Part shown: positions 1 through 64,000 of the stretch, one piece after another | Layout: every line of letters starts with the position of its first letter | Numbering within the stretch: the first letter of the stretch is position 1 | Translations under genes and position numbers: made by a program | The notes under the pieces: model-generated | Seen by the model: the letters and a program-made list of their open reading frames with translations, nothing else | Told to the model about the DNA's origin: nothing | Databases searched by the model: none | Assembly: GCF_003334815.1 (NCBI RefSeq) | Contig: NZ_QOWO01000003.1 | Length of the DNA: 64,000 bases | Strand: one strand, 5' to 3' | Origin: Escherichia coli | GTDB taxonomy: Bacteria; Pseudomonadota; Gammaproteobacteria; Enterobacterales; Enterobacteriaceae

Positions 1-16180: not shown

Positions 16181-16556
16181 AGGGCTTCTCACGCTACTGC
16201 TGTTATTTACCTGTTTTGCGCACGCTCAGGTCGTAGACACCTGGCAATTCGCCAATCCGCAACAACAGCAACAGGCGTTAAATATTGCCAGCCAGTTACG
16301 TTGTCCGCAGTGCCAGAATCAAAACTTACTGGAATCCAACGCGCCGGTGGCTGTCAGTATGCGCCATCAGGTTTACAGCATGGTGGCGGAGGGGAAGAAC
16401 GAAGTCGAAATCATTGGCTGGATGACCGAACGCTACGGAGATTTTGTTCGCTATAACCCACCGTTAACGGGTCAGACGCTGGTGTTATGGGCGCTGCCAG
16501 TGGTGTTGTTACTGCTGATGGCACTGATCCTCTGGCGAGTGAGGGCGAAGCGATGA
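16173..16556 (+). CDS. nrfF: NrfF, CcmH-like thiol-disulfide protein
   Basis: ORF track 127 aa; CPQC motif; signal peptide. Confidence 0.93.
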
Positions 16557-17149
16557 AACAGCCCAAAATACCGGTGAAAATGCTGACAACACTCACGATA
16601 TTGATGGTATTTCTCTGTGTCGGCAGTTATCTGTTAAGCCCAAAATGGCAGGCGGTACGTGCGGAGTATCAGCGTCAGCGCGATCCGCTACATCAGTTTG
16701 CCAGCCAGCAAACCCCGGAAGCGCAGCTTCAGGCATTGCAGGATAAAATCCGCGCTAATCCACAAAACAGCGAACAGTGGGCGTTACTGGGCGAGTACTA
16801 TCTGTGGCAAAACGATTACAGCAATTCGTTGCTGGCGTACCGTCAGGCGTTGCAACTACGTGGTGAGAACGCTGAACTGTATGCGGCGCTGGCGACGGTG
16901 CTTTATTACCAGGCCAGCCAGCATATGACCGCCCAGACTCGCGCAATGATCGACAAAGCCCTCGCGCTGGACAGTAATGAAATCACCGCCCTGATGCTGC
17001 TGGCTTCCGATGCGTTTATGCAGGCGAACTACGCGCAAGCCATCGAACTATGGCAAAAAGTGATGGATCTCAACTCACCGCGAGTTAACCGAACACAGCT
17101 GGTTGAGTCGATTAATATGGCGAAATTGTTGCAGCGGAGATTGGATTAA
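16553..17149 (+). CDS. nrfG: NrfG, TPR-repeat heme lyase accessory protein
   Basis: ORF track 220 aa trimmed to [10 protein letters not shown] (198 aa); ATGA overlap with nrfF. Confidence 0.9.
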
Positions 17150-17490
17150 TCATCTGGTGATGAAGATTATGTCATTGAGCTGCATAAAAAATAATCGAAT
17201 GAACATATGCCAAAAATAATCACTAATCAGTATTATTGCAGATTAAACAAATAAAAATCTTTCCATAACAAATGGTTATTCATTAATCCTGCCATAAACT
17301 CGCGTTATTATGCATTAATGCAGCGAAAAGCTCTGTTGTTAAAGGGTTGCGCAACATACCGCGCAAATGATACTGATCATAAGCGTTAAAAAAATCTACA
17401 AACCAACGCAACACAATTCATGCCCTGGCAGTATGTCACGTTCTCGCGTTTCTGAACGGGGAACGGCGCTCCATTGAGGAAGTCATTCAT

Positions 17491-18804
17491 ATGAAAAATA
17501 TAAAATTCAGCCTGGCCTGGCAGATTCTGTTTGCTATGGTGCTGGGCATTCTCCTGGGAAGCTACCTGCACTACCATAGCGACAGCCGCGACTGGCTGGT
17601 CGTCAATTTGCTCTCTCCGGCGGGTGATATCTTCATCCATCTGATTAAAATGATTGTTGTGCCGATTGTGATCTCCACGCTGGTGGTGGGTATCGCGGGT
17701 GTTGGTGATGCCAAACAGCTCGGGCGTATTGGCGCGAAAACCATTATCTACTTCGAGGTGATCACCACCGTCGCCATCATTTTGGGGATCACTCTGGCGA
17801 ACGTCTTCCAGCCCGGTGCCGGGGTGGATATGTCGCAGTTGGCGACCGTCGATATCTCGAAATATCAGAGCACTACGGAAGCGGTACAAAGCAGTTCCCA
17901 CGGCATTATGGGCACGATTTTGTCGCTGGTGCCGACGAACATTGTGGCGTCGATGGCGAAAGGCGAAATGCTGCCGATCATCTTTTTCTCGGTGCTGTTT
18001 GGTCTGGGGCTTTCTTCCCTGCCCGCGACGCATCGTGAACCGCTGGTGACCGTGTTCCGCTCCATCTCTGAAACCATGTTTAAAGTGACTCACATGGTGA
18101 TGCGTTATGCACCGGTGGGTGTGTTTGCGCTGATTGCGGTGACGGTGGCTAACTTTGGTTTCTCGTCTCTGTGGCCACTGGCGAAACTGGTGCTGCTGGT
18201 GCATTTCGCCATTCTGTTCTTCGCGCTGGTAGTGCTGGGAATTGTGGCGCGCCTGTGCGGGTTAAGCGTCTGGATCCTGATTCGTATTCTGAAAGATGAG
18301 CTGATTCTGGCGTACTCCACTGCCAGCTCTGAAAGCGTGCTGCCGCGAATTATTGAGAAGATGGAAGCCTACGGAGCACCGGCGTCGATCACCAGTTTCG
18401 TGGTGCCGACCGGTTACTCTTTTAACCTTGATGGTTCGACGCTGTATCAAAGTATTGCCGCTATCTTCATCGCGCAGTTGTATGGCATTGACCTGTCCAT
18501 CTGGCAGGAAATCATTCTGGTGCTGACGCTGATGGTGACCTCGAAAGGGATTGCTGGCGTGCCTGGCGTGTCGTTTGTGGTGTTGCTGGCAACGCTGGGT
18601 AGCGTAGGTATTCCGCTGGAAGGTCTGGCGTTTATTGCTGGTGTTGACCGTATCCTCGACATGGCGCGTACTGCGCTGAACGTGGTGGGTAATGCGCTGG
18701 CGGTGCTGGTGATTGCCAAGTGGGAACACAAATTTGACCGTAAGAAAGCGCTGGCTTATGAGCGTGAAGTGCTGGGCAAATTTGATAAAACTGCGGATCA
18801 ATAA
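17491..18804 (+). CDS. gltP: Glutamate/aspartate:proton symporter
   Basis: ORF track 437 aa MKNIKFSLAWQILFAMVLG...; DAACS family. Confidence 0.95.
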   Translation: MKNIKFSLAWQILFAMVLGILLGSYLHYHSDSRDWLVVNLLSPAGDIFIHLIKMIVVPIVISTLVVGIAGVGDAKQLGRIGAKTIIYFEVITTVAIILGITLANVFQPGAGVDMSQLATVDISKYQSTTEAVQSSSHGIMGTILSLVPTNIVASMAKGEMLPIIFFSVLFGLGLSSLPATHREPLVTVFRSISETMFKVTHMVMRYAPVGVFALIAVTVANFGFSSLWPLAKLVLLVHFAILFFALVVLGIVARLCGLSVWILIRILKDELILAYSTASSESVLPRIIEKMEAYGAPASITSFVVPTGYSFNLDGSTLYQSIAAIFIAQLYGIDLSIWQEIILVLTLMVTSKGIAGVPGVSFVVLLATLGSVGIPLEGLAFIAGVDRILDMARTALNVVGNALAVLVIAKWEHKFDRKKALAYEREVLGKFDKTADQ

Positions 18805-18837
18805 TTGAAGATTGCCGGGGATATCCACCCGGCAATG

Positions 18838-19335
18838 TGTGAATGCCTGATGCGACGCTTGCCGCGTCTTATCAGGCCTACGCCAGACAGCGCAATAGCC
18901 TGATTTAGCGTGATTTTGTAGGTCGGATAAGGCGTTTATGCCGCATCCGACATCAACGCCTGATGCGACGCTTAACGCGTCTTATCAGGCCTACGCCAGA
19001 CAGCGCAATAGCCTGATTTAGCGTGATTTTGTAGGTCGGATAAGGCGTTTACGCCGCATCCGACATCAACGCCTGATGCGACGCTTGCCGCGTCTTATCA
19101 GGCCTACGCCAGACAGCGCAATAGCCTGATTTAGCGTGATTTTGTAGGTCGGATAAGGCGTTTATGCCGCATCCGACATCAACGCCTGATGCGACGCTTA
19201 ACGCGTCTTATCAGGCCTACGCCAGACAGCGCAATAGCCTGATTTAGCGTGATTTTGTAGGTCGGATAAGGCGTTTACGCCGCATCCGACATCAATGCCT
19301 GATGCGACGCTTGCCGCGTCTTATCAGGCCTATCT
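18838..19335. repeat. Tandem array of about five 113-bp units, each containing paired REP palindromes
   Basis: GCCTGATGCGACGCTT(G/A)... recurs at about 18845, 18958, 19071, 19184 and 19297 (period 113 bp); units near-identical with a few substitutions. Confidence 0.85.
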
Positions 19336-20024
19336 TAACCGTTGGTTAATTTTTCAAACTCTTCACACCCGGTATCAAACCCTTCCATACAGCTCAGGTT
19401 CAACCAGTGCAGCGCCTTTTGCTTGTTCTTCTCGATAAAACCTTCTTCACCGTTTAAGAACATCATTCCCGCCCAGTACTCGGAATAACCGGTTCGGGAA
19501 ATTGCAGAGCTGCGTTTGAAATACCAGGTTGCCTTGTCATCGTCGGCCTTAATGCCCACGCCGTTGGCGTAAATCAAACCAAGCAGCATTTGGGCATCGA
19601 CGGCAGAGTCGTTCTCCAGATCTTCCGAGGCGTTTTCTAACAGCGAAATTGCCTTTGGATAATCCGGTTTACCCGCTTGAGTATTTACCAGAATATGCGC
19701 CAGCGTTACTTCACCTTCTTTACTGCCCGCTTGCGCCGCTTTCTCTGCAAGAACTTTTGCTTGTGGATAGTCCAGACTGACCGGATTGGTGATTTTGATC
19801 TGCGCCAGCAGCGCGCAGGCATCAGCATCACCGCTGTCGGCGGCTTTCTGTGCCCAATATTCGGCTTTGCTCAAATCGCCGGAGCTAAACCAGCTGTCGG
19901 CAAGAAAATATTGTGCGCGTCGGTCCCCGGCCTCTGCTGCCTTTAAATACTGGCTGCCAGGCTCGGAGTCGTTGGCGTGGGCAAAGAATGTCAAAAACAA
20001 CATCAATGCGATAATTTTTTTCAT
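19335..20024 (-). CDS. yjcO: Sel1-repeat protein with signal peptide, unknown function
   Basis: ORF track 229 aa MKKIIALMLFLTFFAHA...; repeated Sel1/TPR-like units. Confidence 0.85.
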   Translation of the reverse strand: MKKIIALMLFLTFFAHANDSEPGSQYLKAAEAGDRRAQYFLADSWFSSGDLSKAEYWAQKAADSGDADACALLAQIKITNPVSLDYPQAKVLAEKAAQAGSKEGEVTLAHILVNTQAGKPDYPKAISLLENASEDLENDSAVDAQMLLGLIYANGVGIKADDDKATWYFKRSSAISRTGYSEYWAGMMFLNGEEGFIEKNKQKALHWLNLSCMEGFDTGCEEFEKLTNG

Positions 20025-20076
20025 TTTGATAATACGATTGGGTAGGGAGTAACCAGTATAAAGAGTTCGAATGGAT

Positions 20077-20103
20077 AAAAAAACAGCCTCCGAAAGGAGG
20101 CTG
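20077..20103 (-). terminator. Rho-independent terminator of fdhF
   Basis: Hairpin CAGCCTCC-GAAA-GGAGGCTG with an A-run on the plus strand (T-run on the transcribed strand). Confidence 0.65.
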
Positions 20104-20117
20104 TAGAAAGGACGGTA

Positions 20118-22265
20118 TTACGCCAGTGCCGCTTCGCGCAGGCGAGTTTTCAACTTGTTGTACTCGTCAATCACGTACTGCTCGGCGGCGCGCTGATCGG
20201 CGATCGGCTCGACGCGAACGGCGCAGTATTTGTACTCCGGCGTTTTCGTAATCGGGCTTAAGTTTTCAGTAACCAGCTCGTTACAGGCACCAATCCACCA
20301 CTGGTAGGTCATGTAAATCGCCCCTTTGTTCGGACGATCGCTGACCTGCGCACGGGTGATAATTTTGCCTTTACGCGAGTGCACCCAAACCAATGCCTCA
20401 TCTTCAATACCCAGACGTTTGGCGTCTTCGGTATTGATTTGTGCGTAGCCAGGTTCATCAGCCAGCGCCGCCAGTGCCGCACAGTTACCGGTCATCGAAC
20501 GGCAAGAGTAGTGACCAACTTCACGCACCGTTGACAGTACCATCGGGTACTCGTCGGTGAGTTTGTCGATTGGCGCTACCCAGTCGCAGGTGAAGAACTG
20601 CGCCAGACCGTTCGGGGTATCAAACTTCTCTTTAAACAGATAAGAAGTCCCCTGATCGGCATCTGAAGTATCGCGGCAAGGCCACTGAATGAAGCCCAGT
20701 TCGCCCATTTTCTCGTAAGTCGCACCGTAGAAATCCGGGCACAGATGACGCAACTCATCCCAGATCTCCTGGGTGTTGTTGTAGTGCATCGGATAACCCA
20801 TACGGGTGGCGATTTCACTGATGATTTGCCAGTCCGTTTTCAGATCCCATTTCGGTTCAACCGCCTTGAAGAAACGCTGGAAGCCACGGTCAGCCGCAGT
20901 AAACACGCCTTCATGCTCGCCCCACGACGTTGACGGTAAAATAACATCCGCCGCCGACGCGGTTTTGGTCATAAAGATGTCCTGAACGATAACCAGTTCC
21001 AGATCTTCAAAGGCTTTACGTACTGCCGACAGCTCCGCGTCAGTTTGTAGCGGATCTTCGCCCATAATGTACGCGGCACGCACTTCGCCATGCGCTGCGC
21101 GGTGCGGCAGCTCGCTGATGCGATAGCCGGTATGCGCTGGCAGGCTTTCCACGCCCCAGGCTTTGGCGAATTTCTCGCGGTTAGCCGGATCTTTCACGTA
21201 CTGGTATCCCGGATACGTATCCGGCAGCGCGCCCATATCGCAGGCACCCTGAACGTTGTTCTGACCACGAACCGGGTTAACACCCGCATGCGGCTTACCG
21301 AGGTTACCGGTCAGCATCGCGAGGCTGGTCAGAGAACGCACGGTTTCCACGCCCTGGTAGAACTGGGTTACACCCATGCCCCACAGGATGGCGGCGCTTT
21401 TCGCCTGGGCATACATCCGTGCCGCCTGACGAATCTCACTGGCGCTGACGCCGGTGATATCTTCAACCGACTCCGGCGTGTAGCCTTCAACGATTTTACG
21501 ATACTCTTCAAAGCCTTCTGTACGTGAAGCGACGAACGCTTTGTCGTACAGATTTTCTTCAATAATGACATGGCCCATCGCATTCAACAGCGCGATGTTC
21601 GAGCCGTTTTTCAGTGCAATGTGCATGTCAGCAATGCGCGCGGTTTCAATTTTGCGCGGATCGCAGACGATAATTTTCGCCCCGTTACGTTTAGCGTTAA
21701 TTACGTGATTCGCCACGATTGGGTGGGAATCCGCCGGGTTGTACCCGAAAACGAACACTAAATCGGTATTATCAATTTCGTTAATAGCATTGCTCATTGC
21801 GCCATTACCGACCGATTGGTGCAGACCTGCAACCGATGGGCCGTGTCAGACACGAGCGCAGCAGTCAACGTTATTGGTACCAATAACGGCGCGCGCAAAT
21901 TTTTGCATTACATAGTTGGTTTCGTTACCCGTACCACGCGAGGAGCCGGTCGTCTGGATGGCATCCGGACCGTACTTCTCTTTGATGGCGCTCAGGCGCT
22001 CGGCAACGTAATTCAGTGCCTCATCCCAGGAAACAGGTTCGAGTTTGCCGCCACGCTGGCGACGGATCATGGGGGTTTTCAGGCGCGGGGTCAGGATCTG
22101 GGTATCGTTAATGAAGTCCCAGCCATAATAACCCTTCAGACACAGGGTACCCTGGTTGGTTTTCCCCTGCGCTGCCTCCGCCCGGACGATTTTGCCGTTA
22201 TCGACGACCAGGTTGATTTTGCAACCTGATGCGCAATAGGGGCAAACCGTGACGACTTTTTTCAT
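20118..22265 (-). CDS. fdhF: Formate dehydrogenase H (selenocysteine-containing molybdoenzyme of formate hydrogenlyase)
   Basis: Two in-frame ORF-track pieces (21846..22265 ending ...DCCARV, and 20118..21797) joined by a TGA at 21846..21848 read as selenocysteine; total 715 codons. Confidence 0.95.
21800..21848 (-). other. Selenocysteine UGA codon plus downstream SECIS stem-loop
   Basis: mRNA sequence UGA CAC GGC CCA UCG GUU GCA GGU CUG CAC CAA UCG GUC GGU AAU matches the fdhF SECIS as I remember it. Confidence 0.85.
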
Positions 22266-22304
22266 CGGTCTCGCTCCAGTTAATCAAATCACGCATACGC
22301 GCTC

Positions 22305-22333
22305 TCGACTACAGTATGCATCTTTTATGCCAC
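22305..22333 (-). promoter_or_regulatory. Sigma-54 (-24/-12) promoter of fdhF
   Basis: On the minus strand TGGCAT-AAAAG-ATGCA, with GG and GC separated by 10 nt, about 40 nt upstream of the start codon. Confidence 0.75.
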
Positions 22334-22394
22334 ATTTTATGTGGGGTCATTCCCTGATATTACGGGCACTATTTATTCAAAACTCTGACGAAAA

Positions 22395-22440
22395 ACAGGC
22401 TGTCGTCAGTTTTGACGTGACGAAACGAAATACCGCGTGA
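22395..22440 (-). promoter_or_regulatory. Candidate FhlA upstream activating sequence
   Basis: Inverted-repeat-rich TGTCGTCAGTTTTGACGTGACGAAACGAAA about 100 bp upstream of the sigma-54 promoter. Confidence 0.5.
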
Positions 22441-22462
22441 CAGCCATCACGCGGCAGACATT

Positions 22463-23929
22463 TTATTTTTTCTCGACGACGGGACCTGCCTGATACCCGC
22501 CGCCCAGCGATTTCATCAACTGAATGCTTTGGATCACCCGGCGGCTGTCCAGCATCAGTAATGACATCTCTTCGGCAAGCACTGGCAACCGGGCTTCGGT
22601 GGCCTGTAAGCGGCTGGTTAAGCCGCGCTGATAGGCGGCCTCGGCAGCGCGCTGGGTAAAGCGCGTGGCTTCCACGCGTTCAGCCTGCATTTCTCGCTCG
22701 TCGTTGAGCGTTTGCAGACGCGTGCCGTTGACGGCAACGTCACGCACCGCGTTCAGTACTGACTGGTTGTAACGTTCAATCATCATGTTGCTGGCGGCGC
22801 GCGTGCCTTCGAGATTGGCATTCAACCGTCCACCGTCAAACAGCGGCAATTTCAGACCCGGGATGAAGTTGAACTGGCGACTGGTTTTTTTGAATAAGGT
22901 ATGCAGATGGATGGAGTCCAGACCGAAAAACGCTTTGATATCAAAGCTCGGATAGAACAACGCCCGCGCGGAATCCACCTGATCTAATGACGCCTGAACA
23001 TACCAGCGCATGGCTTGCAGATCCGGGCGTCTGGCGAGCAACTCATAAGAGAGTGTCGCCGGAATGCCGGTCTGGACTTGCGGTAATGCCACCGGTCTGA
23101 TCTCCGGCATATCGCTGGCTCCCGCGCCAATCAATGCACGCAGAGATTCTCGCGTTTCGGTGATTTGCCCTTTGACGGCAACAATTTGTTTATCGACCGC
23201 CAGAATCTGTGCCCGCGCGCCGTGGAAAGGCACTTGCGCTTCCAGACCGTGCGCCACTTTACTCTGGTGCGCTTTCACCGCGTAATCAATCACATCGTGA
23301 GTTTGTTCTAACAGATCGAGCATCTGATAGCTGGCCTGCATACTGTAATAAAGCTGCGCTACGCCCGTGGCCAGCGATAGCTCTACTGCTGCGGTTTCTG
23401 CCAGCGCGGCATTATGCGCGCCAATGGCGGCGGCAACCGCTGAGCGATGCACACCCCACAAATCAAGATCCAGTCCGGCAAACAAACCTACTGTGGCTTC
23501 CGTATAGTACGGCCCGTCCATACCCAGTGCTGGCGCATCCATTGAATAAGGGCTTAAAAAGCCGTTCGCCGAGACACGTTGGCGGTTGAGCATCCCTAAC
23601 GCTGCGACCTGTAATTGTGAACCGGCATCTAACAAATCGGCCTGGGACTGCGCTTTTTCTTCCCGCAGTTTCGCTTCGGCGAGGGTGTGTGAACCACTTA
23701 GCGTCCGTTGGATCAGCGCATCCAGCTGCGGGTCATTGAGTTGTTTCCACCACTGCGCCTGCGGCCAGCCGGAGCTGGCAAGATGAATATCGTCGGCCAG
23801 TTTGATTTGTTCCGGTTTGAGCTGTTGATGAGGTGCAGAATCCTTACGTACCAGGGCACAGCCGGAAATCAGCGTCGTGCTGCCGAGAATGCTGCACAAC
23901 AGCAGACGTGAAAGTTGACGATTGATCAT
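22463..23929 (-). CDS. mdtP: Outer-membrane efflux channel (TolC-like) lipoprotein
   Basis: ORF track 488 aa; lipoprotein signal with LISGC lipobox. Confidence 0.9.
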   Translation of the reverse strand: MINRQLSRLLLCSILGSTTLISGCALVRKDSAPHQQLKPEQIKLADDIHLASSGWPQAQWWKQLNDPQLDALIQRTLSGSHTLAEAKLREEKAQSQADLLDAGSQLQVAALGMLNRQRVSANGFLSPYSMDAPALGMDGPYYTEATVGLFAGLDLDLWGVHRSAVAAAIGAHNAALAETAAVELSLATGVAQLYYSMQASYQMLDLLEQTHDVIDYAVKAHQSKVAHGLEAQVPFHGARAQILAVDKQIVAVKGQITETRESLRALIGAGASDMPEIRPVALPQVQTGIPATLSYELLARRPDLQAMRWYVQASLDQVDSARALFYPSFDIKAFFGLDSIHLHTLFKKTSRQFNFIPGLKLPLFDGGRLNANLEGTRAASNMMIERYNQSVLNAVRDVAVNGTRLQTLNDEREMQAERVEATRFTQRAAEAAYQRGLTSRLQATEARLPVLAEEMSLLMLDSRRVIQSIQLMKSLGGGYQAGPVVEKK

Positions 23930-25977
23930 TGCGTGGCTCCTTGTGCCTGTTCCGTGGCGGGCGTTAATGCCGGGGCTGTCCAGTCTGGCAAGCGGGCGAA
24001 AAGCTGGCAGACGTGTTGCTCCTGTTTTAATAAGGTGGGCAGGATGGCCTGAGAGGCGGGTGTCTCTTCAAGCGTTATTTGAGGAGAACGGCTGAGTGCG
24101 GTTGCCAGACCGGCAGCGTATTTCTCCAGGGCGTCGGCAAACTGACCTGCTCTGTCCGGCTGTAGTGCGTTATCCAGCGCCTGCGCCGAGTTCCAGGTGG
24201 CATCCCAGGCGTGAAGAAGATCGCGGCCCTGACGAATAACCGTTTGCGAACGTTCAATCAGTAATGCGCGTTCTTCGCTGTCCAGTTGACGCTCCAGCGC
24301 CACGCGTTGGCACATCTCTTCACAGGCATTAAACGCCGCATGCAGACCGATACGAATTTGCAGATAAGTGCGCAGAGCCGTGACTTCCTGCTGGCGTGGG
24401 ATCCGCATTACTTTACTTAACATACCCAGCGTGCCAGCCAGTTTTTGCGGCAGTGTGCGCGCTTCACTTTCAGGCCAGACAAAGGTGTAAATCACCGCGG
24501 ACACCACGGTACCAATGATGATACCCAGGGCGCGATCGCGAATTTCCACCAGGTCGTACACTGGGCCAAAAACGTTTTCGAGCGTGGCGAGCGCGAAGGT
24601 GACCACCATCTGTGTGCCGATATAAGAAGAGCGTTCAGAGCTGGTGGCAATCCATGCGCCCAACAGGAAAATCGGTGCCAGCACAAACAGCAATTCGACA
24701 ATATTGTCCAGCCAGGGCATGACCAGTAGCGTGAATAACAGCGCCAGAATCGCGCCGCAAAAGGCCCCGCCAAAACGCAGCACCATCTTCTGGTACGACG
24801 AACCGACATTTGGGTTAGCGACGATCACGCATGTCAGCATACAGGTGTGAATGCCTTCCCAGTCCACGCCGCTGTAAAAGGTGTAACAGATCAAACAGGC
24901 GAGCAGCGTTTTTACCGCGTAGCGCATATAGTCTGGATTGGTAAAAGCATCGGCGGCCATTGATGGCGGTTTGGCTGCGGGCGTTGGCGGCGTATTCGGG
25001 TCCATCTGACCCAGTTGTAACAACGTCTGGCAGATATTCTCCAGGTTACATTCCCGTGCCGCCATCGCTTCACTTTCACTGATCCGCCAGTCGCTTTGCC
25101 AGCACTGACCTTCAGCAACGGCATGCTGCAGCTTGTTGATTTCTGAAGCTAATTTTTGTCGGAATTCAATAATTGCCTGAGAATCAGCAAAAGAGGTGGG
25201 ATCGTAGCGATTCAGCGTCGAGTAAATGTAGGTTACCGTTGCCACGCAGCTTTGCCACCATGCGTTTTGAGTTCGCCAGTTGGCATCGTCCGCGAGGCAA
25301 AAGACATTGAGTTTTTGTAGCGCCAGCGCCTCTCTTTCAATCCGCGTTTCGGGTAGCGGTGCGAGGCTGTCTGTCAGGTGACTAATGGCATCATCAAGCC
25401 GATCATTAAGCGCCTGATGCATTTGCGAAATGGCACGACTGGGAAACCACAGCACGCCGATTAACGTCATCAGCAAGGTTGGATAGAGGCCAACAACGAT
25501 ACACCACAGCGTTAAGCGCACGACCACTTCCGGATAGTCGAGCATGGCGGGGAAGGTTTGCCCGTAAATAGCGACAATGGCGACGGCGAAAAAGACCAGC
25601 CCCAAGCGATGGGTGCGCATCAAAAACATGCAGCCCATCAGGATCGGTCCGGCGATGATCAATCGGATCAACGGTTCGCCGTATGACCATTTGTAGATCA
25701 AAAACAGGCTGCCGATCTCCAGCACCGTGGCAACCACAAACAAGATCGCGACAAATTTGGTGTAAAACGCGTTCGACTGAATACCGTAAAACAGCACTGC
25801 CAGCGATAACGCCACAAAAGGGATCTCAAAGGTCATCGAGATCAGAATCACCAGCAGGCAGCCTACCCAGAGTTGCACGGTCTGCGGCACGCGACCTGGT
25901 CGCCGCTCGCTTAACTCTTCATGAAAGAACGCCAGCAGCCTGACCACCGGTAATGGCAGGGAGTTGAGCGCGCTCAT
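23926..25977 (-). CDS. mdtO: Inner-membrane exporter of the FUSC/AaeB-like family
   Basis: ORF track 683 aa; overlaps mdtP and mdtN. Confidence 0.9.
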   Translation of the reverse strand: MSALNSLPLPVVRLLAFFHEELSERRPGRVPQTVQLWVGCLLVILISMTFEIPFVALSLAVLFYGIQSNAFYTKFVAILFVVATVLEIGSLFLIYKWSYGEPLIRLIIAGPILMGCMFLMRTHRLGLVFFAVAIVAIYGQTFPAMLDYPEVVVRLTLWCIVVGLYPTLLMTLIGVLWFPSRAISQMHQALNDRLDDAISHLTDSLAPLPETRIEREALALQKLNVFCLADDANWRTQNAWWQSCVATVTYIYSTLNRYDPTSFADSQAIIEFRQKLASEINKLQHAVAEGQCWQSDWRISESEAMAARECNLENICQTLLQLGQMDPNTPPTPAAKPPSMAADAFTNPDYMRYAVKTLLACLICYTFYSGVDWEGIHTCMLTCVIVANPNVGSSYQKMVLRFGGAFCGAILALLFTLLVMPWLDNIVELLFVLAPIFLLGAWIATSSERSSYIGTQMVVTFALATLENVFGPVYDLVEIRDRALGIIIGTVVSAVIYTFVWPESEARTLPQKLAGTLGMLSKVMRIPRQQEVTALRTYLQIRIGLHAAFNACEEMCQRVALERQLDSEERALLIERSQTVIRQGRDLLHAWDATWNSAQALDNALQPDRAGQFADALEKYAAGLATALSRSPQITLEETPASQAILPTLLKQEQHVCQLFARLPDWTAPALTPATEQAQGATQ

Positions 25978-27008
25978 TATTGCGGCTCAAGATTAGCGAC
26001 TGCCGAAGCGCCGATGCGGAACATTTCCGGGTCAGGTTTATCGACCATGATTTTGACCGGAAAACGCTGGGCAACGCGGACCCAGTTAATAGAACGAGAC
26101 ACTTTCGGCAGGCCGCCCAGCACCAGGCCGCCGTCATCCGGTAGCACGCCGTAGCCAATCGAATCCACTTTACCCTCGAAGGTTTTGCCGCTGTCACTCA
26201 TCAGGCGAATCGTTGCGGGTGTACCTGAGCGAATATTTTTCAGATCGGTTTCGCGGAAGTTGGCGATCACATACCAGTGACGAGTGTCGATTAGGGTAAA
26301 AATAGGGCGCATGGCAGAAGCAAATTGCCCGACGGAGGTTTTGAGGGAAATGACCCGGCCATCAAACGGCGCGCGAACGGTCGCCATTTCCAGATGCAGT
26401 TTGGTCAGGGCAATATCCGCTTCGACCGCCGCACGCTGGGCAACTAATGCATCCACGCCGCTGACGGCGCTGGCGGCTGACTGCGCCTGTAACAATACGG
26501 CATTAAGATCCGCTTCTGCGGCGCGCTGCGCCGTTCTTGCACGGTCAACATCTTCCGCTGAGACAAAACCTTCTTTCAGTAATGGCTCGGTGCGGCGTAA
26601 TGTATCTGTGGCCTGTTTCGCGGCGGCACGGGCTTTTTCTACCGTGGCATTAACCGAGTCGGCACCAAACTGTTGCGCGTCAACGCTACGCTGGGTGAGC
26701 ATAATTTGCTTATCCAGCGCCGCGAGGGAGGCTTCAGCTTTCGCCAGATTGGCTTCGTACGGGCGCGGGTCGATGCGGAACAGCAAATCGCCCTGTTTGA
26801 CTGCCTGGTTGTCGGTGACCGCCAGTTCTACAATGCGGCCGCTGACTTCCGGTACCACATCAATGGTATCTGCTGACGCGTAAGCGTCATTAGTTGATGG
26901 CGCACTGTCTACGCGCCAGATAACGAAAACAAGGGCAACCAGCGCCAACGCAACCACTAACAGAGCAGGGAATTTACTGCGAGGAGCTTTTTTCGGCGTA
27001 CTTTCCAT
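25977..27008 (-). CDS. mdtN: Membrane fusion (periplasmic adaptor) protein
   Basis: ORF track 343 aa; single N-terminal transmembrane helix plus coiled-coil. Confidence 0.9.
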   Translation of the reverse strand: MESTPKKAPRSKFPALLVVALALVALVFVIWRVDSAPSTNDAYASADTIDVVPEVSGRIVELAVTDNQAVKQGDLLFRIDPRPYEANLAKAEASLAALDKQIMLTQRSVDAQQFGADSVNATVEKARAAAKQATDTLRRTEPLLKEGFVSAEDVDRARTAQRAAEADLNAVLLQAQSAASAVSGVDALVAQRAAVEADIALTKLHLEMATVRAPFDGRVISLKTSVGQFASAMRPIFTLIDTRHWYVIANFRETDLKNIRSGTPATIRLMSDSGKTFEGKVDSIGYGVLPDDGGLVLGGLPKVSRSINWVRVAQRFPVKIMVDKPDPEMFRIGASAVANLEPQ

Positions 27009-27026
27009 GAGCGCGTCTCAAATAGA

Positions 27027-27302
27027 TTAGAAAAATGCCAGCCAGAACAGCATGGCGTAGAGAGCAAAAAGGGCGGTATAAATAATTCCGACAAATGCCA
27101 GATTGATATTTGCCCGCTGAATAACTCGCCTCGTGATGAGCGTCAAAATAAGGCTGGCAATGGCGCAGAAAAACCAGCTGGGATAATAAGCGCCGATCAC
27201 CGGGATTGCCGGAGATAATGAGCATCCCGAAACCATGAAGACGGGAATTATCCAGGCTGTTTTTTTGAGTTGCATCGCCATGCGAGAGAGAACTGTTGGC
27301 AT
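27027..27302 (-). CDS. ytcA: Small lipoprotein/membrane protein heading the mdtNOP operon
   Basis: ORF track 107 aa trimmed to MPTVLSRMAMQLKK... (91 aa); VSGC lipobox-like motif. Confidence 0.75.
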   Translation of the reverse strand: MPTVLSRMAMQLKKTAWIIPVFMVSGCSLSPAIPVIGAYYPSWFFCAIASLILTLITRRVIQRANINLAFVGIIYTALFALYAMLFWLAFF

Positions 27303-27510
27303 ATTAAATACATCCTGTCTGCTGCGAACAATATCTGTAGTGAATATCAATATCCATTGAAGGCGTCAGTATGGCTATTTTCTTGATGAATAAAAATAGC
27401 TTTATTCAGCCACCGCATTCATAACTTATATATTTTATTTATTAATTGGCTGTATATATTTTTAAAATAAATACTTTTGGGGGCTTCAGCGCCCACAAAA
27501 GCGAGTGACA

Positions 27511-29420
27511 TTAATTTGGGGTTACGATATTCACCCACAAATCGAAATTATCCAGACAGGCGATAATTTCTTCCAGTTTCGCGCCATTGCCAATAATTTT
27601 GGCTTTCTTCGCTTTTACCAGATCCGCCATTTTGGCTTGTCCGGTCAGCACGGCGTGCAGATCTTCACGGCTGATGTAGAAAGAGGCGTCGGCTTGCGGT
27701 TGCAGCGTTTTCCGGTAGTTAAGCACGCTATCGTTCAGCGTCAGGTTGAGGTTATCGCCGTTGCTCATATTGAAGTTCAGGCTGATATTTTTACCCGCAG
27801 CTTTCGCGCTATCGAGGCGAACGGCCATAAAGTCGAACAGCATTTCGACCGACATCCCGCGAATGGTGTCCGGGGAACCGGTGGTGCCGTGGCTGAACTT
27901 ATGCACCCCTTCGCGCAGCTCTTTCGCGCCGGTCAGGTAGAAACCGCGCCATGTGGCGGACTCGGCCTGATAGCCCAGCTGTTCAAAGTTATTCGCTTGC
28001 AGATTCTTCGCGACCTGGTCACCCGGGTTGGCGGCAATCACCTGTTTCAGCAGTTCTGCCGACCAGCGGTAATCACCTTGCTTGTTCGCTTCTTGCGCCA
28101 GGTTGATGACACGGGCAGAACCGCCCAGCGCCTGCACGTAACGTTTACCCATCTCCACCTGACCATACGGATGCAGGTTAGCCGGGTTACCGTCGTAATA
28201 GCCAAGATAGAAGTTATACACCGCGCGGGCGTTGTGGCTGACAGAACCGTAATAGCCGCGGCTGGCCCAGTTATTGGCAAGTGCAGGCGGCAGCTTAATC
28301 ATGTCGCCGATTTCATTCATGGTGTAGCCCTGGTTCGCCAGGTGTGCGGCATAAACAGCACTTCCGCGTCGTTACCCCACATATCCAGCGTTTCGTTCAG
28401 ATACTCGGTCCACTTGCTGGTGTCGCGGGTTTTCGCGCCGCGCAGAGTGTAGAAGTTGTGCAGGGTATGCGTGGCGTTCTCGGCGGTACACAGGGCTTTC
28501 AGGGCCGGAATATAGAAGTGCATTTCGGCTGGCGCTTCGCTACCTGGGGTCATCAGGAAGTCAAACTCCAGGCCGTCGATAATCATCTTCTCGCCAGTTC
28601 TGACGATAGTTTTCGTCGGTGCAATAATGCTCGGGTCGCCCGTTGCCAGCGTCACGCCAAGGCCATTACCCACATTGCCTTGCGCGTTGTGCGGCAGTAA
28701 CAGACCGTAAGAGTAGAGCGCACGGCGGCTCATGATGTTACCCGCCAGCACGTTTTCGCTGATGGCTTCGTCCATAAAGCCTGCAGGGGCAATCACCTGA
28801 ACTTTGCCGGATTTAACATCGGCTTCAGAGATAATGCCTTTCACGCCACCATAGTGGTCGGTGTGGCTGTGAGTGTAGATAACGGCAACAATCGGTTTTT
28901 GCGGACGATGCTGGAAGTAAAGGTCAAGTGCGGCTTTTGCGGCAGGCGGCGTCACCAGCGGGTCGATAACAATAATGCCTTTCTCGCCCTCAACGAACGT
29001 AATGTTAGAGATATCCTGGCCGCGCACCTGATACATTTTATCGGTGACTTTGAACAGGCCAGAAATACCGTTGATTTGCGACTGACGCCACAGGCTGGGG
29101 TTTACGGTTTCCGGCGCTGCGGCATTAATATCAAATTTGTAATCGTCCGCGCGGTAGTAAACTTTACCGTTCGCATCACGCAGAATACCTTCATCCAGCA
29201 GCGGGGCGATAAATCCACGCTGGGCATCGTCAAAATCCTGACGATCGCTAAACGGTAATGATTTGGCGTAATTCTGATTAACCTGTTGGGTATATTGAGT
29301 GGCGGCTTTCGCTTCCTCTTTCGCGTTAGCGGTATTTACCATCATGCCGCTGGCGGCAGTTAACGCAATAACAATCCTGCTCAAACGGAATAACCGAGAG
29401 TTATTCATATAAATCTCCAT
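27511..29420 (-). pseudogene. yjcS: SdsA1-like alkyl sulfatase (MBL fold plus SCP2 domain), disrupted by a frame shift
   Basis: ORF track splits it into 28317..29420 (367 aa, ends ...[16 protein letters not shown]) and 27511..28320 (continues ...[12 protein letters not shown]... in another frame); junction near 28335..28340. Confidence 0.7.
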
Positions 29421-29680
29421 TTATCATTTATGTCGTAAATATGTAATCCATGCAAAATACGTCATTTAAAGCTGGCGTTATCATAATTGGGAAATTGCGA
29501 CTTTAATAAGTGGAAGTGTGAGCGGAACGCGCCATTTTATTAGGCATTTGTGCTGAAGAGGGAAAATTACAGTAAAACTATCATTGCAGAAAATAATATG
29601 AGTCGTTTTATGTGTTTATTATATATATTGTACCTGTCGTTGGCACAGCGGGACATTGCGCTACTGTGCCAACGTTTTAC

Positions 29681-31289
<1,609 letters not shown>

Positions 31290-31299
31290 GTTCAATTCC

Positions 31300-32280
31300 T
31301 TACTTACTGATAAGACGGTCAAGGGCGACAGCCGCGATAATTAATCCGCCCATCACCACCAGTTGGTAATAGGTTTGTACCTGCAAAATATTCAGACCGT
31401 TGTTGATGGTGCCGATGATCAACCCGCCAATCACCACAGAGAAAATGCGCCCCTTGCCGCCGAAGAAACTGGTGCCGCCAATGATGGCGCTGGCAATGGC
31501 ATAGGTTTCAAAACCCATACCGGCAAGCGGTTCTGCGGCACCGAGTCGTGCAGTTGAGACGACGCCTGCCAGACCTGCACAAACACCGGAGATGATAAAC
31601 ACCACCAGGATGTGGAATTTCACGTCAATCCCGGAATAGAACGCCGAATTTTTGTTGCCGCCCAGTGCGTAGATGTTGCGCCCGAGCCGCATACGCGTTG
31701 TCAGAAACCAAAGGATGAGCGCGACAATTAGTGAGAAGATAACGGGGACAGGTATCCCAATTACGCTGGCGGCAAAGAAGTTCACGAAGTCAAATGAGAA
31801 GCCGTATACCGAGTTGGCATCGGAGATCACCAGCGTGATCCCACGGAAAATCGCGTTGGTGCCAAGGGTGATGATGAACGGGTGTAGCCCCGTCCAGTTG
31901 ACCAGGCAGCCGTTGATCGCCCCCAGTGCGCCGCCAACCAGTACACCGCCAATCATCGCTGCGAGAAACGGGTCAACACCTGCCAACATCAGTTTGGCGG
32001 TCACCATACCGGAAAGCGCCAGAATCGCGCCAACCGAGAGGTCGATACCAGCGACCAGGATAGCGAAAAACTCGCCCATGCCGATCAATACCGTCACGGA
32101 GCTTTGAACAAAAATCTGGGTAATATTATTGGTGGTCAGAAAATATTCTGGTGACAGCGAACCAAAGATGGCGACGATGATCGCCAGGATAAAAAAGGTG
32201 CCGTATTTATCCCAGAACAGCGCAAAGTTGAACGGTTTCTTCTCGCTCGCTTCGCTTTTTACTCTTGTGGTAAAGCCCAT
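31300..32280 (-). CDS. alsC: D-allose ABC transporter permease
   Basis: ORF track 326 aa. Confidence 0.93.
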   Translation of the reverse strand: MGFTTRVKSEASEKKPFNFALFWDKYGTFFILAIIVAIFGSLSPEYFLTTNNITQIFVQSSVTVLIGMGEFFAILVAGIDLSVGAILALSGMVTAKLMLAGVDPFLAAMIGGVLVGGALGAINGCLVNWTGLHPFIITLGTNAIFRGITLVISDANSVYGFSFDFVNFFAASVIGIPVPVIFSLIVALILWFLTTRMRLGRNIYALGGNKNSAFYSGIDVKFHILVVFIISGVCAGLAGVVSTARLGAAEPLAGMGFETYAIASAIIGGTSFFGGKGRIFSVVIGGLIIGTINNGLNILQVQTYYQLVVMGGLIIAAVALDRLISK

Positions 32281-33791
32281 GCCATAATCTCCTCTTCGCT
32301 CATGTCATCGCGATTCGTCAGGATTTGCGTCAGTCGTCCTTCGCAGAACACGGCGATGCGGTCGCAGACGGTGATAATTTCAGGTAGTTCAGATGACACC
32401 ATCAGGATGACTTTTCCGTCGTCCGCCAGTTGGCGCATCACTTTGTAAATTTCGGCTTTCGCGCCAACGTCGATGCCGCGGGTAGGTTCATCGAAAATAA
32501 TCACTTCCGGGCAACAGCACAGCCATTTGGAGATCAGGACTTTCTGCTGATTTCCCCCGGAGAGTTCGGTGATATTCTGGTTTACCGAATGACATTTCAG
32601 CGCCAGCAGTTCGCGTTGATTTTCAGCGGTACGTTGCTCGTCAACTTCATGAAACAAGCCCATCGCGCCTTTATAGCCGCCGTCTTTCAGACTGCGGCTG
32701 ATCGCCATGTTCTGAGCGATGGAAAAGTTGGGGAAAAAACCGTTATCCCGGCGGCTTTCAGTGATGTAAGCCATCCCTTTTTTCACGGCATCCAGGGGTG
32801 AACGTGGAGAGATATCTTTGCCATTAAGACGGATTTCTCCGCCAGCGCGTTTATCCACGCCAAACAGACAATTCATCAGTTCAGTACGTCCGGAACCGAC
32901 CAGTCCGGCAAAGCCTAATATTTCTCCCCGGCAGACGCTAAATGAGATATCCCGGACCTTTTTTCTGTCACGACTGGTGACGTTCCGCACCTCAAAAACC
33001 GTTTCGTGCGCAAGGTTGCTGACATTCTCCTTCATCGCGTTAAAACGGTTTTGCAGTTCGCGGCCTACCATCAGACGGACGATATCGTCATTTGACACAT
33101 CGCTTACTATGCCGCTGCAAACGCTGCTGCCGTCTTTCATCACCGTATAGCGGTCGCAAATACGGCGAATTTCCGCCAACTTATGCGAGATATAGACGAT
33201 GGCCGTACCCTCTTTACGCAACTGATTCATGATCAGAAACAGATAGTCCACCTCTTTATTGGTGAGTGAGGAGGTGGGTTCATCCATGATGATGACTTTG
33301 GCATCGAGCATCAGCGTTTTGGCAATTTCTAGCATCTGCTTGTGGCTGATAGATAAATTCGCCACTTTCTCATCTAGATCAACTTTCAAGCCCACGCGTA
33401 ATAACATCATGGCGGCGCGGACACGCATTTCTCGCCAGTCGATAATATTGACGCCACAGATTTTTTTCGTCAGATGACGACCAATATATAAATTTTCCAG
33501 TACGGTTAATTCATCAATAACGCTGAGTTCCTGATAAATAATCCCGATACCGAGTTGTGCCGCTAATTTATGATCCAGCTTGTTATAGCTAATGTTATTA
33601 ATGGTAATGGTGCCTTTGGTCGGCTCATGTATTCCGGATAAAACTTTCATTAGCGTGGATTTACCCGCGCCATTTTCTCCTAGTAATGCATGTATTTCAC
33701 CAGGATAAACCGTTAAATTAACCGACTTTAATGCGTGAACCGGACCAAAGGACTTGCCGATCCCCGCCATCGATATATATGGCGTGGCCAT
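32259..33791 (-). CDS. alsA: D-allose ABC transporter ATPase (duplicated ABC domains)
   Basis: ORF track 510 aa; Walker A GENGAGKST and a second P-loop GLVGSGRT. Confidence 0.93.
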   Translation of the reverse strand: MATPYISMAGIGKSFGPVHALKSVNLTVYPGEIHALLGENGAGKSTLMKVLSGIHEPTKGTITINNISYNKLDHKLAAQLGIGIIYQELSVIDELTVLENLYIGRHLTKKICGVNIIDWREMRVRAAMMLLRVGLKVDLDEKVANLSISHKQMLEIAKTLMLDAKVIIMDEPTSSLTNKEVDYLFLIMNQLRKEGTAIVYISHKLAEIRRICDRYTVMKDGSSVCSGIVSDVSNDDIVRLMVGRELQNRFNAMKENVSNLAHETVFEVRNVTSRDRKKVRDISFSVCRGEILGFAGLVGSGRTELMNCLFGVDKRAGGEIRLNGKDISPRSPLDAVKKGMAYITESRRDNGFFPNFSIAQNMAISRSLKDGGYKGAMGLFHEVDEQRTAENQRELLALKCHSVNQNITELSGGNQQKVLISKWLCCCPEVIIFDEPTRGIDVGAKAEIYKVMRQLADDGKVILMVSSELPEIITVCDRIAVFCEGRLTQILTNRDDMSEEEIMAWALPQE

Positions 33792-33917
33792 AAATAACCT
33801 CTCTGCACGAAATATCGTATTATTGCCTGATGGCTACATTTATCAGGTCTACGTTCAGGTTATTTTGTTGGCCGGATAAGACACTTCATTAGCATCATCA
33901 TCCGGCATCATTCAGTT

Positions 33918-34853
33918 TTATTGAGTGACCAGGATTGAATCGACCAGTTTAAATTCCGGTGCTTTATCCAGCGGGATAACCTTGCCGGATTTCTCAGCGT
34001 CAACCATCAGCTTCAGACCCGTTGCGCCGATATCCGCCGGGTTCTGGGCAACCGTCGCGGTCATTTGTCCGGCTTCCACCATTTTGCGGGCTTCCGGAAT
34101 GCCATCTGTACCGACGACCAGCACTTTTCCCGTTTTTCCGGCGTTTGCGACTGCCTGAGCAACACCCATTGCCATCGTGTCATTCGCGCAATAGATCGCT
34201 TTAATATTCGGATTACGTTGCAACACGTTAGTGGCGACATCCAGTGCTTTAATGCGGTCCCAGTCGGCAGGCTGGCTGGCGACAAGCTTGATCTGGCTTG
34301 CTTTTTTGAAGGCTTCGGTGGCACCATTACGACGCGCTTCACCGGAGGCGTTACCGGCTTTACCCTCAATGATTGCGACTTCACCACCTTCAGCGCCCAA
34401 TTTGTCAATAATGAACGACGCGCCTTTCGCCCCGACAGCAACGTTATCGGTGGTGACAAAAGCTTCCACATTGCCGCCAGCTTTTTTCAGATTATCCATG
34501 TCGATTTTTTCATCGAGATTAACCAGATAAATGCCTTTTTTCCATGCGCGGGCGACAGGCATGACCAGATTCACTGAGGATAATGGAGCGAAGGCGATAC
34601 CTTTGTAATTTTTATTACTGAGATCTTCAAATAACTGCAATTGAGATTGAAAATCGCCTTCTGAAGGAGAGGCAAAAATATCAACGCTGACGCCCAGTGT
34701 TTTTGCTTCATCTTCAATGCCTTTTTTCATATCTACCCAAAATGGGTTGGAGAGGGTTTTCAATACGACAGCATATTCGGCGGCAGCAAAAGCGCTGGTT
34801 GACAACATTAAGCCCACGAGTGTGCCGCTGAAATATTTCAGATATTTATTCAT
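33918..34853 (-). CDS. alsB: D-allose periplasmic binding protein
   Basis: ORF track 311 aa; signal peptide. Confidence 0.93.
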   Translation of the reverse strand: MNKYLKYFSGTLVGLMLSTSAFAAAEYAVVLKTLSNPFWVDMKKGIEDEAKTLGVSVDIFASPSEGDFQSQLQLFEDLSNKNYKGIAFAPLSSVNLVMPVARAWKKGIYLVNLDEKIDMDNLKKAGGNVEAFVTTDNVAVGAKGASFIIDKLGAEGGEVAIIEGKAGNASGEARRNGATEAFKKASQIKLVASQPADWDRIKALDVATNVLQRNPNIKAIYCANDTMAMGVAQAVANAGKTGKVLVVGTDGIPEARKMVEAGQMTATVAQNPADIGATGLKLMVDAEKSGKVIPLDKAPEFKLVDSILVTQ

Positions 34854-34911
34854 AATAATGTTCTCACGGTAAGGGGACAGGTAACTCCGCGATGGCGGAA
34901 TTACCTTTTTC

Positions 34912-35802
34912 TTATTTCAGCGCGCCTGGTGAGAAGAAATCAACAATTGCGCCGGTTTTTTGCATATTAATATTAGCTTGTTCAATGTTGAGCTGGGCGA
35001 CAGAGACAAAAAAAGCGTCCAGCAAAGTTAGTTGTAATATTCTTGCCGAGGCATTACGACCTAATAACGGCGTTTCCGGGGCTGGTGAGCAAATAATATA
35101 ATCGGCCAGTTTCGCTATCGGTGAATGGTAGCTATGGGTTATACAAATAATCTTTGCCCCGTTCTTTTTTGCCAGTTCTACGGCCGCTTTTACATCACTG
35201 GTTCGCCCGGAATGGGTCACTACCAGCACAACATCTCCTTCCTGTAACAACGAAGCGGACATCATCATGATGTGAGCATCAGGATAGGCCTGACAGCGTA
35301 CGCCAATGCGCAAGAACTTGTGCTGTACATCAGCACAGATAGCATTTGATCCTCCGGCACCGTACAAATCCCGCTGTCTGGCCTGATAGAAAAAGCGGGC
35401 GGCACGGTGGATCTCATCAACGTTGACGATCGACTGACCTTCCATAATGGTGCGTAAAGTGATGTTAAATACCTTATTCACCACATCCTGCGGCGCTTCA
35501 TCAAAAGCCAACTCGGAAGGCAATACCTGTTCTGACTGAGAAAAATAATCTTCCAGCGCACTGCGTAAGTTACGAAAGCCGCTAAACCCCAGCAGCTTTG
35601 ATACCTTAACTATCATCGCTTCAGATACCGCCAGAGCTTCTGCGACATCTTTAATTGCGGGTGCACAACTCAGGTTACCGGGTTTGAGTAACCACTCCAC
35701 GATGCGGCTTTCATTTTCTGTCATTCCTTCCTGCTTCATTCGCAGGTAAGGCGCTAACCCTATACCGTTCGGAAGCGCTGAATCAAACTCTGACTGGCTC
35801 AT
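34912..35802 (-). CDS. rpiR: RpiR/AlsR transcriptional repressor (HTH plus SIS domain)
   Basis: ORF track 307 aa trimmed to MSQSEFDSALP (296 aa). Confidence 0.88.
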   Translation of the reverse strand: MSQSEFDSALPNGIGLAPYLRMKQEGMTENESRIVEWLLKPGNLSCAPAIKDVAEALAVSEAMIVKVSKLLGFSGFRNLRSALEDYFSQSEQVLPSELAFDEAPQDVVNKVFNITLRTIMEGQSIVNVDEIHRAARFFYQARQRDLYGAGGSNAICADVQHKFLRIGVRCQAYPDAHIMMMSASLLQEGDVVLVVTHSGRTSDVKAAVELAKKNGAKIICITHSYHSPIAKLADYIICSPAPETPLLGRNASARILQLTLLDAFFVSVAQLNIEQANINMQKTGAIVDFFSPGALK

Positions 35803-36160
35803 CACGTTCTCTTGTCCTTGAATTGAAGACGCCACTATATCACCACAGCAAGAACAGAAAAGATGCTGGCGACTTCACAAAAAAATAAAATTTATAAAGT
35901 TTATTTTATTGTGAACAATGGCGAGTGGCTTAAAATTTTATTTCATTTAATTAGTTTAAAAACATGATGTTATTTGTTTTTCTGGTTTTTTAGATGATAG
36001 ATGTTGCTGGATGGTGAGTGTCTTTAACGCTATTGCGCTGTCAGATGTAACTCTGTAAAACAGATCAGGAAGGCGTAATTCATCGATTTTGGGTGTTTTT
36101 AATTCATTAACATCACAAATGTTTTTTGATTGTGAAGTTTTGCACGGACGGGGAAGATGA

Positions 36161-36610
36161 ATGAAAAAGATTGCATTTGGCTGTGATCATGTCGGTTTCA
36201 TTTTAAAACATGAAATAGTGGCACATTTAGTTGAGCGTGGCGTTGAAGTGATTGATAAAGGAACCTGGTCGTCAGAGCGTACTGATTATCCACATTACGC
36301 CAGTCAAGTCGCACTGGCTGTTGCTGGCGGAGAGGTTGATGGCGGGATTTTGATTTGTGGTACTGGCGTCGGTATTTCGATAGCGGCGAACAAGTTTGCC
36401 GGAATTCGCGCGGTCGTCTGTAGCGAACCTTATTCCGCGCAACTTTCGCGGCAGCATAACGACACCAACGTGCTGGCTTTTGGTTCACGAGTGGTTGGCC
36501 TCGAACTGGCAAAAATGATTGTGGATGCGTGGCTGGGCGCACAGTACGAAGGCGGTCGTCATCAACAACGCGTGGAGGCGATTACGGCAATAGAGCAGCG
36601 GAGAAATTGA
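36161..36610 (+). CDS. rpiB: Ribose-5-phosphate isomerase B / allose-6-phosphate isomerase
   Basis: ORF track 149 aa MKKIAFGCDHVGFILKHEIV... Confidence 0.95.
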   Translation: MKKIAFGCDHVGFILKHEIVAHLVERGVEVIDKGTWSSERTDYPHYASQVALAVAGGEVDGGILICGTGVGISIAANKFAGIRAVVCSEPYSAQLSRQHNDTNVLAFGSRVVGLELAKMIVDAWLGAQYEGGRHQQRVEAITAIEQRRN

Positions 36611-36678
36611 GATTCATCCACTACTTGCATGGATGAGTAATGATTAATGTGGATAGAGTTTCTTTTTGAGGTTGGCTA

Positions 36679-37008
36679 ATGAAACGCTTTCCGCTATTTC
36701 TTTTATTCACCCTGCTCACGCTGTCCACCGTTCCGGCCCAGGCCGATATTATCGACGACACCATTGGCAATATTCAGCAGGCGATTAATGACGCTTATAA
36801 CCCTGACCGTGGGCGAGACTATGAAGATTCGCGCGACGACGGCTGGCAGCGTGAAGTGAGCGACGATCGGCGCAGACAATATGACGACCGCCGCCGCCAG
36901 TTTGAAGATCGCCGCAGGCAGCTGGACGATCGCCAGCGCCAGCTTGATCAGGAGCGTCGGCAACTGGAGGATGAAGAGCGGAGAATGGAAGATGAGTATG
37001 GGCGATGA
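36679..37008 (+). CDS. yjdP: Secreted protein with an R/D/E/Q-rich repeat tail, unknown function
   Basis: ORF track 109 aa; signal peptide then repeated DDRRRQ(Y/F/L)(D/E) units. Confidence 0.8.
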   Translation: MKRFPLFLLFTLLTLSTVPAQADIIDDTIGNIQQAINDAYNPDRGRDYEDSRDDGWQREVSDDRRRQYDDRRRQFEDRRRQLDDRQRQLDQERRQLEDEERRMEDEYGR

Positions 37009-37026
37009 GGTTGGGTATGGAGCAGG

Positions 37027-37125
37027 CATCGCCCCTCACCCCAATGGGGAGAGGGAGAAAACGAGCGCAATATTCAATATCGAGCACAATCGGTCCCCTC
37101 GCCCCTCTGGGGAGAGGGTTAGGGT
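37027..37125. repeat. Two copies of a GC-rich CCCCTC...GGGGAGAGGG motif in the yjdP-phnP spacer
   Basis: GCCCCTCACCCCAATGGGGAGAGGGAG and GCCCCTCTGGGGAGAGGGTTAGGGTGAGGGGG about 65 bp apart; may be a known intergenic repeat family but I cannot place it confidently. Confidence 0.4.
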
Positions 37126-37154
37126 GAGGGGGCCAGCGCGCACATTCCCTCTCA

Positions 37155-37913
37155 TCACGCCACCCCAATCTCCATCCCATCAAACCCCACCTCAAACCCT
37201 GACGGTAGTGCGTTTTCCATCAGCCACGCATCAAACTGGTGGCTGATATGGGTCAGAATCACCCGTGGCGAGCGGATAACCTGATTCAGCGCAAGCACGG
37301 TATTTAAATCACAGTGATTACGCGGTGCATCCGCGCGCGGCGGGTGACTGCAATCCATCACCATTACCTGCGGCTGATTATTGCGTAAAAATTTCAGCGT
37401 TTTTTCCGGCAAGCCTGCGGTGTCAGACAGCCACGCCACCCGGCTGTGTGCCGTTTCCAGCAGATAACCGAAGGTCAGTTTTGAGTGGTTGAGCGGCAGG
37501 GGCGTGACCTGTAACCCCTGCAAATCAAACACCACAAACGGTTCCACCGTGTGGCTGAAATCAAGCAGGCCCGGATGTTTAAACAGATCGTCGCAGCCCT
37601 GTTCATCCGGCGGGCCGTAAACCGGGATCGGATCGCCAACGCCCCAGCGCAGCGGAAACAGCCCCTGGACGTGATCCATATGATAATGCGTCAGCAAAAA
37701 CTGCTGGAACGATCCGGGCGACCAGCGATCGGCGAGATCGTGCAGCCCGGCGTCGATCAGGGTGATTGCGTCGTTAAACTTCACTACGCCGCTGCACGGT
37801 TGGCGGCGATACTGCGGCGAGCGCCGCGCTCTGGCGCAGGCCGCACACTCGCAGCCCCATGCCGGAACGCCCTGTGCGCCGCCGGTGCCGGTGAGCGTGA
37901 GGGTCAGGCTCAT
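37155..37913 (-). CDS. phnP: PhnP, phosphodiesterase (MBL fold) of the C-P lyase pathway
   Basis: ORF track 252 aa; HxHxDH motif (LTHYHMDH). Confidence 0.93.
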
Positions 37914-37914
37914 G

Positions 37915-38349
37915 TTACAGCGCCTTGGTGAAGCGGAAGTGGCTCTGCTCGTAGCCTTCGCGCAGATAGAAACGGTGCGCGTCGTGGCGCTTCACGTTGG
38001 TCGAAAGTTCGGTCATTTCGGCCCCGGCCTGGCGGGCTTCTTCTTCTGCCCACGCCAGTAACTTACTGCCGACGTTCAGACCGCGCGCCTGCGGCATTAC
38101 CACCAACTCCTGAATTTCGCCGATCCAGTTGACATGATGCAGATGAAACTGCAAATGCAGGCCGATCATGCCGACAACTTCGCCATCAAGCAGCGCCAGA
38201 TGGTAGCGCATGTTTGGGTCGCGCAGATTGGCGTTAAAACCCACGCGAAACGCGTGGTGGTCAAACTCCGCCTGTTTTAGCTCACAAATCAGCGCGTAAA
38301 CCGCGTCGGTGTCGTACTGCGTGGCCGGGCGAAGCTCACAAGCAGGCAT
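37915..38349 (-). CDS. phnO: PhnO, aminoalkylphosphonate N-acetyltransferase
   Basis: ORF track 144 aa. Confidence 0.93.
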
Positions 38350-38893
38350 GGTGTTTCTCCTTCTGATGGATCAGCGTCAGCAGCGTGTCGACCGACTGGC
38401 GCAGGCTGCCGTCATTGTTGAGCGTATGGCAATCCTGTGGAGTATAGCGGGCGGCGCGCGCCAGGCGGGCGTTAATTTCACTGGCGTTTTCACGGCCACG
38501 GTTTTCCAGGCGCTGGCGGAGGATCTCCGGCGAAACCTGTAAACAGACGGGCAGCAGCGCCGATTGATAGCGCGCCCGCGCCTGCGGCAGATGGGCGCGT
38601 GAGCCGTTGACCAGCACGTCGAATCCGGCGTGCAGCCAGAGATCAATCTCGACGCCGACGCCATAATACAGACCGTTAGCGTGCCAGCTTAAGGCCAACA
38701 GATTTTGCCCCGCGCGGGTAAAAAACTCCTGCTCGCTCAGGGCGATATGGTTTTCACTTCCGGCGCTGGCATCGCGCGTGATGTAGCGATGCGCCACCAG
38801 TAACTGAGTTTGTTCCCGCAGGCGGAGTTCCGCCAGCAGGCTGTCTTTCCCGGAGCCGGACGGCCCCATTAACCAAATCAGTTTTCCCATCAT
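38336..38893 (-). CDS. phnN: PhnN, ribose 1,5-bisphosphate phosphokinase
   Basis: ORF track 185 aa; P-loop GPSGSGKDS. Confidence 0.93.
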
Positions 38894-40029
38894 CAGAACA
38901 CCCTTTTACCCTGACGCCAGACGTGGTCGATATGAATATGATTGTCCTTGCGATGCGCCAGCACCAGGTCGGCGCGTTTGCCCTCGCCAATCACCCCGCG
39001 ATCCTGGAGATTAAGCGCCTGCGCTGGATTTTTAGTCACCAGCTTCACCGCCTGCGGCAGCGTAAAGCGGTTGCTCTGGTCATCGGCGACGCGAAATGCC
39101 GCATCGATCAGGCTGGCGGGGTAGTAGTCGGAAGAGAGGATATCCAGCAGGCCAAGCTGCGCCAGTTCACTGGCCGCCACGTTGCCGGAGTGCGAGCCGC
39201 CGCGCACAATATTCGGCGCGCCCATCAGCACGTTCATGCCATGCTTGCGCGAGGCTTCCGCCGCTTCGAACGTGGTGGGAAATTCGGCGATCACGCTGCC
39301 AAGCTGGTGAGATTCAGCAACGTGGGCGTGGGTGGCGTCATCGTGGCTGGCAAGCGCAATTTTTCGCGCGCGGCACAGGGCGGCGATGGATTCGCGATTC
39401 GGCTGCGACCAGCGTGCGGCGAGCGCCAGTTGCTCTTCTTCGTACTGCTGCATCTGCGCATCAGTGAGGGAGTATTTGCCCTGATAATATTCGCGATACT
39501 TCTCGCGGTTGGCGAACTGGCGCTGGCCCGGCGAGTGGTCCATCAGCGACACCAGCGTCACCGGCTCGCGCTGCACCAGTTTTTCAAACAGCGGCAGCGT
39601 GGTGTGATGCGGCAGTTCGCAGCGCAGATGCAGACGGTGCTCGGCGCGGTTGACGCCGCGTTTCTGCGTCTCTTCGATGGCGTTGATCATCTTCTCCAGA
39701 TTCTCCAGCCGATCGCCGCCGTCGCGCACGTCGCCAATTGCCACGGCATCCAGTACGGTGGTGATGCCGCTCGCCACCATCAGCGCGTCGTGGCTGCTCA
39801 TCGCCGAGTGGGCAGGCCAGTCAACTTTCGGGCGCGGGGTGAAGAATTTATCCAGATTATCGGTATGCAGCTCAATCAGCCCCGGCAGCAGCCAGCCGCC
39901 TTCGCCGTCCATCGCCTCCGGCAGGCGGCTCTGGCTTTCGGCAAAGGCGCGGATTTCGCCGTTCTGCACCTCCAGCGAACCGCTTACCACCTCGTTTTCC
40001 AGCACCAGCTTAACGTTATTGATAATCAT
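38893..40029 (-). CDS. phnM: PhnM, amidohydrolase-family diphosphatase
   Basis: ORF track 378 aa. Confidence 0.93.
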
Positions 40030-40706
40030 GAAGAGGCTCCCATTGGGTGCAGGCGGTCGGCGACGTCATTACGTACAGCTTCGTCATGGAAGATGCCTAC
40101 GATGGCTGCGCCACGGGTTTTGGCTTCGCGAATCAGTTCCACCACCGCGGCGCTGTTTTTGGCGTCCAGCGAGGCGGTAGGTTCGTCAAGCAGCAGAATG
40201 GGGTAGTCGACGATAAAGCCGCGGGCGATGTTGACGCGCTGCTGTTCGCCACCGGAAAATGTCGATGGTGCCAGGTGCCACAGGCGTTCCGGCACGTTCA
40301 GGCGGGTGAGAAGACGCGCGGCTTTAGCGGCGCAGGCTTCACGCGGAACGCCGGTATCGAGCAGCGGCTGCATCACCACTTCCAGTGCTGAGATACGCGG
40401 GATGACGCGCAGAAACTGGCTCACCCAGCCGACGGTGGTTTTGCGGATTTCCACCACTTTGCGCGCTGGCGCGGTGACCAGGTCTACCCACTCGTCACCG
40501 TGTTTGATCTGGATTTGACCTTCGTCGGGCAGATAGTTGGCGTACAGCGAGCGTAGCAGAGTTGATTTGCCGCTGCCGGAATGGCCGTGGAGCACCACGC
40601 ATTCGCCCGCGTTGACGGTGAGCGAGGCGCGATTGAGGACGGGCAGGCGCACGCCGTTTTGCTGGTGCAGGATGAAGGTTTTACTGACGTTTTGTACGTT
40701 AATCAT
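40026..40706 (-). CDS. phnL: PhnL, ABC-type ATPase component of C-P lyase
   Basis: ORF track 264 aa trimmed to [11 protein letters not shown] (226 aa); Walker [10 protein letters not shown]. Confidence 0.9.
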
Positions 40707-40727
40707 TTTTCGCCTCGTGGTTCGGGT

Positions 40728-40811
<84 letters not shown>

Positions 40812-40816
40812 CCGGC

Positions 40817-41575
40817 TCAATTCTGCAAAACCGATGACACCAGCAGCTGTGTATACGGATGATGCGGGTCGTCGAGCACGCGGTCGGTTAACCCACTCTC
40901 CACCACTTGCCCCTGCTTCATCACCAGCAAACGGTCCGCCAGCAGGCGGGCGACGCCTAAATCATGGGTGACAATCACCACCGCGAGGTTCAGCTCCACC
41001 ACCAGGCCGCGCAGCAGGTCGAGCAGGCGGGCCTGCACCGACACATCCAGCCCGCCGGTCGGTTCATCCATAAACACCAGCTTCGGATGCGTCACCAGGT
41101 TGCGGGCAATCTGCAAACGCTGCTGCATACCGCCGGAAAAGGTGGTCGGCAGGTCGTCGATCCGGTTGGCGGGAATCTCCACCTCTTCCAGCCACTTCTG
41201 CGCGGTGGCACGAATATCGCCGTAATGACGTGCCCCGGTCGCCATCAGCCGCTCGCCGATATTGCCGCCTGCCGACACCTGGCGGCGCAGGCCGTCGAGT
41301 GGATGCTGATGCACCACGCCCCATTCGGTACGCAGCAGGCGACGGCGGTCGGCCTCGCTCATTGCATACAGCGAACGGTTCTCGTAGTGAATTTCCCCCT
41401 GCTGCGGCGTCAGGCGCGCGGAGATCGACTTCAGCAGCGTGGTCTTCCCGGAGCCGGATTCCCCGACAATGCCCAGCACTTCCCCCGGCCATAAATCAAA
41501 AGAGACATCGCTAAAGCCTTTGCCCGGCGCGTAAAGGTGGGTCAGGTTATTGACCGAAAGTAACGGTTGATTCAT
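40817..41575 (-). CDS. phnK: PhnK, ABC-type ATPase component of C-P lyase
   Basis: ORF track 262 aa trimmed to [11 protein letters not shown] (252 aa); Walker [10 protein letters not shown]. Confidence 0.9.
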
Positions 41576-42417
41576 TGGTTTTTTGCCTCGCTCTGTTGGC
41601 GGCAATAATCGGTATCGGAGCAGACAAACATGCGGTTTCCGGCGTCATCCAGCACCACTTCATCAAGATAGCTGTGGGTCGATCCGCAGATGGCGCATGG
41701 CTCATCCCACTGCTGAACGGTGAACGGGTGATCGTCGAAATCGAGACTTTCCACGCGGGTAAACGGCGGCACCGCATAGATGCGCTTCTCGCGCCCCGCG
41801 CCGAACAGTTGCAGGGCGGGCATCATGTCCATTTTTGGGTTATCGAATTTCGGGATCGGCGACGGGTCCATCACGTAGCGCCCATTTACCTTCACCGGAT
41901 AGGCGTAGGTGGTGGCGATATGACCGAAGCGGGCGATATCTTCATACAGTTTCACCTGCATCACGCCGTACTCTTCCAGCGCGTGCATGGTGCGGGTTTC
42001 CGTTTCGCGCGGCTCGATAAAGCGCAGCGGCTCGGGGATTGGCACCTGGAAGATAATTATCTGATCTTCGGTCAGCGGCGTTTCGGGGATGCGGTGACGC
42101 GTCTGGATAACCGTCGCATCGTCCGTACGTTCCGTGGTGTTTACCCCGGTCACGCGCTTGAAGAAGTTGCGAATCGACACGGCGTTGGTGGTGTCATCCG
42201 CGCCCTGGTCAATCACCTTCAGCACGTCGCTTTCGCCAATCACGCTGGCGGTAAGCTGAATGCCGCCGGTTCCCCAGCCGTACGGCATCGGCATCTCGCG
42301 CCCGCCAAACGGCACCTGATAACCGGGGATCGCCACCGCTTTTAAGATGGCGCGGCGGATCATGCGTTTGGTCTGCTCGTCGAGGTAGGCAAAGTTGTAG
42401 CCGCTCAGATTAGCCAT
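41572..42417 (-). CDS. phnJ: PhnJ, C-P lyase catalytic subunit (radical SAM-like 4Fe-4S)
   Basis: ORF track 325 aa trimmed to MANLSGYNFAYLDEQ (281 aa); C-terminal CxxCxxxxxC cysteines. Confidence 0.92.
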   Translation of the reverse strand: MANLSGYNFAYLDEQTKRMIRRAILKAVAIPGYQVPFGGREMPMPYGWGTGGIQLTASVIGESDVLKVIDQGADDTTNAVSIRNFFKRVTGVNTTERTDDATVIQTRHRIPETPLTEDQIIIFQVPIPEPLRFIEPRETETRTMHALEEYGVMQVKLYEDIARFGHIATTYAYPVKVNGRYVMDPSPIPKFDNPKMDMMPALQLFGAGREKRIYAVPPFTRVESLDFDDHPFTVQQWDEPCAICGSTHSYLDEVVLDDAGNRMFVCSDTDYCRQQSEAKNQ

Positions 42418-42421
42418 GGTT

Positions 42422-43474
42422 CTACTCCTGTTGCAGACGTTTGAGTAGCTCCAGTTCGGCCTGGAAATCGACGTAGTGGGGGAGTTTGAGGTGTGAGACA
42501 AAGCCTGCGGCTTCGACGTTGTCGGCATGTGCCAGCACGAACTCTTCATCCTGCGCCGGGCCTGTCGCGTGCTCGCCGTACTCCGGGGCTTGCAGAGCGC
42601 GGTCGACCAGCGCCATCGCCATCGCTTTGCGCTCGCTCATGCCGAACACCAGCCCGTAGCCGCGCGTGAAGTGCGGCGGCTCACCCGGCGGGTCGATAAA
42701 ACCGTTAACCATTTCACACTCAGTCATCAGCAGTTCGCCGACGTTCACCGCAAATCCCAGCTCTTCCGGCACAATCGACACGTCGATATAGCCGCTGCGG
42801 ATCTCGCCTGCGAACGGGTGATTGCGCCCGTAACCGCGTTGGGTGGAGTAGGCCAGCGCCAGCAAATAGCCTTCGTCGCCGCGCATCAACTGCTGCAAAC
42901 GGGAGGAGCGTGAGCAGGGGTAAACCGGCGGCGTGCGGGTGATGTCATCCGGCTGTGCGCCGCTATCCTCTTCAAACTTCGCCAGCCCCTGACGCGCCAG
43001 CAGGCTGAAAACGTGCGGCGACGGCTGCTGTTCGCTGTCGGCGGTGGTCAGCGTCGGCGCTTCGCCGTTTGCCAGCAGGGTAAAATCGAGCAGGCGATGG
43101 GTGTAGTCGTAGGTTGGGCCAAGCAGCTGGCCGCCGGGAATGTCTTTATAAACGGCGGAGATACGGCGTTCGAGACGCATCCCGGTGGTGTCGAGCGGCT
43201 CGCTTACCGCCAGCTTCGCCAACGTGGTGCGGTAGGCGCGCAGCAGGAAAATCGCTTCAACGTTATCGCCGCTGGCCTGTTTCAGCGCCAGCGCCGCCAG
43301 TTCGCGGTCGGCAATGCCGCCTTCGGTCATCACGCGATCTACCGCGAGGTTAAGCTGCTGTTCAATCTGGGCGACGCTCAGTTCGGGCAAATCGGTATCG
43401 CCTCGGCGTCGGCTCTCTTGCAGGGCGTGGGCGGCGTCGATCGCCTTCTCGCCCCCTTTCACGGCAACGTACAT
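42422..43474 (-). CDS. phnI: PhnI, ribosyl-transferase subunit of C-P lyase
   Basis: ORF track 390 aa trimmed to [18 protein letters not shown]; start overlaps the phnH stop (TGATG). Confidence 0.88.
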   Translation of the reverse strand: MYVAVKGGEKAIDAAHALQESRRRGDTDLPELSVAQIEQQLNLAVDRVMTEGGIADRELAALALKQASGDNVEAIFLLRAYRTTLAKLAVSEPLDTTGMRLERRISAVYKDIPGGQLLGPTYDYTHRLLDFTLLANGEAPTLTTADSEQQPSPHVFSLLARQGLAKFEEDSGAQPDDITRTPPVYPCSRSSRLQQLMRGDEGYLLALAYSTQRGYGRNHPFAGEIRSGYIDVSIVPEELGFAVNVGELLMTECEMVNGFIDPPGEPPHFTRGYGLVFGMSERKAMAMALVDRALQAPEYGEHATGPAQDEEFVLAHADNVEAAGFVSHLKLPHYVDFQAELELLKRLQQE

Positions 43475-44058
43475 CAGCACACCTCCACATGAGTGGTTCG
43501 CGGAATAGCCAGCAGGCGCTCGCCACAGGTCAGGATCAGGTCGATGCCGAGCGGGAACGGATGCGGGCGCTCGGTGAGTTCGTGCAGAATGCACTCCGGC
43601 AGCTGCGGAGCGATCATTCGTTCTTCGGCAATACCCGCACCAGTAAGGCGCAACATGCGTCCGCCGCTCAGGCTGGCGACCTGTAAAATCAGCGTCGCAC
43701 CCGCTTCCGGCGCAACGGCGGTGCCGGTGGAAAGGGCGTTGAGCTGTTCGCTGGAAATCGCCTCATCCGTCACCGCGAAGGTCGCCTGTTCCGGCTGGCT
43801 GACCAGCGGCGCGTTGGTATGAAAACGCAGGCTCTGGTTGACGATATCGTTATTTAATGGGGTAGAAAGCCACACCGGCGTGTCGTTATCGGCCAGCGTC
43901 AGCAGCACGCTGGTGGTGGCGATATTCAGCGGTTGCCAGCCGCGTTTGAGCTGATGCAGGGCGACAATCACGCCCGGCTCGCTCATGGCCTTTAACAGGC
44001 GACGAAAACTGTGCTGGGCATCCTGCACGGGAAGCATAAAAGCGGTTTCCAGGGTCAT
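43474..44058 (-). CDS. phnH: PhnH, C-P lyase core subunit
   Basis: ORF track 194 aa. Confidence 0.93.
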
Positions 44059-44507
44059 GCGTTGTCTCCGCGAACCATCGTAAAGAAGTCGACCCGGCTG
44101 GCGTTCACTTCGGCCTGGCGTGCGGCAATGCGTGCCATACGGTCAGCGTCCAGCGGGGCAATAAGGGTTTCTGATAAGTTTTGAAAGTGGCGAGATTGCT
44201 GCATCAGCGCGTCAATCAGCGCGCAGCGTTCGGCGTGCTGTTTATCACGCCCCTGCACCCAGCTGTAGCCGAGCGTGCCGTCAGTCAGGCGCACGGCGGC
44301 GCGGGTCAGCGTGGCGTCGCCGGCAAAAAAACGTTCGCCGGTGCCGCCCATCCGCGCCTGAATCTGTACCAGGCCAGTTTCAGCGGCGCGGATCACCTCA
44401 TAGTCGGCGGTGATGTTTAGCGCGTTCAGGCGTGCTGCCAGTTCAGCCGGTTGGCTGTGCGCCAGCACGGACATCCAGTGCTGGCGGGTCGCGGTATCTG
44501 CGTGCAT
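44055..44507 (-). CDS. phnG: PhnG, C-P lyase core subunit
   Basis: ORF track 150 aa. Confidence 0.93.
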
Positions 44508-45233
44508 TCAGTGCTCCATAGTGAATTCAATCATGTCGGCGCGCGTCAGGCTGACGGAGTACTCCGCCGGGCTGCTTTCACCGTCACGGTGGTTAAGGGT
44601 GCGCACGCACAGCAGCGGCGACATATTCGGGATTTCAAGACGCTGGCACTCTTTGGCCTGGGCGCGGCGGGCGCTGATCCGCGTCTGGCTGCGGCGCAGC
44701 GCAATTCCGGTTTGCTCGCGCAGAAAATCGTGCAGCGAGCCGCTGTCGAAGCGTTGCAGCGTCGGCCAGAGGGTGAGGTCCGCGAAGTAGTGGTCGATTA
44801 AACAGAGCGCGACGCCGTTGACACGACGCAGGGTGCGCAGGTGGATGACGTTCTCCCCCTCGGTAATCCCCAGTGCGTCAGCGACGTGGCCGGACGCGGG
44901 GCGCAATACCGAAAGCAGTTTTTCGCTGGTGGGATGGCTGCCCTGATCCAGCAGATTCTGGCTAAAACGCGCCTGGGCGTTGAGCGGGTAATCGAACGGG
45001 CGCATCAGCACCAGCACGCCGACGCCCTGACGGCGCTGTACCCAGCCTTTTTCCACCAGTTGGTCGATGGCGCGGCGCAGGGTGTGGCGATTCACCTCAA
45101 AGCGCGCTGCCAGTTGCTGCTCGGCGGGAAGATAGTCGCCGCAGCGGTAGTGTTGACGAAGCTCCTGCTCAAGTTTTGCGGCTATCTCTTGATAGCGTGT
45201 TGGGTAGCTGGTCGGATGTGTAGACAAGTGCAT
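44508..45233 (-). CDS. phnF: PhnF, GntR-family repressor of the phn operon
   Basis: ORF track 244 aa; second in-frame Met (MHLSTHPTSYP) taken as start. Confidence 0.88.
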   Translation of the reverse strand: MHLSTHPTSYPTRYQEIAAKLEQELRQHYRCGDYLPAEQQLAARFEVNRHTLRRAIDQLVEKGWVQRRQGVGVLVLMRPFDYPLNAQARFSQNLLDQGSHPTSEKLLSVLRPASGHVADALGITEGENVIHLRTLRRVNGVALCLIDHYFADLTLWPTLQRFDSGSLHDFLREQTGIALRRSQTRISARRAQAKECQRLEIPNMSPLLCVRTLNHRDGESSPAEYSVSLTRADMIEFTMEH

Positions 45234-45253
45234 AGATATCAATGCCTCGCTTA

Positions 45254-46104
45254 TCAGATAAAGTGCTTACGCAACCGTTGAGAGAGGAAATCCAGCAGGC
45301 TGACCGTGACGATGATAAGCACCATCAGGGCGCAGGTTTGTTGGAACTGGAAACCGCGAATCGCTTCCCACAGGGTGACGCCGATCCCGCCTGCGCCGAC
45401 CATGCCGACGACGGTCGCCGAGCGGACGTTGGATTCGAAGCGATAGAGGGAGTAGGAGATCAGCAGTGGCATCACCTGTGGCAGCACGCCGTAGAGGATC
45501 TCTTCGAGCTTGTTGGCACCGGTGGCGCGAATGCCTTCCACCGGGCCGGGTTCAATCGCTTCCACCGCTTCGGAAAGCAGCTTGGAGAGCACGCCGGTGG
45601 TGTGGATAAACAGCGCCAGCACGCCAGCACGCCAGCGAACGGGCCGAGGCCGACGGCGACCACGAACAGCATGGCGAAGACCATTTCGTTAATGGCGCGG
45701 CAGGCGTCCATCAGGCGGCGAACGGGCTGGTAAACCCACCACGGCACCAGGTTTTCGGCGCTCATCAGGCCAAAGGGGATGGAGAGAACCACCGCCAGCG
45801 CGGTGCCCCAGACGGCGATTTGCAGCGTGACGGCCATTTCGGTGAGGTAATCCTGCCACTGGCTGAAATCGGGCGGGAAGAAGTCGGCGGCGAACGTCGC
45901 CATGTTGCCGCCGTCTTTGATCAGCGTAAGCGGGGCCATTTCCGCGCCCTGCCACGAGACGACCAACACGGCGAGTACAACGGCCCAGCTCAGAAGCGAG
46001 AACCAGCTGCGCTTGGGTGGGGCGATGGTGATGGTTTGCATGTTTGGCTCCGGTCTGTAGGCCGGATAAGGTGCTTGCACCGCATCCGGCATCAACGCCT
46101 GCAC
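45254..46104 (-). pseudogene. phnE: PhnE, phosphonate ABC transporter permease, frameshifted at an 8-bp repeat (K-12 cryptic allele)
   Basis: ORF track splits it into 45472..46104 and 45254..45622 in different frames; three tandem GCCAGCAC-type copies at about 45614..45637. Confidence 0.9.
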
Positions 46105-46143
46105 ATTGTCGGATGCGACGCCGGGGCGTCTTATCCGACCTAC
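46056..46143. repeat. REP/BIME element in the phnE-phnD spacer
   Basis: Inverted pair TGTAGGCCGGATAAGGTGCTTGCACCGCATCCGGCA and GTCGGATGCGACGCCGGGGCGTCTTATCCGACCTAC. Confidence 0.8.
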
Positions 46144-46146
46144 GAT

Positions 46147-47163
46147 TTACTGCACCGCTTTACTCACCGAACTCATCGCGCTTAGCGCGTTGTTCAGGCG
46201 GTCCAGGTCATCCAGCTGCGCCTGAATCTCGGTGGTTTTTGCCAGCTTGTCCTGCTCATTCAGTCCTTTATTGCTTTTCACGCCCTGCATCTCTTTAAAC
46301 AGCGCGAGCTGGCGAATCGGCACCAGTTGCAGGTCGCTGGAAGCGCGGAATGGCGCCCAGCCCAGGCGTTCCAGCACCGCTTTTTCTTCCGGCGTTTTGC
46401 CGTAGTTCATAAAGAAGTCGTAGATCTTGTCTTTGGTGGTTTCGGAAAGATTCTTGCGCCAGACGATCGGATCGCCTGGGATCAGCGGCGACTTCCAGAT
46501 CACCTTCAGTTCTTTCAGCTTCTCTGGCGCGGAGGTTTTCAGCTTGTCGAGGTTTTCGGTGTTGTTGGTGGCAACATCCACCTGCTTGTTGGCGACGGCC
46601 AGCGCGTTGGTTTCATGCCCGGCGTTGACGGTGCGCTTGAAGTCGCTGGCGGAGATATTGTTTTTGGCGAAGACGTAGTAGCCGGGGACGAGGAAGCCAG
46701 AGGTGGAGTTAGGATCGCCATTGCCAAAGGTGAGATCTTTCCGCTTCGCCAGCAGATCGTTCAGGTTGTTGATCGGACTGTCTTTGTTGACGATCAACAC
46801 GCTCCAGTAACCCGGCGATCCATCCGCCGCGACCGTCTGGGCGAAGACCTGGCCATTGGCGCGATCCACCGCTTCCATCGCCGACAGATTGCCGTACCAG
46901 GCGATATCCACTTTATTGAAGCGCATCCCCTGGATAATGCCCGCGTAGTCCGGGGCAAAGAAGGCGTTGACCTTCACGCCCAGCTTCTTCTCCATATCCT
47001 GCAAGAACGGCGTCCATTGCGGTTTCAGGTTTTGCTGTGATTCCGTTGAAATAATGCCGAAATTCAACGCCTTTTCCTGCTCTTCGGCGTGCGCCGGGCT
47101 TAACAGGGTGCTGAGGCTGAACATGCTGGTGAAGGCCAGCGAGGCAATTATCTTAGCGTTCAT
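46147..47163 (-). CDS. phnD: PhnD, periplasmic phosphonate-binding protein
   Basis: ORF track 338 aa; signal peptide. Confidence 0.95.
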   Translation of the reverse strand: MNAKIIASLAFTSMFSLSTLLSPAHAEEQEKALNFGIISTESQQNLKPQWTPFLQDMEKKLGVKVNAFFAPDYAGIIQGMRFNKVDIAWYGNLSAMEAVDRANGQVFAQTVAADGSPGYWSVLIVNKDSPINNLNDLLAKRKDLTFGNGDPNSTSGFLVPGYYVFAKNNISASDFKRTVNAGHETNALAVANKQVDVATNNTENLDKLKTSAPEKLKELKVIWKSPLIPGDPIVWRKNLSETTKDKIYDFFMNYGKTPEEKAVLERLGWAPFRASSDLQLVPIRQLALFKEMQGVKSNKGLNEQDKLAKTTEIQAQLDDLDRLNNALSAMSSVSKAVQ

Positions 47164-47187
47164 TCGTTTTCCTCAATGATGGGGATG

Positions 47188-47976
47188 TCAGGCAGCTTTC
47201 GCGTTCTCTTCGACGCGGTTAATGCTGCGGTAGAGATGGTCAAAACGTTCGTTATCAAACTGTTGGCTGCTGCCGTCGTAGAAGACGTGCCCCTGGCGCA
47301 GGGCGACGATGCGTTCGCAGTAGCGCAGGGCGTAATCCACCTGATGCAGCGTGACGACCACGGTGATGCCGTCGTTCTGGTTGATGTCGCGCAGGGTGTC
47401 CATCACGATGCGCGCTGATTCTGGGTCCAGCGAGGCGATGGGTTCATCGGCCAGAATCACTTTCGCCTGCTGCATCAGCGCACGGGCAATCGCCACACGT
47501 TGCTGCTGGCCGCCGGAGAGGGTGGAAACGCGCTGATGGGCAAAATGCACCATGCCAACGCGGGTCAGCGCCTGTAACGCGCGCTGTTTCTGCTCGCCGG
47601 TGAACCAGCTAAAACAGGTGCGCCAGAACGGCGTGCTGCCGAGCGCGCCAATCAGCACGTTCTCCAGTACGCTCAGGCGGTTCACCAGGTTGAATTGTTG
47701 GAATATGTAGCCGGTATGGGCGCGGCTTTTGCGGATATCGCGGGCCAGGCGGCCTTCGCGCTGGACTGTGCGGCCCAGCAGCTCGATATGGCTACCGACA
47801 GATTTATCGCCGGTAATCAAACCGCTTAAGTGACGTAAAAGGGTGGATTTTCCGGAACCCGACGGCCCAAGCAGAGCCACCATTTCACCGTGATGAATGT
47901 TCAGATCAACCGCATGCAGCGCCTGATGCTGATTGAAGGTTTTGGCGAGCTTCTCGACACGGATAATCGTTTGCAT
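47188..47976 (-). CDS. phnC: PhnC, phosphonate ABC transporter ATPase
   Basis: ORF track 262 aa; Walker [10 protein letters not shown]. Confidence 0.95.
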
Positions 47977-48016
47977 GATGCAGCCTCCCTAAAAAAGTGG
48001 CTCCATCGTGGCGGAT

Positions 48017-48056
48017 TATTGTGACGATTTGGTTAATTAAAAGTGACTAACAGATG
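48017..48056 (-). promoter_or_regulatory. Pho box (PhoB binding repeats) of the phnC promoter
   Basis: Minus strand CTGTTAGTCAC-TTTTAATTAAC-CAAATCGTCAC direct repeats upstream of phnC; the phn operon is known to be PhoB-dependent. Confidence 0.55.
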
Positions 48057-48108
48057 AAGAGTTAACGGGAATTCGATGACAGTGCGGGAGGGCGGGCCTC
48101 CCGGCGGG

Positions 48109-48552
48109 TTATTGCGTTGGTTGTTGTTTGACGACATTAATCATCCACGGTACGCCAAATTTATCGGTGACTTTGCCAAAGCCATGCGCCCAGAAAGTTT
48201 CCTGCCAGGCCATTTCGATTTTTCCGTTAGCGGCAAGATTGTCAAACCAGCGTTTTCCTTCTTCGACCTGTTGCGAATCGAGCACCAGCGTAAAGCCGGA
48301 GTAGCTGGCTTTTCCTGACGGCATGGCATCGCTCATCATGATGTCGCTTCCGGCAATGCGCACATTGGCGTGGGCGATGGCGGTATCGGGAAATTGCATT
48401 CCGGAAGGGCAGTTCTCGGCGCTGTCCTGCGCTGATTTTGGCATTTCGCCGAAGCTGATTTTATAGAGCAGTTCCGCGCCCAACGTACGTTGATAATAGG
48501 CAATCGCGTCGGAACAGTTACCGGCAAAAGAGAGGTAGGGACTTAACGGCAT
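48109..48552 (-). CDS. phnB: PhnB, glyoxalase/bleomycin-resistance-fold protein
   Basis: ORF track 147 aa. Confidence 0.9.
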   Translation of the reverse strand: MPLSPYLSFAGNCSDAIAYYQRTLGAELLYKISFGEMPKSAQDSAENCPSGMQFPDTAIAHANVRIAGSDIMMSDAMPSGKASYSGFTLVLDSQQVEEGKRWFDNLAANGKIEMAWQETFWAHGFGKVTDKFGVPWMINVVKQQPTQ

Positions 48553-48616
48553 GATGGTGACCTCAGTTAAGAGAAGCCAGTTAAGTGTAGTTCGAAATTT
48601 ATACAGATGAGAGGCG

Positions 48617-48900
<284 letters not shown>

Positions 48901-48909
48901 ACAATACAA

Positions 48910-49245
48910 TCAGTTCTTTTTCACAAACTCAGATTTCAGTTTCATCGGACCAAAACCGTCGATTTTGCAATCGATGTTATGGTCGCCTTCAACCAGGCGG
49001 ATGTTTTTCACTTTGGTGCCAATTTTCAGCATCGAAGAGCTACCTTTCACCTTCAGATCTTTAATGATGGTAACGCTGTCGCCGTCAGCCAGCAGATTGC
49101 CGTTAGCATCTTTAACGATCAGCTCGTCGCTTTCCTGTGCAGGTTCTGCGTCGTTCCATTCGTAGGCACATTCCGGGCAGATGTACATGCCGTTATCTTC
49201 GTAGGTGTATTCGGAGTTGCATTTTGGGCAGTGTGGTAATGACAT
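48910..49245 (-). CDS. phnA: PhnA-type zinc-ribbon protein
   Basis: ORF track 160 aa trimmed to [30 protein letters not shown] (111 aa); CxxC...CxxC. Confidence 0.9.
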
Positions 49246-49645
49246 GTGGATTTCCTCAAAAGTCAGCAGGGCAAAAGCGCCAAAAAACGGCAGATTGCCG
49301 AAAAAGGCCGCAATTATACACAAAATCCCTGAGTTTGTCGGGGGTACTGCTGATTTTAGACGACGATCGTTTTCATTTGAAAGGAAACGCAAAAAGAAAA
49401 TAATCTTTTTGCCTCTATTTATTATTTAAGATAATGTTAATGCTCTACTTGTTCTTTTTTTAATTCACATGATATTTTTATCTTTCTGACGTTTTAAACG
49501 TATCAGAAGACGTTATTTATTCTGATAAAAAACAACACACTAAATATAAAATTATTTCTTGCAGTAATTATAAAAGCCGAAAACAGAACTCAAAAACAAT
49601 CTGGCTAAATAAAATAACAAAATTTGCTTTAAGGAAGAATTTTCT

Positions 49646-64000: not shown

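Follow-up and report, generated by a model that had tools for sequence, protein, structure and literature searches.

What occupies the space between the 3' ends of the convergent genes gltP and yjcO of Escherichia coli, how did it come to be repeated, and does the number of repeats matter to the cell? In the window, by which we mean the whole stretch of 64,000 nucleotides that was analysed, this space had been predicted, from the letters of the sequence, to hold a tandem array built from REP palindromes. We conclude, with a probability of about 0.9, that the array is a BIME-2-type cluster of REPs (palindromic units) filling the convergent gltP-yjcO intergenic space. It is already known and is an ordinary member of a known family: REP and BIME arrays, their make-up of Y and Z2 palindromes, their copy-number polymorphism and their targeting by IS1397 have been described since the 1990s, the gltP-yjcO BIME itself has already been used in published biochemistry, and the polymorphism reported below is known BIME-2 behaviour. 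Mildly useful by-products of the analysis are the one-unit difference between MG1655 and W3110, the locus-specificity and age of the 36-nt linker within the repeated unit, and an account of variants that resequencing studies keep reporting from this interval.

Architecture of the array

The whole array falls inside the interval bounded by the two genes' stop codons. The features of the region are as follows, in order along the window.

17491-18804, plus strand: gltP coding sequence (glutamate/aspartate:proton symporter), from the ORF list and the annotation of matching RefSeq records; stop codon TAA at 18802-18804; the 3' UTR enters the array
18811-18836, plus strand: non-REP hairpin, AUUGCCGGG-loop-CCCGGCAAU, 6 nt past the gltP stop codon; fold -17 kcal/mol, z -4.6; without a U-tract
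18845-19333, no strand: whole array, of BIME-2 type; nine REP palindromes (five Z2, four Y) of alternating orientation; 4.3 copies of a 113-bp unit
18845-18881, minus strand: Z2 REP no. 1, loop TTGCC; GTAG foot on the minus strand; hairpin -21.3 (plus) and -21.8 (minus) kcal/mol
18882-18917, no strand: linker no. 1, 36 nt, tail-to-tail, GCCAGACAGCGCAATAGCCTGATTTAGCGTGATTTT; four CT dinucleotides on the minus strand
18918-18951, plus strand: Y REP no. 1, loop TTTATG; GTAG foot on the plus strand; -17 kcal/mol
18952-18957, no strand: head-to-head spacer ATCAAC between Y and Z2 stems; recurs at 19065-19070 and 19178-19183, and as ATCAAT at 19291-19296
18958-18994, minus strand: Z2 REP no. 2, loop TTAAC; -21.6 kcal/mol
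18995-19030, no strand: linker no. 2
19031-19064, plus strand: Y REP no. 2, loop TTTACG; -18.8 kcal/mol
19071-19107, minus strand: Z2 REP no. 3, loop TTGCC; opens the second copy of a 226-bp block
19108-19143, no strand: linker no. 3
19144-19177, plus strand: Y REP no. 3, loop TTTATG
19184-19220, minus strand: Z2 REP no. 4, loop TTAAC
19221-19256, no strand: linker no. 4
19257-19290, plus strand: Y REP no. 4, loop TTTACG
19297-19333, minus strand: Z2 REP no. 5, loop TTGCC, the terminal partial unit; foot CTAT, not CTAC
19335-20024, minus strand: yjcO coding sequence (Sel1-repeat protein), from the ORF list and the annotation of matching RefSeq records; convergent with gltP; stop codon TAA, read on the reverse complement of 19335-19337

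Each 113-bp unit runs from a 37-nt Z REP (GCCTGATGCGACGC-loop-GCGTCTTATCAGGCCTAC) through the 36-nt linker (GCCAGACAGCGCAATAGCCTGATTTAGCGTGATTTT) to an inverted Y REP and closes with the 6-nt spacer ATCAAC. The Y REP is 34 nt long (GTAGGTCGGATAAGGCG-loop-GCCGCATCCGAC) and lies in the orientation opposite to that of the Z REP, with the REP tails (their GTAG/CTAC feet) facing one another across the linker and the heads facing one another across the spacer. A pair of REP palindromes in every unit had been predicted, and each unit indeed carries a Z2 with an inverted Y. The GTAG foot (CTAC on the other strand) is present in eight of the nine palindromes, the exception being the last Z2. This terminal palindrome is parted from the yjcO stop codon by a gap of one base, and its stem ends at 19329, 5 nt from that codon.

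The original prediction had staked itself on a 113-bp periodicity, and the periodicity was found by two routes. Tandem Repeats Finder places one array at 18845-19332 and gives it a period of 113, 4.3 copies, 96% matches without indels and a score of 927, and a direct-repeat search gives a start-to-start spacing of 113, seen four times. The predicted count of about five copies did not hold in full: there are four complete units and a fifth of which only the Z2 palindrome is present, giving five Z2 REPs, four Y REPs and four linkers. Aligned in register, the copies vary only at unit positions 3 (T/C), 20-21 (GC/AA) and 98 (T/C). Positions 20-21 distinguish TTGCC from TTAAC in the Z2 loop and position 98 distinguishes TTTATG from TTTACG in the Y loop, and both pairs alternate along the array as had been described. 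The two-unit blocks 18845-19067 and 19071-19293 have no mismatches in 223 nt and are thus the trace of a last event that duplicated 226 bp; the newest step in the amplification of the array is an exact two-unit duplication, in line with the earlier suggestion that a block of two units had been amplified. The array stands far above chance, and the same array is present in many independent assemblies.

Folding and coding potential

On either strand all nine palindromes (34-37 nt) fold as hairpins, their energies lying at -17 to -22 kcal/mol and their z values between -4 and -8, and the 266-270 nt at either end of the intergenic transcript reach fold z values of -9 to -10. The alternating variants sit on top of the hairpins: those of the Z2 REPs are loop bases, while the T variant of the Y REP loses one pair at the top of the stem, at a cost of about 2 kcal/mol. 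The 36-nt linker folds as a weak hairpin (-10.3 and -11.5 kcal/mol, z about -2.5). An inverted-repeat finder at default stringency reported no pairs in the array because the REP stems are interrupted, and folding was used in its place. A consensus scan for intrinsic terminators returned none on either strand of 18700-19450. The hairpin at 18811-18836 (GCCGGG...CCCGGC) may be a 3'-end structure belonging to gltP itself. Every allele examined retains it, the single-REP alleles too, with variation in its loop and at the boundary of loop and stem. A coding function of the array is rejected, as the ORF list holds no ORF of at least 40 aa inside 18845-19290.

Assignment to the BIME-2 type

Ton-Hoang et al. 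(2012; PMC3333891) describe a REP as an imperfect palindrome of about 30-40 nt that forms a stable hairpin and carries a conserved GTAG at its 5' foot, and a BIME-2 as z2 and y REPs in multiple tandem copies, in which REP and inverted REP are parted by a short linker; linkers differ between loci and are well conserved inside one locus, and the tandem copy number varies between strains. The gltP-yjcO array has nine extragenic palindromes of 34-37 nt with hairpins of -17 to -22 kcal/mol, GTAG in eight of them, Z-type and Y-type cores on opposite strands in inverted alternation, a 6-nt head-to-head ATCAAC in the place of the short linker (S), and tandem copies, 4.3 of 113 bp here and anything between 0 and about 9 units elsewhere in the species. 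With the BIME-2 elements of Gilson, Bachellier, Hofnung and co-workers, as defined in PMC3333891, it shares the alternation of y and z2, the short head spacer, the tandem copies, the location at extragenic 3' ends, a unit conserved within the locus and a strain-variable copy number, and the gltP-yjcO BIME itself is cited there. It differs in having a 36-nt tail-to-tail linker specific to its own locus.

The original prediction had also stated that the array was "not a single BIME". This was wrong, because a BIME-2 is by definition made of z2 and y REPs in multiple tandem copies (PMC3333891); tandem Z2/Y pairs are what the published definition describes. BIME-1, given in that paper as a single y-z1 pair with a long L linker bearing an IHF site, is excluded by the tandem repetition, the Z2-type REPs and the 6-nt head-to-head spacer. 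The tail-to-tail flank of a BIME-2 is one of three named motifs, s, l and r; should the 36-nt linker match none of them, the array would strictly be called an "atypical BIME".

The Z and Y sequences of the array are near-identical to the Z2 and Y sequences of a second array in the same window, REP325. The Z REPs are probably of type Z2 rather than Z1, a distinction drawn in part from the consensus sequences of the two types. REP325 is described in the literature as pairs of Z2 and Y palindromic units. The Rfam model RF02564 (naRNA4), which was built on the Y/Z2 pair of REP325 and has a gathering score of 59.5 bits, matches the gltP array at its four Y-spacer-Z2 pairs, on the plus strand, with 79, 77.1, 71.4 and 71.4 bits. 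Since it also matches the Y/Z pairs at 8315-8385 and 46060-46140 and REP325 itself, the model marks a repeat family and not a specific sRNA gene.

Copy number in E. coli and related species

A comparison of copy number across E. coli had been called for by the original prediction. It was made on 5,426 complete genomes, all of which match the gltP-yjcO locus, and yielded alleles that range between one REP and about 9 units, in 113-bp increments. The following alleles illustrate the series.

UTAK-10: intergenic space 77 bp; one Z, no Y, no linker; 0 units
WP7-S18-ESBL-09: 78 bp; one Z, no Y, no linker; 0 units
3502: 191 bp; two Z, one Y, one linker; 1 unit
KFu019: 303 bp; three Z, two Y, two linkers; 2 units
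ECZP248: 416 bp; four Z, three Y, three linkers; 3 units
Window and W3110: 530 bp; five Z, four Y, four linkers; 4 units
MG1655 (NC_000913.3): 641 bp; six Z, five Y, five linkers; 5 units
O6:K2:H1 (B2 strain): 827 bp; seven Y REPs

The number of units at gltP-yjcO changes stepwise by one unit between strains, K-12 sub-strains included. Of 59 evenly sampled chromosomes, 25 (about 42%) have a single Z REP only, so the multi-unit array is dispensable. The unit itself is also subject to variation. The linker of the O157:H7 allele is 14 nt shorter, and O6:K2:H1, ST131, AVS0151 and UM146 share a variant array with 1, 4 or 7 Y REPs, in which the first Z REP is cut to GCCTGA, the linker reads GATGTAG for GATTTAG and the terminal Z REP is without its 3' arm; UM146, with truncated Z-type REPs, retains only a Y REP intact.

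The 36-nt linker serves as a tag for the locus. A sensitive search located it in 2,811 of the 5,426 genomes, each of which has it at 1 to 9 sites (median 4). K-12 records hold it four times, which is the linker number of a 4-unit gltP-yjcO array and therefore leaves no copy outside this locus. When one genome per species was scanned for the exact pattern, about 100,000 species in all, the linker was found in Escherichia sp. E1V33, with 5 units, and in E. whittamii, with 2, each time between gltP and yjcO; the sole other match in that scan was a 240-bp contig of a myxobacterial assembly. Confined as it is to this locus and present there in two other Escherichia species, the linker indicates that the unit is old and locus-specific and that it expands and contracts in place. 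The myxobacterial contig (Pyxidicoccus caerfyrddinensis, NZ_JAAIYA010000177.1; 240 bp, coverage 0.53) shares 98.8% identity with the gltP-yjcO array of E. coli and is almost certainly E. coli contamination.

K-12 sub-strains and resequencing variants

MG1655 has 5 units against 4 in W3110 and in the window, a difference of one 113-bp unit. The 5-unit allele is found in many independent assemblies of the MG1655 lineage and the 4-unit allele in W3110 and several further K-12-like records. The extra unit of MG1655 is a hybrid that combines the Z2 loop TTAAC with the Y loop TTTATG, and to judge from its sequence it would be the expected product if alternating units had undergone one unequal exchange with an offset of one unit.

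The last Y REP of the MG1655 reference (NC_000913.3, about 4,296,370-4,296,385, corresponding to 19274-19280 of the window) reads GTTTACCGCATCC, with 2 bp missing, at a site where GTTTACGCCGCATCC stands in the window and in many assemblies of the MG1655 lineage. Resequenced MG1655 stocks have been reported with "+CG at 4,296,380" at 100% frequency and with a fractional C-to-T change at 4,296,060. The 2-bp gap in the reference corresponds to the "+CG at 4,296,380", which makes it either a reference error or a stock difference within the repeat. In one resequencing study, variants in the gltP/yjcO interval were discussed as possibly adaptive; mis-mapping within a repeat is the more economical reading. 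The array explains the recurrent gltP/yjcO "mutations" of resequencing studies, both the +CG at 4,296,380 and the fractional C-to-T change at 4,296,060.

Over 12 kb the window shows 2 mismatches to W3110, one of them a single base inside gltP, at 18383, which is unlike both MG1655 and W3110, and the second at about 20268. These differences from the K-12 references make the window K-12-like and not identical to K-12. Strain 300709 matches the window at 100% over 18300-19900.

Growth of the array and alternative explanations

Going by published work on the REP family, units may be gained and lost through unequal homologous exchange or replication slippage between units that are 97-100% identical, and/or through cleavage and rejoining by TnpA(REP) (RAYT, YafM), the REP-associated tyrosine transposase. 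A rival account, which concerns the amplification step only, makes this enzyme the main driver: single-strand cleavage at the CT dinucleotides of the linker and at the inverted REPs would be followed by strand transfer, and homologous recombination or slippage would play a minor part. We consider this rather doubtful. According to PMC3333891, TnpA(REP) takes the gltP-yjcO BIME of MG1655 (oligo B319) as a substrate and cuts it in vitro at four sites in the linker, the CT dinucleotide is indispensable for cleavage, and further REPs can be put together by the enzyme through recombination. Exactly four CT dinucleotides are present on the linker's minus strand, and their agreement with the four published cleavage sites is only suggestive; the GTAG foot, required for binding, is present in all REPs but the last, with its CTAT. 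The alleles themselves tell a different story, as all the differences observed between them are whole 113-bp units, and the MG1655 hybrid of Z2-TTAAC and Y-TTTATG is what one unequal crossover between units of 97-100% identity would be expected to give. Clean whole-unit differences and the hybrid unit would favour ordinary homology-driven exchange over TnpA(REP). The gltP/yjcO interval is also one junction of an ampC amplicon in one evolved strain, which lends anecdotal support to recombination at the array; the paper in question is silent on REPs.

The array as a whole could instead be a neutral minisatellite, that is, selfish or hitch-hiking repeat DNA tolerated between two convergent 3' ends, and this is a possible if somewhat unlikely reading. 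Unit number ranges from 0 to about 9 with no obvious constraint, a single REP is present in 25 of the 59 sampled chromosomes, and two laboratory lineages of K-12 stand one unit apart without a known phenotype. Strict neutrality sits less well with the presence of at least one REP in every allele examined (in UM146 the intact Y only, the Z-type being truncated), with the retention of the unit at the same locus in other Escherichia species, with variable positions that occur only in loops while the stems are kept, and with a two-sided change in the stem of the Y REP, GTCGG...CCGAC against GCCGG...CCGGC in REP325. At the other extreme, we find it improbable that unit number is a fast-changing dial and not neutral, with the four TnpA(REP) sites of the linker making it an unusually active RAYT substrate in vivo and unit number setting the survival of gltP/yjcO mRNA or the absorption of supercoils; the ground for such a reading is the one-unit change within the laboratory history of K-12 (MG1655 5, W3110 4) and the species range of 0 to 9. 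The array might also be a gene for naRNA4-like RNAs of two hairpins, Y and Z2, that bind HU and condense the chromosome, a role proposed for the REP325 RNAs (Qian et al. 2015, PMC4550694), and the four matches to the Rfam naRNA4 model above its gathering score, on the gltP-sense strand, fit this. It is nevertheless a very improbable reading, given that the model matches every Y-Z head-to-head pair about 7-17 nt apart (8315-8385, 46060-46140, REP325), that REP325/naRNA4 shows no measurable nucleoid compaction and acts locally in its own operon according to a 2026 preprint, and that the array is missing in many strains. Tandem repeats of 500-650 bp are open to short-read mis-assembly, and the MG1655 reference does carry a 2-bp error or variant in its last Y REP, yet an assembly or sequencing artefact has next to no chance of accounting for an array found with the same unit, at the same locus, in thousands of complete genomes and two other Escherichia species; recurrence in independent assemblies refutes it. 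A CRISPR-like array is dismissed just as firmly, as the "spacers" are identical copies and not unique sequences.

Possible roles of the BIME-2-type array

For a BIME-2 cluster at this position the likely roles, judged from what is known of its relatives, would be generic for REPs: a decay barrier at the 3' end, a partial terminator, a gyrase target, and a target for recombination and IS1397. At the level of RNA, both convergent transcripts are predicted to end in a row of hairpins of -17 to -22 kcal/mol, and by analogy REP hairpins may stop 3'-to-5' exonucleases and bring about a partial termination that depends in part on Rho. A 2026 preprint on REPs (bioRxiv 10.64898/2026.03.23.713779) presents them as terminators and decay barriers, also between convergent genes, and the REP325 hairpins as a partly Rho-dependent terminator and decay barrier; it reports that where REPs lie between convergent genes the two genes tend to be more highly expressed, and that genome-wide mRNA half-lives are not measurably longer with terminal REPs. 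It makes no mention of gltP. What the original prediction said in general about stabilising mRNA, about terminating transcription between convergent genes and about recombination agrees with the published REP literature at the level of the family. The natural series of 0 to 9 units could be used to relate the number of REP hairpins to 3'-end formation between convergent genes.

At the level of DNA, gyrase prefers BIME-2 and cleaves mostly in y REPs, independently of transcription (PMC6379681), and BIME-2 elements have been proposed as topological barriers. By analogy, the Y REPs of this array would be preferred sites of DNA gyrase, and for this reason the array may absorb positive supercoils of convergent transcription. 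Since the stem of the last REP lies 5 nt after the yjcO stop codon, the array may in addition lower the translation of yjcO. Liang, Rudd and Deutscher (2015) reportedly found that a REP close to a stop codon lowers translation. The 2026 preprint merely alludes to such an effect.

IS1397 inserts specifically within E. coli REP sequences (PMC1525189). In E. coli S51 (NZ_CP015995.1), an IS3-like element of the IS1397 family occupies 597-1945 of the retrieved locus, in the loop of the first gltP-yjcO Z REP, with TGGT on both sides.

Related repeats and other elements in the window

The second BIME-2 array of the window, REP325/naRNA4 by sequence, lies at 48616-48895 and has a 100-bp unit in 2.8 copies with six REPs. 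It adjoins an ORF at 48109-48552 on the minus strand; the REP325 of MG1655 sits between yjdN and yjdM and has 5.8 copies, so that the window is 3 units shorter. REP325 as described by Qian et al. (2015) and in the preprint of Harris et al. (2026) shares with the gltP array the tandem Z2 and Y REPs, the matches to naRNA4, the hairpins in a 3' UTR and a copy number unlike that of MG1655. The two differ in several respects. The unit of REP325 measures 100 bp, with 13 nt between the heads and about 20 nt between the tails of its REPs, and the setting is a tandem operon, not a pair of convergent genes; its Z2 loop is 1 nt shorter, and the base of its Y stem has a C-G pair where the gltP array has T-A.

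A wider parallel is offered by the REPIN/RAYT systems (Bertels and Rainey 2011, PMC3116915; Nunvar et al. 2010, PMC2817692), which likewise combine inverted REP doublets with a domesticated tyrosine transposase of the IS200/IS605 type; the RAYT gene of E. coli, yafM, has Y and Z2 REPs on its flanks. Whereas REPINs spread as doublets to many loci, the gltP array is one doublet plus linker that was amplified in place.

Further REP pairs or single REPs occur in the window at 8315-8385, 40728-40810, 46060-46140 and 54529-54555, two of them matching naRNA4, and the Z-like stems at 40728 and 46108 have the GTCGG...CCGAC base of the gltP-array Y REPs. Rfam matches above gathering score were also obtained for SECIS_2 at 21799-21853 (minus strand), just upstream of the ORF at 20118-21797 in a region annotated as fdhF in matching records, for the sRNA sraL at 937-1077 (minus strand) and for the sRNA STnc630 at 54558-54723 (plus strand), all of which are expected features of the region.

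Follow-up and report, generated by a model that had tools for sequence, protein, structure and literature searches.

Codon 140 of the Escherichia coli fdhF gene is an in-frame UGA that is almost certainly decoded as selenocysteine (Sec), directed by the adjoining SECIS hairpin via SelB. The element is the E. coli fdhF SECIS itself, in the same gene and the same species, and it represents a textbook case that is already known. The gene lies on the minus strand of a 64,000-nt stretch of E. coli DNA, referred to here as the window; all coordinates are positions within this stretch. The gene and its parts are as follows:

20118..22265, minus strand: fdhF coding sequence, 715 sense codons followed by a TAA stop; formate dehydrogenase H

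21849..22265, minus strand: N-terminal ORF piece, codons 1–139, with the 4Fe-4S cysteine motif CPYCASGC...C

21846..21848, minus strand: UGA codon 140, assigned to Sec from the sequence, the gap in the family profile and the alignment with X or Cys

20118..21845, minus strand: C-terminal piece, codons 141–715 plus the stop, in the frame of the N-terminal piece

Translation of the frame 22265..20118(-) yields 716 codons, and a TGA at codon 140 (21848..21846, read 5'→3' on the minus strand) is the sole internal stop. The minus-strand context of this codon is TGC TGC GCT CGT GTC TGA CAC GGC CCA TCG GTT GCA GGT CTG CAC CAA TCG GTC GGT AAT GGC. In the program-made list of open reading frames, fdhF is cut at the TGA into 21846..22265(-), with 139 aa, and 20118..21797(-), with 559 aa; the latter starts at the first ATG past the TGA, and both share one frame. 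The initial annotation had held that a 715-codon fdhF exists only if the TGA at 21846..21848 is decoded and that ORF calling splits the gene. The single frame with its lone internal TGA at codon 140 bears out the first statement, and the ORF list, which breaks exactly at the TGA, bears out the second.

Formate dehydrogenase H is the molybdopterin/selenocysteine subunit of formate hydrogenlyase, and the Sec residue at its active site ligates molybdenum. We compared the two ORF pieces with the NCBIfam equivalog profile TIGR01591 (formate dehydrogenase subunit alpha), for which the curated whole-protein cut-off is 666.25 bits. The N-terminal piece corresponds to profile positions 1–128 (195.8 bits) and the C-terminal piece to positions 130–672 (873.7 bits, which exceeds the cut-off by itself). 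The lone position skipped between them is 129, the site of the UGA. A shared frame and a formate dehydrogenase match for both pieces had been proposed as a check on the initial annotation, and both were found.

The joined protein, with X at position 140, agrees with E. coli formate dehydrogenase H over all residues from 1 to 715 (PDB 1aa6, 1fdi, 1fdo, 2iv2 and 7z0t), and the PDB chain has the non-standard residue X at position 140 too. Among other solved formate dehydrogenases, position 140 aligns with X in 9t1s and with Cys in 7qv7, 7bkb and 9wxb. The active-site motif CARV-U-HGPSVAGL is aligned to CARLXH, CARLCH, CARICH and CARVCH of these homologs, which corresponds to a common pattern CAR[VLI][U/C]H.

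The two ORF pieces could also be read as independent genes, one encoding a 139-aa protein that ends at the UGA and the other a C-terminal protein that starts at ATG 21797. Some termination does take place at this codon: recoding on the fdhF mRNA is achieved by ~30–40% of ribosomes, and the others terminate (PMC4513850), so that a 139-aa truncated by-product is made. Nevertheless, the two pieces are in one frame, the 16 codons from the TGA to the ATG (HGPSVAGLHQSVGNGA) are conserved as protein, and the family profile is continuous over the junction. In the solved structure, all 715 residues belong to one polypeptide, and the full-length 80-kDa selenoprotein is already present in the literature and the PDB. 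We therefore regard two independent genes as exceedingly improbable and treat fdhF as one gene with a recoded UGA.

The neighbor of fdhF on its upstream side is mdtP, which lies on the same strand, and yjcO follows downstream. By blastn, the window is ~99.95% identical to the part of the E. coli strain 300709 genome that covers soxS...fdhF...melR. A promoter-like element is found upstream of the gene:

22317..22332, minus strand: sigma-54-type promoter-like element TGGCAT-N6-TGCA (GG-N10-GC), ~50 nt upstream of the ATG, read from the sequence

TCGTCA/TGACGA repeats are situated upstream of this element, at about 22423..22381(-). Both the element and the repeats fit sigma-54/FhlA-dependent control, which we take to apply to fdhF. 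The sigma-54-type element is context and lies outside the recoding signal.

At the DNA level, fdhF is 100% identical to the annotated fdhF of several E. coli chromosomes, and of 5426 complete E. coli genomes, 5420 contain the gene. In RefSeq, the identical DNA is recorded as a single fdhF CDS of 2148 nt, with the product name 'formate dehydrogenase H subunit alpha, selenocysteine-containing' in some records, and the codon has been named 'TGA140' (bioRxiv 10.1101/2025.02.04.636165).

The Rfam model RF01988 (SECIS_2) matches 21853..21799(-) over its entire length (model positions 1–55 of 55) with 87.1 bits, compared to a gathering threshold of 70; the E-value is 1.7e-19 when 601 nt are searched and 1.8e-17 for the entire window. 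The element and its apical part are as follows:

21799..21853, minus strand: full SECIS (Rfam RF01988), with a lower helix around the UGA, an internal-loop/bulge region and an apical hairpin

21818..21834, minus strand: apical 17-nt stem-loop GGUUGCAGGUCUGCACC, with the loop GGUC at 21827..21824 and a bulged U at 21831

The Rfam element begins 5 nt upstream of the UGA and runs ~47 nt past it, with the UGA located within the base of the structure. Unconstrained folding of the 55 nt at 21853..21799(-) gives a bulged hairpin with a minimum free energy (MFE) of −19.7 kcal/mol, and this structure is the SECIS_2 consensus, pair for pair. It consists of a 5-bp outer helix enclosing the UGA, a 7-bp lower stem with a single-nucleotide bulge, a 2-bp segment and the apical hairpin GGU-U-GCA [GGUC] UGC-ACC with its bulged U. 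In alignment columns, the apical stem occupies 20–36, the loop 27–30 and the bulged U 23, and the apical stem-loop begins 11 nt after the UGA (G20).

The minimal E. coli SECIS is reportedly a 17-nt apical part 11 nt past the UGA, as Liu et al. are said to have established in 1998. A hairpin 3' of the UGA with a bulged U and a GGUC loop, in which G and U are exposed, is likewise said to have been described in Liu 1998, Huttenhofer 1996 and Fourmy 2002, and Liu et al. 1998 and Fourmy et al. 2002 reportedly identify the apical stem-loop as the SelB-binding part.

With respect to the SECIS, the initial annotation was correct in placing a hairpin 3' of the UGA, but the extent that it gave, 21800..21848, is slightly short at both ends. 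It had also suggested RNA folding as a check. The hairpin does form at the energy given above, but this result is not discriminating, as the hairpin is no more stable than chance when compared to dinucleotide-preserving shuffles (z = −0.49 for 49 nt, −1.23 for 55 nt, −1.22 for 41 nt and −0.67 for 17 nt). Since composition-matched shuffles come close to this stability, the lack of a stable hairpin would be a weak argument for refutation; comparable folding is usual for G+C-rich sequences of such length. We dropped the MFE z-score as a criterion for SECIS, given that values of −0.5 to −1.2 are not significant, and the hairpin itself stands. Excess thermodynamic stability is not a defining feature of the SECIS_2 family, and what rises above chance for the SECIS is the covariance-model score together with the pattern of conservation.

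To collect relatives without reference to the hairpin, we scanned one genome per species with the pattern TGYGCNCGNNTNTGACAYGGNCC, which represents Cys-Ala-Arg-x-UGA-His-Gly-Pro with free third positions and contains the TGA but nothing from the hairpin. The scan yielded at least 120 loci and, together with the window copy, at least 121 matches with at least 92 distinct 69-mers. At least 113 matches from many genera show formate dehydrogenase context (*HGP[ST]V), and all of these are open in frame beyond the TGA. Eight of the 121 matches listed (L036, L042, L047, L052, L060, L085, L096 and L104) are chance matches that have neither formate dehydrogenase context nor a hairpin. They were excluded and serve as informal negative controls.

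Since an ORF caller sees two pieces, the TGA might be taken for a true stop, and fdhF for a nonsense pseudogene or the product of a sequencing error. However, the at least 113 matches continue in frame as conserved formate dehydrogenase, and in the window itself the 575 codons past the TGA are open and account for the 873.7 bits against TIGR01591. The solved protein is full length in its crystal structures. Furthermore, the SECIS 71-mer, which includes the TGA, is identical in 5406 of 5421 E. coli records, as compared to 4728 of 5421 for a control 71-mer located 150 nt downstream in fdhF. The probability of a true stop is thus vanishingly small, and we retain decoding of the UGA as Sec. One variant of the 71-mer was inspected; it carries T21852C, which turns a U-G pair into C-G, and T21804C at an unpaired position, and both changes are synonymous.

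The 50 distinct 55-mers among the matches listed form a gapless alignment, in which 87.1% of the cells can pair as the Rfam structure requires, compared to 24–48% when the 3' partners are slid by 1–3 columns. None of 500 shuffles reaches the observed pairing or covariation score. Pair 20–36 is G-C in 35 and U-A in 10 of the 50 sequences; in terms of codons, the switch combines a synonymous change, TCG→TCU, with a change from Gln (CAA) to Lys (AAA). Since the sequences are related and the independent events are few, pairing and covariation are supportive but not decisive.

A sharper measure is available from 86 distinct relatives with more than 70% amino acid identity over 220 codons. Mean codon entropy is 0.15 bits for the four- and six-fold degenerate codons located at +4..+13 relative to the UGA, whereas it reaches 1.37 bits for the 65 codons of this kind in the flanking 100–120 codons on each side (Mann–Whitney p = 2.7e-6). 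This comparison is unbiased by relatedness because the positions are compared inside one sequence set. GUU(+5), GCA(+6), GGU(+7) and CUG(+8) show zero synonymous variation in the 86 relatives, and the ten degenerate codons that vary least over the whole stretch are all located within −1..+15. The synonymous freeze goes beyond protein constraint, and an RNA signal can account for it.

These data bear on a further explanation, in which a near-cognate Trp or Cys tRNA reads through the UGA independently of SECIS and SelB, and the hairpin is a by-product of protein conservation. The peptide HGPSVAGL is indeed conserved and constrains much of the RNA, and the folding energy is unexceptional. Protein conservation nevertheless fails to explain why the synonymous positions are frozen exactly over the hairpin, or why amino acid changes are paired with changes that keep the stem, as in the switch of pair 20–36 from G-C to U-A; the element also clears the curated Rfam threshold. 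We consider SECIS-independent read-through very improbable. Purifying selection acts on the hairpin at the RNA level, and we found nothing that contradicts the Sec/SECIS explanation.

Across the 50 distinct sequences among the matches listed, the loop columns G27, G28, U29, C30 and U31 do not vary. Of 21 distinct apical 25-mers, 19 fold into a hairpin with a GGUC or GGUCU cap that is kept by compensatory changes. In Pasteurellaceae, the bulge has moved by one position (GU-AGCA...UGCU-C), and in some members the apical stem contains an A-C mismatch. Morganella, Proteus, Providencia, Edwardsiella and Hafnia have Gln in place of His (CAC→CAG); there, the bulged U is predicted to be absorbed into a continuous 6-bp stem. 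For Desulfovibrio, the predicted structure is a bulgeless stem of 6–7 bp capped by GGUCU as a 5-nt loop.

Conservation is weaker in the lower stem, where pairs 17–39, 15–41 and 8–47 are unpaired in 10–34 of the 50 sequences. Its disruption in some taxa is consistent with a requirement for the apical part only, which is also the view held in the literature on bacterial SECIS. Blind RNAalifold on the 50 sequences returned a weak and different consensus (−3.73 kcal/mol) that pairs the invariant columns 9–15 with 27–32. We rejected this alternative: in the window sequence, it reaches −4.3 kcal/mol versus −19.7 kcal/mol for the canonical structure, and it is not backed by compensatory changes in the apical part.

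The variants show lineage-specific SECIS architectures in the relatives. They leave some room, albeit little, for C-terminal domains of SelB that would recognize these hairpins differently in a case of RNA–protein co-evolution; we regard this as unlikely. If the bulged U is dispensable in those lineages, altered recognition by the SelB C-terminal domain must follow. For the window element itself, no novel reading is left.

The E. coli selC sequence matches the annotated tRNA-Sec in 5425 of 5426 complete E. coli genomes. The window itself contains no tRNA, and trans-acting Sec genes, including those for SelA, SelB and SelD, are absent from its gene list. SelA, SelB and SelD are established in E. 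coli. We infer SelB binding, ribosomal delivery and selenium incorporation from the literature. Decoding of UGA 140 as Sec would require the mRNA hairpin, whose apical stem-loop, with its GGUC loop and bulged U, would bind to the C-terminal domain of SelB; binding of the fdhF SECIS has been assigned to the C-terminal WH3/4 domains (PMC7590224). SelB would carry GTP and Sec-tRNA(Sec), the selC product with anticodon UCA, and the Sec-tRNA would be made by SelA and SelD. The tethered ternary complex would then deliver Sec-tRNA(Sec) to the ribosomal A site, competing there with release factor 2, such that a substantial fraction of ribosomes would read through the UGA and the remainder would terminate.

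The window element is identical to the SECIS of E. coli fdhF (RF01988, SECIS_2), the prototype bacterial SECIS, with no difference between them and with the UGA at codon 140 in both. The SECIS of fdnG/fdoG-type formate dehydrogenases (RF01989, SECIS_3) is likewise a SelB-dependent hairpin. It directly follows, on the 3' side, an in-frame UGA of a molybdopterin formate dehydrogenase, and its apical loop contains G and U. However, the stem sequence and the lower helix of the window element differ from SECIS_3, and since it scores 35.8 bits against a SECIS_3 gathering threshold of 63, it is not a member of that family. Cys-containing formate dehydrogenases (7qv7 FdhF, 7bkb and 9wxb) have the same fold and share CAR-x-[U/C]-H, where the aligned residue is the metal ligand; these homologs would use an ordinary Cys codon and need neither recoding nor a SECIS.

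Eukaryotic and archaeal SECIS also recode UGA to Sec, with the help of a structured mRNA element and an elongation factor of their own. They are situated in untranslated regions, differ in architecture, being built on a kink-turn, and rely on other binding partners (PMC11881835). In contrast, the fdhF SECIS is located inside the coding sequence, directly after the UGA.

fdhF is the founding bacterial case of programmed UGA-to-selenocysteine recoding and has been dissected for decades. Its rediscovery adds nothing new. For annotation, it should be noted that pipelines without Sec recoding would report fdhF as two fragments or as a pseudogene. With respect to method, folding energy judged against shuffles misses a bona fide SECIS, whereas synonymous suppression flags it very sharply, and such suppression is worth using to screen for unknown recoding signals inside coding sequences.

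Upstream of fdhF, the minus strand, which encodes the gene, carries the following features.

22317..22332, minus strand: sigma-54-type −24/−12 element, TGGCAT-N6-TGCA, upstream of fdhF
about 22381..22423, minus strand: repeated TCGTCA...TGACGA motifs, further upstream of the sigma-54-type element
about 22440..22460, minus strand: hairpin rich in G+C, with a run of T after it

Judged by their sequence, the TCGTCA...TGACGA repeats look like a putative upstream site for binding of an activator (FhlA), and the hairpin with its T run resembles a terminator, putatively that of mdtP.

Two small-RNA families match elsewhere in the window, both well over threshold.

937..1077, minus strand: sraL (153.3 bits)
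54558..54723, plus strand: STnc630 (181.8 bits)

By comparison with E. coli strain 300709, the sraL match lies immediately downstream of soxR, and the STnc630 match is placed at the proP–pmrR interval. Tandem repeat arrays with matches to the Rfam family naRNA4 (RF02564) were found at two positions.

18845..19332, between gltP and yjcO: 113-bp unit in 4.3 tandem copies (96% match)
48616..48895, naRNA4 matches on the minus strand: 100-bp unit in 2.8 tandem copies

Every copy of the 113-bp unit contains a REP-like palindrome, and it is this palindrome that matches naRNA4, with four matches on the plus strand (71–79 bits). The 100-bp array, with three minus-strand matches (95–111 bits), sits where strain 300709 has the yjdN–yjdM intergenic region. 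At this array, ~80 nt are shared between blastn pieces in the alignment to strain 300709 and the coordinate offset shifts by 100 bases, suggesting that the copy number of the unit differs between the window and that strain.

The alignment with strain 300709 is also interrupted at about 28337..28344, with a shift of 88 bases in the coordinate offset; thus, ~88 bp present in strain 300709 are absent from the window. The gap falls inside the range annotated as yjcS in that strain. Two further genes are of note with respect to their reading frames.

45254..46104, minus strand: phnE, apparently split into two overlapping ORFs of 122 and 210 aa in different frames
46060..46140: naRNA4/REP match at phnE
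14498..16180, plus strand: nrfE, a single open ORF of 560 aa

The phnE counterpart in strain 300709 is annotated as "frameshifted", and the split gene of the window resembles the frameshift in phnE that is known from K-12-type strains. In contrast, nrfE is open in the window but annotated as frameshifted in the near-identical strain 300709, a difference that may correspond to the sole gap in a 28-kb blastn alignment.

Among 5426 complete E. coli genomes, the search for fdhF gave no match in six, and one genome has two copies; plasmid-classed records hold 4 of the 5421 matches. The gene for tRNA-Sec (selC) had no match in one of the 5426 genomes.

Folding of sequences from a scan of one genome per species (loci numbered L) reveals that the apical hairpin of the SECIS differs between lineages. 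In Morganella, Edwardsiella and Proteus (L025, L028, L030, L035 and others), the predicted fold incorporates the bulged U in a stem of 6 bp, and in Desulfovibrio (L024, L046), the stem has no bulge and a 5-nt GGUCU loop. Three Pasteurellaceae loci (L032, L045 and L088) have an A-C mismatch that removes the predicted apical stem in all three sequences. Several Enterobacterales among the matches listed possess two fdhF-type selenoprotein loci per genome, on separate contigs.

Cedecea neteri: paired fdhF-type loci L014 and L015
Pluralibacter gergoviae: paired fdhF-type loci L020 and L021
Silvania hatchlandensis: paired fdhF-type loci L071 and L072

In the two locus pairs for which sequences were listed, the UGA is present in each copy and the SECIS is nearly identical.

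Follow-up and report, generated by a model that had tools for sequence, protein, structure and literature searches.

The sigma-54 promoter and FhlA enhancer that make up the fdhF control region in an Escherichia coli genome

The 197-bp intergenic region between fdhF and mdtP (positions 22266-22462 of the 64,000-nucleotide stretch of Escherichia coli DNA analyzed here, hereafter the window) is almost certainly the native control region of fdhF, composed of a sigma-54 promoter and an upstream enhancer bound by FhlA, with transcription predicted to start near G22306. The elements themselves, their statistical distinctness, their conservation and the motif shared with other promoters of the regulon were observed directly, and the occupancy by sigma-54, the dependence on rpoN and fhlA, and the sensing of formate are taken from the literature; the analysis found nothing that contradicts this reading. 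The promoter is identical base for base to that of K-12 and is already known. It is a classic sigma-54/enhancer system that has been characterized since the late 1980s, and the primary literature already reports that an rpoN mutant no longer transcribes fdhF. The result carries little weight as a discovery; the analysis fixes the exact coordinates and the strand of each element, and the original prediction, made from the letters alone, shows that a genuine sigma-54 promoter with its enhancer can be recognized in raw sequence.

The window comes from E. coli: the 501 bases at 22100-22600 are 100% identical to K-12 MG1655 and to many other strains, and this 501-bp stretch, annotated as the fdhF/mdtP junction, was found in 5420 of the 5426 complete E. 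coli genomes. Comparison with the K-12 fdhF promoter (fdhFp) and its upstream activating sequence (UAS) shows no difference in the region, with the same sequence, the same sigma-54 17-mer and the same 41-bp distance from the start to the ATG. Over the whole window, the identity to MG1655 is about 99.9%, with about 0.1% substitutions and a few repeat-number indels. The length differences include a net 111 bp in the gltP-yjcO spacer (18842-19332), where the repeat units are about 113 bp long, 88 bp near 28337, reflecting the copy number of a tandem intergenic repeat, and about 300 bp in 100-bp repeats at approximately 48616-48899; given these differences in tandem-repeat copy number, the strain is K-12-like and not the reference assembly itself.

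The coding sequence of fdhF (formate dehydrogenase H) occupies 20118..22265 on the minus strand according to the RefSeq annotation of the identical DNA and the list of open reading frames (ORFs). The ATG is at 22265..22263 and the Shine-Dalgarno sequence GGAG at 22277..22274 (both on the minus strand, from the ORF list and the annotation), the latter within ACTGGAGC, which is invariant across genera. The ORF finder reports two fdhF ORFs (20118-21797 and 21846-22265) because the frame is interrupted by the in-frame TGA for selenocysteine (21846-21848, minus strand), which is accompanied by a SECIS. The latter, a SECIS_2 element that spans the TGA (21799-21853, minus strand; 87 bits), was the sole Rfam match, and no RNA families were detected by Rfam in the fdhF-mdtP intergenic region. 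On the far side of this region lies mdtP, a minus-strand gene like fdhF, with its end at 22463 (stop codon 22463-22465; ORF list and annotation). Read in the sense of the gene, that is, on the minus strand, the sequence upstream of fdhF is ...aaaatgTGGCATAAAAGATGCAtactgtagtcG....

The sigma-54 -24/-12 element TGGCATAAAAGATGCA (TGGCAT-AAAAG-ATGCA) was identified at 22332..22317 on the minus strand, in the fdhF sense, by both pattern and matrix. As originally predicted, it has the form TGGCAT-N5-ATGCA with a GG-to-GC spacing of 10: the GG is at 22331/22330 (-25/-24) and the GC at 22319/22318 (-13/-12), with exactly 10 nt between them. The element departs from the TGGCAC-N5-TTGCW consensus in two positions, C-to-T (TGGCAT) and T-to-A (ATGCA). 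It is the sole match to the degenerate pattern TGGCAYN5WTGCW in the 64-kb window; however, 0.5 such matches per 64 kb are expected by chance on the two strands, and at least one was produced by 40 of 100 shuffles, so that the string by itself is not significant, and matrix rank, position and conservation were used instead. With the position weight matrix of PMC7658346, which is derived from 186 sigma-54 promoters, the fdhF site scores 13.76 bits (the maximum being 21.1) and ranks second among the approximately 128,000 positions of the window, where the background has a mean of -22 and a standard deviation of 8.5. The chance of obtaining a score of this rank in the sense orientation within the 197-bp intergenic region is of the order of 1e-3. 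Thus, the assignment to the sigma-54 promoters is borne out by the GG-N10-GC arrangement, the high score, the sense placement in an intergenic region and the conservation in orthologs alike.

The -12 element ends 51 nt 5' of the fdhF ATG, which is farther than the roughly 40 nt that the original prediction had placed between the element and the gene; a distance of 41 nt is instead that of the predicted transcription start. By the rule of Bonocora et al. 2015, which sets the start 19 bp downstream of the center of the motif, transcription is predicted to begin at G22306 (minus strand), 12 nt 3' of the C of the -12 GC. The resulting predicted 5' untranslated region (UTR) of 41 nt, obtained from the geometry of the window, is the same as the distance given by Bonocora et al. 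2015.

Published chromatin immunoprecipitation data bear directly on this element. Bonocora et al. 2015 (PMC4591121) reported a sigma-54 ChIP-seq peak, OS41, with the motif GTGGCATAAAAGATGCA upstream of fdhF and a fold above threshold of 41; the promoter is marked as experimentally confirmed in EcoCyc, and the predicted start is 41 bp from fdhF. The 17-mer in the window is identical to this MG1655 motif (PMC4591121). ChIP-chip detected sigma-54 at the Salmonella fdhF site, TGGCATAAAACATGCATA, which differs from that of E. coli by one spacer base; in the microarray data, the list of sigma-54-dependent transcripts gives fdhF at 29, with FhlA as the activator (Samuels et al. 2013, PMC3844500). 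In Proteus mirabilis, an fdhF reporter was induced by formate and had lower activity in fhlA and rpoN mutants (PMC7658346).

These data weigh against the possibility that the -24/-12 match is a chance occurrence or a silent sigma-54 site and that another promoter, of the sigma-70 type, drives fdhF. The frequency of the degenerate pattern expected by chance would be compatible with such an explanation, as would the many non-productive sigma-54 sites known in E. coli (PMC4591121) and the existence of a higher-scoring matrix match, TGGCAGACGTGTTGCT (24005-24020, plus strand; 14.89 bits, the best in the window), located antisense inside mdtO. However, no sigma-70-like promoter was found by a promoter scan of 22100-22700; the sigma-54 element is invariant and occupies a fixed position in orthologs across three families of Enterobacterales; and the fdhF promoter is, as noted above, experimentally confirmed, with sigma-54 dependence in Salmonella and rpoN dependence in Proteus. 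A chance or silent site is, accordingly, highly improbable, and we consider the element to be the sigma-54 promoter of fdhF. As for the mdtO match, the main text of the paper on ChIP-seq in E. coli mentions neither TGGCAGACGTGTTGCT nor the names mdtO and mdtP.

Upstream of the promoter lies an array of short repeats of the GTCA/TGAC type. Its core, TCGTCA-CGTCA-AAAC-TGACGA (22423..22403, minus strand), was delineated by two inverted repeats and contains the tightest palindrome, CGTCA-AAAC-TGACG (CGTCAAAACTGACG; 22417..22404, that is, -111..-98), in which the half-sites CGTCA (22417..22413) and TGACGA (22408..22403) are separated by AAAC, along with an extra left half-site, TCGTCA (22423..22418). 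A third conserved half-site, TTCGTCA (22392..22386, -86..-80), whose TCGTCA occupies 22391..22386 (-85 to -80), repeats the left half-sites in direct orientation, and a possible additional one, GTCAC (22441..22437, -135..-131), stands 18 nt upstream of the core containing the palindrome; all are on the minus strand, and a function of GTCAC is putative. In the gene sense, the order of the array is GTCAC - 13 nt - TCGTCA CGTCA AAAC TGACGA - 11 nt - TCGTCA G. Among the repeats given by the repeat finder are arms of 6 bp (TCGTCA/TGACGA) around a 9-nt spacer, arms of 7 bp (CTGACGA/TCGTCAG) around an 11-nt spacer, and a direct repeat in which TGACGAAA occurs twice with a spacing of 32 bp, from 22423..22418 to the third half-site.

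The inverted repeats quoted in the original prediction, TGTCGTCA (22401-22408) and TGACGTGACGAAA (22413-22425), are both present on the plus strand. All the strings that it named thus exist in the window, but it mixed the strands, giving the promoter in the gene sense and the repeats from the plus strand; in the gene sense, the repeats read TTTCGTCACGTCA...TGACGACA. Their placement about 100 bp further upstream is acceptable: the UAS repeats are 70-95 bp upstream of the -24 element and are centered at about -104 relative to the predicted start, and 78 bp separate the center of the palindrome from the T of TGGCA downstream. The primary work reportedly mapped the enhancer at about -110, in agreement with its placement here some 100 bp 5' of the start.

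The array stands out in the window as a whole. The 60 bp starting at 22385 contain five GTCA/TGAC tetramers, compared to a mean of 0.49, and four CGTCA/TGACG pentamers, and neither count is equaled anywhere else in the 64 kb. The window has just two copies of the strict palindrome CGWCA-N4-TGWCG, one upstream of fdhF and the other at 61001-61014. The latter occurrence, CGACATTGTTGTCG, was rejected as a second site and considered a chance match: it lies inside adiA, according to the alignment with MG1655, and there is no sigma-54 site nearby.

Another line of evidence comes from the comparison of fdhF loci, which was anchored on the coding pattern for the CPYCASGCKI sequence of FdhF and not on the promoter. 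Contigs from one genome per species were searched, yielding at least 120 loci, and the comparison took in the 119 sequences that had 200 nt or more of upstream DNA (118 of the listed loci and the window itself). A sigma-54 site scoring at least 11.5 bits was present in 79 of these 119 listed fdhF-type loci, against about 0.02 per locus expected by chance, mostly 70-110 nt upstream of the coding anchor. Nearly all of the 79 sigma-54-positive loci listed belong to Enterobacteriaceae, Morganellaceae and Hafniaceae. Among the matches listed, the palindrome CGWCA-N4-TGWCG was found in 75 of the 79 sigma-54-positive loci vs none of the 40 sigma-54-negative ones, a contrast that overstates the number of independent events because the compared genomes are related. 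In at least 44 of the listed loci, the window included, the center of the palindrome precedes the T of TGGCA by 78 bp.

The conserved elements persist where the surrounding sequence can no longer be aligned. In the MAFFT alignment of 26 Enterobacteriaceae sequences, the blocks TCGwCACGTCA-N4-TGwCG-A and TGGCA...TGCAT are invariant, as are the Shine-Dalgarno sequence ACTGGAGC and the ATG; tTCGTCA is near-invariant, and the flanks drift between the blocks. Among the matches listed, 56 of 61 loci have TCGTCA at the constant offset of +32, and 49 of the 61 Enterobacteriaceae loci listed have a GTCAC 16-19 nt 5' of the core, where the flanking genes differ, and even at loci without a terminator. 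What the data support for these extra half-site elements is their conservation; a functional role would be putative.

Both the sigma-54 site and the palindrome are absent upstream of the fdhF-like genes of Pasteurellaceae (at least five loci), Oxalobacter (at least three loci) and Budvicia/Pragia (at least three loci), and likewise upstream of paralogs (at least four loci), among them those of the MKTVTTVCPYCASGCKMQ type. The fdhF-like genes that encode CPYCASGCKI and lack both elements must be controlled differently. Comparison of the loci thus provides a rule, TGGCA-N7-TGCA combined with CGWCA-N4-TGWCG 70-115 bp upstream, that splits the FhlA-controlled fdhF of Enterobacterales from the fdhF-like genes of Pasteurellaceae and Oxalobacter and from the paralogs.

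Within the sigma-54-positive assemblage, the fdhF loci of Hafniaceae and Morganellaceae (Hafnia, Edwardsiella, Proteus, Providencia, Morganella) resemble that of E. coli in having a sigma-54 site of 14-17 bits with a palindrome upstream. Their palindrome, however, is simpler, with 6-bp arms (TCGACA-N4-TGTCGA or TGACGA) and without the extra CGTCA of Enterobacteriaceae, and is centered 99-114 bp upstream of the T of TGGCA, compared to 78 bp in E. coli; several of these genes also have longer 5' UTRs, from 100 to about 170 nt. The simpler palindrome was observed in 14 loci. From this comparison, the extra copy of CGTCA looks like a tandem duplication of the left half-site that is specific to Enterobacteriaceae. 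The enhancer-promoter distances across the families are -69/-70, -78..-81, -99..-104 and -111..-114; their steps of roughly 9, 22 and 34 bp fit multiples of 10.5 only loosely, which gives no basis for claiming a shared helical face.

A more elaborate architecture of the Enterobacteriaceae enhancer can be envisaged, a speculative one that we rate as rather unlikely: it might comprise five GTCA-type half-sites over about 56 bp (22441..22386), in which the tandemly duplicated left half-site (TCGWCA/CGTCA) would offer two registers for FhlA (N4 and N9) and the outermost half-site would reside in the stem of the mdtNOP terminator.

The assignment of the repeats to FhlA draws on the FhlA matrix, which is based on 13 sites (PMC7658346) and has the consensus TGTC-RAWRAT-GACA, that is, GWC-N6-GWC. 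CGTCAAAACTGACG scores 8.2 bits with this matrix, the best in the intergenic region but only about rank 105 in the window; therefore, the matrix alone is not decisive and would not single out the fdhF palindrome. In MG1655, the same matrix identifies the GWC-N6-GWC palindromes TGTCGAAAATGACA and CGTCAAAAATGACA in the hycA-hycB region and the palindrome TGTCGATGATGTCG in the hycA-hypA (hyc-hyp) region; CGTCACTAGTGTCG, upstream of hydN, comes from the palindrome search and not from the matrix. By its sequence, the fdhF palindrome is of the same type as those at the other FhlA-controlled promoters of E. coli. The hyc, hyp and hydN-hypF promoters, like that of fdhF, combine a sigma-54 -24/-12 element with GWC-N6-GWC palindromes. 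The fdhF promoter differs from them in having one full CGTCA-N4-TGACG palindrome and direct-repeat half-sites (TCGTCA, 5 bp upstream of the palindrome center, and TTCGTCA, 22 bp downstream of it) instead of two clear palindromes, and fdhF itself forms a single-gene transcription unit that is not linked to the hyc/hyp cluster.

A review (PMC4987338) gives the 16-mer CATTTCGTACGAAATG as the consensus of the FhlA enhancer, but this string is of no help in this respect. Its best match at fdhF has 7 mismatches, which is the chance level, with 401 positions of the window matching equally well or better, and the fit at hyc, hyp and hydN is also poor (5-7 mismatches). Given the lack of fit at fdhF and at the other three regions alike, the 16-mer was rejected as a test of membership; it is unusable rather than counter-evidence. 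All in all, the palindrome type, the placement about 100 bp upstream, the motif of the regulon and the co-inheritance with the promoter identify the array as an FhlA UAS, an assignment that is weak when judged by the matrix alone.

The surroundings of the array require a separate account. The intrinsic terminator of the mdtNOP operon, a hairpin (22431..22456, minus strand) followed by the T-rich tail TATTTCGTTTCG, was detected by a terminator scan; its RNA folds at -18.1 kcal/mol (z -4.0), and none of 200 shuffles folds as well. The terminator adjoins and overlaps the fdhF enhancer, with GTCAC (22441..22437) lying within the 3' arm of the stem, and is not a part of the fdhF promoter. The interval 22300-22440 that the original prediction assigned to the promoter and its enhancer also takes in the 3' arm of the mdtP terminator hairpin, as well as the third half-site, which the prediction left unnamed.

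The upstream repeats might be structural leftovers of the mdtP terminator or might be bound mainly by a regulator other than FhlA, one candidate being the paralog HyfR. Such an explanation could invoke the modest score of the FhlA matrix, the lack of fit to CATTTCGTACGAAATG, and the contiguity of the array with the terminator hairpin, one GTCAC being within the stem. Nevertheless, the core repeats are invariant in genera with a different upstream gene and terminator and co-occur strictly with the sigma-54 promoter among the loci listed, the same type of palindrome is present at hyc, hyp and hydN, and FhlA is known from the literature to bind upstream of fdhF. We, therefore, give this explanation very little credence and regard the repeats as the enhancer for FhlA. 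The original prediction of FhlA-activated, formate-dependent sigma-54 transcription is, in turn, supported by the published sigma-54 occupancy, the P. mirabilis mutants, the co-occurrence of the palindrome and the promoter among the loci listed, and the palindromes of the regulon.

FhlA consists of an N-terminal domain that binds formate, a central AAA+ ATPase, and a C-terminal helix-turn-helix that binds upstream of fdhF and hyc. In the mechanism that follows, sigma-54 RNA polymerase occupies the -24/-12 element (22332..22317, minus strand) and forms a closed complex, unable to open alone. FhlA, whose own gene is not in this region but stands last in the hyp operon, binds the array of GTCA/TGAC half-sites, which is centered at about -104 (22423..22386, possibly to 22441). 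Binding of formate to the N-terminal domain leads to ATP hydrolysis and, presumably by looping of the spacer of about 55 bp, to contact with the polymerase and formation of the open complex, with transcription predicted to proceed from near G22306 and to yield an mRNA with a 41-nt leader. In this scheme, it is the start, the half-sites contacted and the looping that we infer. Induction is set by the levels of formate, which are themselves governed by FocA and the respiratory dehydrogenases, and the fdhF promoter is in use as a part of formate biosensors (PMC6540204).

The spacer between the enhancer and the -24 element includes a moderately conserved block (22341-22366, minus strand; cCGTAAtATC ... 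ATaCCCaCA). A search for an IHF site in the spacer gave TATCAGGGAATGA (22359..22347, minus strand) as the best match, with 2 mismatches, a level that is reached 0.8 times per 100 bp in the window and is not above chance; it speaks neither for nor against IHF. Downstream of the promoter, the predicted leader opens with a small hairpin, GAGAGCGCGUAUGCGUGAUUUG, in the 5' UTR of fdhF (22285-22306, minus strand). At the corresponding point of the leader, other genera carry short GC-rich stretches that are self-complementary but of different sequence (for example, agcgcatatgcgc and ggcggtttgc...gccg), which hints at a conserved 5' stem-loop of fdhF rather than a conserved sequence.

Follow-up and report, generated by a model that had tools for sequence, protein, structure and literature searches.

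The ytcA-mdtNOP operon of Escherichia coli encodes a predicted four-component exporter of the FUSC type with its own outer-membrane channel

The four products of the Escherichia coli ytcA-mdtNOP operon probably form an envelope-spanning exporter of the FUSC type (fusaric-acid resistance/aromatic-acid exporter). We analyzed this locus in a window of 64,000 nucleotides from a K-12-like E. coli chromosome (assembly GCF_003334815.1, contig NZ_QOWO01000003.1), in which positions 22463-27302 are the annotated ytcA-mdtNOP operon; all four genes lie on the minus strand and agree with the MG1655 RefSeq annotation. This segment shows 100% identity with K-12 strains, and among 5426 complete E. coli genomes, 5391 contain it at ≥80% coverage, nearly all of these with at least 95% identity. 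The features of the locus are as follows.

22431..22456, minus strand: hairpin resembling a terminator, 7 nt past the mdtP stop, with a T-rich tail (consensus scan)
22463..23929, minus strand: mdtP, 488-aa NodT-family outer-membrane channel lipoprotein (NCBIfam, solved relatives, lipobox)
23926..25977, minus strand: mdtO, 683-aa inner-membrane FUSC-family transporter, predicted as two units of six transmembrane (TM) helices plus a cytoplasmic helical domain
25977..27008, minus strand: mdtN, 343-aa periplasmic adaptor of the EmrA/AaeA type (NCBIfam, Pfam, BLASTP)
27027..27302, minus strand: ytcA, predicted 91-aa small inner-membrane lipoprotein (ORF, signal peptide, lipobox, Pfam Ytca)
27303..27510, minus strand: AT-rich yjcS/ytcA intergenic region, 32.7% GC (composition)

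NCBIfam equivalog scores of 1023.7 (MdtP), 1370.5 (MdtO) and 535.1 bits (MdtN) far exceed the curated cut-offs, and these open reading frames are therefore real rather than chance. The gene content given in the original prediction, namely a TolC-like lipoprotein, a FUSC protein, an AaeA-like adaptor and a lipoprotein of ~90 residues, is borne out with exact coordinates and matching domains. That all genes overlap, as also claimed, does not hold: mdtN starts only after a spacer of 18 nt beyond the ytcA stop, and just two of the three junctions, mdtN/mdtO (1 nt, TAATG) and mdtO/mdtP (4 nt, ATGA), show overlaps, of the translational-coupling kind. The operon is flanked by yjcS upstream, on the same strand, and fdhF downstream, with no adjoining regulator gene and no divergent counterpart of the LysR-type AaeR. 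The hairpin that follows mdtP has an 11-pair stem with six G-C pairs, then TTTCGTTTCG (a pattern match only), and is the probable operon end as a putative terminator. The intergenic region upstream of ytcA is presumed to hold the promoter and regulatory sites; a promoter scan found no σ70 consensus match there on the minus strand, an Rfam scan of positions 22000-28000 returned no family, and a TolC review describes the promoter as lacking experimental confirmation (PMC11762307).

The assignment rests first on the inner-membrane protein. MdtO matches Pfam FUSC (PF04632; E = 1.3e-17) and FUSC_2 (PF13515; E = 1e-7), and the only further Pfam match at E values up to 10 is ALMT (0.75); over the same range neither a major facilitator superfamily (MFS) nor an RND (ACR_tran) match is obtained. 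In a family alignment of 32 diverse relatives (24-67% identity), all 32 match both FUSC and FUSC_2, and nine also match ALMT. Profile-profile alignment (hhalign) of the MdtO and AaeB families gives a probability of 96% (E = 4.3e-9), and pairwise comparison detects AaeB at 24% identity over 157 residues (E = 1e-4) and YdhK at E = 2e-3. On the AaeB equivalog model NF007916 (cut-off 870 bits), AaeB itself reaches 1219 bits and YdhK 120, and MdtO gives no match even at E values up to 10. Judged from these comparisons, MdtO is a deep, separate branch of the FUSC family and not an AaeB orthologue. A domain search placing MdtO outside the FUSC/AaeB family would have spoken against the AaeXAB-type assignment; the search instead places it inside.

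Searches of the PDB with the single MdtO sequence return nothing at E values up to 10, whereas with the family profile the top hit is GmALMT12 (E = 2.6e-4), with which MdtO has Arg401 and Asp481-Arg482 motifs in common. In the AlphaFold2 model (pLDDT 85.8), TM helices span residues 29-177 and 348-499, six in each set, and are followed by helical cytoplasmic domains at 182-324 and 505-661; periplasmic domains are absent. Foldseek relates this model to AtALMT1, ALMT12 and ALMT9 with probabilities of 0.98-1.0, compared with <0.2 for MFS structures and 0.05 for EmrB (8zal_J), so that among solved structures the predicted fold matches ALMT channels only. The hydropathy profile is internally duplicated, with two repeats of a hydrophobic followed by a hydrophilic domain, and the two halves align to each other over 256 columns (E = 6.5e-5). 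Since each half resembles one ALMT protomer, a single MdtO chain looks like a fused pseudo-dimer within the FUSC/ALMT superfamily.

These data bear directly on two assignments in the literature, both of which we reject on domain and fold evidence. MdtNOP is listed under MFS in a Chemical Reviews table (PMC8277102) and MdtO is named an MFS pump in a TolC review (PMC11762307), which would make the system a tripartite multidrug pump like EmrAB-TolC; the adaptor is compatible with this, as MdtN passes the EmrA/EmrK subfamily cut-off and has EmrA as its best solved relative. The missing MFS match, the uniform FUSC membership of the relatives and the Foldseek scores argue against it, as do the two large cytoplasmic helical domains of MdtO, which MFS proteins do not have, and we give this reading almost no credence. 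Still less probable is a place for MdtO among RND transporters as an AcrB homologue, with MdtP standing in for TolC in RND pumps. PMC8672772 calls mdtO an RND component and an acrB homologue, and outer-membrane factors of the family that includes MdtP are indeed used by RND pumps; however, the lack of both an ACR_tran match and modeled periplasmic domains contradicts this description. The claim that the system is an AaeXAB-type exporter rather than a classic multidrug pump thus draws its support from the FUSC domains and ALMT-like fold of MdtO, together with the missing MFS and RND matches.

Domain assignment of the other three products, which the original prediction had proposed as a check along with that of MdtO, completes the set of an Ytca protein, an EmrA/AaeA-type adaptor, a FUSC protein and a NodT-type channel. 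MdtN has a lone hydrophobic segment (residues 8-38), a single N-terminal TM anchor, and matches Pfam HlyD_D23 and HlyD_3. It passes the EmrA/EmrK subfamily model TIGR00998 (419.7 bits; cut-off 390.8) and scores 143.7 and 129.2 bits on the AaeA and EmrA equivalogs, respectively; BLASTP aligns it with AaeA over its full length (29% identity, E = 2e-35) and with YdhJ (32%, E = 2e-46), and among solved structures E. coli EmrA (8zar, E = 2e-29), with six chains per entry, is closest to it. By these sequence measures MdtN is as much EmrA-like as AaeA-like. MdtP harbors an ISGC lipobox (Cys24), passes the outer_NodT subfamily cut-off (TIGR01845; 272.8 bits versus 210) and has VceC (1yc9, E = 2e-42), CusC, SilC and OprJ/OprM as solved relatives; these features predict a NodT-type channel of the outer membrane with a lipid anchor.

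Pfam assigns YtcA to a family of its own, Ytca (PF17090; E = 1.7e-15); the protein consists of a signal peptide with a VSGC lipobox (Cys27) followed by a two-helix hairpin. The lipobox cysteine is retained in 13 of 14 aligned homologues, and lipidation is predicted from the sequence. BLASTP aligns YtcA with AaeX at 38% identity over 63 residues (E = 8e-6), and finds no match to YdhI. Pfam DUF1656 matches YtcA weakly (E = 0.0016); NCBIfam returns nothing at its default threshold, and at E values up to 10 only the AaeX equivalog (E = 0.03; 14.6 bits against a cut-off of 82). The corresponding family profiles align with E = 1.2e-4, with a probability of only 55%. On these weak statistics the two-helix mature part of YtcA appears to be distantly related to AaeX. 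Homologue searches with AaeB and AaeX gave only close enterobacterial sequences, and as the resulting profiles are shallow, the hhalign probabilities are conservative.

The same cassette recurs in distant bacteria. The order small protein, adaptor, FUSC protein is found in all seven distant MdtO-type loci, each with a Ytca gene first, and an outer-membrane factor (Pfam OEP) comes next after the FUSC gene in the six loci where the downstream gene could be assigned by Pfam; in the seventh, this gene is cut off by the end of the contig and has no assignment. The hosts include Paraburkholderia, Acinetobacter, Rudaea, Thiohalocapsa and Puniceicoccales, among others, and extend to Verrucomicrobiota. 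Because this order recurs in distant relatives, the parallel with AaeXAB holds, and the predicted AaeXAB-like architecture with a dedicated outer-membrane channel is supported by gene order, the FUSC domains, the profile match of MdtO to AaeB and the alignment of YtcA with AaeX. NCBI names the MdtO relatives "FUSC family protein," and the FUSC classification of MdtO is thus already known from Pfam and NCBI; the AaeXAB-type idea is correct but not new.

The natural substrate had been described as not established, which is fair; yet published genetics (PMC8672772) already point to phenolic and pyrrole weak acids. There, tolC-deleted E. coli carrying mdtOP under the als promoter has an MIC of >64 μg/ml for phenolic protonophores of the pyrrolomycin type and armeniaspirol, and removal of mdtOP from this strain returns the MIC to 4-8. 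The resistance-conferring deletion, traced there to Valderrama 2019, takes out ytcA and mdtN, so MdtO and MdtP either function without the adaptor and small protein of their own operon or recruit others in their place. The link thus drawn between mdtOP and export of phenolic, halogenated-pyrrole protonophores is consistent with substrates that are weak aromatic acids, and possession of its own outer-membrane channel by MdtNOP would explain how efflux is regained through this locus when tolC is deleted. For null mutants, the only phenotypes cited concern puromycin, acriflavine and tetraphenylarsonium, a set with some cations and no aromatic acid (PMC11762307). A literature search found no paper connecting MdtNOP with AaeAB or mdtO with fusaric acid, nor any data on resistance to, or induction by, fusaric acid for MdtNOP, and MdtO is so distant from AaeB and YdhK that the substrate class is not transferable by homology.

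Another reading is that FUSC-type hardware here serves as a broad multidrug pump for cationic or amphiphilic drugs rather than as an aromatic-acid relief valve. The depth of the MdtO branch means that its specificity may differ from that of AaeB, but the FUSC pumps that have been characterized have narrow ranges (six antibiotics all fail as FuaABC substrates, and Bucl8 gives no resistance to clinical antimicrobials), the strongest gain-of-function phenotype of mdtOP concerns phenolic weak-acid protonophores (PMC8672772), and mdtP phenotypes could arise from pairing of MdtP with other pumps; we judge a broad drug-efflux role unlikely. Our estimate is distinctly lower for the operon being a silent, decaying remnant, functionless in present-day E. 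coli, even though phenotypes emerge only once a deletion captures a promoter (PMC8672772), and the AT-rich upstream region offers neither a consensus nor a confirmed promoter (PMC11762307). Four intact reading frames, near-universal presence among complete genomes, coupling overlaps kept at two junctions and a cassette conserved across phyla all speak against decay.

For the FUSC-type exporter that we favor, we propose the following working model. MdtN would assemble as a hexameric tube like that of EmrA in EmrAB-TolC, joining one MdtO to a trimeric MdtP, so that the pump would be independent of TolC, with YtcA as an accessory subunit beside MdtO in the inner membrane. The substrates, phenolic or carboxylic aromatic weak acids in deprotonated form, would be taken from the cytoplasm or the inner leaflet and expelled at the expense of the proton-motive force; given the ALMT-like fold and conserved membrane-embedded arginines, its membrane-potential component may drive transport. 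The operon is probably poorly expressed in laboratory K-12. A bolder extension, possible but on balance doubtful, is that MdtO-type systems form a distinct, widespread four-component FUSC subfamily in which YtcA is an obligatory, lipid-anchored AaeX-like subunit, the ALMT-like pseudo-dimer moves organic anions electrophoretically by the membrane potential, in a channel-like manner and not by proton antiport, and the natural substrates are phenolic or halogenated weak-acid protonophores from competing microbes. If true, this engine would constitute a mechanism of tripartite efflux unlike those of the ABC, RND and MFS engines.

Since mdtN, mdtO and mdtP are routine entries in resistance-gene surveys, the label matters: an MFS or RND designation for MdtO misleads as to structure and energy coupling, and probably also as to substrates, and the contribution of this analysis is to correct the reviews that use it. 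A FUSC-type pump with its own channel directs experiments to aromatic and phenolic weak acids and protonophores. PDB searches with the MdtO sequence and family profile found no solved structure of a FUSC-family tripartite pump, for which E. coli MdtNOP would be a convenient target.

Comparison with known systems places these features in context. EmrAB-TolC has an adaptor of the same type as MdtN, and the hexameric EmrA tube is the best template for the bridge to MdtP; its inner-membrane engine is an MFS protein, which MdtO is not, and it works through TolC, in place of which the mdtNOP genes supply a dedicated outer-membrane factor. Plant ALMT/QUAC anion channels are the only solved structures of the FUSC clan, with one protomer matching half of MdtO; ALMTs, however, are eukaryotic, homodimeric, passive channels with neither adaptor nor outer-membrane partner, and MdtO fuses two such units in one chain. 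AaeXAB, like the system studied here, consists of a small two-helix membrane protein, then a membrane-anchored adaptor, then a FUSC protein, but lacks an outer-membrane factor gene and has the divergent LysR regulator aaeR; in addition, AaeX lacks the signal peptide and lipobox of YtcA, and AaeA lacks ~57 residues of the hairpin found in MdtN. The third such module in E. coli K-12, YdhIJK (DUF1656, adaptor, FUSC), shares the three-gene core and likewise encodes no outer-membrane factor, and its YdhK clusters with AaeB (E = 8e-23), remote from MdtO. FuaABC of Stenotrophomonas maltophilia, likened to MdtNOP by description, pairs a FUSC protein and an adaptor with an outer-membrane protein of its own, all from a single operon; each of the three parts is required, and export is specific for fusaric acid and sensitive to CCCP, with none of the six antibiotics tested being exported (PMC3517613). 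It differs in having the FUSC gene first, no described small protein and an adjacent AraC-type regulator, FuaR. The "tetrapartite" Bucl8-FusCDE pump of Burkholderia pseudomallei/mallei comprises an outer-membrane lipoprotein, the FUSC protein FusC, the 67-aa FusD and the adaptor FusE, encoded in that order, which differs from ytcA-mdtNOP; it is induced by fusaric acid and p-hydroxybenzoate and confers no resistance to clinical antimicrobials (PMC7682875). Its outer-membrane factor carries a collagen-like extension, its regulator fusR is divergent, and FusD is not reported as a lipoprotein. By analogy, FuaABC and Bucl8-FusCDE are the closest functional counterparts of MdtNOP.

HMM domain assignment of the four products of ytcA-mdtNOP supports the view that this operon encodes an AaeXAB-type exporter rather than a classic multidrug pump. 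MdtO falls inside FUSC, the fusaric-acid/aromatic-acid exporter family (Pfam FUSC, E 1.3e-17, residues 170-537; FUSC_2, E 1e-7), and matches no MFS or RND Pfam family at E values up to 10, the sole further match being ALMT. The operon comprises four head-to-tail ORFs, all on the - strand and in agreement with the RefSeq annotation, and the ORFs and annotation both return exactly the predicted span, bounded by the mdtP stop and the ytcA start.

ytcA, 27027-27302, - strand, 91-aa ORF
mdtN, 25977-27008, - strand, 343-aa ORF
mdtO, 23926-25977, - strand, 683-aa ORF
mdtP, 22463-23929, - strand, 488-aa ORF
terminator-like hairpin, 22456-22431, - strand, 3' of mdtP

The original prediction had all of these genes overlapping, which holds for mdtN/mdtO (1 nt, TAATG) and mdtO/mdtP (4 nt, ATGA) but not for ytcA and mdtN, which are separated by an 18-nt gap. 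The 208-nt region 5' of ytcA is 32.7% GC; a scan revealed no promoter consensus on the - strand, and no Rfam match was found there. The segment 22300-27600 is 100% identical to MG1655, C600, J53, and other strains, has a perfect match in strain 52F4, and is present at ≥80% in 5391 of 5426 complete E. coli genomes; the chromosome is E. coli K-12-like. Over 19300-30511, only two single-base differences from the MG1655 record NZ_CP032667.1 are found, a deletion in yjcS aside: A for G at 20268 (fdhF) and A for C at 27495 (yjcS-ytcA intergenic region). The deletion in yjcS (alkyl sulfatase; - strand, about 27511-29408) removes 88 bp relative to MG1655 at the 28336/28337 junction and cuts the gene into ORFs 28317-29420 and 27511-28320; since the missing segment is flanked in MG1655 by the 8-bp direct repeat GCCAGGTG, the loss looks like slippage or a microhomology deletion. 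Among the eight best E. coli records listed, the yjcS match is broken into two pieces spanning 288 bp, and these records therefore keep the 88 bp. On the other side, fdhF (- strand, 20118-22265) harbors an in-frame TGA at 21846-21848 (CARV-TGA-HGPSVAG), beyond which the frame continues; this is the codon at which formate dehydrogenase H is expected to carry selenocysteine, and it explains the two fdhF pieces among the ORFs.

We searched 1.84 billion cluster representatives exhaustively with phmmer for relatives of MdtO, retrieving 1648 at E ≤1e-3 and 426 at E ≤1e-30, and aligned 32 full-length members sharing 24-67% identity (alignment A1). All 32 match both FUSC and FUSC_2, nine of them ALMT in addition. 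The single MdtO sequence finds no match in the PDB; the A1 profile best matches soybean ALMT12/QUAC1 (E 2.6e-4), in an alignment that takes in Arg401 and Asp481-Arg482, which are invariant in the MdtO family. The invariant membrane-helix arginines are Arg105, Arg121, Arg401, and Arg482. An AlphaFold2 model made from A1 is confident (pLDDT 85.8, pTM 0.83) and places six membrane helices (about 29-177) followed by a helical soluble domain (182-324) in the N half, and six membrane helices (348-499) followed by a second helical domain (505-661) in the C half. Because hhalign pairs the N half of the family alignment with its C half in register (256 columns, E 6.5e-5, probability 64%), MdtO looks like two fused ALMT-like units in a single chain, a duplicated architecture that is as expected for the FUSC/aromatic-acid-exporter family.

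Published descriptions of the pump class of MdtO disagree: a Chem Rev 2021 review lists MdtNOP and AaeAB both under MFS (PMC8277102), a 2025 TolC review treats MdtO as an MFS pump (PMC11762307), and the armeniaspirol paper describes it as an RND component homologous to AcrB (PMC8672772). Both the MFS and the RND/AcrB labels are contradicted by the domain and fold evidence. Searches of open-access full texts found no paper connecting MdtO with either AaeB or the fusaric-acid pumps. The FUSC classification is already in Pfam and in NCBI protein names, and MdtO is presumably filed with the aromatic acid exporters in the transporter classification database. The AaeXAB-type interpretation is thus correct and a useful corrective, already known and no discovery; modestly new are the probable homology of YtcA and AaeX and the finding that the four-gene cassette is strictly conserved in different phyla.

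The two partner proteins had been described as a TolC-like lipoprotein (MdtP) and an AaeA-like adaptor (MdtN). MdtP scores 1023.7 bits against its own equivalog, an NCBIfam model with a curated cut-off, passes the cut-off of the NodT-type outer-membrane factor subfamily (272.8 bits; cut-off 210), and carries the lipobox ISGC (Cys24). Relatives with solved structures are VceC, CusC, SilC, and OprJ/OprM. MdtN has one hydrophobic anchor, N-terminal, and shares 29% identity over its full length with AaeA, from which it differs by a hairpin region ≈57 residues longer, and 32% with YdhJ. The AaeA-like label is therefore fair, although "EmrA/AaeA-type" is more accurate: MdtN passes the cut-off of the EmrA/EmrK adaptor subfamily (419.7 bits; cut-off 390.8), stays under the cut-offs of both the AaeA (143.7 bits) and EmrA (129.2 bits) models, and has as its best solved relative E. 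coli EmrA from the EmrAB-TolC structure (E 2e-29).

We looked up the context of seven distant MdtO relatives (28-42% identity) on their encoding contigs. All seven loci conserve the order Ytca-family gene, adaptor, FUSC gene, fourth gene, and all seven adaptors harbor the Pfam "Beta-barrel_AAEA" domain. The fourth gene encodes an OEP-family outer-membrane factor in six; that of the seventh locus (L010) runs off the contig end and has no Pfam assignment. Named sources of MdtO relatives include Kluyvera, Paraburkholderia, Burkholderiales, Acinetobacter faecalis, Rudaea, Thiohalocapsa, a deltaproteobacterium, and Puniceicoccales (Verrucomicrobiota), and NCBI names these proteins "FUSC family protein" or "MdtO." This conservation thus makes ytcA part of the system and a dedicated outer-membrane factor a stable feature of the MdtO branch.

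In Pfam, YtcA itself matches Ytca (E 1.7e-15), with a weak second match to DUF1656, to which AaeX belongs (E 0.0016); the only NCBIfam model touched is AaeX (E 0.03, model positions 4-63 of 67). Almost the entire length of AaeX aligns with mature YtcA (38% identity over 63 residues, E 8e-6), and comparison of the family profiles gives E 1.2e-4, yet a probability of only 55%. The core common to both in a multiple alignment is G-x-[YF]-[YF]-P at the start of the first helix, and the lipobox cysteine is retained in 13 of 14 YtcA homologues. From these alignments, YtcA would be a lipid-anchored version of the AaeX hairpin, their homology being probable but not proven. A 72-aa Ytca-family protein from an uncultured Thiohalocapsa (3535-3753 of L008, the locus of a distant MdtO relative) lacks a signal peptide and lipobox and starts, like AaeX, at the conserved hairpin; it may be viewed as a naturally occurring link between YtcA-type and AaeX-type proteins.

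Characterized FUSC pumps are narrow and act on aromatic acids. FuaABC, specific for fusaric acid and sensitive to CCCP, depends on each of its three components (PMC3517613); the inducers of Bucl8-FusCDE are fusaric acid and p-hydroxybenzoate, and this pump does not protect against clinical drugs (PMC7682875). An 8855-bp deletion from alsR through mdtN in tolC-deleted E. coli places mdtOP under the als promoter, and the MICs of pyrrolomycin-type and armeniaspirol antibiotics, phenolic chlorinated-pyrrole protonophores, rise from 4-8 to >64 μg/ml, a rise reversed by further deletion of mdtOP (PMC8672772). The only solved relatives of MdtO are anion channels. Given these FUSC-pump substrates, the mdtOP phenotype, and the anion-channel relatives and invariant arginines, we favor the anionic form of aromatic weak acids as the species that would be exported, independently of TolC; against this, older null-mutant phenotypes concern puromycin, acriflavine, and tetraphenylarsonium, none of them an aromatic acid (PMC11762307). 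Such export may be driven either by antiport of protons or by a membrane potential that acts on the anion. By analogy with EmrAB-TolC, in which EmrA is present as six chains per entry, MdtN would assemble into a hexameric tube linking the inner membrane to trimeric MdtP; a single MdtO pseudo-dimer would sit at the base of the tube, with YtcA next to MdtO in the inner membrane. The resistance-conferring deletion takes out ytcA and mdtN while the mdtOP-dependent efflux phenotype remains (PMC8672772), so that under those conditions the pump can do without its own adaptor and small protein or have them replaced, possibly through a substitute adaptor or a residual gene fragment.

The predicted parallel with aaeXAB plus a dedicated outer-membrane channel is borne out by the shared order of small protein, adaptor, and FUSC protein and by the OEP gene of the distant relatives, and the placement of MdtO as FUSC/AaeB-like by its FUSC match and by the alignment of the AaeB and MdtO family profiles (96% probability, E 4.3e-9). 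Pairwise, AaeB and MdtO share 24% identity over 157 residues (E 1e-4), and MdtO does not match the NCBIfam AaeB equivalog, which YdhK matches at 120 bits. Since MdtO is this distant from AaeB, substrate class is not transferable to it by homology alone. K-12 has three paralogous modules that each encode a small protein, an adaptor, and a FUSC protein, namely ytcA-mdtNOP and the following two.

aaeXAB, 1222-4338 of the MG1655 aaeXAB locus (L002)
ydhIJK, 2526-5634 of the MG1655 ydhIJK locus (L011)

AaeA and YdhJ share 41% identity, and AaeB matches YdhK with E 8e-23; AaeAB and YdhJK are far more similar to one another than either pair is to MdtNO, with MdtO the outlier.

Follow-up and report, generated by a model that had tools for sequence, protein, structure and literature searches.

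A rare natural yjcS allele of Escherichia coli broken by the loss of 88 bp at a pair of 8-bp direct repeats

Two adjacent ORFs lie in different frames on the minus strand of a 64,000-nt stretch of Escherichia coli DNA (called the window here, meaning that stretch at its full length). They raise the question of whether we are looking at two genes or at the two halves of one broken gene and, in the latter case, whether the break belongs to the strain or to its sequence record. The original prediction, made from the sequence letters, was that yjcS, an alkyl sulfatase gene, had been split by a frameshifting loss of ~76 bp, corresponding to ~25 residues, or else that the window contained a sequence or assembly error.

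From the ORF listing, we reproduced the coordinates of both minus-strand ORFs, 28317..29420 (367 aa) and 27511..28320 (269 aa). The junction reads CAC ACC TGG CG AAC CAG GGC TAC ACC ATG A and, as had been proposed, the W357 codon is followed by exactly 2 nt before NQG opens the continuation in another frame. Both ORFs are 100% identical to two parts of one known gene, so the split is not a chance pattern of reading frames. The two ORFs are the halves of one gene, yjcS, the product of which is the periplasmic type III (metallo-β-lactamase fold) alkyl sulfatase of E. coli. Identity and synteny agree in this assignment: the DNA on both sides of the gap is 100% identical to yjcS and the neighbours are the same, the order alsK–yjcS–ytcA-mdtNOP keeping the K-12 context with alsK upstream and ytcA-mdtNOP downstream. 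In place of an uninterrupted frame of 661 codons, we observed a frame that shifts after codon 357, and therefore the locus is a yjcS pseudogene and not a functional member of the family.

Next, we determined how much of the gene is missing. Megablast searches with the region 27400-29600 located the locus in 5,360 of the 5,426 complete E. coli genomes, where it is annotated "yjcS: alkyl sulfatase YjcS"; the other 66 gave no match to the yjcS region at all. Among the matches listed that carried no IS insertion, the alignment was always in two pieces, covering 2,289 bp for a query of 2,201 bp. A shorter query of 201 bp spanning the junction likewise gave a two-piece match across 289 bp in 5,173 complete genomes. 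A base-by-base comparison with K-12 MG1655 (L001) showed that exactly 88 bp are absent from the window; the reference, to which the alignment called for in the original prediction was made, does not have the junction and carries these 88 extra bp. Strain 52F4 (L004) was identical to the window over 3,201 bp save for the same 88 bp. The lost segment corresponds to nt 1073-1160 of the yjcS CDS (codons 358-387) and starts in codon phase 1.

The frameshifting deletion in yjcS thus stands as predicted, being a clean 88-bp loss relative to both K-12 and 52F4 with 8 bp of microhomology at its junction, and the length given there for the intact K-12 protein, 661 aa, was right. The predicted size was too small. 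The true loss is 88 bp, that is 29 1/3 codons, with 30 codons (358-387) touched. The underestimate arose because the sum of the two ORFs counts MEIY, four extra N-terminal codons upstream of the annotated start at 29408, as well as the 6-codon frameshifted tail, and omits N388-T392; ORF 27511..28320 begins at the internal M393, not at N388. Apart from the gap, the allele in the window is identical to that of 52F4 and shows no secondary decay; therefore, the deletion is recent. Programmed frameshifting and a reversible phase-variation switch were also considered and were rejected, as 88 bp of coding sequence are physically absent and no repeat tract is left. The coordinates of the features are collected in Table 1.

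Table 1. Features of the yjcS locus in the window (positions are those of the whole stretch).
Feature	Position	Strand	Remarks
yjcS pseudogene, whole (K-12 start codon ATG, 29408; native stop, 27511)	27511..29408	-	1898 bp, compared with 1986 bp when intact; 100% identical to 52F4 except for the gap
5' part in the native frame, codons 1-357	28338..29408	-	Signal peptide, HSHTDH and most of Lactamase_B
Signal peptide (residues 1-29)	29322-29408	-	The PDB 4PDX construct begins at K30
HSHTDH zinc motif, residues 180-185	28854-28871	-	In the 5' part
Deletion junction, the one kept copy of CACCTGGC	28337..28344	-	Two copies in intact alleles
Frameshifted tail RTRATP and TGA stop	28317..28337	-	From the ORF listing and the raw sequence
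Stop/start overlap ATGA, ORF1 stop with ORF2 ATG	28317-28320	-	
3' part in the original frame, N388-N661 and stop; out of frame with the 5' part	27511..28335	-	Dimerisation and SCP-2-like domains
yjcS intrinsic terminator hairpin	27465..27502	-	SNP 27495 lies in the stem

We then looked for the junction elsewhere. A 44-mer across it occurred in none of the 5,426 complete E. coli genomes, and a 35-mer gave no match among the JGI metagenome contigs. In a collection of 15 billion proteins, we found the exact 363-aa product expected from this allele, with its RTRATP tail, as an E. coli protein (P0016, CAM9134690.1). This product was present on at least 12 contigs, drawn from ENA metagenome assemblies, from Logan assemblies of several runs and from an NCBI genome; one human gut metagenome was among the sources. 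The samples behind P0016 are ERZ19667149, ERR9716427, SRR29091898 with 2 sister samples, ERR14335422 and ERR2017699, and CAM9134690.1 belongs to the NCBI assembly. Five of the loci were fetched. In four of them (L005, L006, L008 and L009), the 44-nt junction matches that of the window exactly, and for L008 the identity with the window extends over 4.3 kb. The fifth, L007, lacks the same 88 bp, and its 44-mer carries one synonymous SNP.

As independent assemblers and projects agree, and as a repeat of 8 bp is too short to make a k-mer graph collapse, the deletion is real. We concluded that this is a real and rare allele, circulating at low frequency in natural E. coli. A lesion unique to one assembly is always suspect, and the absence of the junction from the complete genomes and the JGI contigs speaks for a sequencing or assembly artefact in a strain that truly has an intact yjcS; yet we give that reading almost no credence and regard the error proposed in the original prediction as effectively refuted, because the same junction and product recur on those contigs, which stem from various projects and samples and were assembled independently (the assemblers included Logan and, for the ENA metagenomes, MEGAHIT, and an NCBI genome is among the sources), because 8 bp is far below any assembler k-mer, and because the usual sequencing errors are homopolymer indels and not clean losses of 88 bp.

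What does the loss do to the protein? Since 88 is not a multiple of 3, the frame shifts after W357 and meets a stop 6 codons on, and the predicted product consists of residues 1-357 followed by RTRATP, 363 aa in all. In intact YjcS, Pfam places Lactamase_B at 130-355, Alkyl_sulf_dimr at 392-530 and Alkyl_sulf_C at 539-660. The metallo-β-lactamase (MBL) domain with its HxHxDH zinc motif, HSHTDH at residues 180-185, is kept in the first ORF. PF14863 and PF14864 no longer share a polypeptide with it, both lying wholly in the out-of-frame 3' part. The fragment thus retains the signal peptide and nearly the entire MBL domain, and the linker 358-387 is gone together with the dimerisation and SCP-2-like domains. 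In PSdsA, the stretch deleted here is conserved (WPVWGNKEV...LRLANKGYTM). An NCBIfam scan of the fragments and of the intact protein gave only weak, generic MBL matches, far below the cut-offs; NCBIfam has no dedicated YjcS model.

The enzymes of this family are obligately dimeric and draw on all three domains for it, and in SdsAP the MBL, dimerisation and SCP-2-like domains are all part of a large dimer interface (PMC5426288). YjcS is listed as SDS-active in a passage of PMC6107682 that cites Liang et al. 2014. Judged from its sequence, the window allele is predicted to have no SDS hydrolase activity; it would give an exported 363-aa fragment devoid of alkyl sulfatase activity, as a null allele does.

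It may be asked whether the split could nevertheless be functional, with both halves translated to form a two-piece enzyme or to serve as proteins of new roles. The stop of the first ORF and the start of the second overlap as ATGA, a weak AGGG Shine-Dalgarno sequence lies 7 nt upstream, and the allele persists in several samples. Against this, the 30 conserved residues 358-387, together with 388-392, are in neither piece. The 269-aa ORF has no signal peptide; if translated at all, its product would stay cytoplasmic, and so it could not complement the N-terminal fragment, which is exported to a different compartment. The missing residues 358-392 and the lack of a signal peptide on the C-terminal piece together make a two-piece enzyme implausible. 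The identity of the window with 52F4 moreover leaves no post-deletion change that would hint at adaptation, and the yjcS lesions of other carriers are plain null alleles. We consider a functional split to be highly improbable.

The ends of the deletion point to the way in which it was formed. In intact alleles, the octamer CACCTGGC occurs twice, at CDS 1065-1072 and 1153-1160, with 88 bp between the starts of the two copies, and in the window it occurs once. The endpoints therefore lie in a short direct repeat of which one copy was kept, as is expected of slippage or microhomology deletions. We estimated how often such an arrangement would arise by chance: in the homologous 65 kb of K-12, microhomology of at least 8 nt is expected in 1.4e-4 of random 88-bp deletions, and in 3.8e-4 over deletion lengths of 20-300 bp. 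On these sequence grounds, the repeat geometry is the classic signature of a slipped-strand (microhomology) deletion.

Inside the two repeats, there is also a 7-bp inverted repeat, GGTCTGG at CDS 1074-1080 and CCAGACC at 1143-1149. Its arms are 1 and 3 nt away from the CACCTGGC copies, and the stem is present in the centroid DNA fold. A stem of this kind at the base of an 80-nt segment was observed in 0.16% of shuffles and in 0.33% of natural windows; the stem was picked out post hoc, after the deletion had been seen. The single-strand DNA folding energy of the deleted segment with its flanks did not differ from that of shuffles on either strand (z -0.5 to +0.7). Because the overall folding energy is unremarkable, any help from a hairpin rests on the local 7-bp stem, and we regard the structural argument as suggestive. 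The gene has 16 direct-repeat pairs of at least 8 bp within 300 bp, some of them longer, and so the length of the repeat by itself does not explain why the CACCTGGC pair was used.

A potential hairpin bracketed by direct repeats is a textbook setting for slipped-strand deletion independent of RecA. The nascent strand would slip from one CACCTGGC copy to the other during replication, the hairpin probably drawing the two copies together, and one copy would be removed along with the 80 intervening bases. Taking the evidence as a whole, we are confident that yjcS in the window is a real, circulating allele, inactivated by an 88-bp deletion that would have formed by slippage between the CACCTGGC copies.

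The same deletion could have occurred more than once. The locus L007 (SRR29091898), whose contig was present in 3 samples, shows 21 differences from the window, clustered in the interval from 26777 to 28674. Many complete genomes (H92-H100) match its allele without a single mismatch, the two pieces of the match standing 88 bp apart. In an alignment of ten sequences, all 19 diagnostic bases, located within yjcS and shortly downstream, are common to L007 and the intact H9Ecoli allele (L012); at these sites, the window, L005, L006 and L008 carry the K-12/52F4 bases. The diagnostic SNPs nearest to the deletion are at CDS 1050, 22 nt upstream, and at CDS 1239, 79 nt downstream. The presence of the same deletion on an H9Ecoli-type allele indicates that it probably arose at least twice.

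A single origin, with the state of L007 produced by a short gene-conversion tract or by a chimeric contig, has more in its favour than the other alternatives. The allele is rare, and the flanks outside yjcS are identical in all carriers. Short conversion tracts are known to occur in E. coli. Moreover, L007 is a Logan contig, and the SNP at CDS 1239 is 79 nt from the junction, beyond the reach of a 31-mer. However, conversion would have had to be confined to the interval from CDS 1050 to 1239, at most 101 nt in the deleted allele, with all 19 SNPs otherwise of the H9Ecoli type. The SNP at CDS 1050 is 22 nt away from the deletion, so that single k-mers or reads join it to the junction, and the L007-type contig recurs in 3 samples. 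The K-12-type carriers are themselves not uniform: at position 27495, the window and L008 have T, and L005 and L006 have G, and both states occur in intact alleles (T in 52F4, G in K-12). We therefore consider a single origin unlikely, and from the pattern of SNPs we favour, with reasonable confidence, independent recurrence on two alleles over conversion. The split at 27495 among the carriers would fit a third origin or else a recombination or mutation that came later than the deletion.

Carrying recurrence further, the CACCTGGC pair and the 7-bp stem might constitute a deletion hotspot used in at least two and possibly three lineages, and the loss of yjcS might have been selected, for example in the gut, and not be a matter of neutral decay. 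We regard this extended proposal as a long shot on the sequences at hand.

The gene has also been lost in other ways. Several complete genomes (H2-H6 and H86-H91), including those of ET12567, LY180 and KO11FL, which are laboratory and industrial strains, have yjcS interrupted by insertions of IS1 (IS1A/IS1B), IS10-like (ISVsa5) or IS5-like (ISKpn26) elements, and the cluster of truncated proteins contains another frameshift allele (P0017). In L010 and L011, we observed a nonsense change at W357, TGG to TAG (CDS 1070 G>A), within the first CACCTGGC copy; the resulting product has 356 aa and ends in ...MPHT (P0018 and P0029), and the 269-aa downstream ORF is kept in a variant form (P0003). This stop allele is far commoner than the 88-bp deletion, with 244 index blocks against ~12 contigs. 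We tried P0003 as a marker of further carriers of the deletion and rejected it, as it accompanies the W357 stop. These alleles resemble that of the window in the loss of the two C-terminal domains, and the W357 TAG truncates the protein at the same codon as the deletion does; they differ from it in being point nonsense changes, a different frameshift or IS insertions instead of an 88-bp loss. Loss repeated by several routes suggests that yjcS is evidently dispensable in many lineages. As a separate observation, L010 also lacks the als operon upstream of yjcS.

We also compared the surroundings of the gene with other genomes. From soxS to melR, the window is collinear with K-12 MG1655 on the opposite strand and differs from it by ~14 scattered substitutions, a 1-bp indel and a repeat array that is 300 bp shorter. 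Natural isolates are closer than K-12, the best of them with ~2 differing sites in 25 kb as estimated from the bit score, and on account of this better match, we take the window to come from a wild K-12-like strain.

Several features of this background deserve mention in their own right. In the yjcS terminator, the minus strand has T at 27495 where K-12 has G, which makes a mismatch in the stem and changes the hairpin energy to -16.0 from -23.2 kcal/mol; the T is a natural polymorphism, present also in 52F4 with its intact yjcS. The phnE gene (45254-46104, minus strand) falls into two ORFs that overlap in different frames, just as it does in K-12 MG1655, for which RefSeq describes it as frameshifted. 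As it shows no indel relative to K-12 and a single SNP at 45551, the window shares the cryptic phnE allele of K-12 and phnE is a second pseudogene in the window. Between yjdM and yjdN, a REP-like tandem array (48616-48895) comprises 2.8 copies of a 100-bp unit, with several substitutions between units, and is shorter than that of MG1655 by 300 bp, or 3 units. Between yjcE and ghxP, at 2930, a run of T is 1 bp shorter than in MG1655 (T6 vs T7). A further tandem array, with a period of ~113 bp by self-matching blast, lies between yjcO and gltP (18845-19332) and has the same length as in K-12; in the reverse-complemented window, it occupies 44669-45156, and in the K-12 reference merge, 45246-45733.

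From these results, the two ORFs merit annotation as one yjcS pseudogene; public records list them as two "metallo-beta-lactamase superfamily" proteins. Strains that carry the allele are predicted to be without the YjcS alkyl sulfatase (SDS hydrolase) activity, and the 88-bp junction could act as a lineage marker in strain typing. The locus offers a tidy natural case of a repeat-mediated slippage deletion, and a probably recurrent one. Views of the enzyme family and of the formation of deletions are unchanged by it: a well-characterised, dispensable gene has met a well-understood class of mutation, and recurrence at one 8-bp repeat pair is the only mildly unusual element.

The allele may finally be set beside what is known of its relatives. 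K-12 YjcS (b4083; WP_001066019.1), to which both sides of the gap are identical in DNA, is intact and 100% identical to PDB 4PDX, whereas the window, without CDS 1073-1160, allows no full-length protein of 661 aa. The intact protein aligns end to end with SdsA1, PSdsA and Pisa1 (E 1e-182 to 1e-214), and it shares the architecture of MBL, dimerisation and SCP-2-like domains with SdsA1 of P. aeruginosa (2CFU), SdsAP/PSdsA (4NUR) and Pisa1 (2YHE). Unlike these enzymes, the window allele would give the MBL part only, with no linker.

For the deletion itself, the nearest comparison is with laboratory systems. Spontaneous deletions in lacI, studied by Farabaugh, Albertini and Miller, reportedly fall between short direct repeats and are ascribed to slipped mispairing, and Lovett and colleagues are said to have described deletion that is independent of RecA. 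The yjcS deletion resembles these slippage events in its 8-bp repeat endpoints, in the one copy kept, in its short span of 88 bp and in the inverted repeat at its base. It differs from them in being a natural allele, present in E. coli from the wild and from metagenomes and, as it appears, on two allelic backgrounds; the laboratory cases have a reporter, and for yjcS slippage is the probable mechanism read from the junction.

Follow-up and report, generated by a model that had tools for sequence, protein, structure and literature searches.

The yjdP–phnP locus

The window, the whole 64,000-nt (64-kb) stretch of Escherichia coli K-12 DNA that was analysed, carries yjdP, a short spacer and the convergent gene phnP. 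A 601-nt query around this locus is 100% identical to MG1655 and to many other strains, and adding 4277189 to a window coordinate gives the genome coordinate in NC_000913.3. There the gene order is alsR, rpiB, yjdP (b4487, 4313868–4314197), followed by convergent phnP, phnO and phnN. The features discussed below are as follows.

36679–37008, plus strand: yjdP (b4487) coding sequence, 109 aa, DDRRRQL repeat protein YjdP (ORF, NC_000913.3 annotation, NF041443, PF28054)
36679–36744, plus strand: predicted Sec signal peptide of YjdP, residues 1–22 MKRFPLFLLFTLLTLSTVPAQA, cleavage after AQA (sequence inspection)
36785–37195, minus strand: mechanical ORF of 136 aa, artefact
36859–37005, plus strand: seven charged heptads of YjdP, residues 61–109, with a 21-nt DNA period (Tandem Repeats Finder, heptad register, homolog indels, AlphaFold2)
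36881–37246, plus strand: mechanical ORF of 121 aa, artefact
37009–37154, no strand: spacer between convergent yjdP and phnP, 146 bp, length-polymorphic among E. coli strains (sequence, annotation, strain alleles)
37032–37068, minus strand: type-B BoxC/TMECO remnant, blocks 3 and 1 at 37032–37055 and type-B 5' flank at 37056–37068 (reverse complement GCGCTCGTTTTCT; strain Z142-7, flank alignment)
37082–37095, plus strand: conserved 5' flank of the type-A unit, GAGCACAATCGGTC (alignment of seven K-12 type-A copies)
37096–37131, plus strand: complete three-block BoxC/PIT/TMECO element, CCCTCGCCC-CTCTG-GGGAGAGGG-TTA-GGGTGAGGGG (published consensus and catalogues)
37109–37132, plus strand: four G-tracts from blocks 2 and 3, a mirror repeat around TTA and potential G-quadruplex
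37155–37913, minus strand: phnP, last gene of the phn operon, convergent with yjdP (ORF and annotation)

The spacer has a G+C content of 61%, against 52.8% for the window as a whole, and it holds two copies of a G/C-rich motif, CCCCTCACCCCAATGGGGAGAGGG at 37032–37055 (copy 1) and CCCCTCGCCCCTCTGGGGAGAGGG at 37095–37118 (copy 2), offset by 63 nt. In 100 dinucleotide-preserving shuffles of the window the expected number of matches to the two-copy motif is zero. A sequence-only reading of this DNA had described yjdP with two G/C-rich motif copies immediately downstream, and all of these features are present where it had placed them. Both copies exist but they are not equivalent, as only copy 2 has three blocks. 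The description of the repeats as mirror-like is apt, since block 2 reversed (GGGAGAGGGG) matches block 3 (GGGTGAGGGG) with one mismatch. The G-runs on one strand are also real, the sole stretch of four G-tracts in the 64 kb being found here.

The two mechanical ORFs that overlap this segment had been suspected to be artefacts, and we agree. An NCBIfam search with both returned no family match, and neither is annotated in any genome examined (NC_000913.3 and the strains compared). The ORF at 36881–37246 (+) is out of frame with yjdP and that at 36785–37195 (-) is antisense to it, and both cross the polymorphic spacer, in which strains differ by indels of 12 to 131 nt and which is shortened or absent in ~40% of them. 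What speaks for real proteins is the length of the two frames, 121 and 136 codons, which follows from the repeat being G/C-rich and poor in stop codons. The probability that either encodes a protein is negligible.

YjdP is a predicted exported protein with a heptad-repeat tail

Over residues 1–103 YjdP matches the NCBIfam profile NF041443, ‘DDRRRQL repeat protein YjdP’, with 147.9 bits where the cut-off is 90, and Pfam PF28054 is recorded on every listed YjdP homolog. A total of 478 relatives was found, the best 120 of which come from E. coli, E. albertii, E. fergusonii, Shigella and Citrobacter. By inspection of the sequence, residues 1–22 comprise an n-region with K/R, a hydrophobic core and an AxA site, with no lipobox cysteine; the residue that follows is D. 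The N-terminus of the predicted mature protein, DIIDDxIGNIQQAI, is invariant in twelve diverse members of the family.

The tail of the protein consists of seven heptads of the form [YFLM][DE][DQ][RE][RQE]R[QR]. At the DNA level Tandem Repeats Finder reports a 21-nt period with 3.5 copies (36862–36934). The heptad tail is 67% charged, pairs of opposite charge peak at i+3 and i+4, and the length differences between homologs in this region are exactly 7 or 14 residues. AlphaFold2, run with a shallow alignment, predicts a single continuous helix for residues 54–108 (block-mean pLDDT 84–97 from residue 61). The tail would on this model be a long charged helix of ~55 residues whose length varies by whole heptads. 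The earlier description of YjdP as a signal peptide plus a charged repeat tail therefore stands, with export a prediction, on the NF041443 match, the AxA-type signal and the heptads. The charged repeat it proposed, DDRRRQ(Y/F/L)(D/E), is present, but the heptad register and the 21-nt DNA period show the unit to be seven residues rather than eight.

The gene is expressed. After inhibition of LolCDE, yjdP RNA rises 9.5- and 10.6-fold by RNA-seq, and the list of genes on which it appears also includes rcsA, wca genes and cpxP (PMC5105897). YjdP is most likely an exported envelope protein that is induced by envelope stress, as judged from its sequence, the structure model and this one transcriptome.

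The second motif copy is a catalogued BoxC element

Copy 2 extends past the two-block motif through TTA GGGTGAGGGG to position 37131, giving the 36-nt element CCCTCGCCCCTCTGGGGAGAGGGTTAGGGTGAGGGG at 37096–37131 in the spacer before convergent phnP. The element has one mismatched triplet and is intergenic, lying between the stop of yjdP (37008) and that of phnP (37155); it starts ~87 nt past the former and ends 23 nt before the latter. A regular-expression scan with the three-block consensus of the E. coli triplex motif, CCCTCNCCC-N3-6-GGGNGAGGG-N3-GGGNGAGGG (PMC4666352), matches 37096–37130 (+) and nothing else in the window.

The same sequence has been published twice. Table 1 of Holder et al. 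(2015; PMC4666352) lists as TMECO no. 22 the 36-nt sequence CCCTCGCCCCTCTGGGGAGAGGGTTAGGGTGAGGGG, type A with one mismatch, at 4314285–4314320, sense +. Their Supplementary Tables S2 and S8 agree with this entry, and Table S2 gives the distances to its flanking genes, 88 nt to yjdP and 23 nt to phnP (PMC4666352). These coordinates convert exactly to window positions 37096–37131, with sequence and strand identical. HPGQ no. 51 of group HPG1, which lies between yjdP and phnP with its midpoint at 4314309 (Kaplan et al., 2016; PMC5100583), is the same element, and its 21-nt G-block sequence, GGGAGAGGGTTAGGGTGAGGG, is identical to that in the window. The segment 37096–37131 is the catalogued BoxC/PIT/TMECO/HPGQ element; the identity is firm because both sequence and coordinates coincide with the published catalogues.

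The motif was first named BoxC in the 1990s and was re-described as the PIT element in 2000 (PMC4666352). The names BoxC, PIT, TMECO and HPGQ had all been missed by the sequence-only reading. Two types are distinguished by the second loop, TTA in type A and CCG in type B, and pairs of A and B are often inverted; with its TTA second loop the window element is of type A. Blocks 2 and 3 also supply the G-tracts of a potential G-quadruplex, defined as four runs of at least three G with loops of 1–7 nt, at 37109–37132 (GGGGAGAGGGTTAGGGTGAGGGGG).

The sequence-only reading had asked whether the motif is a dispersed repeat family. It is, and it is far from unique to this locus: in 5,426 complete E. 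coli genomes the 146-nt spacer used as a query matches between 1 and 33 places per genome, with a median of 18. MG1655 carries 23 copies of the triplex motif (PMC4666352); for BoxC the older literature gives a size of 56 bp and 32 copies, against 50 bp and 22 copies by HMM (PMC2267715). Six other MG1655 loci from the published table were fetched and an element was confirmed at each of them. In the aligned MG1655 copies conservation reaches about a dozen bases upstream of the 36-nt core, which fits a BoxC unit of 50–56 bp. Seven K-12 type-A copies have in common a 5' flank, GC.C.ATCGGT, just upstream of the C block, and the type-B copies share a flank of the TTTTCT type. The copy between zntA and tusA is retained in 4,575 of the 5,426 genomes; such wide retention indicates that not all copies decay fast, and some may be constrained.

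The first motif copy reads as the remnant of an inverted type-B element

Copy 1 fits, at 37033–37055, only the two-block hairpin part of the consensus, and the piece at 37032–37055 is absent from the TMECO catalogue (PMC4666352). In strain Z142-7, whose spacer is 158 nt long, an intact type-B element on the minus strand, CCCTCGCCCCATTGGGGAGAGGGCCGGGGTGAGGG, is found where K-12 has copy 1. It reads CCCCTCACCCC GG CCCTCTCCCC AAT GGGGCGAGGG and stands head-to-head with the type-A element. Relative to Z142-7, K-12 has a deletion of 12 nt that takes out the middle block and is bordered on each side by CCCC. The bases adjoining the K-12 remnant, read on the minus strand (GCGCTCGTTTTCT), are a type-B flank and match those of other type-B copies.

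Copy 1 was also considered as a second direct copy of the motif; the intact minus-strand type-B element of Z142-7 and the match to the type-B flank rule this out. Compared in this way, copy 1 reads as what is left of a type-B element in the opposite orientation that lacks the 12-nt middle block, a point the sequence-only reading had missed. Five other loci of MG1655 carry an inverted pair of type A with type B (PMC4666352). The intact B(-)/A(+) pair is rare, with ~75 genome records at 99% identity or more.

Spacer alleles among E. coli strains

Spacer alleles of 158, 146, 95, 76, 42, 34 and 27 nt were found in a spread sample drawn from the 5,426 genomes, and yjdP and phnP are annotated as intact in every case. 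At least 80% of the spacer is kept (the K-12 form) in ~3,100 of the 5,426 genomes, and in ~40% of E. coli genomes it is mostly missing. Strain variation at the site is also on record: of the 56 genomes scored in Table S3 of Holder et al. (PMC4666352), 28 have TMECO 22 unchanged and 20 have it mutated, and in the other 8 it is missing.

When the 158-nt allele is taken as the reference, each of the alleles of 146, 95, 76 and 34 nt can be explained by one deletion with exact microhomology of 3–9 nt. The ST38 allele has cleanly lost 63 nt, with CCCTC at the junction and no other mismatch, which leaves a symmetric four-block element. The O157:H7 allele has lost 82 nt between two copies of TCGCCCCTC, and the 34-nt allele has lost 124 nt with CCC at the junction. 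The repeated short blocks may serve as microhomologies for replication slippage or misalignment, and on that account we propose that the locus decays by small deletions.

The 27-nt allele (for example in EC958) behaves differently. Modelled as a single deletion from the long allele it leaves 13 mismatches, for which reason the 27-nt alleles are not simple deletions, and the short form is shared with E. albertii. There the sequence after yjdP is similar to the 27-nt allele of E. coli and lacks any BoxC block. With this one outgroup, parsimony suggests that the 27-nt form is the ancestral empty site, into which the pair was later inserted and then decayed. The course of events would begin with a ~131-nt pair entering an ancestral spacer of ~27 nt; loss of 12 nt would then have given the common K-12 form and further losses of 63, 82 and 124 nt other alleles, with yjdP and phnP kept intact throughout. 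Judged by these strain sequences, the element appears to be dispensable at the yjdP–phnP locus. The locus illustrates neatly how a BoxC pair may decay, with a rare allele that keeps the inverted pair intact.

Mobility and recurrence of the motif outside E. coli

An apparent insertion into an empty site raises the question of movement. BoxC, singly or as an inverted pair, might be a miniature transposable element, non-autonomous and still mobilized by some enzyme, and the yjdP–phnP copy a transposition product rather than a passive relic. The pair is indeed a clean block of ~131 nt that is missing from the 27-nt alleles and from E. albertii, and its outer blocks form terminal inverted repeats (37032–37044 and 37119–37131, 13 nt, 92% complementary), which are the outward-facing third blocks of the B(-)/A(+) pair. 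The conservation of the 5' flanks within each type points in the same direction. On the other side, the filled and the empty (27-nt, E. albertii) sites share only GGG(G) at both junctions; these bases also belong to the element, so that no target-site duplication can be established. At zntA–tusA, the second locus compared, there is no clean empty allele and nearly all genomes have the element. The places found with the spacer query are almost all chromosomal, with 43 of 87,363 on plasmids. No transposase is associated with the element, and Holder et al. (PMC4666352) report no link to transposons, phages or plasmids.

The distribution of the motif bears on the same question. A motif scan over one genome per species gave at least 120 stretches. 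Enterobacteriaceae records fall outside the matches listed, among which are Verrucomicrobia, Gracilibacteria, Polaromonas, Neisseria, Bradyrhizobium, Novosphingobium, Bacteroidaceae, Desulfobacterales and others. Among these listed matches are very distant phyla in which the 33–36-nt motif is present many times over; a wide distribution, in more than 260 genomes, had been reported earlier. The Gracilibacteria loci are in surroundings of 24–32% G+C, with many copies and flanks that are not conserved, and the flanks are likewise not conserved in Polaromonas. In one unclassified MAG the motif sits inside a repeat of ~105 nt. Amplification in unrelated phyla, including so A/T-rich a genome, and the MAG repeat count in favour of a mobile element; taking both sides together we regard active transposition as improbable.

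The recurrence of the motif across phyla is poorly explained by pure neutrality. Another possibility is that bacteria share a mechanism by which the 33–36-nt three-block unit is itself copied or selected, for instance through a putative enzyme that recognizes single-strand hairpins or triplexes or through a conserved binding protein. Such a mechanism would account for the look of an empty-site insertion at yjdP–phnP, for the amplification in Verrucomicrobia, Polaromonas, Neisseria and other lineages, and for the Gracilibacteria copies at 24–32% G+C without conserved flanks. We hold it to be rather unlikely.

Structure and role of the element

The sequence-only reading had suggested that the motif could form hairpins or other non-B structures, and both the folding runs and the published listings at these exact coordinates, as a triplex motif and as a G-quadruplex/hairpin, bear this out. 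As RNA the spacer folds to -65.5 kcal/mol on the plus strand (z = -2.4) and to -66.4 kcal/mol on the minus strand (z = -3.1), with hairpins predicted on both strands and z-scores of -2.3 to -3.1 overall. The type-A element as DNA folds to -14 kcal/mol. In the predicted folds, from tools that model Watson–Crick pairs only, block 1 pairs with block 3 through G-T or G-U wobble and not with block 2, where a G-A mismatch would arise.

This stability as RNA on both strands invites a role at the RNA level. The hairpins would lie in both convergent 3' untranslated ends, those of yjdP and of the phn operon, and could act as stabilizers or weak terminators, as REP elements do. Lying 87 nt from the stop of yjdP and 23 nt from that of phnP, the element is suitably placed for such a role, and many REP elements are similarly situated between convergent genes. 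The evidence against it is of several kinds. A scan for promoters and terminators found nothing in the spacer: no site with hairpin and T-run exists in 37009–37154 on either strand, the only two hits of the scan being inside yjdP, which rules out a classical intrinsic terminator. A search of 35800–38000 against Rfam 15 at permissive settings gave best scores of 14.6–16.5 bits against thresholds of 40–100, with E-values of 2.6–8.9; these matches are at chance level and a known RNA family is ruled out. About 40% of E. coli genomes do without most of the spacer and have both genes intact. An earlier study, as summarized in PMC4666352, found no promoter or terminator activity for these elements. 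A role in RNA stability or termination is for these reasons quite unlikely.

Structures other than the simple hairpin have been described in vitro. Type A and type B oligonucleotides form a single-strand triplex by CD and NMR (PMC4666352), the same 21-nt G-block sequence undergoes an ion-dependent transition between G-quadruplex and hairpin (PMC5100583), and a polymerase stops before the motif (PMC4666352). The element could accordingly be imagined as a DNA switch that flips in vivo between duplex, hairpin, triplex and G-quadruplex, for example under supercoiling between the convergent genes, and so tunes transcription, replication or recombination. Besides the in vitro triplex, transition and polymerase stop, the location of the sole four-G-tract stretch of the 64-kb window in this element can be cited for the idea. 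In vivo, however, DMS footprinting found the guanines as accessible as in duplex DNA and did not detect the triplex, and the genes that neighbour copies of the motif show no functional or positional pattern (PMC4666352). With the element apparently dispensable at yjdP–phnP as well, a regulatory switch is very unlikely.

The region is made up of yjdP followed by a BoxC locus in which a complete type-A element (+) stands head-to-head with the remnant of a type-B element (-), and we consider it likely that this locus is prone to form structure, functionless here and decaying. BoxC would then be a dispersed repeat, short and prone to form structure, for which no cellular task can be demonstrated at this place, and in the gap between two gene ends it would do little harm. 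Its three near-identical G/C blocks would let the single strand fold into different hairpins, with block 1 paired to either block 2 or block 3, and a purine-motif intrastrand triplex or a G-quadruplex would be the alternatives seen in vitro. In view of the DMS result in vivo, a mechanism in which such structures cause the instability of the locus is only putative. That the element has no function is an argument from absence, drawn from the comparison of strains by sequence.

Comparison with known systems

The observation that started this analysis is confirmed and its outline is correct, and everything in it had been described before: the protein family has a name, and two papers list the repeat at its exact position, one of them having already scored the locus as variable between strains. 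With the repeat catalogued and YjdP already named, the finding is real but ordinary, and it carries little weight as a discovery. The small additions made here are the nature of copy 1, the series of alleles with their junctions and the likely empty site.

Within the YjdP family (NF041443/PF28054) the window protein is the K-12 founding member and shows no differences from it. The resemblance of its tail to charged single alpha-helices is physico-chemical only.

REP/BIME (PU) elements and BoxC are alike in being short G/C-rich dispersed intergenic palindromes that are often found between convergent genes, occur as inverted pairs and vary between strains, but their consensus sequences differ. 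A dedicated transposase family serves REP elements, whose influence on mRNA stability is documented. For BoxC neither a dedicated transposase partner nor an effect on mRNA stability is known (PMC4666352). BoxC and PU-BIME have been listed side by side (PMC2267715).

Compared with ERIC/IRU and the Correia elements of Neisseria, single BoxC units of 36 nt are far shorter, and no target-site duplication or link to a transposase could be established for BoxC. The B(-)/A(+) pair is likewise a block of ~131 nt with inverted ends that is present in some strains and absent from others. HPGQ/HPG1 (PMC5100583) denotes the same physical element as the one described here, and only the proposed structure differs, a G-quadruplex as opposed to a triplex, both of them in vitro. 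The full copy is no different from the BoxC/PIT/TMECO elements (PMC4666352), being intergenic and having the conserved 5' flank like all other copies, whereas the piece at 37032–37055, set against the BoxC/TMECO catalogue, has two of the three blocks and is best read as the decayed inverted type-B partner.

Fold and retention of BoxC copies

When the common BoxC form, 'type A with mismatch', is folded to minimum energy (window 37092-37135), the third G block is the partner of the C block, with a wobble pair, and the second G block is left unpaired. The simple hairpin drawn for such elements is therefore not the predicted ground state. The 36-nt sequence of the yjdP-phnP copy recurs identically at a second locus:

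NC_000913.3 3608684-3608719, BoxC copy between zntA and tusA (locus L010).

This copy is kept in 4,575 of the 5,426 E. coli genomes, and the rate of decay therefore differs considerably among BoxC loci.

The three-block motif in distant bacteria

Among the matches listed, very distant bacteria also carry the BoxC-type three-block motif, each in numerous copies, a taxonomic range that is a lower bound. The loci from these genomes are as follows.

Loci carrying the three-block motif in distant bacteria
L015-L020, Verrucomicrobia
L021-L034, Gracilibacteria MAG JALNXF01
L036-L061, MAG GL140_5
L097-L098, Neisseria
L099-L130, Polaromonas MAG

The surroundings of the Gracilibacteria (JALNXF01) loci have 24-32% G+C and show no flank conservation around the motif copies; those of the Polaromonas MAG likewise lack conserved flanks. 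In GL140_5 the motif lies inside a repeat of ~105 nt that forms two subfamilies. Among the matches listed, copies from different phyla share a short TTCT or TACT directly before the C block.

Variation in yjdP and at its junction with phnP

An IS1 insertion splits yjdP (window 36679-37008) in strains FLI21 and OZ501671 (matches H1 and H2 of the 601-nt query), where the gene is annotated twice, on either side of the IS1 transposase; because of this split, yjdP is dispensable at least in these two strains. YjdP lengths of 102, 109 and 123 residues differ in steps of whole heptads (alignment A2; window 36859-37005), and the length of the charged helix therefore differs between strains and species. 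The EC958 gene is annotated as 357 nt, compared with 330 nt.

Variation at the junction goes beyond BoxC (L139 1831-2709; L141 1827-2444; L135 1831-2321; L137 1825-2383). In Citrobacter it holds toxin-antitoxin-like pairs, either HigB-like with HTH_3 or ParE with Phd. In E. fergusonii and E. albertii a glyoxalase-family gene adjoins yjdP and the phn operon is absent; a ~60-nt remnant of the phnP 3' end appears to be kept in E. albertii.

The fused allele of ST38

In ST38 (L003 184-230) the two elements have been joined by a 63-nt deletion. The resulting four-block unit is symmetric, CCCCTCACCCC GG CCCTCGCCCC TCT GGGGAGAGGG TTA GGGTGAGGGGG, and either strand of it fits the three-block consensus. 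Holder et al. (PMC4666352) mention a 'palindrome effect', of which the fused unit is an instance.

Follow-up and report, generated by a model that had tools for sequence, protein, structure and literature searches.

SSR contingency (i.e. phase-variable) loci are well known in Haemophilus influenzae and Neisseria, where slippage toggles translation. Closer to the locus studied here, Iqbal et al. 2004 reportedly described reversible switching of phnE in Escherichia coli K-12, to judge from the title of that paper and from the papers that cite it.

Later work (PMC6469041, PMC3463581, PMC7566553) traces the cryptic phnE of K-12 to Makino et al. 1991 and Iqbal et al. 2004. The gene contains an 8-bp unit in three copies instead of two (PMC7566553), and three-copy strains are reportedly incapable of phosphonate use before the loss of one unit (PMC3463581, PMC6469041, PMC7566553). 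Stasi et al. described a revertant with an 8-bp deletion (5'-GCTGGCGT) at position 407-414 of the phnE ORF, after which Pi is transported by PhnCDE (PMC6469041). High-frequency slippage between the direct repeats of phnE is described in a further paper (PMC4759930). The alleles have been named phn(EcoK0), phn(EcoK+) and phn(EcoB) (PMC3463581).

The DNA analysed here is a 64-kb stretch of E. coli sequence (64,000 nt), referred to below as the window. The lesion in its phnE is the published cryptic allele of E. coli K-12 and is thus already known. As an earlier note made from the sequence had supposed, the gene, the unit, the position and the copy number are all those published (PMC6469041, PMC7566553). 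The triplication itself is a textbook lesion re-identified, and there is nothing new in it.

Compared with phn(EcoK0) of K-12, the window allele is alike in gene, unit, position (nt 406-428), possession of three copies and premature stop. It differs in having T at position 45551, the basR SNP of K-12 at 56377 is lacking, and the window has changes of its own in phnM, phnI and yjcS. What the window contains is the equivalent of the K-12 allele in wild strains, and not K-12 itself. Two-copy phnE, i.e. phn(EcoB) of E. coli B and phn(EcoK+) of K-12 revertants, is identical apart from one 8-bp unit and provides an intact 259-aa permease (WP_001193500.1), whereas the window allele is frameshifted.

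Several traits of a contingency locus are present in phnE. The repeat is intragenic, its unit length is not divisible by 3, and a change in copy number toggles the frame; moreover the copy number differs among close strains and has changed recurrently and independently. An intragenic repeat, a unit that is not a multiple of 3 and copy variation between relatives are common to phnE and the SSR loci of Haemophilus influenzae and Neisseria. By contrast, the phnE array is very short (2-4 units, rarely 7-10) and has a long unit of 8 bp. Furthermore phnE is a metabolic transporter gene, whereas the Haemophilus influenzae and Neisseria loci are surface or restriction-modification genes, and unlike those loci phnE is fixed in the OFF state throughout a large clade, in which ON members are few.

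Our main reading, to which we assign a probability of roughly 0.93, is that the third GCTGGCGT copy frameshifts phnE and the loss of one unit restores it, the allele having been inherited in a large natural clade related to K-12.

The repeat tract and the phnE reading frame

In the phnCDEFGHIJKLMNOP operon (14 genes) phnE is flanked by phnD and phnF, in gene-for-gene agreement with the annotation of MG1655. The features of the locus are as follows.

45254..46041, minus strand: phnE pseudogene, 788 nt (780 nt / 259 aa if there were two repeat copies)
45614..45636, minus strand: 8-bp tandem repeat tract, phnE nt 406-428 (Tandem Repeats Finder)
45472..46041, minus strand: frame as read from the phnE start codon, of 189 aa and ended early by the stop at 45472..45474
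45254..45613, minus strand: C-terminal half of phnE, in a frame that differs from that of the start codon
46147..47163 and 47188..47976, minus strand: phnD and phnC respectively, upstream of phnE and intact, encoding the two remaining subunits of the PhnCDE transporter
37155..45233, minus strand: phnF to phnP, downstream of phnE, comprising the regulator, C-P lyase and accessory genes
48021..48053, minus strand: Pho-box-like direct repeats (ctgttagtcac ttttaattaac caaatcgtcac), upstream of phnC

Tandem Repeats Finder reports a period of 8, 2.9 copies and 100% matches at 45614..45636, with the plus-strand consensus CGCCAGCA. The coding strand of the tract reads GCTGGCGT GCTGGCGT GCTGGCG, i.e. 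23 nt that are perfectly periodic. The tract thus has three GCTGGCGT copies where functional alleles have two, and its unit and position agree with the published description (PMC6469041). The earlier note placed the repeat at 45600-45640, a range within which the tract indeed falls, and considered the third copy to be diverged. The latter does not hold, as in the best register the 23 bases are periodic without mismatch; the third unit GCCAGCGA seems diverged because the register GCCAGCAC was used.

The 23-mer of the tract has a single occurrence in the 64-kb window, where it forms the only tandem array with a period <15. No match was found in 100 dinucleotide-preserving shuffles with up to 2 mismatches allowed. 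A scan of 100,044 species-representative genomes with the 23-mer gave 45 matches, all in unrelated and mostly G+C-rich taxa, and none of these 45 was near a phnE homologue by tblastn.

The ATG of phnE is at 46041, and the three-copy frame reaches a stop at codon 190 (45472..45474). Deletion of one unit in silico generates an intact phnE ORF of 259 aa that ends at 45254. One copy or four would leave phnE out of frame, and five would place it in frame. The change of frame noticed earlier is confirmed by the overlap at the tract of two minus-strand ORFs (45472..46104 and 45254..45622), the second being a mechanical ORF of 122 aa that starts at a GTG within the repeat. Two GCTGGCGT copies encode ..F-A-G-V-L-A-L-F.. 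in the middle of the protein, and the restored PhnE of the window is identical to the restored PhnE of K-12.

With the PhnE equivalog model TIGR01097 (NCBIfam; cutoff 216.7 bits) the restored ORF reaches 311.5 bits, its residues 16-258 aligning to profile positions 8-251 of 252. For the 189-aa product the score is 127.7 bits, i.e. under the cutoff of 216.7, and the match covers profile positions 8-133 of 252 only. Since the match ends at position 133, this product is without the C-terminal half, and by our own reading the EAA loop would fall in the lost part. Judged by its sequence, the phnE locus of the window is a pseudogene of the PhnE family and not a working member. The locus is likewise marked as a pseudogene or 'frameshifted' by the MG1655 and PGAP annotation.

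PhnE is the membrane permease of the PhnCDE ABC importer for phosphonate/phosphate. We infer that slippage caused the gain in copy number, the third GCTGGCGT copy being likely to have arisen by slipped-strand mispairing in replication. The extra 8 nt shift the frame, so that translation ends after 189 aa with loss of the C-terminal half of the protein. With phosphonate uptake lost, the otherwise intact C-P lyase operon would be silent, i.e. 'cryptic'. Because the lesion is the gain of a repeat unit, loss of a unit by slippage would restore the exact wild-type ORF, and a one-step return of function is possible. The ON state would be selected by phosphonate as the sole source of P, or by Pi starvation. 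By analogy the window strain probably behaves like K-12, i.e. it would be Phn- and revertible. The earlier note stated that Phn+ reversion occurs by loss of one unit, and this is documented for K-12 (PMC6469041, PMC4759930, PMC3463581). A sequenced laboratory revertant provides a further instance; this is CP032679, a derivative of MG1655 from Brazil that has 2 copies and an intact PhnE, and that differs from MG1655 by 0 SNPs over 22.4 kb.

Two other explanations need to be considered. Short repeats can in principle be miscounted, so that the third unit might be an artefact of sequencing or assembly. However, the identical 81-nt context recurs in 995 complete genomes that are independent of one another, those of the MG1655 reference and EMG2 among them, and the allele has been confirmed by Sanger and genome sequencing in the literature (PMC6469041, PMC7566553); we regard an artefact as having a negligible probability. 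Alternatively the three-copy phnE could still be functional, either by ribosomal frameshifting or as two half-proteins of 189 aa and 122 aa, and the ORF over the C-terminal half does start within the tract. Yet this is contradicted by the published Phn- phenotype of three-copy strains (PMC3463581, PMC6469041, PMC7566553), the data can be explained without a slippery site, and we think retained function very improbable.

The remaining phn ORFs of the window are all open, save for a stop near the end of phnI. This results from the change at 42424, which is PhnI Q351*; the stop is at codon 351 of 354, so that the last 4 residues are gone. The site of the stop sits 7 nt upstream of the phnJ start. 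A second change private to the window, at 39108, is PhnM L308I. Both PhnI Q351* and PhnM L308I could impair C-P lyase function even after reversion of phnE; as phnI is 4 codons short, restoration of phnE might give incomplete growth on phosphonates. The direct repeats at 48021..48053 resemble a PhoB box, and presumably mark a PhoB-dependent promoter of the operon. We also note that the intergenic space between phnD and phnE (~46045-46140) is filled by REP/BIME-like palindromic elements (gtaggccggataagg...cttatccgacctac).

The window compared with K-12

The window and MG1655 are 99.95% identical and have the same gene order. Nevertheless, equating the window with MG1655 4277190-4341189 failed on base-by-base comparison, and was rejected on alignment differences and diagnostic SNPs. 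Over the 64 kb there are ~14 differences in unique sequence, together with an 88-bp deletion in yjcS. The window also has one fewer 113-bp unit near 19.0-19.3 kb, and three fewer 100-bp units near 48.9 kb.

Comparison with EMG2 (wild-type K-12) over 40001..64000 of the window shows the two to be colinear, with differences at exactly 42424, 45551, 56377 and 60641. Two of these sites are informative.

45551, no strand: synonymous SNP in phnE; T in the window, C in MG1655, CP032679 and EMG2

The other is 56377 in basR, which is C in the window and T in MG1655, CP032679 and EMG2. At 45551 and 56377 each of the 15 natural isolates sampled, the outgroup T16R among them, has the window allele. Because the window allele is shared in this way, the alternative bases are derived SNPs private to K-12, and the two positions are useful as diagnostic sites for K-12. 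Note that T at 56377 gives the K-12-specific BasR WP_000697926.1, while the wild isolates sampled all have WP_000697915.1. Private to the window are 42424 (phnI), 39108 (phnM), 60641 and the yjcS deletion.

An origin of the window from E. coli K-12 would account for the 99.95% identity and shared gene order with MG1655, and for the colinearity with EMG2 over 24 kb. Against this, the derived alleles of MG1655, CP032679 and EMG2 at 45551 and 56377 are absent from the window, and the ~14 unique-sequence differences and the 88-bp yjcS deletion separate it from MG1655. The junction of that deletion was found in 0 of 5,426 complete E. coli genomes with a 52-nt query at a strict E-value. Moreover the dog isolate D9 is as near as K-12 or nearer; over 22,412 shared positions the window differs from D9 at 3, and from MG1655, ETEC1732 and 300709 at 4 each. 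Derivation from K-12 is consequently very improbable, and these comparisons identify the source of the window as a close wild relative of K-12.

It had also been proposed that the triplication marks the window as of K-12 lineage. This must be withdrawn, since ~1,000 complete genomes have three copies and the window is without the two K-12-private SNPs. About 1/5 of complete E. coli genomes have the three-copy phnE, and most of these are wild, so that it is unusable as a K-12 marker.

Some other features of the window that differ from MG1655 may be recorded here. The deletion in yjcS (~27511-29408, minus strand) removes 88 bp relative to MG1655 between GCCAGGTG direct repeats, with the junction at 28337-28344. 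It shifts the frame of this alkyl sulfatase gene, giving a stop at codon 364 of ~661. The gap between gltP and yjcO (18845-19332) contains 4.3 copies of a 113-bp unit with REP-like palindromes, of 96% identity, and MG1655 has one more. The gap between yjdN and yjdM (48616-48895) holds an array of a 100-bp REP-like unit in 2.8 copies; EMG2 has the same number and MG1655 three more. This array is hypervariable between strains, because the yjdM offsets in other strains step by ~100 bp.

Copy number of the repeat in complete E. coli genomes

phnE was found in 5,397 records, corresponding to 5,395 of the 5,426 complete E. coli genomes. The exact 81-nt three-copy context occurs in 995 records, and 13 more have 1-3 mismatches (i.e. 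~995-1,008 of 5,397). Two copies were found in ~3,100 records with a short query, and in 31 of the 31 lower-ranked rows of a longer one. The share of complete genomes is thus ~18.5% with three copies and ~81% with two. Four copies are present in 12 genomes, and seven and ten copies in one genome each.

Records that are >=99% identical over 851 nt number 1,013, against 995-1,008 with three copies; nearly all three-copy genomes thus have one phnE haplotype. Among them ~550-640 have the wild T at 45551 and ~275-455 have one mismatch (K-12 type), a division estimated from rank positions in a query spanning 45551. The three-copy isolates come from humans, ducks, chickens, poultry, pigs, cattle, deer, dogs, sewage or wastewater, and river water, with genome sizes of 4.4-5.4 Mb. 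The 13 records with 1-3 mismatches (95-99% identity to the 81-nt context) could represent three copies on phnE haplotypes other than this one, i.e. further independent 2->3 events.

On the exact haplotype of the window, two copies occur in ETEC1732/1734 and Z217-2/-4 (four genomes from two natural clones), in which PhnE is intact (WP_001193500.1). The phnE of ETEC1732 and Z217-2 is 100% identical to that of the window after removal of one unit. The next-nearest two-copy alleles differ from the window haplotype at 6 of 843 sites.

The four-copy genomes are VR50, EH10-18-47, EF7-18-51, FDAARGOS_1248, YZ22PE244, LR-71-1, SW071611/19/3, 200112, TB4019 and TB4328. Their phnE is annotated as 'frameshifted' in 9 of the 9 records examined. 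The 22.4-kb flanking sequences fall into three groups. Group A comprises the window, K-12, D9, 300709, VR50, SW071611, TB4019, FDAARGOS_1248 and 200112; group B comprises Z1323CEC0016 (3 copies) and EH10-18-47 (4 copies); group C comprises LF3-1 (3 copies) with EF7-18-51, YZ22PE244 and LR-71-1 (4 copies). Strains with 3 and with 4 copies are found in each of the three groups. Parsimony on a UPGMA tree of 19 sequences requires at least 8 changes in copy number, which is a count of events and not a rate because the tree sample was chosen for copy number. The tract appears to have reached 4 copies on at least 4 occasions, and two natural clones probably either returned to 2 copies or stayed there. 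Strains that are just 2-10 SNPs apart over 22.4 kb have 2, 3 or 4 copies, and within this clade of close K-12 relatives the tract is probably still slipping.

One- and five-copy alleles were sought using queries with asymmetric flanks; with symmetric flanks, 3-copy genomes tie at 100% because they can be aligned in two pieces. On these flanks the asymmetric-flank queries of complete E. coli genomes detected neither a 1-copy nor an in-frame 5-copy allele.

The largest arrays are those of 2013C-4974 (human, USA) with 10 copies (L066 1530-1608) and OkiPb01713 (bovine, Japan) with 7 copies (L067 1530-1584). Both alleles are out of frame and flagged as 'frameshifted', and in each case collapse to two copies generates a 259-aa ORF. 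The two differ from one another at 1 of 3,004 flanking positions, whereas either differs from the window at 86 of 3,004 (2.9%). From this divergence the 7- and 10-copy alleles are assigned to an independent expansion on another phnE haplotype. The other phn genes of OkiPb01713 are intact. The possibility that it is clonal with 2-copy sibling isolates was ruled out, because its phn proteins are of different alleles from theirs.

None of the expanded alleles observed is in frame. The four-, seven- and ten-copy alleles involve the same tract as the window and are likewise out of frame and annotated as 'frameshifted', but they are further expanded, and at least 2 unit losses would be needed to reach ON.

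Maintained switch or decay

We consider it reasonably probable that the phnE tract is naturally hypervariable across E. coli, OFF in a large wild clade and with independent expansions elsewhere. If true, either PhnCDE uptake of phosphonate/phosphate is phase-variable in wild E. coli, or there is a repeat-driven loss of the C-P lyase pathway. No population-level description of the phnE repeat variation was found in the searchable literature. As the tract is polymorphic (2, 3, 4, 7 and 10 copies), PhnCDE-dependent phenotypes may vary between wild lineages related to K-12, and switch within them. The phenotypes concerned are the use of phosphonate and phosphate, and possibly those related to fosfomycin (PMC6469041, PMC7566553).

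The three-copy allele might instead be a loss of function by slippage that was neutral or favoured in the gut and became fixed once in the clade, with decay of phn thereafter and no maintained switch. The single phnE haplotype of nearly all three-copy genomes is consistent with this, as is the near fixation of OFF on that haplotype (~1,000 three-copy genomes, compared with two natural two-copy clones). The 12 genomes with 4 copies have moved further from ON, and the window has its own PhnI Q351*. Of the natural strains sampled, 5 of 13 that are OFF and 0 of 4 that are ON have additional phn lesions, a difference that is not significant, the strains being few and selected by copy number. On the other side, the majority of OFF strains, K-12 and the window included, have all their other phn genes open, and some of the 'frameshifts' may be assembly errors. 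Easy, reversible switching has also been reported in the laboratory, according to the title of Iqbal 2004 and to two further papers (PMC6469041, PMC4759930). We hold fixation followed by decay to be a tenable explanation, with somewhat less than an even chance of being correct. The laboratory reports of reversion, together with the natural variation in copy number, are in favour of reading the tract as a switch.

The lesions themselves are varied. A frameshift in phnI is common to Z1323CEC0016 and EH10-18-47 (isolates from a Korean chicken and a Laotian human), and there are stops in phnJ of YZ22PE244 and in phnC of LF3-1. LR-71-1 is the most heavily altered strain; an IS1 insertion truncates phnP and the als-rpiB region is gone, phnM has a frameshift, and there is a second stop in phnE. 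The occurrence of extra phn lesions in wild OFF strains hints at decay, in what is a small and biased sample.

A separate observation concerns yjdP, annotated as a 'DDRRRQL repeat protein', which contains imperfect 21-bp in-frame repeats at 36862-36944. In ETEC1732, Z1323CEC0016 and EH10-18-47 the annotation shows a stop within yjdP.

Follow-up and report, generated by a model that had tools for sequence, protein, structure and literature searches.

The AT-rich spacer between yjdM and crfC of Escherichia coli as a divergent promoter region associated with H-NS

The stretch of DNA analysed here, hereafter called the window, comprises 64,000 nucleotides of an E. coli K-12-type chromosome and contains an intergenic spacer of 400 bp at positions 49246-49645. 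To the left of this spacer lies yjdM (formerly phnA; 48910-49245, minus strand), which encodes a zinc-ribbon protein of 111 aa, and to its right lies crfC (also called yjdA or rdcA; 49646-51874, plus strand), which encodes a dynamin-like GTPase of 742 aa and heads the crfC-yjcZ (rdcAB) operon. The function of crfC/rdcA was taken from PMC6510439 and PMC6374313, in which the protein is implicated in the colocalisation of sister forks and in the activation of the diguanylate cyclase DgcE. The initial annotation had placed the spacer between two divergent genes, and its limits proved exact: the yjdM start codon occupies 49245-49243 (minus strand), and crfC begins with an ATG at 49646. The spacer is 100% identical to positions 4326735-4327134 of MG1655 (NC_000913.3), between b4108 and b4109, and no feature is annotated inside it in the curated RefSeq record of MG1655 or in AML001. 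Of 5426 complete E. coli genomes, 5405 have the arrangement of yjdM, spacer and crfC, with identities of 96.8-100%. The spacer had also been called unusually long, which does not hold within the window, where the other sizeable divergent spacers measure 392 bp (acs-nrfA) and 358 bp (alsR-rpiB).

The AT-richness that had been noted for the spacer is pronounced: its GC content is 31.2%, compared with 52.8% for the window, where none of the 28 intergenic regions of 50 bp or longer has a lower value (median 41%). A low-GC core of 266 bp (49380-49645) has a GC content of 24.1%, and the yjdM-proximal 134 bp are of ordinary composition (45.5% GC). The description of the spacer as having many A/T runs was equally apt. 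We counted 21 runs of at least four, which places the spacer above all of the 1272 tiles of 400 bp (mean 3.9, sd 2.8) and at approximately three times the number expected from composition-matched shuffles (7.2 runs, sd 2.4), none of which reached 21 in 2000 trials. An excess of A/T runs is common in the promoter-bearing spacers of the window (z 2-5), and the yjdM-crfC spacer, with a z of 5.7, is the extreme of a continuous distribution and not a different kind of object. TpA steps were fewer than the composition predicts (31 vs 46.9), and the AT-rich DNA is therefore of the A-tract type. Because the A-tracts were not helically phased (AA/TT Fourier power at 9.5-12 bp; 843 of 2000 shuffles reached the observed maximum), there is no sign of strong intrinsic curvature.

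Loci for an alignment of the spacer were obtained by scanning representative genomes for the N-terminus of CrfC, which returned Escherichia whittamii, Escherichia sp. E1V33, Citrobacter koseri, three C. amalonaticus and Yokenella regensburgei; eight genomes were aligned. At every locus returned by the scan, yjdM was divergent from crfC. The orthologous spacers are 346-528 bp long and have a GC content of 33-36%, compared with 49-54% for the loci, and an excess of A/T runs was found in all of them (z 2.6-5.9). Thus, the AT-richness and the excess of runs are retained across orthologues although the middle of the spacer does not align.

Three zones emerged from the alignment. In block A (about 49283-49345), hardly any position varies: K-12 and SE15 (a B2 strain) differ at none of 105 positions, compared with 0.9% in the yjdM coding sequence, and the divergence of block A from E. 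whittamii, at 1%, is below that of the yjdM coding sequence itself. The middle (49351-49554) evolves faster than the flanking coding sequence, differing by 5.4% within E. coli and by 15-17% from E. whittamii, and it has large indels in Citrobacter. Within it, the AT-rich and A/T-run-rich core (49380-49554) is indel-prone and poorly conserved in sequence but conserved in composition, and a semi-conserved island is present at about 49412-49440 (TTTATTATTTAAGATAAKGT). Conservation across genera returns in block B (49555-49645). Two palindromes of the middle zone (49389-49412 and about 49486-49508) were considered as operators and rejected because even SE15 and E. whittamii do not retain them.

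A divergent σ70 promoter should present a leftward -35/-10 pair with a spacing of 16-18 bp, and such a pair was found on the minus strand at 49313-49341, where the -35 element CCGACA (49341-49336) is separated by 17 bp from the -10 element TATAAT (49318-49313). This predicted promoter of yjdM agrees with the consensus at 10 of 12 positions and has a PWM score of 9.3, and both hexamers and the distance between them are invariant in all eight aligned genomes. The start of yjdM is accordingly predicted from the sequence to lie near 49306, which would give the mRNA a 5′ leader of about 60 nt (49246-49306, minus strand). The leader contains a small, conserved hairpin, CGGCA-AUC-UGCCG (49300-49288), that is followed by a U run; as a whole, the leader folded no better than shuffled sequences (z -1.0).

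That the spacer may carry promoters for both genes, as initially proposed, is supported by the invariant yjdM motif and by published occupancy data. The published ChIP coordinates were converted to window positions by an offset that was derived from the position of the FliA motif and that agrees with the gene coordinates of MG1655. In the ChIP-chip data of Cho et al. 2014 (PMC3923258, Table S2), the RNA polymerase region RNAP_1973 corresponds to 49130-49480, and its centre, at about 49305, coincides with the predicted yjdM start. The σ70 region SigD_1665 (49217-49654) covers almost exactly the spacer, and the σS region SigS_912 spans 49255-49504. By SMRT-Cappable-seq, b4108 and b4109 were each assigned to one transcription context in both growth media. 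Unlike the binding-region table, the TSS tables of Cho et al. 2014 yielded no entry for the locus, nor did the covered part of the Kim 2012 tables, and RpoD genomic SELEX lists no constitutive promoter for the spacer, which counts against the explanation that we favour below.

On the crfC side, block B (plus strand), as delimited in the eight-genome alignment, probably holds the core promoter and leader of crfC. Its conserved parts are GTAATTATAAAAGCCGAAAA (49564-49583), which comprises GTAATTAT and GCCGAAAA; GGCTAAATAAAA..AATTTGC (49603-49627); and the Shine-Dalgarno sequence AAGGAAG (49632-49638). The assignment of the core promoter to this block relies on its conservation and on how far the σ70 region extends, and not on a motif. 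A PWM scan returned no convincing -35/-10 pair on the plus strand near crfC, where the matches to both elements are weak, and the best plus-strand matches lie far upstream, at 49377-49437. Because the crfC promoter has no good -35 element, it would be intrinsically weak or dependent on other factors. The conservation of GCCGAAAA might, purely hypothetically, reflect the discriminator and start region of a core promoter that uses the adjacent AATTAT as its -10 element. The folding of the predicted crfC leader did not differ from that of shuffled sequences.

The initial annotation had further suggested that the spacer is bound by nucleoid proteins, and published work supports this for H-NS. According to PMC6374313, which cites Oshima 2006 and Shimada 2011, H-NS binds at the promoter region of crfC and represses the gene, and crfC mRNA was markedly raised in a Δhns strain at both 30 and 42 °C (PMC6374313 Fig. 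5B, n=2). PMC5797941 associates crfC-yjcZ with H-NS on the basis of two genome-wide datasets (Kahramanoglou 2011 and Oshima 2006), and the same study found that overproduction of SlyA raises crfC-yjcZ 2.6-fold. The spacer also has the low-GC tract beside the promoter (266 bp, 24.1% GC) that is expected of an H-NS-repressed promoter. The high-affinity H-NS motif of Lang et al., tCG(t/a)T(a/t)AATT, is absent from the spacer, in which we found two matches with two mismatches; this is the chance level, given that such matches number 184 in the window compared with 167 ± 13 expected. The motif is not required for H-NS binding, and because it is absent, H-NS presumably binds via the general AT-richness of the DNA. 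We infer that the AT tract itself is the nucleation site of H-NS. TpA steps are said to be favoured by H-NS, and the spacer is depleted in TpA, which counts against the three-zone reading given below. For the two other nucleoid proteins considered, Fis (GNNYAWWWWWTRNNC) and IHF (WATCAANNNNTTR), no consensus match was found in the spacer. Fis may still bind without a consensus site, given the abundance of A/T tracts, which correlate with Fis binding.

We therefore read the spacer, with a probability of approximately 85%, as a divergent region of three zones that consists of a σ70 promoter of yjdM, an H-NS-coated AT tract and a weak or factor-dependent promoter of crfC. The composition, the A/T runs, the conserved blocks and the yjdM motif in this model derive from the sequence, and the occupancy, the H-NS binding and the derepression in Δhns derive from the literature. 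In the yjdM-proximal 100 bp, the conserved σ70 promoter would fire leftward from about 49306 and produce the leader of ~60 nt. Between the two blocks, H-NS would coat the A/T-run tract of ~200 bp and 24% GC and would thereby keep crfC transcription low, and the loss of H-NS, or the overproduction of its antagonist SlyA, would raise crfC expression. The crfC-proximal 90 bp would provide the core promoter, leader and ribosome-binding site of crfC/rdcA. The spacer is thus an ordinary, real AT-rich divergent promoter region of a well-known kind. Its role, with promoters for yjdM and crfC and repression of crfC by H-NS, is already published; what the present analysis adds is the precise, conserved yjdM promoter and the three-zone map of conservation across the spacer.

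Promoters that are silenced by H-NS and counter-silenced by SlyA or LeuO, such as those of hlyE/clyA, fimB, proU and bgl, resemble that of crfC in the combination of an AT-rich tract with a weak promoter, and crfC shares with them the association with H-NS and the increase in expression both in Δhns and upon SlyA overproduction. Binding of SlyA or LeuO to the spacer is putative. Unlike the genes of this group, crfC has a normal GC content and is a core gene that is present in >99% of complete E. coli genomes, and its repression is therefore not the silencing of a foreign island. The yjdM-crfC spacer also differs from these promoters in lacking the high-affinity H-NS motif and in being rich in A-tracts and poor in TpA. 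A second comparison is offered by acs-nrfA in the same window, which is likewise a back-to-back spacer of ~400 bp (392 bp) with promoters at both ends and an enrichment of A/T runs, but which is less AT-rich (38.5% GC). The acs-nrfA region is a classic case of control by Fis and IHF. In contrast, the documented protein at the yjdM-crfC spacer is H-NS, and the spacer has neither a Fis nor an IHF consensus.

Several other readings of the conserved elements were weighed against the three-zone model. The element GTAATTATAAAAGCC (49564-49578) in block B could be a bidirectional core promoter, in which a minus-strand TATAAT (49572-49567) would direct a leftward start near 49560 and an overlapping plus-strand AATTAT (49566-49571) would direct a crfC start near 49578-49580. 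The minus-strand arrangement TTGAGT-15-TATAAT is the top PWM match of the region (11.0; 95th percentile 9.9), the element is kept across genera and repeats the -10 region of the yjdM promoter (GCAGTAATTATA vs GCCGCAATTATA), and the σ70 ChIP region extends to it. However, the -35 matches are poor and require a 15-bp spacer, and AT-rich DNA gives many comparable matches by chance. Moreover, the perfect hexamer breaks down in C. amalonaticus, where TATTAA on the plus strand (AATAAT on the minus strand) takes its place, and we consider this reading unlikely.

DnaA boxes in the upstream region of crfC were pointed out in PMC6374313, in which it is suggested that DnaA stimulates crfC. A promoter under the control of DnaA should have at least one box (TTATNCACA) in its vicinity, and the spacer contains an exact match to the consensus, TTATACACA (49314-49322, plus strand), which overlaps the -10 hexamer of yjdM, as well as a box with one mismatch, TAATTCACA (49461-49469); DnaA binding to these boxes is putative. 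DnaA might act directly through the spacer, by repressing yjdM at the box over its -10 element and/or by stimulating crfC through the displacement of H-NS. The exact box is kept in seven of the eight genomes, but this conservation is confounded by the overlap with the yjdM -10 hexamer and may simply reflect that hexamer. In the wild type, crfC mRNA rose ~2-fold at 42 °C, which it did not do in dnaA46 (PMC6374313); this effect is small (n=2) and may be indirect. Because the 64-kb window has seven exact matches to the relaxed consensus, the single exact box within 400 bp is unremarkable, and direct regulation by DnaA appears improbable.

The conserved GTAATTATAAAAGCCGAAAA and the island at about 49412-49440 match no promoter or factor consensus that we tested. 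As a site for an undescribed activator or anti-silencer, or as a bidirectional core promoter, they might serve to open the tract coated by H-NS, a proposal that we regard as distinctly unlikely. If true, it would connect rdcAB, and with it c-di-GMP signalling through DgcE, to a new signal.

Zhao et al. 2007 assigned yjdA to the σF regulon and predicted σF sites upstream of it, which was repeated in PMC6374313; a σ28 (FliA) promoter in the spacer would then drive crfC/yjdA directly. In that work, yjdA was down 12-fold in ΔfliA and up 5-fold upon σF induction, and most of the upstream fragments tested, including that of yjdA, gave σF-dependent RNA synthesis in a bulk incorporation assay (Zhao et al. 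2007). The spacer also contains GCCGAAAA at 49576-49583, which agrees with the σ28 -10 consensus at 7 of 8 positions, is identical to the listed -10 element of tsr (PMC4183435) and is kept in Escherichia and Citrobacter. However, the -35 position paired with GCCGAAAA reads TCTTGCAG and matches at 2 of 8 positions. The best match in the spacer to the two-block consensus TAAAGTTT-N11-GCCGATAA reached 10/16, and 150 sites in the window score at least 11. FliA ChIP-seq has no site upstream of yjdA, and the upstream prediction was called incorrect on that occasion (Fitzgerald et al. 2014, PMC4183435). RpoF SELEX finds the intragenic site alone, and we consider a σ28 promoter in the spacer very unlikely.

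This intragenic σ28 promoter, TAAAGTTCTGGCAGAGCAGGTCGATGAA (51619-51646, plus strand), lies inside crfC and drives yjcZ/rdcB. It is an exact match to the motif given in PMC4183435 and scores 13/16 against the consensus. Fitzgerald et al. 2014 described the site as strong and as driving yjcZ, RpoF SELEX also detects it, and it falls within RNAP_1974 (window 51380-51730), to which no σ factor was assigned (Cho et al. 2014, PMC3923258). The FliA dependence of yjdA is explicable by reads or probes located downstream of the intragenic promoter, which argues further against a direct role of the spacer. Our scan provides support, at the level of sequence, for the view that the upstream σ28 prediction was wrong. 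Under the three-zone model, the FliA dependence of the locus would come mainly from the σ28 promoter inside crfC that drives yjcZ and not from the spacer. As judged by expression, the locus is part of the flagellar regulon, like the class 3 flagellar promoters tsr and tar, and the spacer has a -10 element of the tsr type, GCCGAAAA; unlike tsr and tar, the spacer has no TAAAGTTT -35 element and no FliA binding in vivo, and the real σ28 promoter lies 2 kb downstream.

That the spacer hides an unannotated gene for a small RNA or a small protein is extremely unlikely: it is 400 bp long, has conserved islands and contains short ORFs, for example a 33-aa GTG ORF (49552-49653, minus strand), but its sole Rfam match is at chance level (E=4.4) and not credible, the curated MG1655 record annotates nothing, both predicted leaders fold no better than shuffled sequences, the middle of the spacer is indel-rich and outpaces the flanking coding sequence in divergence, and the text portion of the supplement of a 3′-end mapping study (Adams 2021) contains no term for the locus. 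The small ORFs, namely the 33-aa GTG ORF and a 9-codon ATG ORF at 49434-49463, were rejected as not conserved.

Because CrfC is implicated both in sister-fork colocalisation and in the activation of DgcE, its amount bears on nucleoid partition and on the transition from motile to biofilm growth. Published work states that H-NS must keep CrfC low, which gives the spacer a real physiological role that has already been described. Beyond a tidy annotation, the findings on the spacer matter little.

Three E. coli strains were unusual at the locus. In ET846, a natural isolate, the spacer has received an IS1 element, which duplicated a 10-bp target, CCGAAAACAG, at window positions 49577-49586. It interrupts the conserved GCCGAAAA ~60 bp upstream of crfC and separates crfC from the AT-rich tract. 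In AVS0747, a rare case, the sequence beside yjdM has been replaced: 12 bp past the start codon of yjdM the match stops, and where the spacer and crfC would follow, there are a truncated cupin gene and genes for an electron-transfer flavoprotein. In SCPM-O-B-8794, crfC is split over two contig ends that carry residues 1-131 and 129-323, respectively, which suggests a repeat or an insertion sequence inside the gene.

Elsewhere in the window, the best match to the σ28 consensus (14/16, TAAAGTTT-N11-GACGATTA) was located at about 29139-29166 on the minus strand, inside the 5′ part of yjcS, a gene that a term search did not find in the main text of Fitzgerald 2014. The yjcS gene (27511-29420, minus strand; alkyl sulfatase) is missing ~89 bp at about 28320-28345 in comparison with an MG1655-type genome. 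It reads as two ORFs of 269 and 367 aa and is therefore probably a pseudogene in the present strain.

Beside the locus, the gap between yjdN and yjdM contains a tandem REP array (window 48616-48895, minus strand) with a period of 100 bp, 2.8 copies and 95% identity. The array gave three full-length matches to the Rfam family naRNA4 (RF02564; 95-111 bits) and is the REP325/naRNA4 locus of PMC4550694. Because the yjdN-yjdM spacer measures 357 bp here and 657 bp in MG1655, the present strain has three fewer repeat units.
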